Source of the DNA: Trichodelitschia bisporula
Taxonomy: Eukaryota
Reading direction: 5' to 3'
DNA length: 64,000 nt
Assembly (NCBI GenBank): GCA_010356995.1
Contig: ML996691.1
Span: forward strand, 998,174 to 1,062,173
Part shown: positions 1 through 64,000 of the stretch, one piece after another
Layout of the letters: each line of letters begins with the position of its first letter
Position numbering within the stretch: the first letter of the stretch is position 1
Program-made: the position numbers and the translations under genes
The notes under the pieces: generated by a model
Database searches by the model: none
What the model was told of the DNA's origin: nothing
What the model saw: the letters and a program-made list of their open reading frames with translations, nothing else

Positions 1-2493
1 CGCGAAGCTCTCATGCGTCTTGGCAAGCGTGTCGAGATCTGGCAGTCCTCGGGCAAGATGGCCTGGAAGGTGGTCAAGCAGGCCTCACCGGGCAATCTGC
101 AGGATGTGGAGGAAGAGCTGGGGGGGCAGATGGATAGCGCGCCTATCATCCTTGCGGTTAAGATTCAGGCTCGTGCGGCGGAGACGAGGTCCGTTGGTGT
201 CGCGTTTGCGGATGCGAGTGTCCGTGAGCTTGGTGTGGCGGAGTTTGTGGATAATGAGTTGTACTCGAATTTCGAGGCGCTTGTTATCCAGCTCGGGGTG
301 CGCGAGATCTTGGTCGTGGCGGATGCGGCGAGGAAGGATATTGAGCTGGCTAAGCTACGGAATATCGGGGATGCGTGTGGGTGCGCGGTGTCGGAGCGTG
401 CGGGTGGAGATTTTACCACCAAGGACATCGAGCAGGATCTTAGCCGGTTGCTTCGCGAGGAGGGGCGTGCGGGACAGTTGCCACAGGCGGATCTGAGACT
501 TGCTATGGGGTCGGCGGCGGCGCTGATCAAGTATCTGGGCGTCATGTCGGATGCGTCTAACTTTGGCCAGTATCAGCTGTACCAGCACGACTTGACGCAG
601 TACATGAAGCTCGATGCTTCCGCGCTCAAGGCGCTGAATCTAATGCCTGGACTGCGGGATGGCGCAAAGAACATGAGCCTTTACGGGCTGCTGAATCACT
701 GCAAAACGCCGGTTGGGAGCAGATTACTGGCGCAGTGGCTCAAGCAGCCGCTCATGGATGTCAAGGAGATTGAGCGGAGGCAGCAGCTGGTCGAGGCGTT
801 TGTCGTGGATACAGAGCTGCGGCAGACGATACAGGAGGAGCACATGCGTTCCATTCCGGATTTGTACCGGCTGGCTAAGAAGTTCCAGCGCAAGAAGGCG
901 AATCTCGAGGACGTGGTTCGCGCGTACCAGGTCGCTATCCGGCTTCCCGGATTTGTGGGCACGCTTGAGGGTGTCATGGACGAGCAATACAAGGACCCGC
1001 TGGACACAGAGTACACGAGGAAGCTGCAGGAATGCTCGGAGGCCCTAGCCAAATTGCAAGAGATGGTCGAGACTTCGGTTGATCTTGAGGCTCTGGATAA
1101 CCACGAGTTCATCATCAAGCCCGAATTCGACGATGGTCTGCGCGTCATCAAGAAGCAACTTGACAACACAAAAGTCGAAATTGAGCAAGAGCACAAGCGC
1201 GTCGGTCGCGATCTCCACCAGGACACGGAGAAGAAGCTCATGCTGGAACATCACCGTGTACACGGCTGGTGCTTCCGCCTCACGCGCGCCGAGTCCGGGT
1301 GCATCCGCAACAATCGCGAATACCAGGAGATCTCAACGCAGAAGAACGGTGTGTACTTCACCACCCACACGCTGAGCACCCTGCGGCGCACACACGACGA
1401 CCTAGCCAACAAATACAACCGCACGCAAAGCGGGCTCGTCGCCGAGGTGGTGGGCGTAGCTGCATCCTACTGCCCCGTCTTCGAGAAACTCGCCGGCATC
1501 CTCGCGCATCTCGACGTCATCGTCAGCTTCGCCCACGTCTCCGTCCACGCCCCAACATCCTACGTGCGGCCCAAGATCCACCCGCGCGGCACCGGCAACA
1601 CGATTCTCAAGGAAGCGCGCCACCCGTGCATGGAGGCGCAGGACGATATCCAATTCATTACCAACGACGTCGCGCTCGAGCGGGGCAAATCCGAGTTCCT
1701 AATCATCACCGGGCCGAATATGGGCGGTAAATCGACGTACATCCGGCAAATCGGCGTCATCGCACTGATGGCGCAAACGGGCTGCTTCGTCCCCTGCACG
1801 GAAGCCGAACTCACCATCTACGACTGCATTCTCGCGCGCGTCGGCGCCAGCGACTCACAACTCAAAGGCGTGTCCACCTTCATGGCCGAAATGCTCGAGA
1901 CAGCCAACATCCTCAAGTCCGCGACCAAGGAGTCACTCATCATCATCGACGAGCTTGGCCGCGGTACAAGCACGTATGACGGCTTCGGGCTCGCGTGGGC
2001 GATTTCCGAGCACATTGTCAATGAAATCGGCGCGTTTGCGCTGTTCGCCACGCACTTCCACGAGCTGACCGCGCTGGCGGACAGCCATCCGCAAGTGAGC
2101 AATCTGCATGTGGTGGCGCACATCGACGGGCAGGGCGACAAGCGCGAGGTGACGCTGCTGTACAAGGTGGCCCCAGGAATCTGCGATCAGTCGTTCGGGA
2201 TCCACGTCGCGGAGCTCGTGCGCTTCCCGGAGAAAGTCGTCGCCATGGCGAAGCGGAAGGCGGATGAGCTGGAGGATTTCACTGGGAAGCATGAGAATCT
2301 GGATGTGGAGGCGAGCGCTGAGGATGTGGAGAAGGGGAGCATGCTGCTGAAGGAGGTGCTGAAGAAGTGGCGTGATGAGACGGAGGGCAAGGGCCTGAGC
2401 GCGGAGAAGCAGGTGGAGATAATGCGGCGGCTGGTGAAGGCCAACAGCGACTTGCTTGCTAACCCGTTTTTCAAGGCGGTCCAGGCGCTGTAG
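1..2493 (+). CDS. MSH2: DNA mismatch repair protein MutS homolog 2, 5'-truncated by the window edge
   Basis: Frame is open from base 1. Walker A ITGPNMGGKSTYIRQ, STFMAEMLET, DELGRGTSTYDGFGLAW, FATHFHELT and SFGIHVAE are MutS ATPase motifs of MSH2 type. Confidence 0.97.
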   Translation, partial: REALMRLGKRVEIWQSSGKMAWKVVKQASPGNLQDVEEELGGQMDSAPIILAVKIQARAAETRSVGVAFADASVRELGVAEFVDNELYSNFEALVIQLGVREILVVADAARKDIELAKLRNIGDACGCAVSERAGGDFTTKDIEQDLSRLLREEGRAGQLPQADLRLAMGSAAALIKYLGVMSDASNFGQYQLYQHDLTQYMKLDASALKALNLMPGLRDGAKNMSLYGLLNHCKTPVGSRLLAQWLKQPLMDVKEIERRQQLVEAFVVDTELRQTIQEEHMRSIPDLYRLAKKFQRKKANLEDVVRAYQVAIRLPGFVGTLEGVMDEQYKDPLDTEYTRKLQECSEALAKLQEMVETSVDLEALDNHEFIIKPEFDDGLRVIKKQLDNTKVEIEQEHKRVGRDLHQDTEKKLMLEHHRVHGWCFRLTRAESGCIRNNREYQEISTQKNGVYFTTHTLSTLRRTHDDLANKYNRTQSGLVAEVVGVAASYCPVFEKLAGILAHLDVIVSFAHVSVHAPTSYVRPKIHPRGTGNTILKEARHPCMEAQDDIQFITNDVALERGKSEFLIITGPNMGGKSTYIRQIGVIALMAQTGCFVPCTEAELTIYDCILARVGASDSQLKGVSTFMAEMLETANILKSATKESLIIIDELGRGTSTYDGFGLAWAISEHIVNEIGAFALFATHFHELTALADSHPQVSNLHVVAHIDGQGDKREVTLLYKVAPGICDQSFGIHVAELVRFPEKVVAMAKRKADELEDFTGKHENLDVEASAEDVEKGSMLLKEVLKKWRDETEGKGLSAEKQVEIMRRLVKANSDLLANPFFKAVQAL

Positions 2494-3356
2494 GCATCTA
2501 CAACGCCTGATGGGTAGATTGTTCCTGGCGTTTGGTAGTGGGCGCGAATCATGTGTTCGGGTGTTCAATCAAGGCGTAGATAAGGGTTAGTCTAGGAGTA
2601 CTTACCCACGGAGACCGAGTTAGGGCGAATTTGTAGGCTCTTTAGCCATAACGATAGAATATTGACTACGAAAGGGCATATACTATGTGCCTAAGCGTGT
2701 TTACGCAAGCTCTTCCCAAACCATGTTGGTGCGAGGCTATACACGTGATGCGGACGTCTCCTCCCGGTCTCATTCCCCTGCTAATGACCACGACGACACC
2801 TCTCCGGATCTTCCGAACTATATGCATCTATATACGACGAACATCCCCCGCACCCATGCTTGTGCGTCCCAAGAAGCGTTCGTGTCCCTTAATGCTGACG
2901 CCAGGGTTTTCAATTTGTCCGCGAGCAACCAGGGGCTGAGAGAAAAGACGCAACCTTGCCTGCTGCGGAATCGGCTCTGGCAGTGAGCTGTGACTTTTTG
3001 GATCCGATTCGGCCATTGGCTCTCGCGCTGCACGTCTAGATCTAGATGGCTTAGATCGCGACGCTTGCCCCACCGAGATCGTGCCCGTGCCTGTCTCAAA
3101 ATGATACACCCCTTGCCTCTCCGGCGCGCGCCGCGCGGCGGCAGTTCCTCTCCTCACCCCGGCGGAGGACTACATCTCGGGCGATGAGCGGTTAAGAGGC
3201 CGTTAAATCTGCAATGTGCGCAAAGTAGCAGCCCTGTGTCGTAGCGAGGTGGTATACATACTATCCGTAGGCACCCGCGGGCGTTCCTCTCCTTCACGCC
3301 CCGTCTGTCGTTCTTTCCCACGCCCCTCGTTTGACAGGATACTGCAAGCCGCCATC

Positions 3357-5535
3357 ATGCGGTCCGCCTTCGCCCTCCTTGCCGCCTTCCCGCTGGCCCT
3401 CGGCATGCCCCACGGGCCCGATGGGGACATGCCGGCTGCACCGAAGCCCGCTACCCCGAGTGCCGCCGTCACGGCCCCGAAACCCGCTGGCCCTGCTCCA
3501 GCGATCGCACCGACCGGCGCCGTAGCCGGCAAAACCGTCACGCCAGCGGGATGCAAAGCCCTCAACTCCGACGCCGACTTCCCGACACTCGCCGAGGTCC
3601 GCGCCGTCCTGCCCGAAGCCGAACCCCGTCCGGTGCCCAAAGGGTTCAGCCTCGGGGGCAAGCGGCCGGATTACCTAGTGCGGGCCGAGACGGTAGCGGA
3701 CGTGCAAGCAGCGGTGAAGCTCGCGGCGAAGCGCAACTTGCGGCTCTCGGTGATCAACTCCGGGCATGATTTCCTCGGGCGGAATGATGCACCGAGTGGT
3801 TTGAGTCTGGATGTTAGCCTCCTGGGGGGCGTGCGGGTGTTGGAGAGTTTTACGCCTACTGAGAAGGGTGCGGAGAAGCCGGGGAAGGCGCCGAATACCA
3901 TCGTTCCGGTGAAGGGGAAGCAGGCGGCGGTTACGTTTGGGGCGGGATTGAGTACCCAGCGGTTGAATAATCTAATTTTTCCGTCGAAGTTGCTGACCAT
4001 GGGGGCGGCACATGGAAGTGTTTCCGTTGCGGGCGGCTGGGGGCAGACGGCTGGGCATGGTGAGTGCGCCGAAGTTTAGCTAGCAAGGCTGATGATATCC
4101 AGGGCCCTTGACGCCGGTGTACGGCCTCGGAGTCGACCAGTTCCTCGGTACGGCCCCCTCGCACTCCTATCCACCATCCTAACCCCTCCAGAATTCAAAG
4201 TCGTCACCGCAGACGGCCAACTCCGCGTTGCGAACAAAGTTTCAAACCCCGACCTGTTCTGGGCCCTCCGCGGCGGCGGCGGCGGCACTTTCGGTGTCGT
4301 CGTCGAAGCCACTGTAAAAGCCTACCCCGACATCCCCGTCACCGTAACAACCTGGTGGATGAACACGACGGCCGAGGAGCACGGCCTCTGGGATGCGTAC
4401 GGTTACCTGCACACGCAATTCCCGGATATGGTCGCACGCGGCATCAGCGGGTACTACTATATCTACCCGGGCGCCATGCGCGCCATGATGGTGCACGTCG
4501 GCAACACAACTGCAACCGCCGCGGCGGCCTCATTCTGGAAACCGCACTTGGAGAAAATGGCCTCCTTCCCCGGCGTCAAGCCCGCCGAGACCCAGATCTC
4601 AGAGTACGACTCCTTCAAAGCGTACTTTGACTCGCGCTTCGGCGCCATCGACAAGCCCGCCTGCGGGTCCGTCGTGCCCGCGCCGCACAAGCAGAAGCGC
4701 CATGGGCCGGGCATGGAAATGGCGGCCCCACGGCCAAATGGCGCAGTGCCCCTCGACAGCCGCCTGTTGGGCGCGAAGCACTTCGCGCACCCAGACCTCG
4801 TAGCTGCTTTTAAGGCAACGGCGTCGAAGGGCTTGGGTGGCGTGTCGATGCCGAGTTTACAAGGGCATTTGGTTGCGGGCGGGAAAGCAGCACATCCGGA
4901 TGATGATACCGCCGTGCTGCCAGCGTGGCGCAACGCGCTGGTGCATTTGATCGGGACGCGGATTCCGGGAGTGGTGAGCGTGGATAGCTTGCGGAAGATT
5001 TCGCCGGACTCAGGGGCATACGCAAACGAGGTCAGCCGAGAACACTCTAGATTGACTGCAGGAGCTAACACGCGGGGGTCAGGCGTACTACCTTGAGGAG
5101 AATTGGAAAGAGACCTTCTGGGGCGCCAACTACCCGAAGCTCTCCACCATCAAAACCAAATACGACCCCGACATGCTCTTCTGGGCCACACCAGGCATAA
5201 ACGCTGACCTCCTCGAAGCCCGGCCTGACGGCCGCGTATGCCGCGTCACGACGCCGTACACCAGGAACACGCCGCCGCGCAGCGATAACTCGGTATCGGC
5301 GCTCGGCGGGGCGGTGATTACGAATCCCGATTCCATGTCTGGATTTCCCAAGGGGAATGGCACGGCGAAGGGACTGCAGATCCCGCCGGCCCTGCTGTCA
5401 GCGTTGGCGAAGGGGACTGGCTTGCCGAAGTCGTCTGGCTCGGGTAATCTGGGTGCCCTTGGTGTGCCTGCTGCTGTGTTTCCCACACCGACTGGGGCGG
5501 CGGCAAAGGAGACGGCTTGTGCTGGAGGACACTAA
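3357..5535 (+). CDS. Secreted FAD-binding oxidoreductase, berberine-bridge-enzyme/VAO-like, 3 introns
   Basis: Signal-peptide-like start MRSAFALLAAFPLALG. SGHDFLGR FAD-attachment motif, DLFWALRGGGGGTFGVV, and C-terminal BBE segment YANE..FWGANYPKLSTIKTKYDPDMLF. Introns at about 4060-4102, 4148-4191 and 5030-5082. Confidence 0.9.
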
Positions 5536-5694
5536 AACTTGGATTTAGCTGGGTATATAGTTGCAGTGGTAAAATACCAAGTGAGGATATCATAAACTGA
5601 CTACTATGAGGGGAAGGCCCAAGGAAGTCGTAGGGTAATGGAAGTGTAGGCATGAAACGTGCAACAGCTACGGTGTGAAGTGAAAGCTTGATAA

Positions 5695-5780
5695 AAGACG
5701 AAGAGAAGAAGAAGAAGAAGAAGAAGAGACGGAGAAGAAGAAGAAGAGACAGAGAAGAAGAAGAAGAGAGAGAAGAGACG
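5695..5780. repeat. Interrupted (GAA)n / purine-rich microsatellite
   Basis: About 85 nt of almost only A and G on the + strand, mostly GAA units interrupted by GAGAC. Confidence 0.9.
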
Positions 5781-6560
5781 CTCGAGACTGAGTACACGAC
5801 GTGGCAAATGTCTTCCCATGTTCTTTCCTTCCATCATGAGCAAATTTGCCATGCTCCTTCCTTCCATCGTGTGCGCATTACATCATGTGCACCTTCCATT
5901 GGCATGCCCCTACCCAATACTGATATGCTCTCTCCAACAGTAAGTATGATGCCTTGGTGCCATACATGCCTCAATGCTCCCCTTCCGCCTCAGGTGTCCA
6001 TACCACAGGGCGTGAGGTTATCGAATGGGGATTGCAAGTCCAAAAGAGCTTTAGATCCAACGCTCGTCAACTCATAGCGAAAGTCGTGGTCAGCAAACCG
6101 TTGCTCGCAGTCAGATTGTTGACAATATTGACAGATTAGTGTCTACGAGAAGCCAGCCGTGGCCTGTACACCGTGGGTCCATTCAACAACCGCCCCGTCA
6201 TCCGTGGGTATCTGAGGGATAAACCGCATGCGTAGTATAAAACACCTCCCTCCCGCACCACCAGATCACAAAGGAGAAAATCCCGAAGCAAATACGGCTC
6301 TGCCCACCCCGAACGCCCCTCACTTTGATGCCCATCCCACCCTTGTTAGATAGACCCATTTCGCAGAACAAGTACAAGGGCTGCCCCCACCATGCAGAGG
6401 CTATGAAAACATGAAAGCAGAAAAGCAAGTGCATCACAACGCCGCGCAGTAAGAGAACACCGCCGTCATATGCAATGGTGCATGAAACCCGCCGACCCCG
6501 ACACCTCCCGATAAGAAATCCAACAACATGAGAGTCAACCTCTTACACACATCCAAGCCG

Positions 6561-8003
6561 CTAGCTGTACGAGAGGCAGTCATCCAGAACCCCGGAGAGG
6601 GCGTTGTGGTCGCCGCTGGCCCCGGGGAGCCAAAAGAATTCGGGATCATCGATATTCATGTCATCCTCGTTGCGATGTCCGTTGACGGTCGTCCCGTTCG
6701 TCTTTGGTGCACTCATCGTACTGGATCGCATGTCGTCCGTCTCGCGCTCGTCCTCGTCCTCAATGTATGTGCCGATCAACAGGGTTTCGTTGAGTAGGCG
6801 CGATTGCGAAAGATAGTTGTTACCGAGTAAAAGGGCTACCTTGAGGTCTGCTAGGCTCAAGGGTCGCCATTTCGCCTCAGCCTCTACTTCCACTGGCAGC
6901 AAGCCAGCGGCATTCCGCTGCACCGAGCCTGTACCAGTCTTGGCTACTGCTTCCTGGTATTCGTATTGCCGCCGATATTTGGTCGTCTTGACGAAGTTGG
7001 CACCGTTAGTGCGGACGCGACTGATTAGGTCTGATAGAAGCTCCTTGATGAATGTTTCCGTCGCGATATTCATGAATTCAGAGCTTCCAGCAGTGCAACC
7101 TTTCACGAGGCCTTCTTCATAGCACATTGGAACCATTCGTGCTTGCAGGGACTCGGCGTCGGGGAATTCATTGGACTCGGAGAATAGGGGCTGAGCATAG
7201 CGTTTCCCTATCTCAAGTTCCCAATCTGTGGTAAATATGCGTTAGACTCGTCCTCATGCTCTCCAGAGAACCCCGAGCTACTTACTCGTCTTGTCCGATC
7301 CGCCGGCACTGAAGGACGGTTGCCTGATGTACCGCGACTCTAACAGCTGCTGCGTCGAGGCTTGAAAAGCGTCATCGTGTTCCTAGGCATGTTAGCCTTC
7401 TAGTCCGTCTCGTCGCACCCACCCAGTATACGACTCACATTCTGAATTCCCTTTAGACGGTGCCGCTCGCGCGCAGGAAGCTGCATTATGTCCGTCTTCA
7501 GGCGTTGTTCCATGGCATCACCGGTGGCGGGCTTGATCCCAGTGGTAGGCTTGTCGTTCGCCGACACCCAGCTCGCCACGCCAGGCTCGGGAGGATCTCT
7601 CGCCGCATTTGCAAGGACGGCGACACAGAATTGATTGTGTAAACGGACGGTCTCTCGATTACTGCAAATGAAGGGGTCGATCTTGCGAGCGAGCTCAGCT
7701 TGGTTGATGCGACCTAGGAAACCTGTCAGTGCGCATGCACGCATAGGCCATATCCCGCAAACGCATACCGAGCAAGAAAAGTGATATAGACTCTTTGTAC
7801 AGATTCCAGTCGTCTCCCGTCGCCGCCTTTAGTGCCGAATAGAGGGGCTCCATGTTGATTCTTGGCGCCTTCGGACTTGATGGTACAGCAGGTTTGGGGA
7901 GCGGGCGCGACGCCGATGCGGTGCCATTTGCAAGCGCCTTGGAGTTTGATGCTCCAGGCACAGGCGTCTGGTTGTGCGAGTCGCCCGCCATGGTGGATGG
8001 CAT
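6561..8003 (-). CDS. ADA1: SAGA complex subunit Ada1/Hfi1 (Tad1 domain), 3 introns
   Basis: RINMEPLYSALKAATGDDWNLYKESISLFLLG, then RINQAEL..RLHNQF, RLKTDIMQLPARERHRLK, and MVPMCYEEGL..ATETFIKELL. Exons are joined by canonical introns. Confidence 0.85.
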
Positions 8004-8669
8004 GGTGTGCGCAAACGGTATAGAGGGAGGGGAAGATGCGGAGATGCGGAGATGCGGAGAGCGCAGAGACGCGCCGGGGACCCAACCGGAGGCGTGTCGA
8101 TGATGTTTCTCCGCTATGGAGTCAGTCACTAGAGATATGCCGATAAACGATGATGGAGTTGAGGCGCAGCGCTGTTGGTCGACACCCTACGTCGAGAGGG
8201 ACGGTCGTTGCGGTTGTCGTCGGGGGTCAATGCGACATGTGGAGGCGCCCGACAACACCCCCCATCGATGCTTCCGGATGTCGTCCTCGCAGGCTGGTTT
8301 CAAGGGCACAGAGCAAAGAGCGGTAGAATGGCGAAAGGTTCGGATAGCATCCCACGATACAGCGCGCGCATCAAATAAGGTCAAGGTCTTCAACGATCGC
8401 GACGAGGTGTCGTTAGCGAGTCTCCGCCCTAGAAACAGTGATCCATGGTCCGCGCGCAAGGCTCGCCCCCCCACGAAATCGGAAGGGGGCAGCAGAAATG
8501 TTACAACAAACGCCATCTTTTCAGCACAGCGCATATAATTATCGCTGTAGGCCATTTTGATGCAATTATCATGACGTTCATTCGCTTCTACGATTCTTTT
8601 GATATATTTGCTTCCCAAGATCATGGGCCGAGGCATGTAAATGTTCTCGAGTCTTTCTCCAAGCCGACA

Positions 8670-11600
8670 TCAGTCCTCGAAGCTACCTTCTCCCAAGTCT
8701 ACTCTGCCGACGCTCCACACTTCCCGCTCGTCTTCTTTCTCATCGCTCGCCAGCCCCAGCCCGCCTTGTCCACCTTCGGCTTCCCGTCGCTCCCTAGCCT
8801 GGTTGGCCAAGCGCAGCGCAATGCGCCTGAAGTAGTCTTGCATAGACCGCTTGGTGTTCGGCGGCAGGCTGCTCCCTCCAGGCCCAGCCATGTACTTTTC
8901 AAATACCGCGCTTTCCTCCTCCACGACAGAGAAAAGGGTAAGGAAGGCTGCTTCTGCAGAAAGCTTGACCGGAATGACGAGATCGCGTACGCTGGCAAAT
9001 ATTGGCGGCACGAGCAATGCGAGATGTGGGCGGATGAGGTCATTGTTTTCGCGACTCACCGTGCGCAAAACAACCAAGGCCAATCGCCGACTATCGACGG
9101 AGTTTCCAGGCGGAATTACAGCCGCCAGTGCCTGGAAGATTGTCTTGCACGTGTCGTAGCTCTTGTTTGTGGACGGAGCGAGGAGATACTTGCCCGCCGC
9201 TAAGATGCTATTCTCTTGGATGAAAGGTTGCTGGTGATATTAGCATCAATTACTACCACAAAGATCCGAAACTTACAGAGTCTCTGAGCCCCTGGCAAAC
9301 GTGAGACGGAAGTTCGTCAGCATAAGGCTCCAGTGTCTGCGCAGCTTCGGCGAGAACTGCATTCAATGACAAAGTAGACGACTTTGAAAGTTGGGGAGCG
9401 AGAACGCGGCTCTTGATAATTCCCGCAGCAGTGTCAGCTGGAAGAACCTTGACCAGTGCGCCGATGAGCTTTGCATTTGTGATCATCATGGAGTCTAGGA
9501 TGTTAGCATGTGTACGAGATAGGTTCGGAGATCATACCATCCACATCTTGCTGCTCGGCATCGATCAATCCTAAAATAAGGTTCCGCGAAACTTCATTCA
9601 TATTCGAGCCGGCTTTGCTGACGACTTCGTACAGCGCCTTCAGCATAGCGTTCTTGACACCAGGGTCCGTCGACTTCGCGCCAGTCACTAGTTCTGATAT
9701 GAGAGGATCGATGCGCGGTGTCAGAGTGATGAGAGTTCCCAAAGCCTTAGCAGCCCTCGTGCGAAGAACCTCACTTGACGTATCCGCAAGGGCCTTCGCA
9801 AACGTCCGCTGCAGCTGAGGAAGGAATGGCTTCAACAATGTCGGAATCTTGTCCAAAAGATTGTTGAGGGTAAACAGGATGGCAGCTGCGTAAGTATTAG
9901 ATACGAATGGTTTAGACAGTGAAAAGGGCATACCCTTGACATCTGCGGACCGGTCAGACACAACTCGGATCAGCGCGCCAGTGATATGCGTAACGAAAGG
10001 CTTCAGAGCATTGCTGCTAGCACGGTCAACGATATCAGAGAGCGCAAGCGCAGCTTGCGTGCGCTGGTCTGTGGTTCCATTCGTCAAGCCCTGGTAAAAG
10101 ATCGGTAGAATAGCGTTGATGCCTTTAGGAAGTTCGAATCCGCGCAGATTTGCGCCGGGGACGCCAACTTGCAGAAGAACCTGGCGTGTTGAAACAACCA
10201 GACTCTCCATTTCTTCTTTGCGAAGACGCTTGGTCAGCGCGTTCAGTGCGGCCCATGCGGTCTTGACAACTTCCGTGTCCCTGTCATCAAATGAAAGAAG
10301 AAGAGCGCGGATGAGGTCTGGATAGTAGCGCGTAGCGTCGATCTCCACTTGCTCGAAGAATGTGGTCAGGTGCCGACATGCTTCAGACCGCCGGCGATGG
10401 TCGTCATGCTTAATGAATCCGAGCATCGCCGACATCGCAGTGCTGAGACCTTCATCTGCATCAACGGACGATAGAACGACATCAAAAGCCGTGCTGAGCT
10501 CTTCCCGAAGTTCGGGGTCCTCACACTCGATGAGGTTGTCCATGAGAGCATTGAAGACTTTTGGCAAACTCCGCGTAAGCGCTTTGATGGCGACCTCTGC
10601 GAGAGATGCGATCGCCTTGGCATTGAATACGGACATCGGACTCTTGATGAGGCTCGGAAGGAGAGTCGGAAGGATGACGTTCGAGCGAGTGCTGTCAGTG
10701 AGCAGAGTGAGCAAGGCCGATAGTGCGTTTTGGGCGTGCCCCTCCTCACGAAGAAGGTTGAGGAGATGCCTGAAAACATCGTCTACCGATTTCTTGCCCA
10801 ACACCTTTTGCAAAGAGTCAAAGGCCTCGGCAGCGGCTTCGCGCACGTCCGCATTCGAGTCGACGAGTGCGGTCTGTACGACGGCAATAAGGGTCTTTTC
10901 GTAGTCTTCCAGCGTATCGGGGGAAGCTGATGAGATGATTTCGCGCAGAGCTATGCAGATACCTTGCTTCGCATCCGCGTCGGGTGTGTGGAGGGCCTCC
11001 TCTAAGGTAGGAAGGAGGCTGGCCAGGACGCCTTCTCCAGCCTTGCGGATAAGTTCTCCAAGCGCATTGCCGGCAATAAGCTTTTGCTCCATATTGGAAC
11101 TGCCAATCCGGCGAATGATGAGTTGCGTAAGAGTGGGGATGATCTCGCGCAGCGTCCGAGGAGTTGCAACCAGGGCTTTCCACACGTTAATGGCCGCGGA
11201 ACGAACGAGGCCGGACGTGTCACAACGGCAAATGTAGATAGCAGAAAGCACACGGTTCCGCCGCTCCTCACCAAGCACCTCCAGAAGCGACTGGCCGGCC
11301 TCGGTCGCCCCCTCCTCGGCGTCATCCTGCTCCACCCTAGCCGTGATGCCAGTGAGATTGAAGAGGAGATCCCCAACCAACTCAACGGAGCTCAGGCGGA
11401 TACGGTAATTGTCATCTGCCAAGCCGCGCTCGAGTTCTGGCAGCAGAAGATCGATAGAGCGAGAAGAGAAGTTCTTGACGAGCAAACGGCCCGCCCGCAA
11501 GGCTGTCTCACGAATCGATTCAACCTCATCTGCCAAACCTGTAAGGATGGGAGGAATGATCTTGCTGAGGTAGTTCGAAAAGCTGTTGCCGAAGCAAGCT

Positions 11601-14600
11601 GGCAAAAAAATGAACAGCGACATGAAGCCTTCGCGCACAGAAGCCTTGGAGCTGGAGACGTTCTGCAGAATCGTAGGTAGCGTCTCCTCAAGGCGGGTGG
11701 TGCCCAGCCCAGCAAGAACCTCACTGAGGGCCTGGGCGGATCCCAAACGGTCACCGGCGCCAGTATCTGATTTGAGAACTGACATAAGACTCGGAATGAG
11801 ATCTGGCAGGGCGTCTTCACCGAGCTTTTCGATGGTGGATCCCAGAGCCTTAGAAGCCGTAGCACGAGTTGCCGGGACTGGATCGACGATCGCTACTCTC
11901 AATCCAGCAACCAAAATGGGTAAATGGGCAACCAAATCTTTGCGTTCCGTCAAGTGAGCGAGACTGCCGATTATCTGGGACGACTTGCGCTTTGTGGATG
12001 ACCTATCGGCTAAGCCCCGTTCCAGGATACGGACTACAAGTGCAAGCGAAGGAGCATCCAGGAAATGGACAAAGTGCACCTTGATGAGTGAGTCCAGAGC
12101 ATCATCCGTGTATTTCGTGGGATCGCTAAGGGCCTTGAGGAGGATGTTGACGACGCTCTTGATTTCAGGATTGTTGATAACTTCACCGAAGCGCTGCAGA
12201 CTGCGGTTTGCTGATAGCCGTACTTCTTTATGGGAGTCAGTCAAGACATTCGTCAAAGGGGGGATAATGTCTGGCAAGCTCAAGGCCAGTTGCTGCGGGT
12301 CGAGATAAGCCATGGCACCGAGTAGATCGCAGGCTCCCTTTTTGCTACGCCACTGGTCTTCCTCAAGACCTTCCAGCAGAGTGGGCAGGATCTGCTTCAC
12401 GCCGAACGAGCTCAGGTTTGCAAAGCATGCCTTGGAAGCATCCAAGCAAGCTTCACGAACATCGGGACTTGAGTCACCAAAGCCTGCGAGCAGCTGCGGG
12501 ACGATTTGGATAACGTAGGGCTCGAACGTGCGCCCCAAGATAGTTGAAAGCAATTCGTAGGCCAGATACACGCCTTGTCTCTGGCTCGCATCTTTTTTGT
12601 TTTCCGCTGCGCCTTTGAGAGTTGACAATATGCGGTACTGTTGGAGAACAGATATGCCCTTGCCGCTGACAATCCCAGCCAGACCATAAGCAGCGCCGCG
12701 GCGAGTCGCGTACTTCTTGGACTTGAGCAGCTCGTCCAGCATTTGCTGCACGTACTCCGGTACTTGGTCTTGCGACGTCCGTACGAGCGGTGGAAGACAT
12801 TCGGCAACAGCGTACTGCACACTCTCCGAGGGCGTACTCAAGGTGGTTAACAGCCGTTGAACGACCTTGGGCACTCGCTTATCCCCCGATTTCAAATGGC
12901 GAGCCAGGGCACCGTAGAGAATGACAACGGCTTCGTTGATTTTGTCGAAGGTTTCCGAGCGGCGATCAGGGCTTTCAAGGGCGTTCTCAAATAATTCCAT
13001 GAGCTCCTCGACCTTGGCAGCGCCCTTTGCTGCGATGATGGTGGTTGCAGCATCAATCATCTCGTCTCGCACAGTGTCGCTGTGGTCTCCCAGGGGGCCG
13101 TTATCGATGAGGAAGCGTACTAGTGACACAAGTTCTGCGCCGTCAAAGGCAGGAGCCAGCTCTTTGAGAGCAAGCGCAACGCCGCTTCGCGCTTCCCAGA
13201 GGTCAGCCATGTTGGTCTTGCGTGGCACTCCGTATTCGTCCCGCTCGGGAACCCTCGGCTTTGCCTTCTCGATATACAAGCCTTTGAGCTTCGATACGAT
13301 CTGGGTGAAGAGCTTGGGATAGTTGGAAATAGTTTCAGCCAAAGTCCGCGCTGCTGCACGCCGAAGTTGCTTGTCAGGAGACTCTAGGTATCTGATAGTC
13401 TGCTCAGAGGACTCGGGCGCATCATGAAACTCGCTCTCTTCCCATATGGTTCGAGCCAACTCAGCATTTTCCGGGACAACATCGTGGCAAGCTATCCAGA
13501 TTTGCTCGAGGAAATCATACTCTGAGAGATCAAGTTCTGCATCAATGGCTTGCAAAACGGCTATCCGGACGGACGCTTGGGGGAGAATAGTGCCCTCCAC
13601 GATTACCGAAATTTCCTCAAGGCCGAGATTGGGGTCAATGCTGCGGCAGAGGTCCTGGAAGCAATCTTTGACCAGCTTGTAATGCTGATTGTACCTTTGC
13701 ATCGAAGATATGAGGACCTCTAGCAGTTTTCTCCGCGGAAGACGCTCATTCACGACTACGAAGCATCAGTATCAGCCGGAGAAAGCGACGGTCAACTTAC
13801 AGGCATCGGTATGACAGGCAAGAAATTCGGTAGCAAGCACAAGCTGTTCGTCAGCCGCCTCACTGCCAGCAGCTGCGAAACCGCCGTTCTGGAGCACAAG
13901 GAACATCAAAGGAAGCATGTAGGCCAGAGACACTGTATCGAAGGGTCGCTGTTCGCCCAAAATCCGTACTCGATACAACACACGGGTAACCAGTTCTATG
14001 CCGATTGTTAGCTTCATGGTGCAGAAACGTTCAGTGAGCTCACCCTCAAGAGGTTCGACGAGGAATTCGGCAGGGAGCTGCGTTACTCCAATAGCCCGAA
14101 GGGTAGCAACACCGACAAACTGCCGCATGGAACCAAGCCTTGAGGTGACGCTACGAGAGCAATCCAGATAAGCCAAAGAAGCGGCATCACCAAGGATAAG
14201 TCCAGCACCGGCTTCGATGATCTCATGCAGAAGGTCCACCGCTTGGACTATCCACAGCTCCGCTTCGGTGGGAGGGCCTGTTGCAAGGGCGTGAATGATA
14301 CCGACGCCACGCTTGAGCTTCTCATGGACGGCACGGACTTGCTTGCGGATTGCCGATTCTTTCGCGATTTGAGCCTTGACTTTCGTTTGCTCTTCCGGCG
14401 TCAGCTTCCGCGTCTGGCCCGTTTTCTTCCCGATTTGCGCCCGGAGCTCCTCTTCCCACTTGAGAGTGTCGTAGTCTTTGGCCTTTTTATCCACAACAGC
14501 ACTACGGCTCGAGCTGGCAAGGACATCCACAAAAAGCGTGCCTTCAGGAGTCCGGTAGATGGATGCTTCGGTGGTGCCTATTCCAGCCATCTGTTCACTG

Positions 14601-17029
14601 CTCAAGTCCTGCTGAATTTGCTTGACAAGCCGCGGGGTGGCGGCCTCCGGAGCGACAAATGCAAGATCAGCAGCGGCACGACAAGCGGCAGAGTGCACTT
14701 TGTCCACATCTTTATCGGCATACGACTTTTGCGTCAGCGAAGTCACAAATAATTGAAGTCGTAGCTTACCTCCGTTATTGTTGTTATTTGCTGCAAGCAC
14801 GTTTCGATCTCCCGGCTTACAAGATCTCCAGGATCAACGCCAACCCTCAGGCAGGTATCAATCCATGAGGCTTGTGGGATAAGCTCGGGACGGCAGAGGA
14901 TGAGAAGTTGGATGAGTTGATTCTGCAGAATGGAAGGGTCGATCTCCGCTCCAGAACTCTCAACTTCTGCGAGAGGGGGGCATATAGCATGCAGGGCTAG
15001 GCGGAGCCCAGCATTGCCAGCTTTTGCTGCAGTGGCCGCCGTATCCTTCTCATTGACATCAACCCTTCGGCGCCACTCCCAAAGCCCAGTAACGACGATA
15101 GATCCGATTCGGGCAGGATTCCTGTAGTAAACATTCGTCAAAGTTTTTGTTGCTTCCTTGCGGACGTTTGGCGGCATGATGGAGGCAGTGACGAAATAGA
15201 TGAATGCCTGGGACCAAGCATCCTCAACGGCGCTTTGCGCTCGGTCTTGCGCAATGTTCTCCGTCACAGCTGCCAATGCCCGGATGCCCCACGTCAAGTC
15301 TTCGTGGGCGGAAAGCTTCGTGTAAACCCGGAAATTGAGGAGAAACGATGGCTTGCCCTCAGCAACCAAGACGTGCTTTGAAATGGCAGCCTTTTTGACC
15401 AGGGCGGCTACATTTTGGTCCTCAATTCGGTTGAACTTCGTCAAGCAGAGCGCAGTGAAGACGTATGCGACGACAACAGCACCACTCTGGACTGATGGGA
15501 GCGGGTTGGCAACGACTTCATTGAATACGCTGGCCATCTTGCCAAGTATCCCGCTTATGAAGGACAGGACGTCCTTTGCGGTAAGCTTGTCAAGGGATAA
15601 TGACCAGAAAAGATCACCGGAACGGAGGGCCCAGATTCTGCGAACAGACAGCTTCTTATCCGCGAGCCCCTTTGCAAATGAATCTGCCACAGCAGCTTCT
15701 ATCGTCAAGCCGTTTTGCAATCCAAAGAGGAGGTGTTTTGCAAGGGCTTTGGTCTCCGCGTCCAATGCCACCTCATTCGGCTCTTTCAATGCTACGGAGG
15801 CCAGTGCTGTTGGGACCTTTTTGGCGAGAGTAGATGAACTAGGCAAAGATGCAAGCATCTGGGAATGCAGGACCTTTTGGTCAACACCAGGAACCTTGCC
15901 CTGCCTCAACGGAGTAAGAAGTTCATCGGCGACCTTGTCCAAAGTGGCTTCATCAGATGACTTTTGTACCACAGCTTCGAATGTTTTTAAAGCCCCAGCT
16001 CTGATCGTGGGGTTTGTTGATTTGGTGTTGGACAGAAGTGGTTTAAGCAGTTTTTGGTGCAGAATCTCCGAGAGGTCAAGAGTCGGTGGCAGCGCGCGAA
16101 CCATGGGTGAGACCAAGTCATTGAGAACCACTTCCGGTGCTCTCAGTAAGGCTTTCTCAATGGCAGGGATAAGATCCGTTTGGAGGTCCTCAAGAGTGGT
16201 GAAGTTTTGAAACAGGTCCCGGAGTCCATCGGCAATATGAGGAGGAAGCACTGTCCGGGACCCGATGATCTCGCGGATATAGAAGCCAAAGTAATCCTTT
16301 TTCAGCTCTTTAAACAAAGGTTCAACATCCGGGAGACGAGAAGAAACGCCGGCAATGACCCCCAGCAGTGGCGCATTCTTCGCAGTCGGAGTGGAGCTCT
16401 TAGCTGAAAGCGCGGAGACCACAGACCGCAGCGAGTTTTTGCCTAACTCTTCACGGAATACGCGCCTGAAAGCTCGCCTGGTAACGACCAGGGCGGACTT
16501 TTTGATACTCCCCCGAGAATCCGAGCCGAGACAGGTTGCCAGGGCCTGGGCATCTGCCCGTACTACGTCGATTCCCCATTTGTTCCAGGCTTCTTGCTGT
16601 TTAGCTAACGAGGGGAGAAGCGCGGAGCACCACTCCGTGAGCACGAATGCGTTCGCTGGCGCTATGCCACTCTTGGCAGCTTCGACTTTGAGAGACTCTA
16701 TAAACTGAGGAAGATGGTCGACAGCCTCAGGGCTTTCGGCGAGGTTTACGATGCACTGTTGAGCAGCCTGACGGGAGCTTCGATCGACATAGAGCGGATA
16801 CGTTTCGAAAAGTAACGATAGGAAGTTTTTGACGGCGTCCGTACTTAGTTCTTGGGAACGCGTCAGTTTCGAGCTTCAAATATGGGGTAGGTAACTTACC
16901 TTTGGCCTCCAGAGCGCGATGAACGGTTGCAAGCGCGGCTATTCTTCTCTTTGTAGAGCTAGAAAAGAGACTGACTACTAAGTCGCCTTGCGTGAGCTTT
17001 CGTGCCCCGCTTTCCTCTCCGTCCGCCAT
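8670..17029 (-). CDS. GCN1: eIF2-alpha kinase activator Gcn1 (HEAT repeats), about 7 introns
   Basis: About 2.6k aa of HEAT repeats with Gcn1 signatures RRGAAYGLAG, WRSKKGACDLLGAMAYLDPQQL, DRLGSAQALSEVLAGLG and LKPFLPQLQRTFAKAL. Exons are joined by short introns. Confidence 0.96.
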
Positions 17030-17252
17030 TTTGAATGCATGTGCTGGCGGGGTGACTGCGAACGTCTCGATGCGAGGATTCTAGCGATGCGGTGTCCCGG
17101 CCAATCACTACGCGGGGTCAATTTCTGGGGGAGCGAAATCTTGGCATCTGTCCCATGCAGGGTTCCATATCAAAAGTTCACAGATTCTACGGCACAACTT
17201 CTCCCGTTTAGCGCTTGTCGAGGTTTCCAGCTTCACCCCAATTGCCTCGCAA

Positions 17253-19458
17253 ATGTACAAACGCGTCGCTTCCACCATCTGTCCTCTTGCTCCTTTTTTG
17301 GTCCCCCGAAGCGCAGCCGTCTGCCTCAGAAATATCCATCAGGTCCCAGTTCGGAGTTTTGCGGCGCGAAGCAACCCAAAAAGCCGCCCGAGACCAAACC
17401 GCGATGGCGCCTACGCAGCTCGGGTGGATTCTAAGCACGCGAGGGAACTAAGTGTATGTACATTCTTTGCAAATCACCCGGAAGCTGATCGCATGTCAGA
17501 GACTTCGGGACGCTCTGTACGAAGGCAAATGGAATACAGTAGAGGCGTTGTACCCGACTTTCAAAGAACACCTTTCTCCCATCCAAACCCTGCGCCTTAC
17601 GAACCTCGTACATTCTAGGCTGAGAAACCTTCGGCCGGAGTGGTCGGATACTGCCCCGCTCCTCCAGTTCGTTGATGACATCGTCCTCGACCTCCAAGCG
17701 GGCAAGATAGCCCCTCACCCAAAGGCATACTTGCATCTACTGTCAATATACAAGGAGTCCAGGCAGTACATCAAAGGGCGAGAGTTGTGGCAGTGGCTCG
17801 AGGCCCAGGACGAGAATAGCTGCGATGCCTGGGTGTATGGGGGTGCGCTTGAGTTGCTTGTGTACGATGGGGAACCGCTTGAAAAGCTTGAGAAGATCTA
17901 CAGCCAGGCTTTGCTGCGATTTTCGGGCGAAAACTTCACCGACTATCACCTTTCGCCGACAGCCATACTCCCGGATCGCGGTCAGCCTCTGGTTGTTAAA
18001 GGCATACCCTTGGCCTTGCTCCAGGGCATTTTCACAGCTCGTGTTTTGAGTGGAGACTGGAGAAACGCATATCTTGCGTTCGATACTGCGCTACGGTTGT
18101 ACCCTGACCGGACACCAACGAGATTCTTCGAGCTAATCGTATACGAGCGCCCGCTTGCGGAGGCTGTCATGGCCTTTTCGCTATCTTGTGCTTCTCGACC
18201 GGCTCTTCCACCTAAAATGTTGACATACTTGCTCAACCGACTCGTCGACAAACAATCGGGGAGATTCAATGTCACTAAGATTGCCCAAAACTTGAAAATC
18301 TTCGAGCTCATGCTTGATGCCATCCGGGCGTACGTAGCTACGGGCGGAATCCTTGATACTCGTTACGTCAGTCTCCTAGTCACGGCTCTTTCGAACATGG
18401 TGACTTGGGTCCCGCCATCCGAGACAAGACATAGCGCCCTTCAACGATACAACCAACAGATTGCCCGTATCGCCGAACGTATAATCGAATCATTTTCCAA
18501 ATATGTTGCCGGCCCCGTTTCCACAGCTTACACCGCGCTCGCGGCCCTGGGAGGCAAGGTTGGTGATGGAGACTTTGCCTTCCACGCGATTGAACGCTTT
18601 GGAGAAGTAGGTGGTGTTCCGACTGAAATCACATACCGGACCATGGTTTCGGCTGCGGGCTATCAAGGCGATGCCGAGGGACTTCAGGCAGCTTGGAAGG
18701 TGGTCGTGAACCATGCGTCGCGCCATAAGCGACAACTTGGAATCACGGACTGGAACACGCTCTCCCGTGCAGTCCGGATGCTGCAGAGTGGGGAAACCGA
18801 TGCTTTCCTCGAAGCCCAGCTGGAGATTCTCGACGCCCCTGACGGTATCAGGGAAGTCGTTCGTTCCAAGTCCAAACGCCCGGTCTTTGATATCGACCCA
18901 AGCTTGGTATCTTTCGACTTCTCACAGATCACTCACCGTCTAACGTCATTAATCAATACCACCGAGGCACAGATCGGGCTCATGCTTGCGGACCCGGCCA
19001 CTGCAGTCAATAGGGAAGACTTCCACTCCAATGATATGCTCAAGCCATTATCGCCCTCATCCTCCCCAGAACCAATGGAGGCTCTGAAGGCCGTCTATGA
19101 CAGGCTCACCACAGACCCTGGACAACCTCCCTCCGGCGCCGTCGCTATTGACGCCGCCGGCATTCCTTTCGACGAACATCGCTTCCAAAACTGGCTCGCT
19201 GTAAACAAGATCTTGGCTATGGCGGAAAGCAACTCTCAGCTGAAGAATGCAGCAATCGACTATGCGTTCCAGAGTGGTAGGGCTGTGCGAGACCCTGAAA
19301 CAACGGAGGTCTTCTTGGAAAACCTTGAGGGGAACTGGCTGCAGGCTCCGGTGGAAGCGCGATCGCGAGTCATCACCGGGGGTGAGGAGCACAAGAACGA
19401 CCTGCAGTATGAGCATGTACGTGATCGTGTTCTCTCTCTCAGGGGATTGGCTGTGTAG
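17253..19458 (+). CDS. Putative mitochondrial PPR-like helical-repeat protein, 1 intron (17454-17499)
   Basis: Arg/Ser-rich, acid-poor N-terminus (MYKRVASTICPLAPFLVPRSAAVCLRNIHQVPVRSFAARS) is spliced in phase 0 to the 668-aa ORF. PPR-like segments include IAPHPKAYLHLLSIY and VPTEITYRTMVSAAG. Confidence 0.7.
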
Positions 19459-22400
19459 CGCTCTTGCGCCACGCTAGCCGCCTTCTTGAGCCTCGATCGC
19501 TGTCGGGGAGAAAGGGTCATGTCTTGCTCATACATCATGGCCGACAGGCACATAGGGCAGAGACAGCGAAGAGCATGTTGGGCTTCATGCAGACGTCCTT
19601 CGTTTGGAAGGGTTCCACTTTGAGACAGGTCCATGGCCAGTCCTTCATGCCCTTCCTAGAGGATGCTACGCAGTTGTGGCAGTTCAGGCCCACGCATCAT
19701 GGGAAAGTTGGTAGCCCATCAACAATTCGCCTGGAGTAGGACAAACTACTGACACCACACATGTATTAGCAGCCTGAAGTTGCCATGCTCCACGTGACTG
19801 GGCGCCCAATGACTTCGTTCGTTTGTCCCTCGTCCAACGTCCAGATGCCTTGTATGCTATGCTGTTCTCCCTCTCTTCCGCTAACCTTATCCCACTTCTT
19901 ACAAGTTCACGGCTCATCACTCTGACTTCCTCTCACTCAGCTCGTCAGATAAGCCGAAGGTGTGGGATGGTCGCAAGGCTGTATATGATCTGCAATAAGC
20001 GGATAACGGAGGTTATCAGTCAGATGTCGTACCGTCCCGCCCCCATACGGCTGCGTGGGATGCAAATCACCCACATCCTGGTTGCCTATTTTGGGGCATC
20101 CATCGGACCTTGGACGTTTTGCTCGGGCAGCAGTCCGATTCAATAATGACTCTCACATCCATTTACCATTGATTCTTGATTTTCTTTCCATTGTGGTTGG
20201 CATGTTGGGATGAGGTCATCGGGGTCTGTTGCCCAAAAGGCAACCGCAGCCGAAACACCTTGTCCGGAGCGCCATGAAGTGTCCTATTCCCAACCACCAA
20301 CAACACCAAGGCACTTCTTCACCGCCTCGGTACATTCTCAGGCTTTGGTTGCTTTACATTGCTCGGGCAGCATTCACTCGCCACCTCACGACTGGTTGAG
20401 GTCAATTTCCCACCAATATTAGCAGATGTCGGAGCGGCGACCGGTGCTAGATGGGTCTCATTAATCGTGATTCAATATGGGATATAGTCCGACTGTTAAG
20501 TGCATTCTCCCGCCATCAGCTGCTAGGAGGGAGATCGCCCCAAGCCATTTCCCCGCCTCCACGTGAAGCCAATGATCTCCGACGAGGGTGCTAAATATGC
20601 GGTGCAACGGGAGCCTGTCGATGGTAGAGCCCTGCGGGATGCGAATAGGTATACGTACTCGCCATGCCCCGGCTCGCTCGCCAGAACTCGGCGTTCCTGA
20701 AAATCATTAAACCTGGGGATGGATACGACCGAGAGGCTCCGATTAGGGAGACGAGGGTGATTATTTCGAGACTCCGCAAAACGACGCTCAGACACTTCGG
20801 GGTGAGACGAGGCAGAAGCCGTGCCTCGTTCTTCGGGAGGGCGGCGAGGACGACACGACAGCTTCAAGCTTCCAAACGAGCAATACGGAGAGTGCGGTGT
20901 GCGGTGGACGACAGGAAAGCGTGATGGTCGGAGGAATCACTCTCGGTGCGCCAGTGACACGATGGCAAAGGCGAAAGGTAGGAGTGATTCCTAATCCTCG
21001 GATTTGAAAGGCTATTTCAATTCGAGCAGTGTTTCAAGGCCGTTGGACCGCTGTACCACCGAGCCCGTCTCGCCGGGTAAAGAGTGACAGGCCACGGCAC
21101 AGATGCGGCAAACAATTCGCTGTCTAGTTCTACTTCAGCTTGGTACAGGGTCAAGTTATGAGGGGGGTTACGTACGGGCGGACGAATTCAGCGCACTTTC
21201 GCTAGCCTCACCTGCTGCCGCAGCGAGCGACGGAGACGGTCGACGAATCGCATGCCTTTTGGTGTTTGAGAGGTTACGACTCGACGCCCCGCAGCAAGCA
21301 ACAGCGTTACTCTTACTCCCTCTCTCACATCCCTTCCAGTTAACCGTCGGCGTCCGTGTCGCTCCCATATATCGCAAAACGCGGAGGTCCTGGAGGTCAT
21401 CAAACCTTTACCCCATATCCCCACGATGCACAAAAGCTTATCGTGGCTGCTGCATATCCTCTGCATCTCCGCATGGGGCCAGGCGAGCCTATTGGTACAC
21501 AGCGTAACAACCCCATCACCGTTGCAGCAGGACGCAGGACGATCTTGAAGAATGTTTAGGCACGACAATCGGAGTTCGGAAGACTTATCTTTGAGCTCGC
21601 TTGGGCCGCGGAAAATGCCGTGCCGAGAGGTGATAGGAACTTGGACACGATACTGGACGATCTTCCCTTCTTTGTGGTTGTTTGTTTCGACTTCTTCGAT
21701 TGATTTTCTTACAACCACCCTCAAACTGGATTCAGGAAGACAGCAAACCTGGAGAGCAGGCTGGACCGTCACTAACCATATCACCGGCCTCACGTATGTG
21801 GGAGTACAGCGATTCACAGCAGGGTAACGAGTAGCTTGAGATCTCAGCCCGAGCATACGGAAGTACAACCTCCTTTGCCATTGGCATGCATGAGAAAGAC
21901 TTAAATCAAACTTGACATGATGGCATCGAAAGCTATTCGCTGCAAGCTCAACCCGAAACCTGGGGTTTGACGAGAGCAGACGCTGTCCGATGTTCACTCT
22001 ACCGTTAAAGACTCGCCCCCGCATAATGGCATGATCGGGAAGCACAGTTTGTCCCTTCGTGATTCTTATTTCTGAATGTCATGAAGCTTGCCGAGTCGCA
22101 AGGAAGATGACGGGAAACTCGTTCCGCAACAATAGCGCAAGATGGCGACGCCGCTAAAGGTTAAATCGGACAAGCCATAATTGTTGATGCCATGATCTTC
22201 CCGACATCCGAACCTGACTCCTGGACTCCTGGGGGAAAAAGCATCTCCACGCCCCACGCGTCCGTTTTACTGGGCCTTCCAGAACAGACGATCGTTTCCC
22301 TCCACGACTCAAGTGCCTCGTTTGAGGCCAGTGGCCCAAGCTGGCCGGAAGGGCGGAAGCAACGTCGCGGAGACGCGGACATCGTTAGTGGCAGTTTTGG

Positions 22401-25163
22401 GGTGCATGGACGGCGGAGAGAACTGGGCGAAGTGTACGCAGTAGCGGCGTCCGGACCGACAGCCCAGGAAATTCCCCCACGGCTGATGGCGTTGCGCGAC
22501 TCCCCAGTTTCTCCCAGCAACCCGGGCCCTCCCCGGCCTTTGTTTGGCGCGGCGTGGGGAGAATGTTGGGGCGGATCTTGACGAGTGCTCCCAATCCGCC
22601 CGTGTGGCGGAGACCCGGCGCCGCCCGCCGGTGCCCGCCTGCCAAGAAATAGGGGCGCTTGGCGGCGCGTCCGGCGCAGGCGGGCGGTAGGCGAGCGTCG
22701 CCCAAAAAAGTCACGGGAAGATATATCTTGGCGCTTAAATTCACCCCCCCCGTATACACGCACATCCCCCCTGCAAACTGCCAAGACCCTATCAAAATCC
22801 GACGTTAACACAACATCATCAACCACACCATACAACCTAGATAAAATAGAATAAAATTTAGGCCACCAAAGCGTCTCATTAAACTGAGTAATTTAGTAGA
22901 ACTTTCGACATTATTGACTAACGCGTTGTAAGTGCATCGCGGGTTGAGTTTTTGAGGGTATACGTAGACGTTAAGGTTAAGGGTTTCTGCCGTGCTTGGC
23001 ATAGGTCAAATGGTGGCGGTGCCGGGCGCAACTCGGGCGGCCCGTGCTAACCTAAATAGGTATAGCGGGCGCTTTGCAGGAGCCCCTTCGGGCCTGGGCG
23101 CCGCCGGGTCCGCCGGGTACTTTGGGTGCACTGATCTTGACTCTACACTCTCTCCACACTCCGGCTCGTTAACTGTTTGCCTGCCCCGGTGCTGCTGCAA
23201 CTGCGTTTCTGCAAGCCTACAACCATCACTGTCACTGCAGCAGCAACCCGCATGTTGTTTGGGCCAGCTTTGCAAATAGGAATGGAGTGCTGGTGCATCT
23301 CCACAGGCTCCCGGCGCCCGACGATGCGGGCGTGCATAAGGCGGTCTGGGGAATGCGCGTCCGCTTGCCAGTGCGTGCCGCTGCAGGCTGAAGCTTGGTG
23401 CGCACAACGCGCGGCTGGCTCGTCTGGACGGGTCGGATGTGGGGATGGGAACATCAGTTAGAGCGAGAGACGAGAGAAGGTCACTGATCCCGGCCAGTCG
23501 CACGATGCAACCGCGCACGTCTTAGGATCCTCCCGTGTCTTCCTTCCTCGCATTCAGTTTCGGACATTCAGTTTCCCCCGCCTTCCATCTTCCCAGCCAG
23601 CCAGTCGCAATCCTGACTCGCCCCCCGCGATTCTGCGCGCAGTGCGTCTGGTTACTGGCGCTGTAAGACGGACTCTCGCACTTCGGGCAGCACTTTGACG
23701 AAGCACGGGCGTGAGCGGCCATGTTTCTTTCTTTTCGCCCCAAATGTGCGCCCACCCAGCGTCATGCTAGGCTTGCCAATCTCCCCTGCAGGGCGTCAAG
23801 ATACGCAGGGAGGCTCCACGGCCGGAAGCCGGACGTCACCGCACAATGCAAGGCAATATGAATGTACCAGTAGTACCACGACATCAAGGGCCAAAAGACG
23901 GGGGGCAGGAAGCAACGGGAATGCACAGCAAATCCTCACATATCAGCCCTGGAGCCGGAAAGAGGGCACACCGGGAATGGCTGGCTGGCGGAGAATCGTA
24001 ACGCCAAACGTGGCATGTCCAGTCCCGTGCCGGGGGGCATCCCGCGCCGGATTGGTGCTATTACATCCGTATTCTGGAAAGACTTGTTTCCTCCCCCGGA
24101 TTTATTTTTTGTCTGGGGAAGGGACTAAGGAGTTACCTCAGGGCTAGGGTATTCCGCATCACCCATGGATTGCCCGTTGCGGCGCCGCGCCCCGGTTGGA
24201 GAGGGCCGTAGGCACGGCAGTCGGCGGCGGCTTGCGGCTGCAGTCGTGCGGACCATATCGTAGGGTAATTGGGGACGGGAGGTTGCCGTGGTGGTGATGG
24301 GGGGAAATGCGGACTAGTAAATGGCCTTGCGCGTGGGATGGCCCAACGCCTCTTGTCCTGCCCTCTCAAACAACGAGGCTGACCACCCCAGTTATCCACC
24401 CCCAAGGCTTGCGTGTGTGAGTGCTGCCCCCGCGCTCCTCCCACCCTGGCAATTGGTAGAGTGACATATCTCTTTTTCGCTCATTTCTGGATATCCGAGC
24501 ACAAACCGGCGTAGAAGAAGGCAAGCAAGGGCTTGGTCCACCCCCCCCCCATGGGAGAGTCGGTGTGGGATTATGGGAAAAAGGCTGGATATGGGGGAGG
24601 GTCAATCTACTTAAGGTGGAGTCCGCCCTTCCCTGGATACTGGTCAAATCTTCAAATCTCCCCCACAATTTCAACTCCCACCAAACGTCTAGAATCCTGC
24701 TTTCGTCGATCGACTTGTCCGGGATCCCCTAGCCTTCGCACTTGTAAGTACTGAACGCGGAACCTGACTCACGTTCTGGGGAAGCCGAGGCCGACATTCC
24801 AGTGGCTAACATATGGACCAGAATATTTCGCACTGACGTCGCTCGACTTACCTTTCCTGAATCAGCTCCTTTCGCCCCATACTTAAAGGCCCCCTCCCGC
24901 ATCCTGCGCGACATCCATCTCAGCCTTCATACCGGAGACGCTTTACTAGACCCACACACCCTCACACTCATCGGCCCTTCTTCCCCGTCCCACCGGCCCA
25001 AGCTTCTCGCCCTCGCCCAGAATAAAAAAAACCCTCAGCCTTGCGGCTACCATCAACCGCCACACCCAGCCCTCCGGCGCGCTATAAACCCAACGCACCC
25101 CCACAAATCCCCCACCGATCATCGATCACCAGTCTCCACTCCACGCACATCAACCCAGTCAAA

Positions 25164-25415
25164 ATGTCCCAATCAAATCCCCGCCAGCGCCTCTCCCTCT
25201 ACTCCCACCGCACGCTGTCGCACGACGTCGCCGCCGCGCTCAAGGCCTCGCCGCCCCTCACCATCCGCACGCAAAACATCGAGCCGACGCCCGCACCTCC
25301 CCCATCGCCCGTCGACTTCGGCTCGTATGCCTCGGCTGCGAGTAATGACTCTGAAGCGGTGGACGAGCAGTGGCGCCGGCGGAGAAGTATCTCGGAGCAG
25401 GCCGTTACGGCATAA
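25164..25415 (+). CDS. 83-aa Ser/Pro-rich microprotein
   Basis: TATAAA at 25083, C/A-rich leader, CAAAATG start context, C-ending codon bias, and a U-rich 3' region after the stop. Confidence 0.65.
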   Translation: MSQSNPRQRLSLYSHRTLSHDVAAALKASPPLTIRTQNIEPTPAPPPSPVDFGSYASAASNDSEAVDEQWRRRRSISEQAVTA

Positions 25416-26379
25416 GCGCCCTTCAGTGCGCTTCACTTGACTCGTCACGCCCCTCGGCATAGTTCGCTTCTGGAAGTGGGTATGACAGGGGCAGGGGCGA
25501 TGGCACTCTCGTTTTGATTTGTATATTCTGTTTTTGGGCGCTGTGGCATCTTTATTCGGCAGCAGGTGGAGTCGGGCATCGTGGGATACTTCCGGCACAC
25601 TTGGGCATTGGCGTGTTACAGGCAAGCAAGCGGCGGCAGCACATATTTAGGATACCTCTTTTCCTTCATCGATACCATGGCTTTCTCGTCTTTCCTAACA
25701 GCATCCCTTTCAACCAGTGTACTTCTCAGCTTCCGTTCAACATACCTCCCATCCTTCTCGGTCTCATCATTTTAACTTGGAATCATTGTACCTCGTATCT
25801 TGTTTGATTACCGTCTCTATCCGTCGTCGTCGAGGCTGGAAGCTCCATTGCTTTCGTGGGGGTAGAATGAGCTGGGGATGCTCGGGTCCGTTCTGGGGTT
25901 GACAGGAGTAGTTGATGCAATGATACATGACACGGGATGCGTGCGATGCGTCGTCATCCTCTTTCAGTGGAAGCATTGCAAGCCACCGGTGTTATGGACC
26001 ATCAAGTCAACGGCCCTGGTAAACCCCAGATCGGACCCGAGCCTCCCCAGCTCCCATCGTAGGAATAGAATGAGATCGGGAGTCGGATTGCAAAAGCACA
26101 AGGAGCGTCGACGGTCTCGTGACGGTTTCTCTCCATCTCTCTAGCATATCCCGATTAGGGCCATGATCATTCATCTTGTCACCCATTCCACCGTCAGTAC
26201 CGCCCCAGTTACACCAGATCACCAACCCAAATCGCAGATCCCCCAGCAATCACTCCAACACCACAGAACCTTCCAAAAACCCGAAGGATCAAACCCGATC
26301 CCAACCCCTTGCAACTACCCAAAAAGAAAGTCCATCCCAGATGCCCATTCCCCACATGCATATCCCGCCGTACCAAAAA

Positions 26380-26473
26380 TGATTCAGCCCGGATTCGAAC
26401 CGGGGACCACCTGTGAACACTCGCAAAGGAGCGCATGTTAGACAGGTGTGATAACCGACTACACCACTGAACC
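26380..26473 (-). tRNA. tRNA-Val(AAC) with 20-nt intron
   Basis: Minus strand reads GGTTCAG TGGTGTAGTCGGTTATCAC A CCTGT CT AAC A [intron tgcgctcctttgcgagtgtt] C ACAGG TGGTC CCCGG TTCGAAT CCGGG CTGAATC A. All stems pair, and TTTTT (Pol III terminator) follows directly. Confidence 0.95.
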
Positions 26474-27192
26474 GCTTAATGAAACCCCTTCTTCCCCCTG
26501 GGTTCGTGAGTGGAGACCGGGAGAAAGGACGGGAGGCTGGAAAGTGGCGACGCGCGGACTAAGATCGGACGAGGTCGTTATCTTAGGAAACAGCCTTGAG
26601 TACAGACCGGACTTGCTGTAACGTCCATGCTTGCCTTTTGATCCTCTTCTTTGGGTGGATCGAGGGTGGCGTACGCTGAGAAATCTGGTGAAGGCGATCG
26701 ATGTTGCGGTTTCATGATCACAATCAGAAACGGCGCTTCTTTCAATTCGAATAGCGCATTAGGCATGGCCCATTCGAGCGTATTCAAGATGTAGCCCAGT
26801 CCGTCTGGTGCAGCTACGGATATTTCTAGAGCGCCGGAAGAATCGTCAAGGATCAAAAAACGATCCGCCCAGGCCACATTCTATGTCTTGTTCAAAAGGC
26901 CATGCCGTCTCAGCATACAGTGAGACGGAAATGAAGGCTAGTTCTTCAACAAACATCTCATTATCTCAGACACCGTCGCCAGCTTGATAGAGGACGTTGA
27001 AATCTTAGTGCACAGACAAAGTCATCCATTTCGGGCAAGGAGTCAGTTCGTAGCATTTTGCATTTTTGGAATTCTCATATCCCCGTTGTTCGCCTCATGC
27101 AAGTTGCAGTGCCGTAAGAAACCAGGCTCCGTCCGAGTGAAAGGCAAAAAAGGAAGACAGGACCCATCAGAATCTCCCACACAACCACACGC

Positions 27193-28231
27193 CTAGACCT
27201 TGAAACCACGCGAACGTCTCCGACCACGGGCACGCTCGAACTTGCGGCCCTTGCTCTCAACGTAAGGCTTCTTGTGCGAGTGGGGACCGAAGCCGAAGTG
27301 CTTGACGGCCTCGCGGGCGTTCTTCGGGCCGCGGAGGAGCAGGGTGTTGGCACCGGTGGGAGAGCGCTGCACTGAGTTAGTTCTGATTGGATGAGGTTGT
27401 CCGAGATATTCACCTGCGCAAGCTCGTCCAGGGTCAGGCACTCGCCACCAGCCTTCAGGATGCGGGCACGGGCAGTCGCGGTGAAGCGCATGGCCGCAAT
27501 GGAGAGCTTGGGAACCTCGAGCAGGCTGCTGAGATTAGTTTTCATTCACATACGCTCAACATATGGACGTACCGAGTGTCATCAGTGACCTTGCCGACAA
27601 CGACGATCGTCTTGCCCTCGTGGGTCTTCGCGGTGTGCTCGTTGGCAGCAGAGGCCACGATGCGGGACAGGGACAGAGGGGGCCCTAGCAAGCTTTATTC
27701 AGCGCCCGAACTGCATACAGCAGTGGACTCGCTTACTGTTGATCTTGGACATCTTAAGACGCCTCAGCACCACCTGGTTGAATGGGCTGTCCGTGCCTGC
27801 ACAGATGTTAGCGTTGGCAATGATATATTTCACTCGGGACCTACGGCGCGCAAGAAAAGCATAGAGCTTGACCAGGAGCTTGACATACGGGTCATCGCTC
27901 TTCGGGGCCTTGCGGTGCGAGTTCCGCACGTGGTGCTTATCCAGACTGTCCAATGTTAGCTACGAGGTGGTTGACGGAAACGGTCGTTCGCTGGAACTCG
28001 GAGCAGCCAGCCGCGTTGACACTAGGTTCAAAGATCGTGCTTCGAGGAGCCATATTTGCAAAGGTGAAGCCATGTTCTCGAGAGAGACCGGTGGCCGCAA
28101 ATTTGGCATCGAGAGCACGATTCATCGCCAATTGTGCCCACAAAGGCCAGTGTCTGCAGCGAGCTGGTTGTCCGAGGTCCAAAGAATATCCGAGTAGACG
28201 AAGCATTAGACAAAACGTACTCAATACCCAT
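27193..28231 (-). CDS. RPL18: 60S ribosomal protein eL18, 5 introns
   Basis: Spliced product [51 protein letters not shown]...[19 protein letters not shown]. Intron 1 is 27946-28220. Confidence 0.97.
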
Positions 28232-28867
28232 GGCAACTGTGGTTGGCGATTGTCGGCGGAAACTGGAGTGGGTGTGGAATTGAAAAAGAGACTCAGTGTG
28301 GAGGAGGATTTCGCTCGGTTATCTCCCGCTCCGTGGGCTTGGCACGCGTTTGTGCTTTGATGCCTGGCGCGTGTGGCTTTGTGCCTTGGCGCCTTTCGAT
28401 ATCAGATTTACTGCCCCGAAGGCTTCCATGCACTCGAGACGTGCATGGGCTGCCTGCATTCTCGTGTCTATTCAAATTATGCAGTGCACAACTTCGACCG
28501 GCAGAGCTTATCATCAGTTATAGCGGCAAGATACGTCTGACACCATTTCATATTACAGAGAATAATATGCAACACGACCTCTAAGGGAAGCCTGTCTTGA
28601 TCGACAAAGTCGACGCTCCGAGTGATAAAGTACAAGTTCCATGTAGACCCCCGATCGTCATCTATCCTACTCATCGATCGCCGTAAAACGCCCGTAAATC
28701 CATCTGACCGAGCCCAATGCAAGTACAAGGCGCTAGAACGTGTGCATACCTCCGTTGCCCGCATGTGAGAGAGAAAACAGAAGTGACGGTTCCTGCGGTG
28801 GAGACATCGTGAAGGAGTGGGCAACAAGCTACAAAGCTGTTGATGGTTGCTGAAGGGTATCTACTGT

Positions 28868-29980
28868 CTAGATTTCTTCTGTCGGGGGCGCTAAGGAAAG
28901 GAATAAGTCCCTGGCGAGCTCATAGCTATACCAGGATGCCGCCATGCTAGGTGCTACCTTCAGGAGATTGGGTACGATGCCCTTGTAGAGCCCACGCCAT
29001 CCCTCCAGTTTGATGATCGACACGATAGCATTGGTGACGGAGCTGTAATGGTAGCCCATTCCAGACATGGTGTTCACTTGGAACCGCCGACGCAGCACGT
29101 CACTGAGTACTTATCAGCAAAGACCCCTCCGGTTGCGTCCAAATAACTTACAAAGGGTACGTGCAAGTCTGTGCAACAGCCCCAGCAATAGCTCCAGCCG
29201 CAAGCTTGCCAAGTCCCACAGGGTCCTTCTCGCCCGGACGAGTGAAGTACTGGCGCATGCTCTCATACACCATGAAATTCAACCCGACCTGCTTATGTCA
29301 GCCACAAGTGCAAAAGGTATACAAGAAGGTACACACATAGGGTGCAACTCCGGCGATCGTAGGAACAATTCCACGGTACAGGGCGGTGATGCCCCCTTCC
29401 GTCTTGTACATGATCACCATTGATTCCCACATCCCTGGCAATTTCTCCTTAGCGCGATCTCCGAGCTCCTTGAACGAAGCTGACTGAATCGACAACCGAG
29501 TCCGGACAATGTCGAGCGGGTAGGTGAACGTTACAGAGGTGATACCGGCACAAGCGCCGCACACAAGCCGCTGCGCGGCATTCAGTTTCGCCCCGGGTGT
29601 GTTCTCGAAGTACTGCGCATTTTAGTCAAATGCCCCTTGGCCGTCAAGGGTTTACGTACGCGTTTGTAGAAATTGTAGCTCCCAAACTGTACGGCGGAGT
29701 ATGGGACGATCCGTATGCAATTGGTGCCGTTCCCTGCCATGAACCCCCGCATGCCTTCCTCGCGCCACATCTTCATGAGGGCCTTTGGAACTGACATCTT
29801 ATATGCGTCCCGCCCAGCACTCTGGACCTGGAAGAGGATCTTTAAGCGCTCCAAGGGAGAGACGACAGTGCGCGATACGGCGCCGGCGATGCCGCCTGCA
29901 GTGAACGATGCGACTACCGGCTGCGACAACGCTAAACGTAGTTGCAGCAAGCGCTGAGGTGGCGCAGTGTCTGCCGACAT
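28868..29980 (-). CDS. Mitochondrial carrier (SLC25), YPR011C/SLC25A42-like, 3 introns
   Basis: Three carrier repeats with P-x-[DE]-x-x-[KR] signatures: SPLERLK, YPLDIVR and YPFDVLR. Confidence 0.93.
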
Positions 29981-31872
29981 ATTGGCGGGGACCTTGGTCT
30001 GTAGAGGCTTAGTCGGCAAAGATCGTGATAGGAGGCGAAGAAAGAGGGGGTGTGGTGTAAGAATATTGAACGTACATTGTCGAGTGTCGACATAAAGGCG
30101 AAGCTTCGTAGATGTCCAACGGCGCACGGCTTTTCTGTGGCTGCGACCCACTTCGGGGCAGAAGCGGCTCCCAGGGTACCGCGACTTCTCCTTAACAGGT
30201 ATGCCTTGTATGCGCGTCAGGGAAGGCGCGACGGTGCTTTGTCGACAGTGCTCGTCAACACAACCAGAGCTACCGGAGCGGGGGGTTCGACGGGAAGGAA
30301 CGGGAGCTCATGGGAGATTGCCGAGATGATGTCGCGCGCGGCGAGCAAAAGTGACAACTCCTGAGGACACGGTGTGTGCGGAGAAGGAGGAAGGAGTGAT
30401 GGGGTCCCATACAAGGAGTGGCGGTTGCCGAAAAAAAGATGTGGCGAGGCTGGACAGTAGGTTGCGGGGAAGTTTAAGGATTGCGCAATGGCGAGCGTGA
30501 CTGTAAGTGTGATGTGGAGATGCGCGATCGCAGGTGGGCTCGTAAGGTTCTTGGGAGGGTGCGTGCTTTGACTGCAGCACATCCACCGCGTTTGGGCTAC
30601 CGTATTTGCGGGGGTCTCGCCGAAAACTTCGCCGGGTGCCGGCTTGGGCCGCCTGCGGCATTCACTATCACTGCTTTTCCTGTGCCAAGCCGTTGGACGG
30701 ACAGCGACAACTGATATCGAACTATCAACCACAAGCTGCACGACCGAAGCTGCTACCGTACTTAGGGTCCTCGTGATGCTCGCTGGCCAGTCAAGTCTCG
30801 GTTGAGGGACATGTCACGATGCCTCTTGGGAGACAGGACAGGCTGACTCGTCCAAACTCCAAAAGAGCCCATTTCCGGACAGGATCCTAACCGGTCTAAA
30901 CTATTGACCGCTTCACATCTGCTGGCTTCCCAAGTTTCGACTTCGCCACGCATACTTCATATCCAGTCAGTGATTGCAGCCGCTGGAGTGCTTGCAGATT
31001 GGTGGTCCCGGCCGACAAGAACATGGCCGAGGGGCATCAAATCAAGAGCCATGTCAGGAAATCAGCCGCAGTTTATAGCCAGTCGAATGCGCCGCTACTT
31101 TCCCGTGGACAGTGTTCTAGCGCGAGTCGTTTCAACATCTATCCTTCGTGTGTCCAGGATGCCCCATCATTTGTATGTGCTTTTGCGATAAACGTATGCA
31201 AGTCATGCTGTTGGGTTCTGAGTGCAACTTATGTTTTCTCAGTCTCGAGTTAAAGAGTTCCTCGGGATGCTTTACGATGCCTGGAATTAGCTTGAGGTGG
31301 ATGGTGTATGCAGACCAAGACGTTCTGATCTGAATGTTAGGGACTGTAAGACGGAAGATAGGCTTTGACTGAAGTAGCTTTCACCTTGGTGAGGTGTAAA
31401 GCAGTGTGACCTCGCCATCCCACCGTTGGGCCGATCACAACGAGATATCAGATGTCCGACCTTGGAGTCACGGGAAAGTGGTCCTACGTCGTCCGAAGAG
31501 TCTCAAGTACAAAGGATGTCTGCATCTGAAAGCGAAGGTAGAAAAGTTAACAGAGCACAAGATCGGGCGCATATCTACATGGCGGTACCCGTGCAATGGT
31601 CGTCCGTATCGATCTATAGGTAGTAATAAGCAGCCTACGCCTTGCCAGTTAGGATAGCTGAACAGGTAGCCTTGTGTGAGGGGCCTGAATTCATGTAATC
31701 AATATGCAAGAAGTGACAAGCAAGTGTGGCTCAGCAGGTCCAGAGATAGGCAGCCCAAAGGGCATCATCCTGACGTGACAAAGCATTGGAGAGTGAAGTA
31801 TCTGTAGGAGAAGGAGCGTCACAGACTGAGGTTCACCTTCCAAGCTGTCACCTTCCAGCGGTTTCGAGGCCT

Positions 31873-31880
31873 TATAAATA
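31873..31880 (+). promoter_or_regulatory. TATA box of UBC4
   Basis: TATAAATA followed by a pyrimidine-rich tract, upstream of a probable 5'UTR intron (32002-32175). Confidence 0.6.
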
Positions 31881-32353
31881 GACCATTTTGCCTCCCTTCC
31901 TCTGCCTTTTTCTTGCACACACCATACTGCACTCGTAGATTCGCAGAGTTAAAAGAAAGATAAAGCGGTCAAAACGTACCCCTTGCTTTGAGACTTTGAA
32001 GGTAAGAACAGACTGAAGAGAAGAAGAGAAGAAACAACAACACACACGACTCCTCAAGTTTCTCCGAGATTCCGACGTCACCTGGTGGTCTCTTCGTGTT
32101 TGGCGCTTTCCCCTCCATTCTCGCCTTGACCCCTGTCTCATTTTGCCTAGACGCTAAACTGTTTCTGCTTTCCAGCCCACTTTCCTTCCTCCCCTTCCCA
32201 GCAGACAATCCTCCACCAACTCGGCCCAAACCAACTCGCTGACTTGCCCGCCTCTGCCATAACAACCCCCAACTACAACCCCTCCACCCCCCACCCCACA
32301 ATACACCAACCCCGCCCGCAAGCAACCGCACATACTCGCCTTCCAGCATCGCT

Positions 32354-33167
<814 letters not shown>

Positions 33168-33737
33168 TTTGCGACGTTTGATATCATGATGGGAGATATG
33201 GGGTTTGATGGTTGCAGGGGGGGTGCCATAGCTGTGATACGCATGACAAAGTCTTTGTAGAGCAGATTTTCGGCTGGAGTTTGTGCGGGAGAATCGACAT
33301 CACTTTGACAGGGACCTTGTTAATGCTTTCACAGTGAGTGCTCGCTTGCTGCGTCTTTGTTATTGCCGGACGTTGGCTGTTTTCCACGTATGCATCTGCC
33401 GGGACTTTGTTCTGTAACAGGGCGTGTGTTCGAGGCGAAATTGCATTCAGGTTTAGATCGATTTACGACGATATGTGGTTGCTTGATTGTCCTGCCCTTA
33501 TTACTCTTCCGAGTCTCTTACTTTGCCCTACCATTTGGAGAAGAGTGTCGTAACACAGTAGATGTCTTCTTCCTCACCGCGCAACCCTGTCGCCATACGC
33601 CTTGCTATATCTACACGCGAAAGTCTATAAAACCGCGTCTCGATGCCCCGCTTAACGTCCTGCTTACGCTAGGCCATGCAGACCACCATTCACAGCTGCT
33701 CAGCTGCTCAGCTGCGTCTTAGGTGCAAGCAGCAACC

Positions 33738-35589
33738 TCAGGACGTCGTCCCCGCGGTCATCTTTAGAGAGACCTTGCGATCCACCTTACCGGCCTCCAA
33801 TTGCGCCGCATACGCCTCCGCTGTCTTGCGGCGTAGCCTGAACGCCTCATAGCAGTGCCCGACAAGCGGCGAGAGCAGCGACCCTTCCGACGTCTGGCTC
33901 TTGAGGCTATGCTCCAACAAGCCGCGAAGGTAGGCCAACGTCGTCTGGATGTGCTTGATGCCGTATGATTTGTGGCCGAGGTCGTTGAGCGGGTCGGCAG
34001 GGTCCTGGAGGACCAGGCTGTAGGGCTGGAAGGGGCTTATGCTGCTGATGTGGCAGAGACCGGCGAATACCTAGGCGGTTAGTTGGATTTCGGGGGATTG
34101 GAGAGGAACGTACGGGGTCTTCCTCCATTTGGTCGCGGACTGCCTCTGGAAGCCGGACGTTGAGAGGGCGCTTGTGCGCGAGGAATGGGGGTTCGATGGA
34201 TATGGCGGTCTTGTATGTGTTCAGGTTGGTGTAGAACTTGAGCACTGCGCACAGCTTGTGGCCAACCGAGTCGCCCTCAGTGCTTGTGCCGAGCTTGAGT
34301 GCCGCAACAATCATCATGACAAGAGTGTACGAGCCCACGCCGCCACGGTAGACATCGGTGAGACCGCGAATTTCGAGAGCGGTCTTTAGTACAGCGTAAA
34401 TGGGGAAGAGGTCCTTATCTTCCTCCAAATATCGTTTTATCAACTCTCGGGACCTCGAGGTATCGTTGCAGCTGACGACTTGCAAATCTATGCGCGACAG
34501 AGTATGCTGCGCGGTGACCAAAGGGTAGCGAGCATACCGCATCTTAGACATGCGAAAATGCGGATGTGCATAGAATGCCGAATTAAGCTTCACCAAATCG
34601 CGCAGCAACAGCTTTCTAACGTTGAACCGGGGTGCCATGTTCGCCTCAGTCTCGGAGGCGGTCTCCCGGAAGAGACGGATATCGATGTCGGAACTCAATA
34701 GTGTTAATCCGGTCCGATATGACCCAAAGACCTCCGTTCGGCAATGAGGCAAAACTTCGTGGACCAAGTCGCGGGTTCCCTGGATGGTGGCCTCGGTTGC
34801 GAGCCGTTCTCGAGGAGTCGGAACAATGTATTTAGCAAAACCGTTGATTTCTTCTGAAAGTCTAAGATAAGAGTCAGTCTTGTTCCAAGTGCAAAGACCA
34901 ACACACCTTTCAAATCCCCTAGAGTGCGACAGTCCCTGCATCCAAGGCAGCCTCGTGGCGGGAACAGGCCTCCCGATGTTCGGGAGCACGTACTGCCCCT
35001 CGTATTCCAAAGGCGTGGTGTCGTTTACCATTGACTTCAGAATCTTCTTCGCCTTTGGCGTCGCCCCAGCCGTTTCTATGTTGAGGTGCTTGAACCAGAG
35101 GTCCTCCGGGTCGTCAAGTGTGCCCTTTTGCTCATCTTTCGGCTCCTCCACTTTGCGAGCCGCGTTCGGGAGTTCTGGTCGATAGCACCCCGCCGAGGGC
35201 CCCACCTTCACTGTATGAATGAGCTCGGATCGATTCTTGTCGCGATGCAGCTCCAGCGTTTTCGCAACACTCGAGGGGTCTATGCACTCGACATGAACTT
35301 GCTTAATGTGGTCGCTCTTTCTCCGGCGGGATACCAATTGTCTATAGCGCTCCTTTGTCGAGGCTGGATGGACCGTGAAGATCAGTAGTTGTGAGTTCTC
35401 CGTCGAGGCGGCGGGAAGATCGGACGCGGTGGTGTTGGCTTCAGCATCTTGACTTGATCTTGTGCTGGATGTGTATTCCTTCGAGAACCTCGGACGAGAT
35501 TGGGGTTCGACGAAGAGAGCCCATACGGCGCGACTTGGACGGAAAGCGTTCCCAGACGCACAGGCAATGCGACTGCGAGTAACTGACAT
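33738..35589 (-). CDS. Non-canonical poly(A) polymerase / terminal nucleotidyltransferase (Trf4/Cid family), 2 introns
   Basis: Pol-beta NTase motif FGSYRTGLTLLSSDIDI, LTDVYRGGVGSYTLVMM, and PAP-associated LVLQDPADPLNDLG after splicing. Confidence 0.88.
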
Positions 35590-35883
35590 GGGAAGTTGGA
35601 ATGGCCGCCAGTGAGGTTTTGCGCGAGCGTCGGGTTAACTGAGCTAGAACTTGACGTTGGAACTTTTACGCCGGACTCGCGGTAACATATCGCCGTTGAT
35701 GCCTTATCAGTGAGGCCTAATGCTGCCTGAGGCTGTACCACCAACCACGCAGCACAATGGTCAATACCTGAACAAAGTGACGATTTCCGCGCAAAGAGAC
35801 CCATCGAGCTTCGTTATTTCTGCAAAATCTTGTCTGTAGGTCTCAACTAACCTGGGAAGCTGGCCAGCCGGCCTTTGCTAGCT

Positions 35884-37798
35884 ATGGAGAAGCTGAAGCA
35901 GCTCCTCCACCCTGGTCGCTCCCTCGCCCTAGAAGAATGGCCCTCATTCAGGCAGTGGGCTGTATGCTTGTAAGGCCGTGGCACGTTGCGCAACTGGGAA
36001 TCTACCAGGCTAACCTTAGGATCTTAGTATTGTTTGCAACTTTAACGTGGATGTCGGTAAGTAGACCAAGTGCACTTTTATTCACTTCATTCGCTACTTT
36101 GCTTTGTTATTCATGTTCAAAACAAGCTCAAAAGCGCAACCTAAAGCTTGAGAAACGATGACGATCATGTCGATATTCCCGTGGTTCAATGTACAGGGCA
36201 TATGACCAAGAAGAACAAGTTAACATAACCTCAGGCCCGGAGATCGAGCTGATATATCCTCCCGAGGTTTCCTTCACCGCATCCGACCTCTCTGCCATAT
36301 GCTTCAACAGGTCGGTCTCAACACTGCTTTTTAGCCTCACTTACTGATGATCGGTGAAGCTTCCCTGAAAGACATGACACCGACATCGAAGGAGATGTCT
36401 TCTTTCAATTCACAGTTCGCAACAACTCTCCAGATGTTCCGCTCTTATCACCAGCGCCCCCTCATGGCAGCGCAGATGCCTTTTACGGCAATTGCATATT
36501 TCGCCAGGAGTATGACTCCATGACAAAGCGAAGCTTCAACCAAAGGTCTCTTGTACTTATATCAACACATGAGTTCCCGTCTTTCTTCGCCAAACTGCTC
36601 CGCATCGTCACGGACTGTGGCCCTATTAGTGACCCCACAAGACTTGAAGCTGCTTGCTCGCAAATATCGGAATGGCCAGCCCCCTTTGTCGGCCACCTGG
36701 AGCTGCCGTTTCTCGGATCACTGCTCAAGCTCGAGATGTAAGTGACATGTGTCATGCTTAAAGCCTTTGCTCAACGTTCATAGACCTCCACATCCCAGTT
36801 TCCCGCTCCAGGGACTCTGGACTTCCCTTCCGAGATCAGACCTCATATTCGCCTACGAGCCCATGACCTGCTGGGACACCGTTCTCCCCTACATTCCTTC
36901 CCTCGCGGAGCTTTACGTTGTCTACGAGAAGCTCCTCCTAGGCGAGAGCGTCATCGTCCTCGCCAAATCCCCCCACATCTGCGCAGACTTCGTTTCCATC
37001 CTCAACGACCTCATTCGCCCAGTACCCTACGCCGGCGTCCGCCGACCTTATCTAACCATGCAATCCGACTTCTTCATCGGCTCCCATGACCGCGCTACCC
37101 CGCGGCACTTCCTCATCGGCATCACCAACCCCTTCTTGCTGAAGCGCCTCATGACGGCCGCCGAAACCGTCAACAACAGCAGCGCCCCCTCACCCAGCAT
37201 ATCCAGCGACACGCCACACATCCTCTATCTCAAGACCACCCCCGGCCCCCCGAGCGTAAAACCGTACTCCGCGCACCACCGCCGCAAACACACCACCGAA
37301 TTCGACATCCCAGGCGGCCTCGAGCCGCAAGGACCCACAAAACGCTTTCTAAAATCCGACCACGCCTTCACCGCAGCCCTCGACAACGCCCTGCGCGTAG
37401 AGCGCGAGAACCCAACCGGCCCGCCCCTGGCCTCGCCCCTTATCCGCCGGCACTTCGCCGAGCTCACAGCACAGATCCTCGCGCCCATCAACCGCTACCT
37501 GACGACGCACATGAAGGCGAGCTCGAGCGCGGTGCCGGTGCAGGGGAGCAGCTTCGCGGGCCCGTCGCACTATGCCAATTTTTCCCAGGCGACCTTCTTG
37601 CAGAGCCTGGCGAAGCATGGCGCGGCGGTGAAGTTCCGGGGTCAGAACCCGCTGCAGAGGTATAAGGCAAGGGATGCGTTTTATGAGCGCTTTTGTCAGA
37701 GTCATAATTTCTTTGCGTGGTTGGAGATGAAGGTTACGCTGGAGAGGGAGGCGAGTGCTGGGATGCTGGGGGGGCCGGGGACGGGGCCTGTGGCGTAG
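35884..37798 (+). CDS. DENN-domain protein, DENND6/FAM116-like putative Rab GEF, 4 introns
   Basis: Spliced IVCNFNVDVG-PEIELIYPP...ICFNS-FPE, YGNCIFRQEYDSMTKRSFNQRSLVLIS, YEKLLLGESVIVLA, RPYLTMQS, IGITNPF and IRRHFAELT follow the DENND6 motif order. Confidence 0.8.
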
Positions 37799-38490
37799 GG
37801 TGGGATGAGGGCGTTGCGGTGGTGGGTTTTGTGCTACTGTAGCGATGGCGTGGGTCGGGTCTTGTCTGGATGGTTATGGACAATCGGAAGGAATAGGGGC
37901 GGCTTCTTATTCTTCAAGGCGGGCATGGGTGTCGGTCCCATGCAGAATAATAGCCTTGCGATCCGGTAATGCATTCCTAACGGCCGTTTCTGGATACGTG
38001 GACGTGATGATGTCAATTCGATCGTCGAAACCTAGGAATCGTTTTGAACGAGAGTTGGCCTAATATCGGCGTCCTTGACAAGCTACTCGTCCGGTAGGTT
38101 GCGCTTACCATTCGGACCGCGACCCTTCGGAAAGGAGTTCCTGAACCATACCCCAAGAGCCCTCACACATCACCTCACACTGCCGCACCAGCCAGCAATT
38201 AAGATAGTCGTTACGCCAACCACTACGGCAACGCCGTGTCACTCCTCCCCATAGGTACAGTAAAAGCCTTCGGGTATATTAACCAATTCTCCCCAGACCC
38301 AGTACTCAAGTCCATCACCCGCATCTCGCGGGGTCTATCGGGCCGCCCATGTCGGGTCACACTCTCGGCCCGAGCAGATTATCAAGGAAACTCGTAGCTC
38401 ATGACGCTGAGCGCAGATCAGGTACTCAGGGGCACATTTGCGCCCTCCATCCACCGTCACCGAATTGCACACACAGACTCCAACTCGTCC

Positions 38491-38761
38491 TCACCGCGGC
38501 CACACGGGCGCGGTCCACCGACTCGCGGTCTCGCGACTGGACGTCGAGCCCTTGGGCGTGGAGGTTGGACTCGACCAGGAGGCGCCGTAGACGTATTCGC
38601 CGTCAACATATTGCGCGTCGCTGTGCCAGGTGTTGCGCTTAGAGCGCTTGACATATTTCTTTTCTAGGCGGTGGAGCTCGAGACCTGGAGGGGTTAGGGG
38701 GGTTTGAGAGTGGGGTGTGGGGGGGGAACGGACGGGCTTGGAGCTTGGTGAAGAGACCCAT
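38491..38761 (-). CDS. 73-aa spliced microprotein
   Basis: AAAATG start, 49-nt intron 38685-38733 (GTCCGT..CTAAC..CAG). Product MGLFTKLQARLELHRLEKKYVKRSKRNTWHSDAQYVDGEYVYGASWSS...PVWPR. Confidence 0.75.
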
Positions 38762-40669
38762 TTTTGACGGTGGGTTGGTGGTGAGTGAGATTTGGGTGGT
38801 GACAGGATTGGAGTGTTGTGATGCGGTGAGCTGTGGGGAGGATATATGTCGTCTGGTCGATGACACCCCAGTGAGACGTGAATGGCAGGAGAGTCGGCGT
38901 TGAAGGGAAACTCGTCGCAGTGTGCAGACGAATTGAGATAACAGATAAGGAAACCGAATAGAGACAGTGTAGCAACCCTTTCGGTGCTGGTAACTCAATT
39001 AGAAAGAATAGACACAATTATTGAAGAGAGGTCGTATGTAGATCTGACGGAGAAGCCAAAGGAAAATCGGTGGAAGCAAGCAAGCAGCGAGATCGACAGG
39101 CACACGCGGGCGGCCGCGGCCAGCCTTAACACGTTTTCTATCGCTCCACATTCCGCTATCTCCACCACGGGCGCTGCTATCGACAACCGGCCATCACGCG
39201 AGGGCGCCCGCCTCAGCGCCGCGCGCCGACGCCCACGACGCCGCGTATTGGTGGTGGCGCGCCGCACTCGGCTGCCCACGATCCTGCGACACATTGCGCA
39301 AGGCCGCCCGAGCGGCAGCAAGGGGAATGTACGGATGTATGATCAGCAACTGCGTTCTCTACCACCGCAGGTACGCACATAGGTATCTCATCCCGAACAT
39401 GGCCATGATTCGGGTAGGTAGCAGGAGGTGTGGTGATGGCTGCCGAAACGGAAGGGAAGGGGTCTTTGTGTGGATTCGGGCTAGCGCGACGCCCACGCGG
39501 CCGAGCGAAGGGCCGGGACCCCCGCTTAGCTCGTGCTGGCCCGTGTTGAGTGCCGGATGGAAGTGGGCGTGCGGAGAAGCTTGGCGGCTGGGAGAAGCGC
39601 AATTTGCGCCGTGAACTTCTTTGTGGGGCGGGGCGGGCCTGGACTCTGGCTGTTAGCGAGAGACAGGAGAATAATGTTCCGCTGAACGGGCGGGGTTTGA
39701 TTTTGCTATCAATACATCCGTAATATCGCCACAGGAACATGACTTGGATACGGTCTCAGCAGGAGAGATTGTGCGAGCAGCGGCGACATGCATCGTCTCC
39801 TGCGCGCGACGTGTCGACTCGTACCGTACCTCTCCTCTTCCGTGCAGCTTGCGTGATAGACAAGCCTCGCCATTTCGTAATTCCAGAACCCTAATGCCGT
39901 CCCCTGCGCTTTCTTGACAGCTGCGTGCAGGGCTGGTTGGCACACCGACGGCGGCGCCGCTGGATACCTCGTGGTACTGACTCGGGATTGGGGCGTGGCG
40001 AAGGGATTTGGTATCTACGAGTACTCGCAACGGCGATTATCGAGATAAGCGTCATCATCACCGGCAGCGCGGAGAAGCTTTGCAGTATGCTGCTATCAAC
40101 GCAGTGCGACAAGACATGGTAGAGGTGATCAGGCTAGACTTGCCAACGCAGCCCCCCTGACGCCAAACCACGATATCAAATTGCCCGAGATCGCGGGGGA
40201 GTGCAAAGCCTTTCATCTTACGCTTTGCCGTGCTGACGGCCTCGCCCCAACCTACCTTCGGTATAACCCGAATTAAACTGCATGTTCGATCTCGTTTCAC
40301 AGGAACGTACCGCAATGGAAACGAAATGCCATCCAAGCCTCGTGGCATCAATGGTTCAACAGTCGCTAAACATTATCTCTACTCTTTTAGTGGGAGTCAC
40401 TGCAATACTATTGATGTCTAGCAGAAGAAGCCACCTGCAGAGTGCTCGATAACGACATGCTTTCTACTTGCCGCTACTGTCTAACTCCTAAAGAAATCAC
40501 AGCCGAATGGCATGACTACAGGATGCCCATACCAGCCGATGCGTGGCCATACAACCAATTAGTTCGGATACAACCCAATCGCCTACCACGTCTAGTTAGT
40601 GCTTGAAGAGTAACTTCCCCACACATCCTTCATCAAACTTCATTACAAGCCGATCGAGGGAATCACAAG

Positions 40670-43600
40670 CTACAGGCGCGACTCCGGCACAACACCGTCA
40701 ATTACCGCGACGGGCCCCACGTTCCCAGAGTCGGTGCTGCCTGTCAGGCCGGAGATTGTCGAGATGACATCGGCGGGCTCAAGCAAATGCCAGGTCGCCA
40801 GAGTCTGCTTGTTGCTGGGGCCAACAGTGGTGGTGAAGAGGTGGCTAGGCGGGAGCGATGTCTGATGGAGAGCGCGGAACATATCTCATTGTTGTTAGTA
40901 TGTATCATCACAAATAGTGGATGGTGTATGACTCACCTTCGTCGGTGAAATCGTCACCAAGACAGAGCACGAACTCCGGCTTATCTTCATCGGCCCCGTA
41001 CCCCTCAACCAGGCGCTTCGCAATCTCGCCCTTGTTGACGAAGCGAGGCCGAACCTCGAGATTGGCCTTGCCAGTCATAACGTCAACATCGTACTTCTTT
41101 ACCACCGTGTCGGTGAGTTCCTTTTGGCATAGCTGAGCTTGATGAAGGCCGTACTCGGGATCCGCACGACGGTAGTGCCACGTGAGAGCAATCTTCTTGC
41201 GCTCAATGAAGGATCCTGCACCTCGTCAGCTTTTTAACGTCACGTTCAGCGAGCAGCAAATACCCTGCGTCTTCTCGGTGTACTGCTGGAACACATCCAG
41301 AACCTCTTGCTGCCAGCCCATGTCCAAGTGCTCGGTGATGTTCTCCCACTCATCGTGCTGAGGGTATCTCATGAAGCTACCATGCTCGGCGCTCAGACCG
41401 AGCTCGGGAATGTGGCCCATCCACTCATCGAGGAATGCCTGGTCGCGACCGCTGATGATCCACACCGCATTCTTCGGATCCGACGCCAACGTCTTGAGCG
41501 TGCGGATGATGCGATCCGACGGGATGGCTGCCTGTGGATCACGAACAATGGGCGTCAACGTGCCATCGTAGTCGAAGAGGAAGAGCCGCTTCTTTGCAGC
41601 ACGGTACTGGAGCAACAACTTCGTCCGATCTAGGGCAGGCGTGGCAATAGAGTGGTCGAAGGACTCGAGGTTGGTTAGGAGGCGCTTGAGGAAACCATTC
41701 GTCCAGGCCTGAACATTGTGGGTGACGACATGCTTGTAGAGGGCGTCGTGTGTGGCGGTCCTTTCCTCCGGTGGCATGGTCAGGGCCTTGTTAATGGCAT
41801 CTGCAACGCCGTTGAAGTCCCAGGGATTGACGTGGATGGCATCGGCTAAGATGCTAGCTGTACCAGAGAACTCTGAAAGGATGAGTTGCCCTTTATTTTC
41901 CTTCTGGCAGATTATGTACTCAAGACTAGTAGTGTTCATGCCATCACGAACGCTAGTGATGAGACCAACGTCGGCAACACGCAGAAGAGCGAAGTACTCC
42001 TCCTTGGCCAGATATTGCGGGAAATGCTGGACAGGCGTAAAGCTCAAGGATCCATATTCGCCATTGATTTTGGCCACCAAGTCGGATATCTTGTTGATGA
42101 ACCGCGTTTCGCCATCGTTACCTTCCGTGTTAATCTGACTTGGGCTGGTGATTTGAATCAGGACCACCTTCCCTCGCCACTGAGGATACTTTTCGAGAAA
42201 CTCTTCAAACGCTTGGAGCTTCTGTGCTACACCTCGAACAGTGTCCAAGCGATCGCGTCCAATGATGATCTTGCAGTTGCCATAGACCTCGCGGATGGCG
42301 CGCGCCTTTTCGTCCACCGCAGGATCATTGAAGGCGACATGCTGGATCGAGGCGGCGTTTATGCCAATGGAAAAGACGTCAATCGAAACATGCACTCCAT
42401 AGGCATCGATACCGGTTGATGAGGAGTCATATCCGAGGACTCGAGTGCAGCAGGATGCAAAATGGCGGGAATAGCTGTAGGCTTGAAATCCGACCATGTT
42501 GGCTCCAAGCATGCCCTCCAGCAACTCCTTTCTCCGACTCAGGCAGCGAAAGTACTCGCTGCTCGGGAACGGCACATGCAAAAAGAATCCGCTGTAAATG
42601 TTCGGAATCCGCTGGCGCAACATGCTAGGGAGAAGCATAAGGCTGTAGTCGTGGATCAGAACAATGTCGCCCGGCTGGTAAATCTCAAGGATGCGGTCTG
42701 CGAACTGCTTGTTCATCCGATAGTAGTCAGCCCAGGCCTGTCGCGAAGCGCGCCCATCGGTGGGCTCCTGCTGCTTATAGTGGAAAAGAGGGTAGAGCTC
42801 CGTCTCAGCGAAACGGCGCCACCGCGTCTGGTTTTTGATGACATAGGCATCTTCTTCCTTGTCCACTGTATCTACAAGCCAGACGGGAACAATTTTACCG
42901 CCATGGTCGTACTGGAGTTGTTTCTCCAGACGTTCCCGATCAGAACGTTTAATGCGAAGACCAAGATTGCTGGGTGTAGGCGGTTTGATCGTGCCATCGA
43001 CAGGAATTGGCGCAGCAGCGGGGTTGGTCGTCTGCGAGATCGCATCCGGCATTCCAGTCCCGGCTTCAGAGGTGGGGAATGCTCCGGGTTCCTTTCGAAT
43101 CTCACCCGTCCAGCCGACCAGGGTATGGTTCCACGGGGACGACGATGACGCCAGATATGAGAATGAATCGAATAACGCCGACGTTCCGCGACGAGGGGTC
43201 AGGTTCTACCGACTTGTGAGCCAGAATTCCGAGGAGTTTATAGAAAGCACCTACCCAGTCTGCATCTGGGGCGAACCCGATATTGTATGGCACGAGGAAG
43301 GTTGCGCTGATGATCCGGCCGCTAAGATTGAGCTTGGGATGCACAGCTCTAGGGTCGGTATGCGAAAGATCACTCTCCGACTTCAGCGGCTTGATCGACT
43401 CTTCGCCGATGGCTCCGGAAGAAGCTTTGCTATTCTTTTTCCCCTCCATAAGTTGCTCTTTCACAAAGTACGTGTTGGCGTTCCATTGCGGACCGGGGGT
43501 CGCGGTTGCTGGGTCGAAGCCGAGCTGTTCAAATTCACGAACATTCTGCTCGAAGTACGCAGATTGTCCAGAGGCATGGACACCAGGAGTAACCGGGGGT

Positions 43601-44055
43601 GGTTCTTTCAGGGGCTCTGGAGTATCGACATGGCGACCGGCCACCTCCACGCTCGCGGGAGGTGCGGGGTCGCTTTCTTGAGAATCGCGCTGCATGGTCA
43701 GTCTTTCGCACTTCCGAGGAGACGTGAAGTGGAAGAGTGAGAAGGGAAATGGTTTGATAGAGTGGAGGAACAAGACTCGCTGCCGGCGATCTTGGGAGAC
43801 CTTGCCTCGCGGCTGTACGGGGCAGGAGCTTGGGCAGGGGAAAGCAAGAAGGAGCGTAATAACGATGTCATAGCAGGGCAGAACCTAGGATTGCCTGAGG
43901 TGTCTCCGCGCATGCACCCAGTTCTGATGTGGATAAAGCATTTTGGACGGCAAGAATCCGTGATTGCAATTGATCCAGCAAGGAATATCTTCTTTTCGGA
44001 ATTTAAAAGGGGAGGAATGTTGTCTTAAACGTACCTCTGCTTCACCTTGTTGCAT
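40670..44055 (-). CDS. TPS2: Trehalose-6-phosphate phosphatase (GT20-like plus HAD domain), 4 introns; alternative start at 43695
   Basis: IHDYSLMLLP, FFLHVPFPSSEYFR, GRDRLD, VRDGMN, intact HAD motif FDYDGTLTPI, SAEHG, NKG and GDDFTDEDMF. Confidence 0.94.
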
Positions 44056-44982
44056 TGTTGTTGTTACACCTGACAAACACCGTAGTAGGGCGAAAGTTCG
44101 AGAGAGGGATCTCGGGCTAAGGGTCTGGGAGCGGACAGGTACTTGGTTACATAGGGAACCACGAGAGTGGCCTGGGCGAAGGGTGAGTACCGTAGAAGCG
44201 GTGAGGAAGGGAGGGGGAATGGAATTGGCCAATGTTCAAGGACAAAAAGAGACACCAGGCAAACGTCCTTAAATAACTGGAAGATGAGAGACAGAATTGT
44301 TCCTCCCGTTCTATTGTACCTAGGTAGTTGCCCTGGAAGAGGCCCGGGAGGGGTTTGAAGCTGCAGAAGTAGAGTGACGTAACGCGGCGGAGGAGCTGTT
44401 TAATTTTTGGCGTTCCCCGCTGCAACGAGTTCTCCCGCACATTCAGAGTGACTGCCCGCCTACGCCATTATGAACCGCTCCATGTATTTATTCATGAGTC
44501 TGTAGGTGTAGAGACATGCACTGGACGTTTGAAGCTTCAAATGCGAGTCGGTGATCACCTTTTATTTTGTACACGGCTCTGCGTTCTTGATCATCGTTAC
44601 AGCGCCTGGACCCCCACGACCCCTTGAGCATCCCGCCCGTGGCTGGTGCGGCTCCATCCAGGCGCGCCGCCACATCAAAGTGCCCCGCATCTAACTTCAA
44701 GTAGCTTAGCGTCCTCCATGCGTCATGCTTGGAGCCTGATTTCGCACGGTGTTGCTGCCTCATCTTGCGGCCCTCCTCAACGGCGGCGCGTGGATGCGCA
44801 GCAAGAAGTCAACAATCTCCTTCACCACTGACTGCGTATCCCTCTGTCTTGCCCGTCACTCTTGAATATCTGATAGACTATTCACGAATCCCCCATCCCT
44901 CTTTAAACCACCTCCCAGGCTATCAGCTGTAGGATTCACCACTCATGACCTTAACCCTCTGACGTCGGTTTGCTCTCTCGCC

Positions 44983-47900
44983 ATGGACCCCAACGTCTCC
45001 AAGGCGTTGACCGACAAGCTGTACGACAAGAGGAAGAGTGGCGCCCTTGAGTATTTACGAGTCCTTACCTGTAGCCACTCCATCTAATCGCGTATAGACT
45101 CGAAAATCTGATCCGTGACGCCCTTGCCGCTGGAGATCACGACCGCATTTATAAGATAGTGCAACAGCTCTGTCATGATTACGCCTATGTGACCACCCAA
45201 GCACATGCTAGGAACGGCGGGCTGATAGGGCTGGCTGCCGCGGCCATTGCGCTGGGACCAGAGGTGGCCCGATACCTTGAAGACATCGTTGGCCCCGTTC
45301 TGGCCTGCTTCGCCGACCAAGACGCTCGCGTTCGCTACTATGCTTGCGAAAGCATGTACAACATCGCCAAAGTGGCGAAGGGTGAAACTTTGCTCTATTT
45401 CAACCAAGTGTTTGACGCACTTTGCAAGGTTATGCTTCCCGAAAACTGCTTTTTCATATCTGACCAAGCACAGCTCGCGGCAGATTCCGAGATGTCCGTA
45501 AAGAACGGTGCGGAGCTGTTAGACCGATTGATAAAAGACATTGTCTCGGAGTCAGCGGCCACTTACGTTTCCGTTCTTCATGATCGTTTCGGTGCTGAAG
45601 CGAACGACGAGACGGCTGTCCACGAAGAGCCGCCGACGGCATTTTCCCTTCAACGCTTCATTCCTTTGCTGAAAGAGAGAATAACGGTGATGAATCCATT
45701 CACGCGTGTCTTCCTCGTCTCTTGGATCACCTTATTAGACTCGATACCTGACCTGGAACTGGTTGCGTATCTTCCGGAATTTCTCGGTGGTCTCTTCAGG
45801 TTTTTGAGCGATTCCAACCCGGATGTCCATTCTGCCACCCAAGTTGCGCTTGAGAAATTCCTTGCCGAAATCAAGAAGATCGCACGGCTCAAGCGTGGTA
45901 TTGCAGAGAGCAAGCGGAGTCAGGCTGATGATGTCATGAAACGGTCCGATTCCGCTACCAGGAGTCGAAGCCCCGGGAGTATGGTTAGTGCCGACAGCGA
46001 CACAGATGACAATCCTCAAGATGAGGCAGCCTTTTCAGAGAACGATGATGAGGGAAGCGACAGAAGTAGCGTTGATGACGGAACTTCCGGCGAAGAGGAT
46101 TGGATACCAGGTCAAGATGTTCAGATTGACTACACCAAAATTCTGGAGATATTGGTGACGTTTTTAGGGGGCTCGTCGGGTGAGAACATCAAGCATTCGG
46201 CACTCCACAAACTGACGAAGGCAGAGGAAGAAATACAGCTGACCGCGCTCCGATGGATCGATTCCTTCTTTGATATTGCCCCCGAAGAGATGCTTGCCTT
46301 TATTCCGAGGCTTCTGTCGCACGTGCTTCCCGCCTTGTCAAACGATGTTGAGCAAGTCCGTCAGGCTGCAAACAAAGTGAACGGATCGCTCATGAACTAC
46401 ATCCTCTCGCTCCCCGACGAGGAGCCTAAAGTGGAGCGTCCTGAGCCGCCTCCAACCCAGCCTGCCGCACCTACCGGTGGGGTCACCATGGAGCGGAGAG
46501 AGTCTGCCATGTCGTCCAAAATGTCGAGATCTGCCGGGAGGCCCTCGGACGTTGACTCCAGAGCCGCAGAGAAACCAGTGCAAACCGATATGCCCCCCCC
46601 ACCCCCCGCCGAAGAGCAAAGCGCGCTGCCGCGGCAATCATGGAATCTTGACTATGGAGCTACAGTTAATGCTCTGACGCTCCAGTTTCTCAATGACCAC
46701 GAAGCGACGCGTGTCGCTGCACTGACCTGGTTGATCGAGCTTCACCGGAAAGCCCCTCCTGGACGTAAGCTCGAAATCAATGAAGCGACATTTCCCGCAC
46801 TGCTGAAGACGCTGTCGGATAGCTCGGATCTCGTCGTAAGGCGGGATCTGACCCTTCTTTCACAAATGTGCAAAAATACCGATGATGTCAAGTTCACGGC
46901 TTTCATGATTGACCTCCTCAAACTCTTCGGGACGGATCGTCGGCTGCTGGAGACGCGAGGCAATCTTATCATTCGGCACTTATCACTGGGTCTCAGCGCT
47001 GAGCGAATATACCGCACGCTCGCCGACTGCCTTGAAAAGGACGAGGATATCGAGTTCGCCAGTATCATGGTTCAGAATCTCAACAACAATCTGATCACGG
47101 CGCCGGAGCTTGCTGATGTTAGGAAGCGGCTGAGAAATCTGGAGACTCGAGACGGGCAAACATTCTTCGTGACCCTCTTCCGGTCATGGTGCCACAACGC
47201 CGTCTCGACATTCAGCCTCTGCCTCCTGGCACAGGCTTACGAACAGGCCTATAATCTGCTGCAGATCTTGTGAGTTGCTAGATTCTCTATATATAGCTGC
47301 TGATAGTAGCAGTGCCGACCTTGAGATGACTGTCAACATGCTCATCCAAGTCGACAAGCTTGTACAACTTCTAGAGTCTCCCGTGTTTACCTGTAAGCCT
47401 TCTCGCCAACTATGTTGGCCATATAATAACGCGACAGATCTTCGCCTCCAACTTCTAGAGCCGGATCGGTATCCACACCTGTACAAGTGTTTATACGGGC
47501 TCTTGATGCTCCTGCCCCAATCCTCAGCCTTTGCCGCGCTAAAGAATCGCCTCAACAGCGTCAGCGCAATCGGCTACCTCCACATTCCACTTAGAGCGCA
47601 TGTCCCCCCTCACGCCACCTCTTGTATCTCCTCACTGACCACCCAAAGCAGCAACCCAACCACCCCTAGCGCTAGCACCGCCAACTTCGAGCGTCCGGAC
47701 CGGCCAAACAGGCTAAAAGCCCGTGAAGAAGGGGGCATCCGTTGGACCGAGCTGTTGGAGAAATTCCGCGCGGTACAAGAACGTGCCCGGCGCGTTGCCC
47801 GCGGGTCCACGCTCCCAGAATTCGCTTTCGATGGCACGCCCGAGGATATCCAGGCTGCGCCACCGCCGCCCGTTACCGACAAGGAGCGTCGCGCTATCGG

Positions 47901-48096
47901 GCTCGCACCCGGTGTGGTGGAGGCACGTGCTATGGCCACGGGTATTCCGGTCGTTGGTGGGGTGGGCCGACCGAATACGCCGGCACAGCGTGCGTCGGTG
48001 GCTACACAAGGGAGTGTGGTGGGAGCGAAAGGGAAGCCGGGACTTGGGCTTGGGCGGTTTGCCGGGGGCGTAGGGGGAAGGAAGACGAAGCGGTGA
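44983..48096 (+). CDS. VAC14: PI(3,5)P2 regulator scaffold Vac14, 6 introns
   Basis: [76 protein letters not shown] and [18 protein letters not shown]. Confidence 0.96.
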
Positions 48097-48976
48097 TAGG
48101 ATGCTTGTGGGTTAGGACCTGGCAACGTGGGCTGGTGTGCGGCGCAATGTGTGGCTATGCGCTTTGGGCCCCGATGGGCTTTCTTCGAGGAGCAGTAATG
48201 GCCTTTGTTGGGTCTGTGCTTATTCTTGAGTGCTTTGTCAGTATACCCTCAGCTTGGCGTAGAGGATGCTAATATGACAATGATTCGTGTACTCCTTGAG
48301 TGTTGCCTTGGCTGTCGGATAGTGGCTATTGGTTGTTCGACTTACGAACTCGGGACTTGGCTGTCGTGATAGTAGTTCTAGAACCAGCTATTGGTTGCTC
48401 GACCAACGAACTGGGGAGATGCTGGATAATCTAGTCTCCATTGACTCGCCCACAGAAATACCGGTAAACTTCCTTGATATCTTCTCGCCCCAAACCCACA
48501 CCTCGAAACCATAAACAACTCTGCTCCATTATATGAGTCCCAGCTCCTCAAAAGGCTATGGTTCACTGAGACTTTTCCGACCTTCCAAAGCGGCCTTCCA
48601 CGGAGAACAATAGCCTTGTCCACATAAAGAAAGGGGGAAACAACACCGGCATTGTAAATGCTCACTCTCCACTCGACAAAGCTTACAGCAGACTCATTAC
48701 TCTCGTTCACAACCCGAATTCTCATTCACAACCAGAACCGCACGCTCACAATCCGAACAGCATCAAACCTATGTAAGGGCCAGCCTTGCCCTAGAGCCGA
48801 TGGTTCTTCAGGCGAGCAGTCGCCTCGCCTGTACTACACTCCCGCCTCCCCACCAGAGGTCGTGGCAATGTAGCCACGGCCGGAGGTGCTGGAGGCGGTG
48901 ACGACCGGAGTGAGTATACATCCGTATATGCCTCTGCAACGGCCTCTGCAACGATTTCGCACTCCGGGACCTACCT

Positions 48977-49422
48977 GGCGACCAGAGTCCCGGCCACAAA
49001 ATTCGCCATCTCGACCAGATTGCCTGCCGTCGGCCGCCTGAAAAACATCCTGCTGGACAGCAGATACTACGATGTGGGATCTGTGGTCCGGACGATCAAA
49101 GTCCCGGCCATCAATATCAAACATATCGAACCGATTGCCTGCCGTCGGCCGCATGAAAAGCACCATGCAGGACGGCAGATACTACGATGAGGAATGTGCC
49201 GCGCGCCTTCAGATGGAGGACATCGGCCGACCTGGCTCCGTGCCTCATCCACACGCAGGCATGAGGGGGGGGGCACATGCGAAGCACGCAGCGCGGCCTC
49301 AGCCGATGCCATGGCTAAGTTGCAGACGCCGATTCAGGATCATATCCTTCGCACGCATGCCGGTCCCCATACAGAATGGCAGATACTACGATGATGCGGC
49401 GAGCCGCCAGATGGAGGACCTT
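48977..49422 (+). repeat. Degenerate direct repeats (two ~100-nt copies plus a third partial copy), probably a decayed repeat-protein ORF
   Basis: gattgcctgccgtcggccgc..tgaaaa..ca..c.tgc.ggac.gcagatactacgatg occurs at about 49018 and 49133. gcagatactacgatga...cagatggaggac recurs at about 49175 and 49379. Confidence 0.8.
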
Positions 49423-49718
49423 AGCCTTTGCAAGCGTCGGACGGAGATCACACATGCGTCTTCTCGGCCTGGTTGCTCTCAATCCTATACAAAATGACTT
49501 TTGAACCTTTGTCCTTCAGACTATGTGAATCGTTCAGATCAGACAGGATATGGCCTCCGGATTTGGACAGAATCCTCGAAGAGCTGGACAGAGACATGTG
49601 GCACAGTCCTCCTCCAGTTACCGCATCGGGGGACATTCCGCACCCTATTTCCCGATTGTGGCCCTGCCCTGCACAATTTCCTCCAATATTGCCTCAGGAT
49701 ATTCTGCACACCTCACCG

Positions 49719-49959
49719 AACGCCGAATTACTCTACTCAGCACGCATGATTTTCAGCCTGGACATATGTACTCCATCGTTCCAGTTTCCAAAGGAGACGA
49801 AGGAACCAGCACCTTTCTTTAGTTATAGAGGAAGCGAAACTCCAGTCAATAATAACTAAAGAAAGGTGCTGGTTCCTTCGTCTCCTTTGGAAACTGGAAC
49901 GATAGAGTACATATGTCCAGGCTGAAGATCATCCGTGCTGAGTAGAGTAATTCAGCGTT
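49719..49959. repeat. Long inverted repeat: 108-bp arms, 4 mismatches, 25-nt spacer
   Basis: 49719-49826 is the reverse complement of 49852-49959 at 104 of 108 positions, with no indels. Confidence 0.97.
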
Positions 49960-50599
49960 TAGAGGGACAGGGTCACAATCAGGAAACAAGGTGAGTCAAA
50001 TACTCGGCATGGGTTATGTACATACATCGAGGCATATGGACAAGTACTATAAGGGGCCGCATTGGACTTAAAATAAAAGTTATACGTACATCGAGAATCC
50101 AGTTCTTTGGTATTCAACTTCTTCTGTGATGGGAGCATGGCTTGAGACGTGCAATGGTATGGTGTGAAGTTAAAAATGGTAAAAAGAATGAATGTGAGAG
50201 AGTTAGAGACGCTCAAGACTAATTATACTGTTGACGCTAAGTATCCTCCTATGCCCCTTCCTGTATCAATGCTTCTGCCTTGTCTACCTCATCCCCTGCA
50301 CAGTTCCCCCAGCCTGATGTCTTAAACAGACCGTAAACCCTTGTGAGAGGTGATTGGCAACGTAAACAAGTTTCCCATTTGCAGGCATATACGTATACGG
50401 ATCAGAAATCCGCATCGTGCATTTCATCGTCGAACATGGTAGAGGATCTTCGTACTGCTTACACTCGGAGGTGTTCTCGGCATGGGCATTGAGGAGCGCG
50501 CGAGCGCAGTCGTAAGCTTCCTTTGCGGGTACCACGGCCTCAGTAAGGGTAATTATGAGTCCTCTAATCATCGGAGTTAGTTTCTTGGTCAAATCTGCA

Positions 50600-51821
50600 C
50601 GGTTTGGTCCCACAACCTCCTCCCGCTTAGTATCTCGCCCATGCCTTTTTCTTAGCCTTCCGCTCCGGCTGGATACGCCTCGACTAGGGTCGCGGCCCCA
50701 GAGTGAGCGTGTTGTCGGGAGCAGCAATGACGTCTACCGAGTCCGGTTCTTCTCTGCAGACATCTTCTATAATTTCGGAGGCAGCCCTCTTGAGTCCACG
50801 GATATGGTCACACCCGAGTTGCTTCCAAAATGCGAAAGTGAAATTGTGCTGATCGTGTCCGTGATCACTGGCGTACAATGGGGCAATCTGTTTGGCGGTT
50901 CGACAATCCATAGCCTGTTGTTTGAAGGGATAAGGTGGTTTCGGATACCCCCTTTCTACTCAACTTGCCAAAGATACTGCTTTGTACCCTTCCCCCGAGA
51001 TGACGCCGTGAATGAGAATTTCATCAGGAAAAAGAGACTTGTCAGTCTAACCCTGTTTAGTGTGTTGACGGGGAAAATGCTGTTAGAGATAATCCTGGTG
51101 TCAACTATTGACATGTAGCAAGACTCTAAGTGACCCGCAAAATTCATCACGAAGTGAAGTTTCGGAGTCCAAGAGCTGAATTCCGTCACAGCATCCTTGT
51201 TGTGTAGCAGAGATGGTCAACGATCATGTGTCTGAAGTTAGGAATGTCCAAGGGCGATAAATGACCTCCTCCCCATAGGAAGGCGAGGGGACGGATTTCG
51301 GTCGGCGTATTCAATCCAGCATAGCCACCGCCTGAGTAGGCGTGCCAGACTCTGATGAGGTATCTCGGTATATCTGCACCAGAGTCTGATCAAGCATTAG
51401 CTGACGATCCCCTAAACAGAATCGTCGGATTGCCACTCATTTCTTGCGCTTCCATCATCCGAACCAAGTAGGGGTCCTCATGGAAAGCCATCATAGTGGA
51501 GTTGACGGAAAACGACAACTCCGATAATGATGTCTGTAGCCTGGACTTGAAATACTGAACGAAACTTGGTGATCTTAGAAATCCGAATGATGAAGCGGTG
51601 AGAGGAGTGAGAAGACTGCGGATGGATACATTTTCTCGCAGTTGCTTCATGCTTTTTAAAGGCCACCACCAAGGCTTCATCCAGGTCTGATCAGTGGGAA
51701 ACATGTTCTGGAATCTACGAAGCCATGCGGTCTCCGGTGTGTGTATTGCCAGAACATGTTCGACTCTTTCTTCGGAGACTCTGGTCATATCGTGAATCTC
51801 ACCTGTGCACTGAGGTCGCAA
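50600..51821 (-). pseudogene. Pseudogene of a fungal ADP-ribosyltransferase-fold-like protein
   Basis: Reconstructed PRYLIRVWHAYSGGGYAGLNTPTEIRPLAFL..HL [frameshift] TEFSSWTPKLHFVMNFA..YMSIVDT [frameshift] PDEILIHGVISGEGYKAVSLAS*. At least two frameshifts and in-frame stops. Boundaries are approximate. Confidence 0.65.
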
Positions 51822-52598
51822 TAGGGGTCACACTTGAGAGCTCTGGGAAAGTGGATCGTGAATTCGGAATCTGATACTGACTGTCAGTGGAGAATCTGGG
51901 GATCATGTTTGGTACAACAAAACACAGAGACATGGCGATATGACAAAGAAGACAGCTTGAGGAAAGGAACTGTTTTCAACTTCATGATTTGCTTCGGAGA
52001 CGATTGCCTTTGTGAGGACGTTGGACGTCCATGTATACTCTAGTAGGCCGAGTAATCATGAACTGGCCGCATGCTGATAAGAATAGGACACAGGGACGTG
52101 GCAGTCTACCGTAAACAAGGAACAGGGAGAGAAGAAATGGAATGCCGTTGACTTGATGAGTTGCTTCAAAGGTGATTGTCTATGGGGACGTCGGACGTCT
52201 TCTCCTTTGATATTCCAGCAGGCTGAGTAATCATGAAGTGGTCGCGGAGAAAGGGCTGCAGGGGACAGCAAGCGATCCGTGTGCTTTAACACTGCCTCTT
52301 CCTAGGGGGAGCGGAAGACGTGGGGGGGGGAGGGGTGGAGCGGAGCGGAAAGGAGAGTCGGTGGCATTCGCGCGTATCAAGCGAGTGGGGCGACACTTTG
52401 CCTGTACGAATGGCCACCAATGCATTTGTGCAATTCGATCCAATAGGCCAGACCACCGACACCTCCAGCACGGCATAACGGCATATTCACGCGCTTGCGC
52501 GAGGCCACTTTCTGTGTGTGTATGTGCCGGGAAGCGCGGAGTACGCCGTACAATATCCGTATACTGATCGTATTCGACTTTCGACGCGCCAGATGTAA

Positions 52599-54175
52599 AT
52601 GGCCATCATGAACGATTCCCCCTTCCTTCCCCAGCAGCAGCAGCAGCAGCAGCAACACGTTCATCATCTCTCGGCTTCTTTACCTGACGGCCTCGATCCC
52701 TCCGGAACTCTTTCCCCTTCGCCTTCGCTACATCACCAGCAGCTCTCACCGCATGCCTTCCACCAGCAGCAGCTACAACAACAACAACAGCAACAACAAC
52801 AGCAGCAGCAGCATCAGCATCAACAACAGCAACATGCACAGCAGCAACATCAGCAGCAGCACGCTCAGCAGCAAGCACAACAGCAGGCGCAACAACAGGC
52901 CCAGCAACAACACCAGCAGCACCAGCTTCAACTACAGCAACAACACCTCCACCAACAACAGCAGGCGCAACAACATCAACACCACCAGCAACAGGCACAG
53001 GCACAGGCGCACCAGCAACAACAGGCACAGCAGGCAGCGCAACAGCAGCAGCTCCAACACCATGCCGGCGGGTTCCCACCTCATGACCCTCGCAGTGTGA
53101 CAGCCCAAGCACACCCAGCCCAGCAGCAGCAGCCCAACCCGCACGCCCAGCGCTGGAATGGCGTCGCCCCCCCCTTCCCCGTCCACTCCCATATGCACAA
53201 CACGCCCAACTCCGCCGCCCAAGGTCCTCCCATGATGCAGCCCCCGCTCCACCAGCCGATGCCCCACCAAATGCAACAGCACCAGCAGCAGCTTCCTCCC
53301 CGCAACTCCATCCCTGGTAAGTCACCTCGAATCCGCTCACCAGTCACCGATCGCAACTAATCGCATTTGCGCCCACCCAAGGCCAGCAGCAATTCTTTCC
53401 CCCACCGCCCTACGTCGACGGCGCCTTGCCCGCGCCGCCCCCGCAACAAAAAACCCCCACGCCATACGAACTCGCCGGCGCCACGCCCCCGCGTAACCTC
53501 TCCCCCTACGAGTACAACGGGACGCCGCAGCCCGGCGCCCCACAAGGAACTCCCCAGGCGCAGTACGCACCGAATCCCTCACCATCTCACCCCAACATGG
53601 CAAACCCCGCACAAGCCGGCCAGCTCGCGCGACCTCCCACCGCTCCTCAACCCCCGCAAACACCCGAGTCGCTCGCACGCGACGCCGAGCGCGTCCAGGT
53701 CCTCCTGGATATCAACCTCGTGCTGCTGCAGGAGCTGTCCGCGCTGCAGGCGCAAGGGAAGGGAGGCAATGTGCAGCAGCCGCAGCCGGGGAAGGCAGAG
53801 GACGGGGCGGAGCGACCTGCGAGCAAGGAGTATATCGAGTGCGTATAGCGCCGCGTGGTGCGGGGTCTTTGCTAACGGGATAGGTACTTGCGGCGCATGC
53901 AGGCGAATTTCGCATGGCTGGCGCCACATGCGGAGCGCGCGCAGAAGCCCGGGCTCGTGGTCCCGCCCGGTCCGGCGATTGTGAGTATCCCAGCGGGCCC
54001 GCCGCAGCTGGTGGAGCTGTATACGCGCCTTCAGGCGCTGTTTCCGGGCTGGAAGGGCCAGATGCAGGGTAAGGGCCCGGGTCCGGGGAGTGTTACTACG
54101 CCGACGAATTCGGCGCCGCAGAACATGCAGCAAAACATGCAAGGACAGCCTCAGGGTGGGATGAAGTCGGGATAG
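52599..54175 (+). CDS. PolyQ/Pro-rich protein with C-terminal SS18/SSXT(SNH)-like domain, 2 introns
   Basis: Introns 53317-53381 and about 53839-53883 join the Q/H tract to VQVLLDINLVLLQELSALQAQGK...EYIEYLRRMQANFAWLA. Confidence 0.75.
52633..53056 (+). repeat. CAG/CAA trinucleotide repeat encoding polyQ with His/Ala
   Basis: Mixed CAG/CAA/CAC/GCA codons in frame: a short run at 52633 and a long run at about 52761-53056. Confidence 0.95.
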
Positions 54176-54776
54176 TAGGTCATGTTTCGGGTGCGCTTTT
54201 GTTTCTTTCGTGTCTTGTACCAATACCACGGAGTGGGCTACAAGGATAAAACGGCGGCATATATCAGGTGCTTTGTATTTCGTTCTCTTGTCTTGGTCGA
54301 GTGGTTCTGCTGTGAAGTTCTTTTGGCTCTGAGGGATGATGTCTTGATATCTGGATGGTTCTTTGGGCGAGTCTTGGGATTTTGGCTAGCACGACTGCAA
54401 GATGGACGGTTGGAAGTGGCGCAGAGAGCGTTAGCTCCACATTTGCCATATCAAGCGTGCAATTGGTGCAAACTTCGGGACTACGATGAGGCTGAGGCAA
54501 GCTTCGCTAGGGATCTCAGAGGTTGGATGTGAGCTTCAAGCGCAAATGACGTTATGAGGGAGACATCAGCTTCTACCATCCAGACATTACTGAGTACAAG
54601 AAGCGCAATGCACCATTGCCCATCCACATATCCTGCAGGAACCAGACGCCGTGTCCAGAGCCCATTCCACGCCGTAAGGCTGTGGAACCGCAAAAGCGCC
54701 GATCTGCAATCCCAGATGCTCCCTAACGCCGCCCACGAGCAACACGCGAACAGCAAAATACCGCCCCTTCGCCCAT

Positions 54777-57015
54777 CTATTGCACCTGCTCCGCATACCT
54801 CTCAAAAAACTCCAGCGTCATAGCCGCCAGAAAACATGGCACCTGCCCCTTCGTGTCCACCCAAAACTCAATCAATCCCCTAATCTCGCGCGCAAACTCG
54901 CTCTGCGGTCCACCAGAAACCTTCATTGTGCCCGCCTCACCATCGAAAATGATGTAATTATCATCCGCCTCGGCGTCGTCCGATGCAGACGGGTAGTACA
55001 TGCTCGTAGCCTTGACGCGCCCGTTAGGCATGAAATCGAGTTTCCACCCGATGAGACTGAAAACCACGTCGCGGAACTCGCCTGCCTTCGCAGCGAATAT
55101 ATCCGTCAGCCGCTTGATTTTCTTATCCCGGCTCGCGATCGTGGTGTCCCGCTCGGCGAGTTTCAGTTCCATGGCTTCCAGGCTGGCCAGCGGGACAAGC
55201 GGGTGGCCCACCCCGCCACCGTCACCTGTGAGTAGTGCCTTGAGCGACGCATTCTCCGCGCTAAGCGCCGTAAGCGTGCTCTGCTTGATCGCCGCAGCAG
55301 CGTTGGTCGGATTGTCACGCAGCTCGAGGACACGCGTGCGGGACGCGGCTTTCAGCGCCGACAACTGGCTGGACTTAGCCTTGAGCTCGCGCTCCAAGAC
55401 GGATATCCGGGTCGTCTGCTCCGCGAGCTTATCCTGCAGATGGCGGGATTTGCGAAGGAGCTCGCCGAGGCGTTCGTCGGCGCCCTCGTCGTTCTCGAGT
55501 GGACGCTTGGAGCCAGTTTGCGGTCCTGATGGCTTGGAGTCTGGGATCTCGATCTTGGTGAGCTCGTCGTGGAGTTTCGCAGCGTCTTTGCGCGACTCGT
55601 CGAGTAGGTCCTCTAGGCTCTTGATGTGGGCGGCGCATTGCGCGGTGTATTGCTCAGGGTGAAATTCGGCGACTTCGCCGTCAAAGGCCTTCAGTTGCGC
55701 GCGCAGGAGCTCGACCTCCTTCATAGCGAGGTCACGCGCTCGCTCAAGGCGGGCGCGGACGCGTGCATCAGCTGGGTTATCGGGCGGCTGCGCTTGTGGC
55801 GCTTGCTTCGTGAGGTCGGCGCGGAGCTGGGCGTTGAGTTCTTCGAGATGGCGGATGGCGGCGTCTTTAACGGTAAGTTCAGGCTTGATGGCGCCGAGTT
55901 GGTCAAGGAGGGAGATGCGCTCGACACGCTCCTGCATAAAGGCGCGGGCCATATCTTCAGGAGATTCGAAGCTGAATTCGCCTTCCGAGGGTTGTTGGCT
56001 CTCAAGGTAGGACTCCCAGGCACGCTTTTCGTCCTCGAGGACTTGGACGCGGTTTTGGGCTTCGGCGAGTTCCTGGCGTAAGTTGTCCATCAAGCGGAGT
56101 TTGCCTTGCAGGTCGCGCTTTTGCTCTTCCACCAGTTTGATGTTCATGCGGGTGTTGCGCAGCTCCTTGAGCTCTACTGACTGGGTCCGCTCCGAGTGTT
56201 CCAGCTTCTTGATGTAGGCAACCTGCTCCGAGAGCCGCTGCTTGATCACATCGTAACCATCAGCTTCGCCGGCGCGTGATTTGAGGCCCAGAACCTGCGC
56301 CTCGAGTTGGTGCACCTCCTCTTCCTGCTTCGTAAGCCGATGCTGAGCGGCCTGCAGAGCAGCCGCCCTGCTCTCGACTTCGCCGCGCAGCTGATCGATC
56401 ATCTGTTGCTGTGTGCCCTGCTTCGACTCGGCCTCCTGTGCCTGACGCTTGATCTCATTCTCCATCTGCCCAACCTGCTCCTGAATCTCCCCCATTTCCT
56501 CTTCCAGCGCCGAATATTTGTTCGAGACGTTCCGAAACTTGTGCTCGAGCTCGGCCTTCTCATTGACAGACCGTGTTTGCAGCTCGTTGAACTCGTGCTG
56601 CAGTGCCTGATTCCTGCGCGTTAGAGTCTTGACCGAAGTCTCGAGTTGCTATCCGCCATCAGCACATGCCCACTACAACAACACCAAACCCACCTGCGAT
56701 CTCCGGTACTCGTCGCTGAAGCGTTCCTCCGCGAGCCGCGCCTCGTCCACATGCTGCGCAACCGCAACCTCCTTGTCCCGCTTCAGCGTCGAGATTTCAT
56801 ATTCGAGAGAGTGGATGCGCGCGCGCAGGTCCTCAGTGCTCATCTCTGGCCGCGGGTTAGCTGTGCCCGTCCTACGGTGCAACCAACCAACCTATATCCA
56901 GGGGCCCGACCGAGCGCATCGCAATCGGCTGGTGTCGTGTCGAAGCCATGGGCGGGGGTGTGGGTGATGCGGCGCCCGCGAGGAAGTCGTACGTGGGCAG
57001 GTTGCGCGCGGCCAT
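54777..57015 (-). CDS. MAD1: Spindle assembly checkpoint protein Mad1, 2 introns
   Basis: Long coiled coil. Mad2-interaction region RVLELRDNP, and C-terminal EFRDVVFSLIGWKLDFMPNGRVKATSMY..VPCFLAAMTLEFFE. N-terminus MAARNLPTYDFLAG. Confidence 0.93.
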
Positions 57016-57248
57016 TGTAGGAGTGCTTTGTTCTCAAGAGGTTGAAGAGGGTTTGAAGAGACCACGATGATGGATATTATGGTGCCCGTAGATGGCGAAG
57101 AAGCAAAATGAGAGGCTGTGAGTCTGCGCGCTGGACATCGAAGTGAATGGCTTGGGGAAGTGGGTAGGGAATGATCGTAGTTGTCCTGAACGCGGTGAAA
57201 GTCGTCACGAAGGTGCCGCACGCACAGGCCACTGGCGCGGTCGCGAAG

Positions 57249-57264
57249 AGTATCACGTGATACT
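57249..57264. promoter_or_regulatory. 16-bp perfect palindrome with E-box, upstream of MAD1
   Basis: AGTATCACGTGATACT, about 235 bp upstream of the MAD1 ATG. Confidence 0.5.
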
Positions 57265-57643
57265 TTCAGCCCAATTCGGCAAGAACTTCAGACGGATTGC
57301 AAGTGTATGGCGGATGGTTGTCAAGGACGCAGCATTTAATTCACCGCGAGTGAAAACAAATTCAAAGGCAAGGAGCAATACTGCTAGGATATTTTAAGAC
57401 AAACTTTGAGCTGAACATTAAGAAGAGCCTGATTGTACACTTTCCATCCCGACTTTCCTTGTGCGCCTCCTGAAGATGACATCCCTGCATGCCGTACAAG
57501 TGACAAAAGGATCAAGGTCAAGACACGCCGCAAAAGCCAGACGAAGAGGCTGTCAGAGAGTCCCCGAAAACGAGAGGCCCGTTGTGCAGCAAGCGACGAG
57601 AGATGCCCCTACGGACGAAGGTCTCTAGTAGCTGAAGCAAACA

Positions 57644-58678
57644 TCAAGCAAACCTGTCTTCGCTCCCGTTGATACTGTGTCCAGCGTGGCGTGAAAGCTG
57701 TTTCTTGCGCGGACTGACTTCAGGAGGCTCTCTAGCTTCATGAGCCTTGATGACCTGGCGAATGAGCTCCGTAAGCTTGTCAACCTTTCGAGACAGCGCG
57801 GTAAAGTCCTGGATGCTGACGTAGTCGGGCTGCGGGCCAGAGTCAGGGCTAGCGGCCTCAACGATGGTAGACACAGTCGGGGAGTCAGGAAGGTCTGTGT
57901 AAGGGAACTTCTGCTTCTTGTCGCTCAGAAGACGAGTCAGACGGCGCTGGTAGTGTTGGTGCGCGGAGATGCTTGGATCACGCTGAGCATCATCTTCGGC
58001 AAGATTGGCCAGACGAGCCAAGTCACGCTCAAGATCCTGCTCAATGTCGTCATGCCAGTCGGTATGCTCGCGAACACCAGGCACTCCACGGAGGAGCTGG
58101 TCAGGAGGAGTGCGAGCACCCAGACCATGGGTATCAGCCTGGCTATGGTCGGTGTCTTCGTCAGCAGCCTTGGGGGCTGCCTTATGCTCTGTTCAGCAGA
58201 CATTAGCTTAACCGAACATCACTAGTGTATATTGGAAAGTACCTTTCGACGACAGAGGAGGACTGCTAAACTTGCTAGAGCAAGGCGGTGGCAGGAGCTC
58301 AATAATTTCATCGATCCGAGGAAGCCCGACCGTGGTAGCACGGTAGTGGCTCGCTGGGGTGCAGCTACCAGGAGTGTTGGTGACAGGCGTGTTTTGAGGA
58401 ACGTAGGTATCCATCTCGTAGAAGAGACCTGGCGAGTCCAGCTGCAGCTTGTTGAAGCGCTCTTCGACCGCGCGTAAGTCAACGGGCTTTCGCAGCGCTT
58501 CCTCGGTACTGTTTATAACGGTCTGCGCGGGAGTGTTCTGTGGACCGCCAGGGGAGTTGTACACGCTCTCGGTGCGAACGCTTTCAGCACGAGTGCTCTC
58601 AGCACGAGGGCGCGACGACCGCCGGCTGTTGGCACGGCTAAACGCCGGATCCGAGACTGGGCTTTGAGGCTCCATCAT
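57644..58678 (-). CDS. Hypothetical Ser/Pro-rich protein, 1 coding intron (58189-58242) and probable 5'UTR intron
   Basis: A GTACTT..GCTAAT..CAG intron joins the 156-aa and 146-aa ORFs in frame. No recognisable domain. Confidence 0.6.
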
Positions 58679-59230
58679 CTCGGAGTTATCACTCGTCGAG
58701 GCACGTAAATCTTTTGGAAGTTAGCTATGCGTCAGGATCGGTGCTTAACTTGAACTTAAGGTGATGTACAGCGCAGGAAAGACATAAAGGACGTAGGAAC
58801 GTACTTGTAGGCTGATGAAAAGAGTGCTGACGCGAAAAGTTTGGGTGAAGATGAAGAGTTGCTTAGCCAGCAAGGAGGTGGATGGAGTTTTTGAAAGTGT
58901 ATATCAACTGCCAAAGTGCGGGGCAATGCGGGGTGGGGTCCTTCGTGGCTTCCGGATTAGGGGACTTCAAGGGGAGGGGAGGAAGGGAAGCGGGGGGAGT
59001 GGTTGACCACGAGGTGGTGACTACCTCCGTTTGAAAGGTTCGAGGGAAGGTCAAAGTTGCGTGATTAGTCTTCCGAGTCTCGAATGGGATGGGATAAATA
59101 GTGCCAGCCATGTCAAAGTGCTACGTCTCATTTGGCCGCTCATATGAAGTCTCAACTGCTAGATAAGTGCGAAGCGCGGAGCACATGTGCGTATCTAGAC
59201 GGACACATACCGTGAATCAGTGTGTGCTTA

Positions 59231-60264
59231 TCAAGCATCAACGTTAGCATTCCTACGATGGACACCGCTTCCTGACTGAGATGGTTCGTTAGACGGAGTG
59301 CGAAAAACTGAGGTAGAGGATGGTAAATCGTGCAATGAGACGCCAGAAATTGCTTCCAGGCTGCGACGAGCGGTGCTGTGAACCGATGTAGATGAACCCT
59401 CGGTGTCCCCGCGACTTGAACTCCGTCTGAGAAGCTTCTGCTTAACCCACGGGCGTAGATTGTAGTATCCGCCGCAAACAAAGACTCCACACCAGAGGAC
59501 AAACTCCACGCCGTAAATGACCATCCCCAGAGGGTCTAACGGCGGCTGGAAGAACACGGAAATCAGGGAGAAGACGTCTCCGGCGGCGTCGATGCCCACG
59601 AAGATAAACGATATGCCTCGGACGGTTCGATGTTTCCATATGTCGCGGTAGTGCTGGAGAACCCCCGCTGCCAACAGCGCCGCGGATAGCGCTGCCATCA
59701 ACTTCAAGGGCCAATCGACGCCTCTGGGCCTCGCTATACGAAGACCAATAATCAGAGCAGCTTGTGTGGAACCCATTAGAATGGCTACCGGACAGACAAG
59801 CAGGAGGGCCCGCAGGACCGTCCACTTCTAAGATTCATTAGGTCCATGGGACACATCTGAAGGGGAAATTGCGAGGCCATACTCTTTCATAGTAATAGCA
59901 CTGGATCCAAGTCACCAGGCTAAGGAATGTAAGAATCTGCGGCTGGATTCTCAAGCCTATGTTGAAGTTTTGAACTATGTTATAGACACCCAACGGCACT
60001 CCCGCCCACGCCCACAGCATCATCATGGACGGCTGGAGGCCGGTTGCATTGTGCCGCCGGTAATTGATGATGATCTGAGGGATGAGCTGCCTTGGTTAAC
60101 TCCGAGATATCTATCTGATTAATCCACCAAACCAACCTGTATAGACCAGCACACCTCCGGGACGTAGAGAGTTAGGATTCATGGTGGACTTCGGGTGAAA
60201 TGCGGCGATAAGAACTCACTGCCCCTAGAGTTCCCAGCACATTGGCAGCTATGGGTACGTCCAT
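59231..60264 (-). CDS. PQ-loop repeat membrane transporter, 3 introns including an 18-nt microexon
   Basis: MDVPIAANVLGTLGA-VCWSIQ-LIPQIIINYRRHNATGLQPSMMMLWAWAG, LRIQPQI, and second repeat VRGISFIFVGIDAAGDVFSLIS. Confidence 0.9.
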
Positions 60265-60684
60265 TTCAGGCACCAAAAGATTCTCGCAGCAAGGGAGGAT
60301 AGACGGGATTCAACGTAGGCGGCTCAGCCTAGCTGGTCGTTACTAGTTAATGATGAACCCTTGTGGAGTGGGAAGCCGTCGAACTGGTGGGGTCCCCGCT
60401 ACCTCCATCGTCTCCCTTCGGATCTGGGGCCGAAGAACTGCGCCACTGTTGTCAGCCACAGAAATTCTTCGAGAATGGTGAAGGTGGCAGCAGAAATCTT
60501 GGCAAGCCTGGGACGCTGGTCCCAGCAATAAGACCTTTGAAAATCCGCCCTAGAACAGTCCCCAACATCTCCACACCTTCAACAACCACACACCATTGGT
60601 TCTTCTTAGGACTTAGGACACTTCAGAAATTATTACCTAGTCCTTTCACTCGGTTCAGAGCGTCTCAGAGCCCTCATTGCCATC

Positions 60685-62255
60685 ATGGCAGACACCGCTC
60701 CTCCTGCCACTTCTGGCCCTCCCCCTCCGACCGACTCGAAAAAGCCCAAAGCCACACCCGTCAAGCCCGAGAAGCCCGATGAGGAGCAATACAAGGCGGA
60801 CGTCGAAAAGGCCGAGCGCGCTCATGCGAAGTCAATGGACACTTTGGTGAGTTTCAAGTCGAGCTGCTCTTAGGCGGTGCTAACTGAAGTCTAGAACGCC
60901 ATCAAGGCGAAGCTCAGTCTCGCACAGCCTCACAATAAGGACTCCCCCACTGCCAAACGCCAGGCTGAACTCCAGTCGAAGCTCTCCGAGATCCGCAAGC
61001 GCCAATCGGGCTTCAAGAACACTCGGCAGGAGACAATGGAGAAGGTCAAGAAGTTGGACGAGCAACTCAAAAGCCGCATCGCGGAGCACAAGGCCCTGCG
61101 TAGCAAGATTCCGTTCAAGTCAGTGGAGGAAGTTGACCAAGAGATTGACCGCCTTGAACGCCAGGTTGCTTCCGGCACGATGAAGATTGTGGACGAGAAG
61201 AAGATGCTCGCTGAAATCAGCAGCCTGAACCGCTTAAAGAAGAGCTTCCCCGCACTGGACAACAGTCAAAAGGGCATCGACGAAACCAAGCAGCGGATAT
61301 CGGAGCTCAAGAAGTCCCTTGACGACCCTGAGCAGAAGGCGCTTAGCGAGGAGGCCGCTGGTCTTCAGTCTGAGCTCGCCCAGATTCGGAAGGAACAGGA
61401 CGAGGTCTTCAAGAACCTGAACTCCCTTCGGGACGAGCGTACCAAGGCACAGGCCGAGCAGCAAGAGACGTTTCAAGCACTCCGTGCCGTCAAGGATGCG
61501 TACTTCCAGCAGAAGCGTGCGTTCCGCGACTACGAGCAAAAGGCCTTCCAGCAGCGCAAGGAGCGTCAGCGTGCCGAGCGTGAGGCTTTCGAGGCCAACA
61601 AGCGCAAGGAAGTTGCTGAACGTAAGCTCGAGGAAGCGAGCTCTCCCGCCTACCTCGATGAGATCCTCACCACCGAAGGCCTTATTCGCTACTTTGACCC
61701 GTCGGCTCTCCCCGCTAAGGAAATCACTGCCACTAGCAAGTTTGCTGCTACCGCTCAGCGCACGATCGATGACAGTGGCTTGAAGGGCACTCGTCTGGCC
61801 AAGAAGGAGGATGAGGACTACTTCGCTCCTACTGGCGGCAAGAAGAAGAAGGGCAAGAAGGGCGGAGCTTCCGCCGCTGCTTCGGAAACCAAGTTCAACT
61901 TGAGCATCGGTGTCATCGAGGAGCTTGCGAAGGTCAAGGTCAATGCTCCCGCTAGCCAGGCCGACGTTCCCGGCGTCGTCAAGCAGCTTCAGGAGAAGTT
62001 GGAGTTTTGGAAGGAGGACCAGGACCGCAAGACCAAAGAGGTATGTTATTACTCTATCCGGCAGATTTGTACTAACCGGTTCAGAATATCGCGAAGGCCC
62101 AGAAGGAGATTGATCGCCTCGAGTCTGAGGAAGCCGGCGCGAATGGCAACAAGGAGGCGGCGGCTACGAACGGTGCTGCTGCTGCGGACAAGAAGGACGA
62201 GGCTACCGAGGTTGCGGAGAAGGTCGAGGAGGTCACCCTCGAAGATAAGGAGTAA
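60685..62255 (+). CDS. BFR1: Nuclear segregation / mRNP protein Bfr1-like, 2 introns
   Basis: KPEKPDEEQYK, IPFKSVEEVDQEIDRLERQVASGTMKIVDEKKMLAEISSL, AYLDEILTTEGLIRYF and FNLSIGVIEELAKVKVNAP. Confidence 0.88.
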
Positions 62256-62698
62256 CCCGCTACCGTGTCTGGTTTCTCATTTCCTGTTTCTCTTAAGATA
62301 ACCCTTGGGGCATTGCGAGCTTGTCCCGTTCTATCCTGTATTTCTCTTAGAGTTAACCTCAAAAGCTAAACGAAATAATGCGAGGATCTGTGAGATATAT
62401 CTGCCCTTGAGGGCATTGTGTTCTGGTTTTCTGGCCGCTTTTCATGGGAACTGTACTCTACAACGGTTACCACAAGTCGCAGCATTTCCTTTACTGGACG
62501 AAGTCCGGTGCGCGAGCACCGCCTCCACAATTGAATAGCCGCTCATGCGCGGTTCATGATCTCATGGCATACATAAAAGAAAACGAGTGAGTGTGAAGCC
62601 ACCACAAAAGACGAAAGACAAATCCCCCGAGCTCCTGATCCCATGCACATGCAAAATCTACATCTCAGTCCCTGGCACCGCGCCGAACGGTCTGGCCT

Positions 62699-63241
62699 TT
62701 ACCAGCGACCGCCGCCCACATTCCCCCCGTTCCCATTCGCAGCATCGAACTCCTTGATTGCGGCGTCCCACTCGCGCCGGTGCGTCTGCTGCACCATGTC
62801 CACGCCGCCGACGTAGAGTAGCGGGTGCTGGCGGCCGGGGGCGAGAGTGTAGCTATCGTTCCCCATCAGCCCAAGTCCCAAGTCCAAGCAAGCTTCCACG
62901 GGGGGGTGAGGGGGTGAGGGGTTCGCTTACCAGACTTTGGTGCTGTCACACGCAGCATCAAGGATCTCCCCGCCCGCACGCTGGATCAGGTCCCGCACCT
63001 CGGCCAAGGCGCCCGGCAGGCGCGACGACGGGGTCCCGGCCAGGCTAACGCTGGTGTACTCCTTAAGGTTGTAGTGCGCGTAGACGTCGATGTCGCGGCT
63101 GGCGGAGGTGGTGCGGGAGGGGCTGCGACGCTCGCTCCCGGTGCTGGAGATGGAGCTGCGGCTGGTGCTGCTGCGGGGAGGGGAGGGGCGGTGGGTGGGG
63201 GAGGAGTGGGTGGGGATGTAGCTGAAGGGTTCGGTGTACAT
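62699..63241 (-). CDS. Small hypothetical protein, 1 intron
   Basis: A GTAAGC..GCTGAT..TAG intron joins ...GGEILDAACDSTKVC to YTLAPGRQHPLLYVGGVDMV...GGGRW. Codons show strong C-ending bias. Confidence 0.65.
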
Positions 63242-64000
63242 GGTGACGGTGCTGGGGGGAGGGGACTTGGGAAGGAAGGGTGTTGCTGGGTTGGAAATGG
63301 AGTCGGGGTGAGGCAGTTGGATGCTGAGGCTGGATGGTGAGTTCTCGGGTCTCGTTGACAGTCTTATATATCCATCTCACGCCGGCTATGCCGAGCGCCG
63401 TTGTGGAGTCGTGCGACGCGCAACGTCCTTGCGCTGGAGTCAGTCATGGTGTTGTTATGGGAGGCGAGCAATGAGAGCGGGCCACGCCGTGCTGGCGCGA
63501 GGGCGATGCCAGCTCCATTGAGTATGTGTTGGTGCCCTGGTGGGTCCGTGAAGCTCCCAATCCCCAGCATCGGAGGTATACAATACACGCTGTAGGAGTA
63601 GCAAAAGACTACCTGAATACATGCATTAGTTGGACGCGCGCCTAAGCAGTAAAAGTGAGGCAACTCGGATAGCAAGTGACAAGTGACAAAGCAGGGTATC
63701 AATCAGCCGCCCCACCATGAGGAGGAAAAGACAGTAAAAGCATCGCAAAATGAACCAAGCATTAATCCCGCGCCTATTCATTCGGTCGCCTCATCCATCG
63801 GTCTCTCCACCTTTCGCGCCCTGAGTGATGGAATACTAGACCGTTATTTTGGACACGCACGTCGTCTCGTGGCGCCAGCGAACGTGTGAGCTGTAGACCC
63901 TCCATTAGCCAATCATCCGAAACCGCCTCGAAGCCGGAACACCGCCACACCTATGGGCCCAAACGGCCTGCATCTCGGGCTCCAACGGGCTTCCATTCTC

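Follow-up and report, generated by a model that had tools for sequence, protein, structure and literature searches.

The first intron of the eL18 (RPL18) gene in the 64-kb window (the whole stretch of DNA that was analysed, 64,000 nt) was predicted to fold, over nearly its entire length, into one long rod-like RNA structure. By thermodynamic modelling this structure is both real and strong, and its size exceeds that first described. As modelled, the rod comes closest to a zipper stem of very large size within a ribosomal-protein intron. Our preferred reading is that it is a lineage-specific, self-collapsing intron expansion of the zipper-stem type, which would keep the intron spliceable and at the same time slow its splicing. 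This reading is tentative, with a probability of about 0.45; its observed parts are the fold, its place relative to the splice signals, and RNA-derived contigs in which intron 1 is retained.

The gene model, read from the sequence, placed eL18 on the minus strand with six exons and five introns; coordinates are given in Table 1. The borders of introns 2-5 were confirmed by joints in the RNA-derived contigs, which extend as far as 28250, that is, over exon 1. The spliced coding sequence gave an eL18 protein of 189 amino acids, residues 5-189 of which showed 100% identity with a database protein named as Trichodelitschia bisporula; the next-best database matches, from Venturia and Tothia, were 88-90% identical. 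On this evidence the window belongs to that dothideomycete or to a very near relative of it. Intron 1 has GTACGT at its 5' end and CAG at its 3' end, with a CTAAC branch site between them. An earlier note on this DNA had described the intron as much longer than others, and within the gene this was borne out, introns 2, 3, 4 and 5 measuring 48, 52, 47 and 47 nt, respectively, compared with 275 nt for intron 1.

Table 1. Positions of the eL18 gene parts, of the predicted rod in intron 1 and of the stop codon reached when this intron is retained.
Feature	Position in window	Strand	Basis
eL18 start codon (ATG)	28231..28229	-	
eL18 exon 1, micro-exon (ATG + 8 nt = 11 nt)	28231..28221	-	sequence, spliced CDS translation
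eL18 intron 1, 275 nt, GTACGT...CTAAC...CAG	28220..27946	-	sequence
Basal extension, 5' strand, intron nt 9-27, beginning 8 nt past the 5' splice site	28212..28194	-	MFE
Core rod, 190 nt (intron nt 40-229)	28181..27992	-	MFE; helix probabilities 0.87-1.00 for most helices
Side hairpin at three-way junction, GCCU/GGGC, intron nt 74-85 (12 nt)	28147..28136	-	MFE, P 0.78
Apical part, GGCCA/UGGCU then UCUC/GAGA, intron nt 125-153	28096..28068	-	P 0.93-0.96
In-frame stop if intron 1 is kept, 67-aa product from the ATG	28030..28028	-	ORF 28028..28318
Basal extension, 3' strand, intron nt 258-274	27963..27947	-	MFE, flank duplex test
Branch site CTAAC, intron nt 262-266	27959..27955	-	
eL18 exon 2	27945..27845	-	RNA contigs, translation
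Rest of eL18 (introns 2-5, exons 3-6, stop codon included)	27844..27193	-	RNA-contig joints, translation

The earlier note had claimed a rod of about 190 nt in this intron and had proposed a comparison of its RNAfold energy with shuffles as a check. On the transcribed strand, the 190-nt stretch had a minimum free energy (MFE) of -82.7 kcal/mol compared to -56.1 ± 4.2 kcal/mol in 200 dinucleotide shuffles (z -6.29), and none of the 200 shuffles folded as well; the claim therefore stood. The helices listed in the note were also those of the MFE structure, including the GCCU/GGGC side hairpin, the 8-nt bulge and the apical UCUC/GAGA helix. The span required revision: the 190-nt core folds, but the rod is not confined to it. 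In the MFE structure of the entire intron (-101.5 kcal/mol, z -5.38, 0/200 shuffles as good), nt 9-274 of the 275 form a single rod of 94 pairs, 88 of them Watson-Crick and six G-U. The outer stem of the core joins nt 39-52 to nt 216-230 through 13 bp, whose pair probabilities, predicted at 0.87-1.00, derive from thermodynamics only. The helices of the rod are broken every 4-9 bp, and the apical tetraloop is UCUC (nt 138-141).

Outside the core, the rod continues as a basal extension made up of two helices, nt 9-17 / 266-274 (P 0.99) and nt 24-27 / 258-261 (P 0.95). Both the CTAAC branch site and the CA of the 3' CAG fall within the 3' strand of this extension. Summed over pairs that join the 5' segment to the 3' segment, the pair probability was 16.0, compared to 4.3 ± 3.7 in shuffles, with 0/25 shuffles as high. 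The duplex between the two flanks had an energy of -16.6 kcal/mol, and a duplex as good was obtained in 20/2000 cases when the 5' flank was shuffled and in 90/2000 when the 3' flank was shuffled; the flank pairing exceeded chance modestly. The predicted pairing probability of the branch site was not above that of shuffles (0.64 vs 0.63). The idea that eL18 introns in general have a helix closing over their branch site was considered and rejected, as two or fewer of 25 shuffles were as high in only 8/38 introns, and the branch sites of one group of relatives (type C, see below) were mostly unpaired.

RNA-derived contigs that span this region came from two runs, X3 and X4, of one sample. The X3 contig (1089 nt) was joined across introns 2-5 and was unbroken over 27844..28250, and the X4 contig (453 nt) ran unbroken from exon 2 up to 28250, covering all of intron 1 as well as exon 1. 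Since they are spliced at introns 2-5, these contigs represent cDNA, and transcripts that keep intron 1 yet are otherwise fully spliced do exist. The contigs bear on the existence of such transcripts, not on RNA levels or on the spliced share of intron 1. The joint between exons 1 and 2 was not listed in any run; its 30-nt 5' side is easily lost in assembly. Two further runs, X5 and X6, from other organisms, gave exon coverage only, with nothing across intron 1.

According to the preferred reading, intron 1 would be a lineage-specific, imperfect inverted repeat that folds into one long rod in the pre-mRNA. The core rod begins 38 nt past the 5' splice site, and 34 nt separate its end from the branch A (nt 265). 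Once folded, the core would remove about 190 nt from the path and leave a linker of about 72 nt, giving an effective intron of ~83 nt, which is near the 47-52 nt of the other eL18 introns. A zipper-like core of this kind could keep a 275-nt intron spliceable in a short-intron fungus, and the rod would show how a fungus with introns of ~50 nt can carry one of 275 nt. The weaker basal extension would have to melt before the branch site could be recognised, and for this reason the removal of intron 1 is probably slowed. Slowed removal would account for the transcripts that lack introns 2-5 but contain intron 1, which would reach a stop after 67 codons. We infer that the rod forms in vivo and that it helps or slows splicing there; the inverted repeat may have arisen at the DNA level and have been kept because it is self-folding.

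Zipper stems are structures of S. cerevisiae introns, such as that of RPS17B, and were defined transcriptome-wide by Rangan et al. (2025, PMC12350175). The definition asks for a helix of 6 bp or more to which in vivo probing gives high helix confidence, and its criteria were derived for the S. cerevisiae spliceosome. The core rod of intron 1 lies within all of the positional limits stated there (38, 34 and 72 nt), whereas the basal extension (nt 9-27 / 258-274) lies outside the positional criterion and covers the branch site. Like the yeast zipper stems, the rod is found in a ribosomal-protein gene. It differs from them in its size, the core having about 69 bp and the whole rod 94 bp compared to a minimum of 6 bp, in taking up nearly the whole intron, in its host, a filamentous fungus with introns of ~50 nt, and in being a predicted structure.

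A second parallel is provided by the RPL7B intron, where a zipper stem and an alternative conserved structure are reported to compete in the portion of the preprint available (Granas et al. 2025, bioRxiv 10.1101/2025.03.14.643126). As presented there, a zipper stem is tied to the autoregulated splicing of a ribosomal-protein transcript, a combination also proposed for the eL18 rod in its boldest reading, that of an eL18-sensing switch (see below). The protein and the organism are different, however, and no alternative structure was identified for the eL18 rod. The graph distance that separates the 5' splice site from the branch point was also compared with shuffles. It was 18, compared to 16 ± 7 in shuffles, and across 39 introns there was no difference by the Wilcoxon test (p = 0.52). 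This test is uninformative, since the predicted folds of any sequence bring its ends together.

Related genes were collected from metagenome contigs with a full-length eL18 query, which returned 341 relatives; 80 of these were kept (L001-L080), 12 of which were intron-less at the place of the first intron and so cDNA-like. The first intron was found at three positions within the first six codons: after ATGG (type A), after ATGGGTATTGA in the window, L003 and L029 (type B), or after ATGGGTATCGATCTNG (type C). As judged from the sequences, these three positions point to intron sliding or to independent gains at the micro-exon. Type A comprised 37 loci, 35 with exon 1 and 31 folded, with L035, L059, L063 and L067 dropped as apparent duplicates (same intron length and same flanking sequence). 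Type C comprised seven loci, six of them folded, L022 being nearly identical to L018. The other loci were truncated or unclassified.

The lengths of the first introns were 76-345 nt for type A (n = 31) and 136-150 nt for type C (n = 6), and a long eL18 first intron was general among the sampled filamentous ascomycetes. Excluding the window, introns of at least 223 nt had z scores of -3 or lower in 7/9 cases and shorter ones in 0/28 (60 shuffles each), a contrast that is partly built in, as the power of the z score grows with length. With that length bias, the extra length of the long eL18 first introns was self-folding across the sampled genes. Strong structure in the first intron was not general among the sampled relatives: type C introns individually had z scores of only -0.7 to -2.5, and RNAalifold on seven type C introns gave no consensus pairs. 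In sequence, the window intron resembled none of the 38 other eL18 first introns taken from metagenomes, the best of these comparisons being an 11-nt match (z 2.3). The 171-nt intron of L003, which occupies the same position as that of the window, was rod-like too (z -4.3 with 100 mononucleotide shuffles); it had no sequence likeness to the window intron.

A motif common to 12/31 of the folded type A introns, from another fungal lineage, was found in this comparison (L005, L012, L013, L017, L021, L025, L030, L039, L065, L066, L069 and L076). It consists of a 6-bp helix, with RRGTRG past the 5' strand, GA ahead of the 3' strand and the branch site no more than 30 nt away, and with variable hairpins between the helix strands. 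The helix showed compensatory variants, among them GTGTGC/GCATGC, GTATGC/GCATAC and ATATGC/GCATAT. A composite pattern for the motif gave 12 matches in 435,886 scanned bases, all of them in intron 1 and on the sense strand. There were no matches on either strand of the window, and a resemblance between the window's 'GCCTTTGTGGGCACAATTGG' and the block conserved in type A was rejected on this result and on sequence comparison. An Rfam search of nine motif loci at E values up to 1 returned nothing, and the terms RPL18, L18 and eL18 had no mentions in the main texts, as far as available, of two surveys of fungal RNA motifs (PMC5640933, PMC8216456). The motif is a candidate new RNA element, and it is possibly an eL18-responsive site of that lineage.

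The most serious alternative to the zipper-stem reading is feedback by the protein product, which the earlier note had proposed as a splicing-feedback element. Here, binding of free eL18, either to the rod or to its three-way junction, would lock the basal helix in place so that it covers the branch site and the 3' splice site. Intron 1 would then stay in the transcript, whose reading frame ends after 67 codons and which would be unproductive or degraded. We regard this explanation as doubtful. It is consistent with the retention of intron 1 alone in the RNA contigs, with a rod base that covers both the branch site and the 3' splice site, and with a first eL18 intron that was long in 37/37 extracted introns of other fungi. 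The conserved motif in the 12 loci of another lineage also suggests that eL18 genes in general use this intron as a site of regulation. However, the binding of eL18 to the rod is putative. The rod had no sequence relatives among the 38 other first introns, RNAalifold gave no shared structure in the seven type C introns, and the conserved type A motif is absent from the rod. Retention in the contigs shows neither a level nor a response to eL18 dosage, and the equally good folding of the antisense strand counts against feedback.

The background that had been cited from yeast, namely an Rnt1-cleaved stem-loop in RPL18A and autoregulatory introns, agrees with the available text of the two papers concerned (PMC13232506, PMC4937481). 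Rpl18 is reported to repress splicing of the RPL18B intron by about 3-fold, an effect that needs a predicted intron structure; this autoregulation has been known since 2026 (Granas et al. 2026, PMC13232506), and the structure had been predicted by Hooks et al. (2016, PMC4937481). Both elements occupy an intron that lies at the 5' end of their eL18 gene, and unspliced transcripts occur in both, as seen by RT-PCR in the reported yeast work and in contigs here. On the other side, the RPL18B element sits in the middle of its intron and, as reported, falls outside the zipper-stem definition (PMC13232506), and its structure is conserved only in Saccharomycetaceae and Candida, as reported (PMC4937481). 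The RPL18B element has no Rfam family.

A stronger form of the feedback explanation, that the rod is this lineage's eL18-sensing switch, in which surplus eL18 would stabilise the basal helix and so bring about retention and an early stop, is rather doubtful. If it were true, fungi would have repeatedly rebuilt the same eL18 feedback loop, in the same intron, from unrelated RNA structures; this view follows from setting the rod beside the yeast RPL18B structure and the unrelated type A motif with its three-way junction. Nearly all documented cases in which ribosomal-protein genes are autoregulated by intron structure come from budding yeast, and eL18 has been among them only since 2026. A 94-bp rod in the eL18 gene of a filamentous ascomycete that covers its own branch site, in the one intron kept in assembled transcripts, is a testable case outside yeast. 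A feedback role for the rod is a live possibility, and any function of it is putative.

A neutral origin was also considered, in which the rod would be the relic of a decayed DNA-level inverted duplication, or of a MITE-like insertion into an already long intron, and would be tolerated only. The strand symmetry of the fold favours such a relic. The earlier note had claimed G-U pairs that work on the sense strand only, a claim that did not hold, as the antisense strand of the 190-nt stretch folds too (-88.4 kcal/mol, z -6.80) and G-U pairs make up 4/69 pairs on the sense strand and 5/68 on the antisense strand. Alignment of the two arms of the rod gave two G-U-type and two A-C-type transitions, eight transversions and 56 gap columns, so that the mismatch types had no sense-strand bias, and the asymmetry between G-U and A-C, used as a strand test on the rod, gave no signal. 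Strand specificity of the fold was not supported. In the MFE structure, one A-C 1x1 mismatch was found compared to six kept G-U pairs, which speaks against a relic, although weakly (one-sided binomial about 0.06).

Also in favour of a relic are the lack of conservation of the rod sequence and the presence in non-coding DNA of the window of two unrelated rod-forming repeats, at 49719-49959 (96%) and 25869-26053 (75%). A DNA-level origin of the rod is plausible because this genome makes foldback DNA in non-coding regions, and because the antisense strand folds equally well and two more inverted repeats occur within 64 kb. The rod resembles fungal MITEs in its size of ~200 nt, its foldback shape, its strand-symmetric fold and the foldback repeats nearby. 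It differs from them in having no target-site duplication, the flanks of 27992-28181 being without a common direct repeat, in having no second copy within the 64-kb window, and in complementarity that runs past the core into the flanks with the splice signals, where an insertion would not bring such pairing. These three features lead away from a plain transposon insertion, although none of them settles the matter. Overall, a merely tolerated relic appears unlikely, and even then the rod would still illustrate the self-folding extra length of long eL18 first introns.

In a coarse scan for hairpins (2554 frames of 200 nt), the frame that overlaps the rod, which omits 9 nt of it, ranked 25th with a residual z of -2.09, and two other loci in the window scored far above it. 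The near-perfect inverted repeat at 49719-49959 lies in apparently non-coding DNA and has 108-nt arms that are 96% complementary, a 25-nt loop and a GC content of 0.44; at an MFE of about -193 to -201 kcal/mol, it forms the strongest hairpin in the window. The 185-nt inverted repeat at 25869-26053, also in apparently non-coding DNA, has 84-nt arms that are 75% complementary and sits about 1.1 kb past the 3' end of the eL18 coding sequence; the word TAGAATGAG is present on either side of it and may be a target-site duplication. There was no sequence kinship among these two repeats and the eL18 rod.

The possibility that the rod is cut by a nuclease of double-stranded RNA, whether an RNase III of the Rnt1 type or Dicer, had also been raised. 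Cleavage would destroy the unspliced pre-mRNA or the lariat, or would produce small RNAs. An Rnt1p-cleaved hairpin in the yeast RPL18A intron was reportedly described by Danin-Kreiselman and colleagues in 2003, and that hairpin is likewise in an eL18 intron. The yeast Rnt1p signal is an AGNN-type tetraloop capping a stem, but the apical loop of the window rod is UCUC, not AGNN. The cutting of an RPL18A intron stem-loop by Rnt1p is cited in the available text of both yeast papers (PMC13232506, PMC4937481), and an imperfect rod of 94 bp is long enough for RNase III and Dicer enzymes. The interruption of the helices every 4-9 bp and the assembly of an intact intron-containing transcript argue against a nuclease substrate; we consider this explanation improbable.

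That intron 1 contains a separate non-coding RNA, for example a snoRNA or another stable RNA, is highly improbable. Some ribosomal-protein introns are reported to host snoRNAs (PMC4937481), but a search of 27000-29000 against Rfam 15 at E values up to 10 gave only two chance-level matches, both outside the intron, which leaves the earlier suggestion of an intronic ncRNA unsupported, and no C/D or H/ACA box arrangement was seen on reading the intron sequence. Nothing identified the rod as a known element, and the literature search found no paper on eL18 intron structure in filamentous fungi.

An unusual arrangement was seen in L003, where the first 230 nt of a metatranscriptome contig (L003:1-230) contain the 3' part of the intron as far as the branch site, then a T, and then the 5' end of the intron (GTAAGT...), after which the contig runs through the whole intron into exon 2. 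This pattern looks like read-through of a lariat branch in which the branch A was read as T; alternatively, it may represent a tandem duplication or an assembly artefact. The lariat reading would suggest that, in another species, a rod-like eL18 intron persists as a stable lariat after excision.

The upstream neighbour of eL18 is a mitochondrial-carrier gene at 28868-30307, on the minus strand. The T. bisporula database entry joins this carrier and eL18 in one protein, and it is one of at least eight database proteins, from several fungal classes, in which a carrier (PF00153) is fused to eL18 (P0033, P0035, P0063, P0066, P0113, P0114, P0116 and P0118). These fusions show a conserved gene order together with a recurrent annotation error, the micro-exon and the long intron of eL18 having probably been missed by gene callers.

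Follow-up and report, generated by a model that had tools for sequence, protein, structure and literature searches.

A Single-Copy Fold-Back Hairpin at the End of a Gene-Fragment Patchwork in Trichodelitschia bisporula

Genes and Repeats Around the Locus

The window is a 64,000-nucleotide stretch of the Trichodelitschia bisporula genome, and coordinates given without a contig refer to it. VAC14, the upstream neighbor of the hairpin described here, occupies 45075-48467 on the + strand, the gene itself lying at 45075-48096, and a MAD1-type gene lies at 54777-56648; the gene content is fungal, and introns are 43-54 nt long. Two probable RNA runs, which come from one sample and were available as contigs, show spliced VAC14. 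A GC..AG intron of this gene (47598-47651, 54 nt) is spliced in both runs. The spliced contigs stop at 48447-48467, which leaves 1.25 kb to the stem, so that no VAC14 readthrough into the locus is visible.

The 4.5-kb stretch from VAC14 to the next gene has 17 matches elsewhere in the genome, five of them left of the stem and 12 belonging to a dispersed repeat at 50127-50291, compared with one dispersed match for a 16-kb control stretch (one of two control candidates was scored). This repeat is a decayed solo LTR on the + strand; it begins 168 bp beyond the hairpin and is a neighbor, not a part of it. The TG...CA ends, the 5-bp target-site duplications (TSDs) of other copies and the high copy number identify an old solo-LTR family. 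Both ends are present in 11 of the 13 copies examined, the TSD matches at 5/5 positions in three copies, 4/5 in two, 3/5 in one and 2/5 in five (the window copy being among these last), and 80 sampled 10-kb stretches held 16 matches at E 1e-3. A link between this family and hairpins was considered and set aside, as a copy lay within 0.5 kb at one of seven sampled hairpin loci and within 3 kb at one, which is insufficient. A second copy in the window (5632-5945) is broken by an expanded purine-rich simple repeat, and another (L009, G000:C6:77.2 kb) lies in a very deep contig of the probable RNA run X3. The right half of the intergenic stretch (50339-52160), which is unmatched, contains several pieces from the RNA runs at low depth, and a local duplication of 95 bp is found at 51979-52070/52151-52245.

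A Patchwork of Gene Fragments

Between VAC14 and the hairpin lies a non-coding patchwork of about 1 kb, made up of same-strand fragments of unlinked genes, with the hairpin at its 3' end. All of its pieces are on the + strand. The first (48748-48993) is 74% like a locus on G000:C19 (L005), with a small hairpin in both copies. It is followed by a piece present in three local copies (49007-49463), which resembles coding-sense DNA on G000:C12 (L006) at 67-82% and also has a decayed copy on C21 (L007), and by a piece (49277-49356) derived from a frame of 478 codons on G000:C8 (L014), in whose core 38 of 40 positions are identical, 25 nt of them exact. A further piece (49512-49623) derives in frame from an orphan frame of 650 codons on G000:C4 (L008), with 73-88% identity, and the last (49641-49698) is common to a hairpin-rich intergenic stretch on G000:C6 (L059), with 44 of 58 positions identical. 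The C12, C8 and C4 pieces represent the coding sense of long frames. Exact words of 17-25 nt are shared with four unlinked loci and one decayed copy, and the best 21-nt windows between the patchwork and its donor loci agree at 19-21 of 21 positions. Two of the donors appear in RNA contigs, namely C12 and, in both runs, C8. None of 10 donor-region frames gave a Pfam match over the cut-off, eight intergenic frames (among 13 proteins searched) had no Pfam family, and the C4 orphan frame found no usable match in the ESM Atlas. Our literature search on templated gene-fragment mosaics in fungi returned none, which is no proof of absence.

The GC-rich hairpin of the first piece (48841-48897, and L005:1593-1651) has been kept in both copies, the inner stems of which differ and yet pair fully; either compensatory change or independent correction by template switching could account for this pattern.

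The first-pass annotation, made from this DNA alone, had interpreted the sequence leading into the hairpin as a dying gene. What stands is that the C4-like part is an in-frame relative of a long orphan frame, which gives the pseudogene reading a small kernel of truth. The open reading frame as a whole is of chance length and runs across the patchwork, and is not one gene. Its first ATG is at 49494, not 49428, giving a 121-aa frame (49494-49859, + strand; 144 aa stop to stop from 49425) which ends, as had been described, just inside the right arm, with a TAA at 49857-49859, 8 nt in. An ATG frame this long arose in 74 of 500 shuffles of the region. The frame has no Pfam family and no homologue at E 0.01 (two candidates, in a search covering lengths 66-212 only), and exact protein look-ups found 0 of 1 and 0 of 4.

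The Hairpin and Its Support in DNA Reads

The inner stem consists of a left arm (49719-49826), a 25-nt loop (49827-49851) and a right arm (49852-49959). The arms pair at 104 of 108 positions with no indels, exactly as first described, and the innermost 52 bp are perfect; the perfect runs measure 52, 22 and 20 bp. The mismatch types also agree with the earlier account: 49724/49954 and 49774/49904 are C-A on the + strand and G-U on the minus strand, 49751/49927 is U-G on the + strand, and 49745/49933 is C-C. The predicted fold energies are -193 kcal/mol (+ strand) and -201 kcal/mol (- strand), with a z-score of -26.8 and no equally stable sequence among 100 shuffles. If transcribed, the locus would form the stable fold-back expected of a milRNA or hairpin-RNA locus. 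Repeat-induced point mutation (RIP) was rejected as the cause of the mismatches, the contexts being mixed and the RIP indices not RIP-like. An Rfam search gave two matches, both below threshold and reflecting shape only; the identity with MIR1319 was rejected on the same ground (68.8 bits against a cut-off of 116.6).

The hairpin is real, with both arm versions in reads at full depth. Contigs of DNA run X1 end at 49804 on the left flank (depth 432) and start at 49874 on the right flank (depth 475), the perfect 52 bp form a contig of their own at depth 900, and an 85-nt contig covers the loop (49797-49881) at depth 454. A second run of the same sample, X2, breaks at the same two places. The contigs thus break as a true repeat would, and the presence of both arm alleles at full depth argues against an artefact.

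A Longer, Polarized Duplication

The 108-bp hairpin is the inner part of a longer duplication. Further out, 49641-49666 pairs with 49968-49993 at 22 of 26 positions, a score equaled in 3 of 2000 shuffles, and 49993 is the outer end of the duplicated tract. Between the distal and inner stems, a 52-nt stretch on the left (49667-49718) faces 8 nt on the right, so the right copy is short by a net 44 nt. The distal stem, like the patchwork and the solo LTR, was absent from the first-pass annotation.

The homologue on C6, 76% like 49641-49698, gives the duplication its polarity. It includes 49672-49698, a segment missing from the right copy; the right copy is therefore the derived one, and the left copy the original. 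A codon-position test of the C6-shared piece detected no coding constraint. A minus-strand GT..AG intron at 49668-49715 (48 nt, in the stem bulge) was considered as the source of the gap and, judging by eye, rejected: the right copy mismatches the precisely spliced junction, the branch site is poor, and a deletion at short microhomology fits better.

Identity falls outward from the loop, from 52/52 through 52/56 to 22/26. The difference between inner and distal identity is marginal (Fisher p = 0.046), and the placement of all four inner mismatches outside the first 52 bp has p = 0.07. Selection on an RNA stem would produce such a gradient as well. Across the seven transition mismatches of the hairpin, which carry little power, five are G-U-compatible on the minus strand and two on the plus strand (p = 0.45).

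Copy Number and Possible Targets

The genome-wide search for MITE-like copies that had been suggested for the arms found them to be single-copy: the arm, alone or with its right flank, returned only itself in a DNA search at E 10. Two translated frames across the arm matched only their own locus, a search of 0.89 Mb of sampled loci with an HMM of the arms was negative, and the arm shared no 13-nt word with a 0.86-Mb genome sample. The DNA search misses diverged matches: it passed over the C6 match at 76% and repeat copies whose exact words are no longer than 14 nt, and for the arm it can miss matches that are short or under 80%. A close paralog of the arm is therefore unlikely on these searches, while a diverged donor elsewhere in the genome or a lone 21-nt target site is possible.

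Fold-Backs Across the Genome

To place the hairpin against its genomic background we sampled 80 stretches of 10 kb on 21 contigs. Nine fold-backs were found in seven of the 80 stretches and none in shuffled copies; they have 39-150 paired bases, loops of 8-111 nt and arms from about 75% to 100% paired. By extrapolation the genome would contain about 290 fold-backs of all ages (95% range 130-550), roughly 10 per megabase, of which about 30 (1-180) would be as long and as young as the one in the window. The arms were unmatched elsewhere at E 0.01 at six of the seven other fold-back loci searched, the exception (L084) lying in repeated DNA. Over 10 hairpins there was no strand preference for G-U (p = 0.68; p = 0.27 with L106, which was not found at random). 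Any single hairpin offers little power, but taken together the fold-backs resemble DNA-level events of every age and not selected RNA stems.

Several members of this class are worth recording. At L084:3854-4222 (G000:C13) a perfect 150-bp inverted repeat with a 69-nt loop, one of the nine sampled fold-backs, lies beside a 110-bp multi-copy repeat, and the window itself has an older single-copy fold-back at 25869-26053 (65 paired, 17-nt loop), near a multi-copy 100-bp repeat at about 26375-26490. Within 850 bp, L059:5590-6525 (G000:C6:305.6-306.5 kb) holds three decayed hairpins that are unrelated to one another; they are flanked by a piece resembling the C4 orphan frame, which one of the hairpins abuts, and by the piece shared with the window. 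It is a second locus at which patchwork and hairpins occur together. L106:1699-1954 (G000:C21) is a single-copy hairpin of 91 pairs in which all six of six transition mismatches are G-U on the + strand (p = 0.03, uncorrected), and it is a better candidate for a hairpin RNA than the hairpin in the window. Its flank is common to L047 and L108, and L047 has a different hairpin beside the same flank as well as a solo LTR.

Origin of the Hairpin

We consider it probable that the hairpin arose as an inverted duplication by template switching, was later homogenized and has no function. A local inverted duplication, which the first-pass annotation had proposed together with template switching, is upheld by the data, and template switching is the mechanism that fits best: a local single-copy tract has been reverse-duplicated, and one of the two copies runs on into older DNA beside it. 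The hairpin would be the scar left when DNA synthesis or break repair switched template locally, an event expected to start from short inverted microhomology already present at the switch points in the ancestral allele. Just past 49851 the nascent 3' end would have turned back on its own strand and used it as template leftwards over at least 186 nt, from 49826 to 49641; about 44 nt would have been skipped during copying or deleted later, and the copied strand would have rejoined the downstream sequence at about 49994. Later template switches from arm to arm may then have kept the loop-proximal part near-perfect while the distal part decayed. Homogenization of arms by template switching is described in S. 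cerevisiae for short repeats with arms of 7-16 bp (PMC8604942). Fold-back loops in Mre11/Sae2-proficient yeast cells are reported to be at least 15 nt long, with a median of 36 (PMC7467729), and the 25-nt loop seen here fits this large-loop class. The event would have taken place at the 3' end of the 1-kb patchwork, in DNA under little constraint, and we infer that the resulting hairpin has no regulatory job.

The same origin is compatible with some small-RNA production. A weak + strand transcript of the patchwork that runs through both arms may be diced as a by-product and act only on its own locus, which we regard as unlikely. The genome has two genes with a Dicer_dimer domain, three RdRP loci and three loci with a Piwi domain, in one of which the match is interrupted by stops that may reflect introns. 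With Dicer, Argonaute and RdRP genes present siRNA production is possible, and any RNA that contained both arms would probably be cut by Dicer. TA-rich motifs at 50015-50090, which we take to resemble 3' ends, would suit such a transcript, as would a low-depth piece (4.3) from the probable RNA run X3 at 48799-49330. This piece is strandless, comes from a single sample at about 1% of VAC14 depth and may be DNA. Beyond it the RNA-run contigs leave 49331-50338 uncovered; given that this is one sample in which neighboring pieces have depths of 2-6, and that hairpins drop out of libraries, we give this gap no weight in either direction. The perfect runs of the stem are long enough for dicing, and there is a precedent in Aspergillus fumigatus, where inverted-repeat transgenes are described as giving rise to 20-nt 5'U RNAs via DclB (PMC12871901). 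Against this reading, the same report describes the contribution that the RNAi machinery makes to endogenous small RNAs as limited (PMC12871901).

It is quite improbable that the hairpin is a young functional hairpin-RNA or milRNA gene which silences in trans, directly or through RdRP spreading into the upstream patchwork. Young hpRNAs of Drosophila are reported to originate from fragments of their targets (PMC10317233); here the patchwork shares its exact words with unlinked loci, two of its donors are represented in RNA contigs, and RdRPs are present. However, the earlier proposal that the hairpin could silence its paralogs in trans found no support, since the arms match no other locus by DNA or protein search and the paralogous, donor-like pieces sit upstream of the stem, outside the duplex. 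In searches that can miss diverged or short matches, neither arm was complementary to the transcript of another locus. The few mismatches show no significant strand bias, and the Rfam match to MIR1319 is one of shape. In fungi, the support tiers for milRNAs are set out as calling for Dicer-dependent small-RNA reads, more than 80% of them from the hairpin strand, plus conservation (PMC9757828). A more elaborate version, in which dicing of the stem and upstream RdRP spread would yield secondary siRNAs against at least three unrelated genes, and so build a multi-target small-RNA gene from repair debris, is likewise a long shot. It would do so in a genome where patchworks and fold-backs both arise often, as at the L059 locus on C6, which likewise joins gene pieces and three hairpins.

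Very unlikely, too, is a transposon origin, in which the hairpin would be left over from a MITE or fold-back element and its stem would consist of the terminal inverted repeats. Its size (241-353 bp) is MITE-like, but it is single-copy where multiple copies are expected, and the absence of a TSD asserted in the first-pass annotation was borne out: none of 2-10 bp was seen at three candidate boundaries, at inner or outer ends. Moreover, identity is highest near the loop and lowest at the ends, and the left arm runs without a break into neighboring patchwork DNA, of which a homologue exists that is not a hairpin. The transposon reading is largely refuted.

An artefact of assembly or library, such as a fold-back chimera, is extremely unlikely: runs X1 and X2 may be the source reads of the assembly itself and the loop contig, with only 30 letters per arm, is below the bridging rule and leaves loop orientation unphased, but each flank contig bears its own arm alleles at full depth, and the four differences between the arms together with a decayed distal stem are unexpected in a chimera.

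Relation to Known Systems and Implications

The hairpin belongs to a known class, the local inverted duplication. It resembles the quasi-palindromes whose correction has been studied in S. cerevisiae in its close arms, short spacer, loop-proximal similarity, single locus and lack of a TSD; its 108-bp arms and 26-bp distal stem contrast with the 7-16 bp studied there (PMC8604942). With the large-loop fold-back inversions of the same yeast it would share the hairpin-primed inverted duplication, as proposed here, and a loop in the same class, whereas the yeast events, as described, are gross rearrangements resolved by a second event and the one in the window is a tract of about 190 bp between ordinary genes (PMC7467729). 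It would fold like the de novo hpRNAs of Drosophila simulans and, as they are, is a young long inverted repeat beside or within gene fragments; those have arms complementary to identified targets and yield siRNAs, whereas the window arms match nothing found (PMC10317233). In common with fungal milRNA loci it is intergenic, outside a transposon and not in a structural Rfam family, in a genome with Dicer and Argonaute, but on the scale given for such loci it could rank no higher than an unsupported, tier 3-like candidate (PMC9757828).

The patchwork has parallels of its own. In Pack-MULEs, Helitrons and templated-insertion mosaics, as in the patchwork, a single intergenic tract combines short fragments of several unlinked genes, all in the same orientation. 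The patchwork differs in that neither terminal repeats nor a TSD were found for it, nor a second copy of the tract.

Overall, the hairpin provides a dated example of local inverted duplication, one that is polarized and has an identity gradient. The T. bisporula genome is a good place to measure how much raw hairpin-RNA material template switching puts out, and at what rates it is transcribed and diced. Natural long-hairpin siRNA loci in fungi are, by one account, poorly documented (PMC9757828), and if spreading from such a stem into a patchwork were shown, it would offer these organisms a natural path to endogenous RNAi with several targets.
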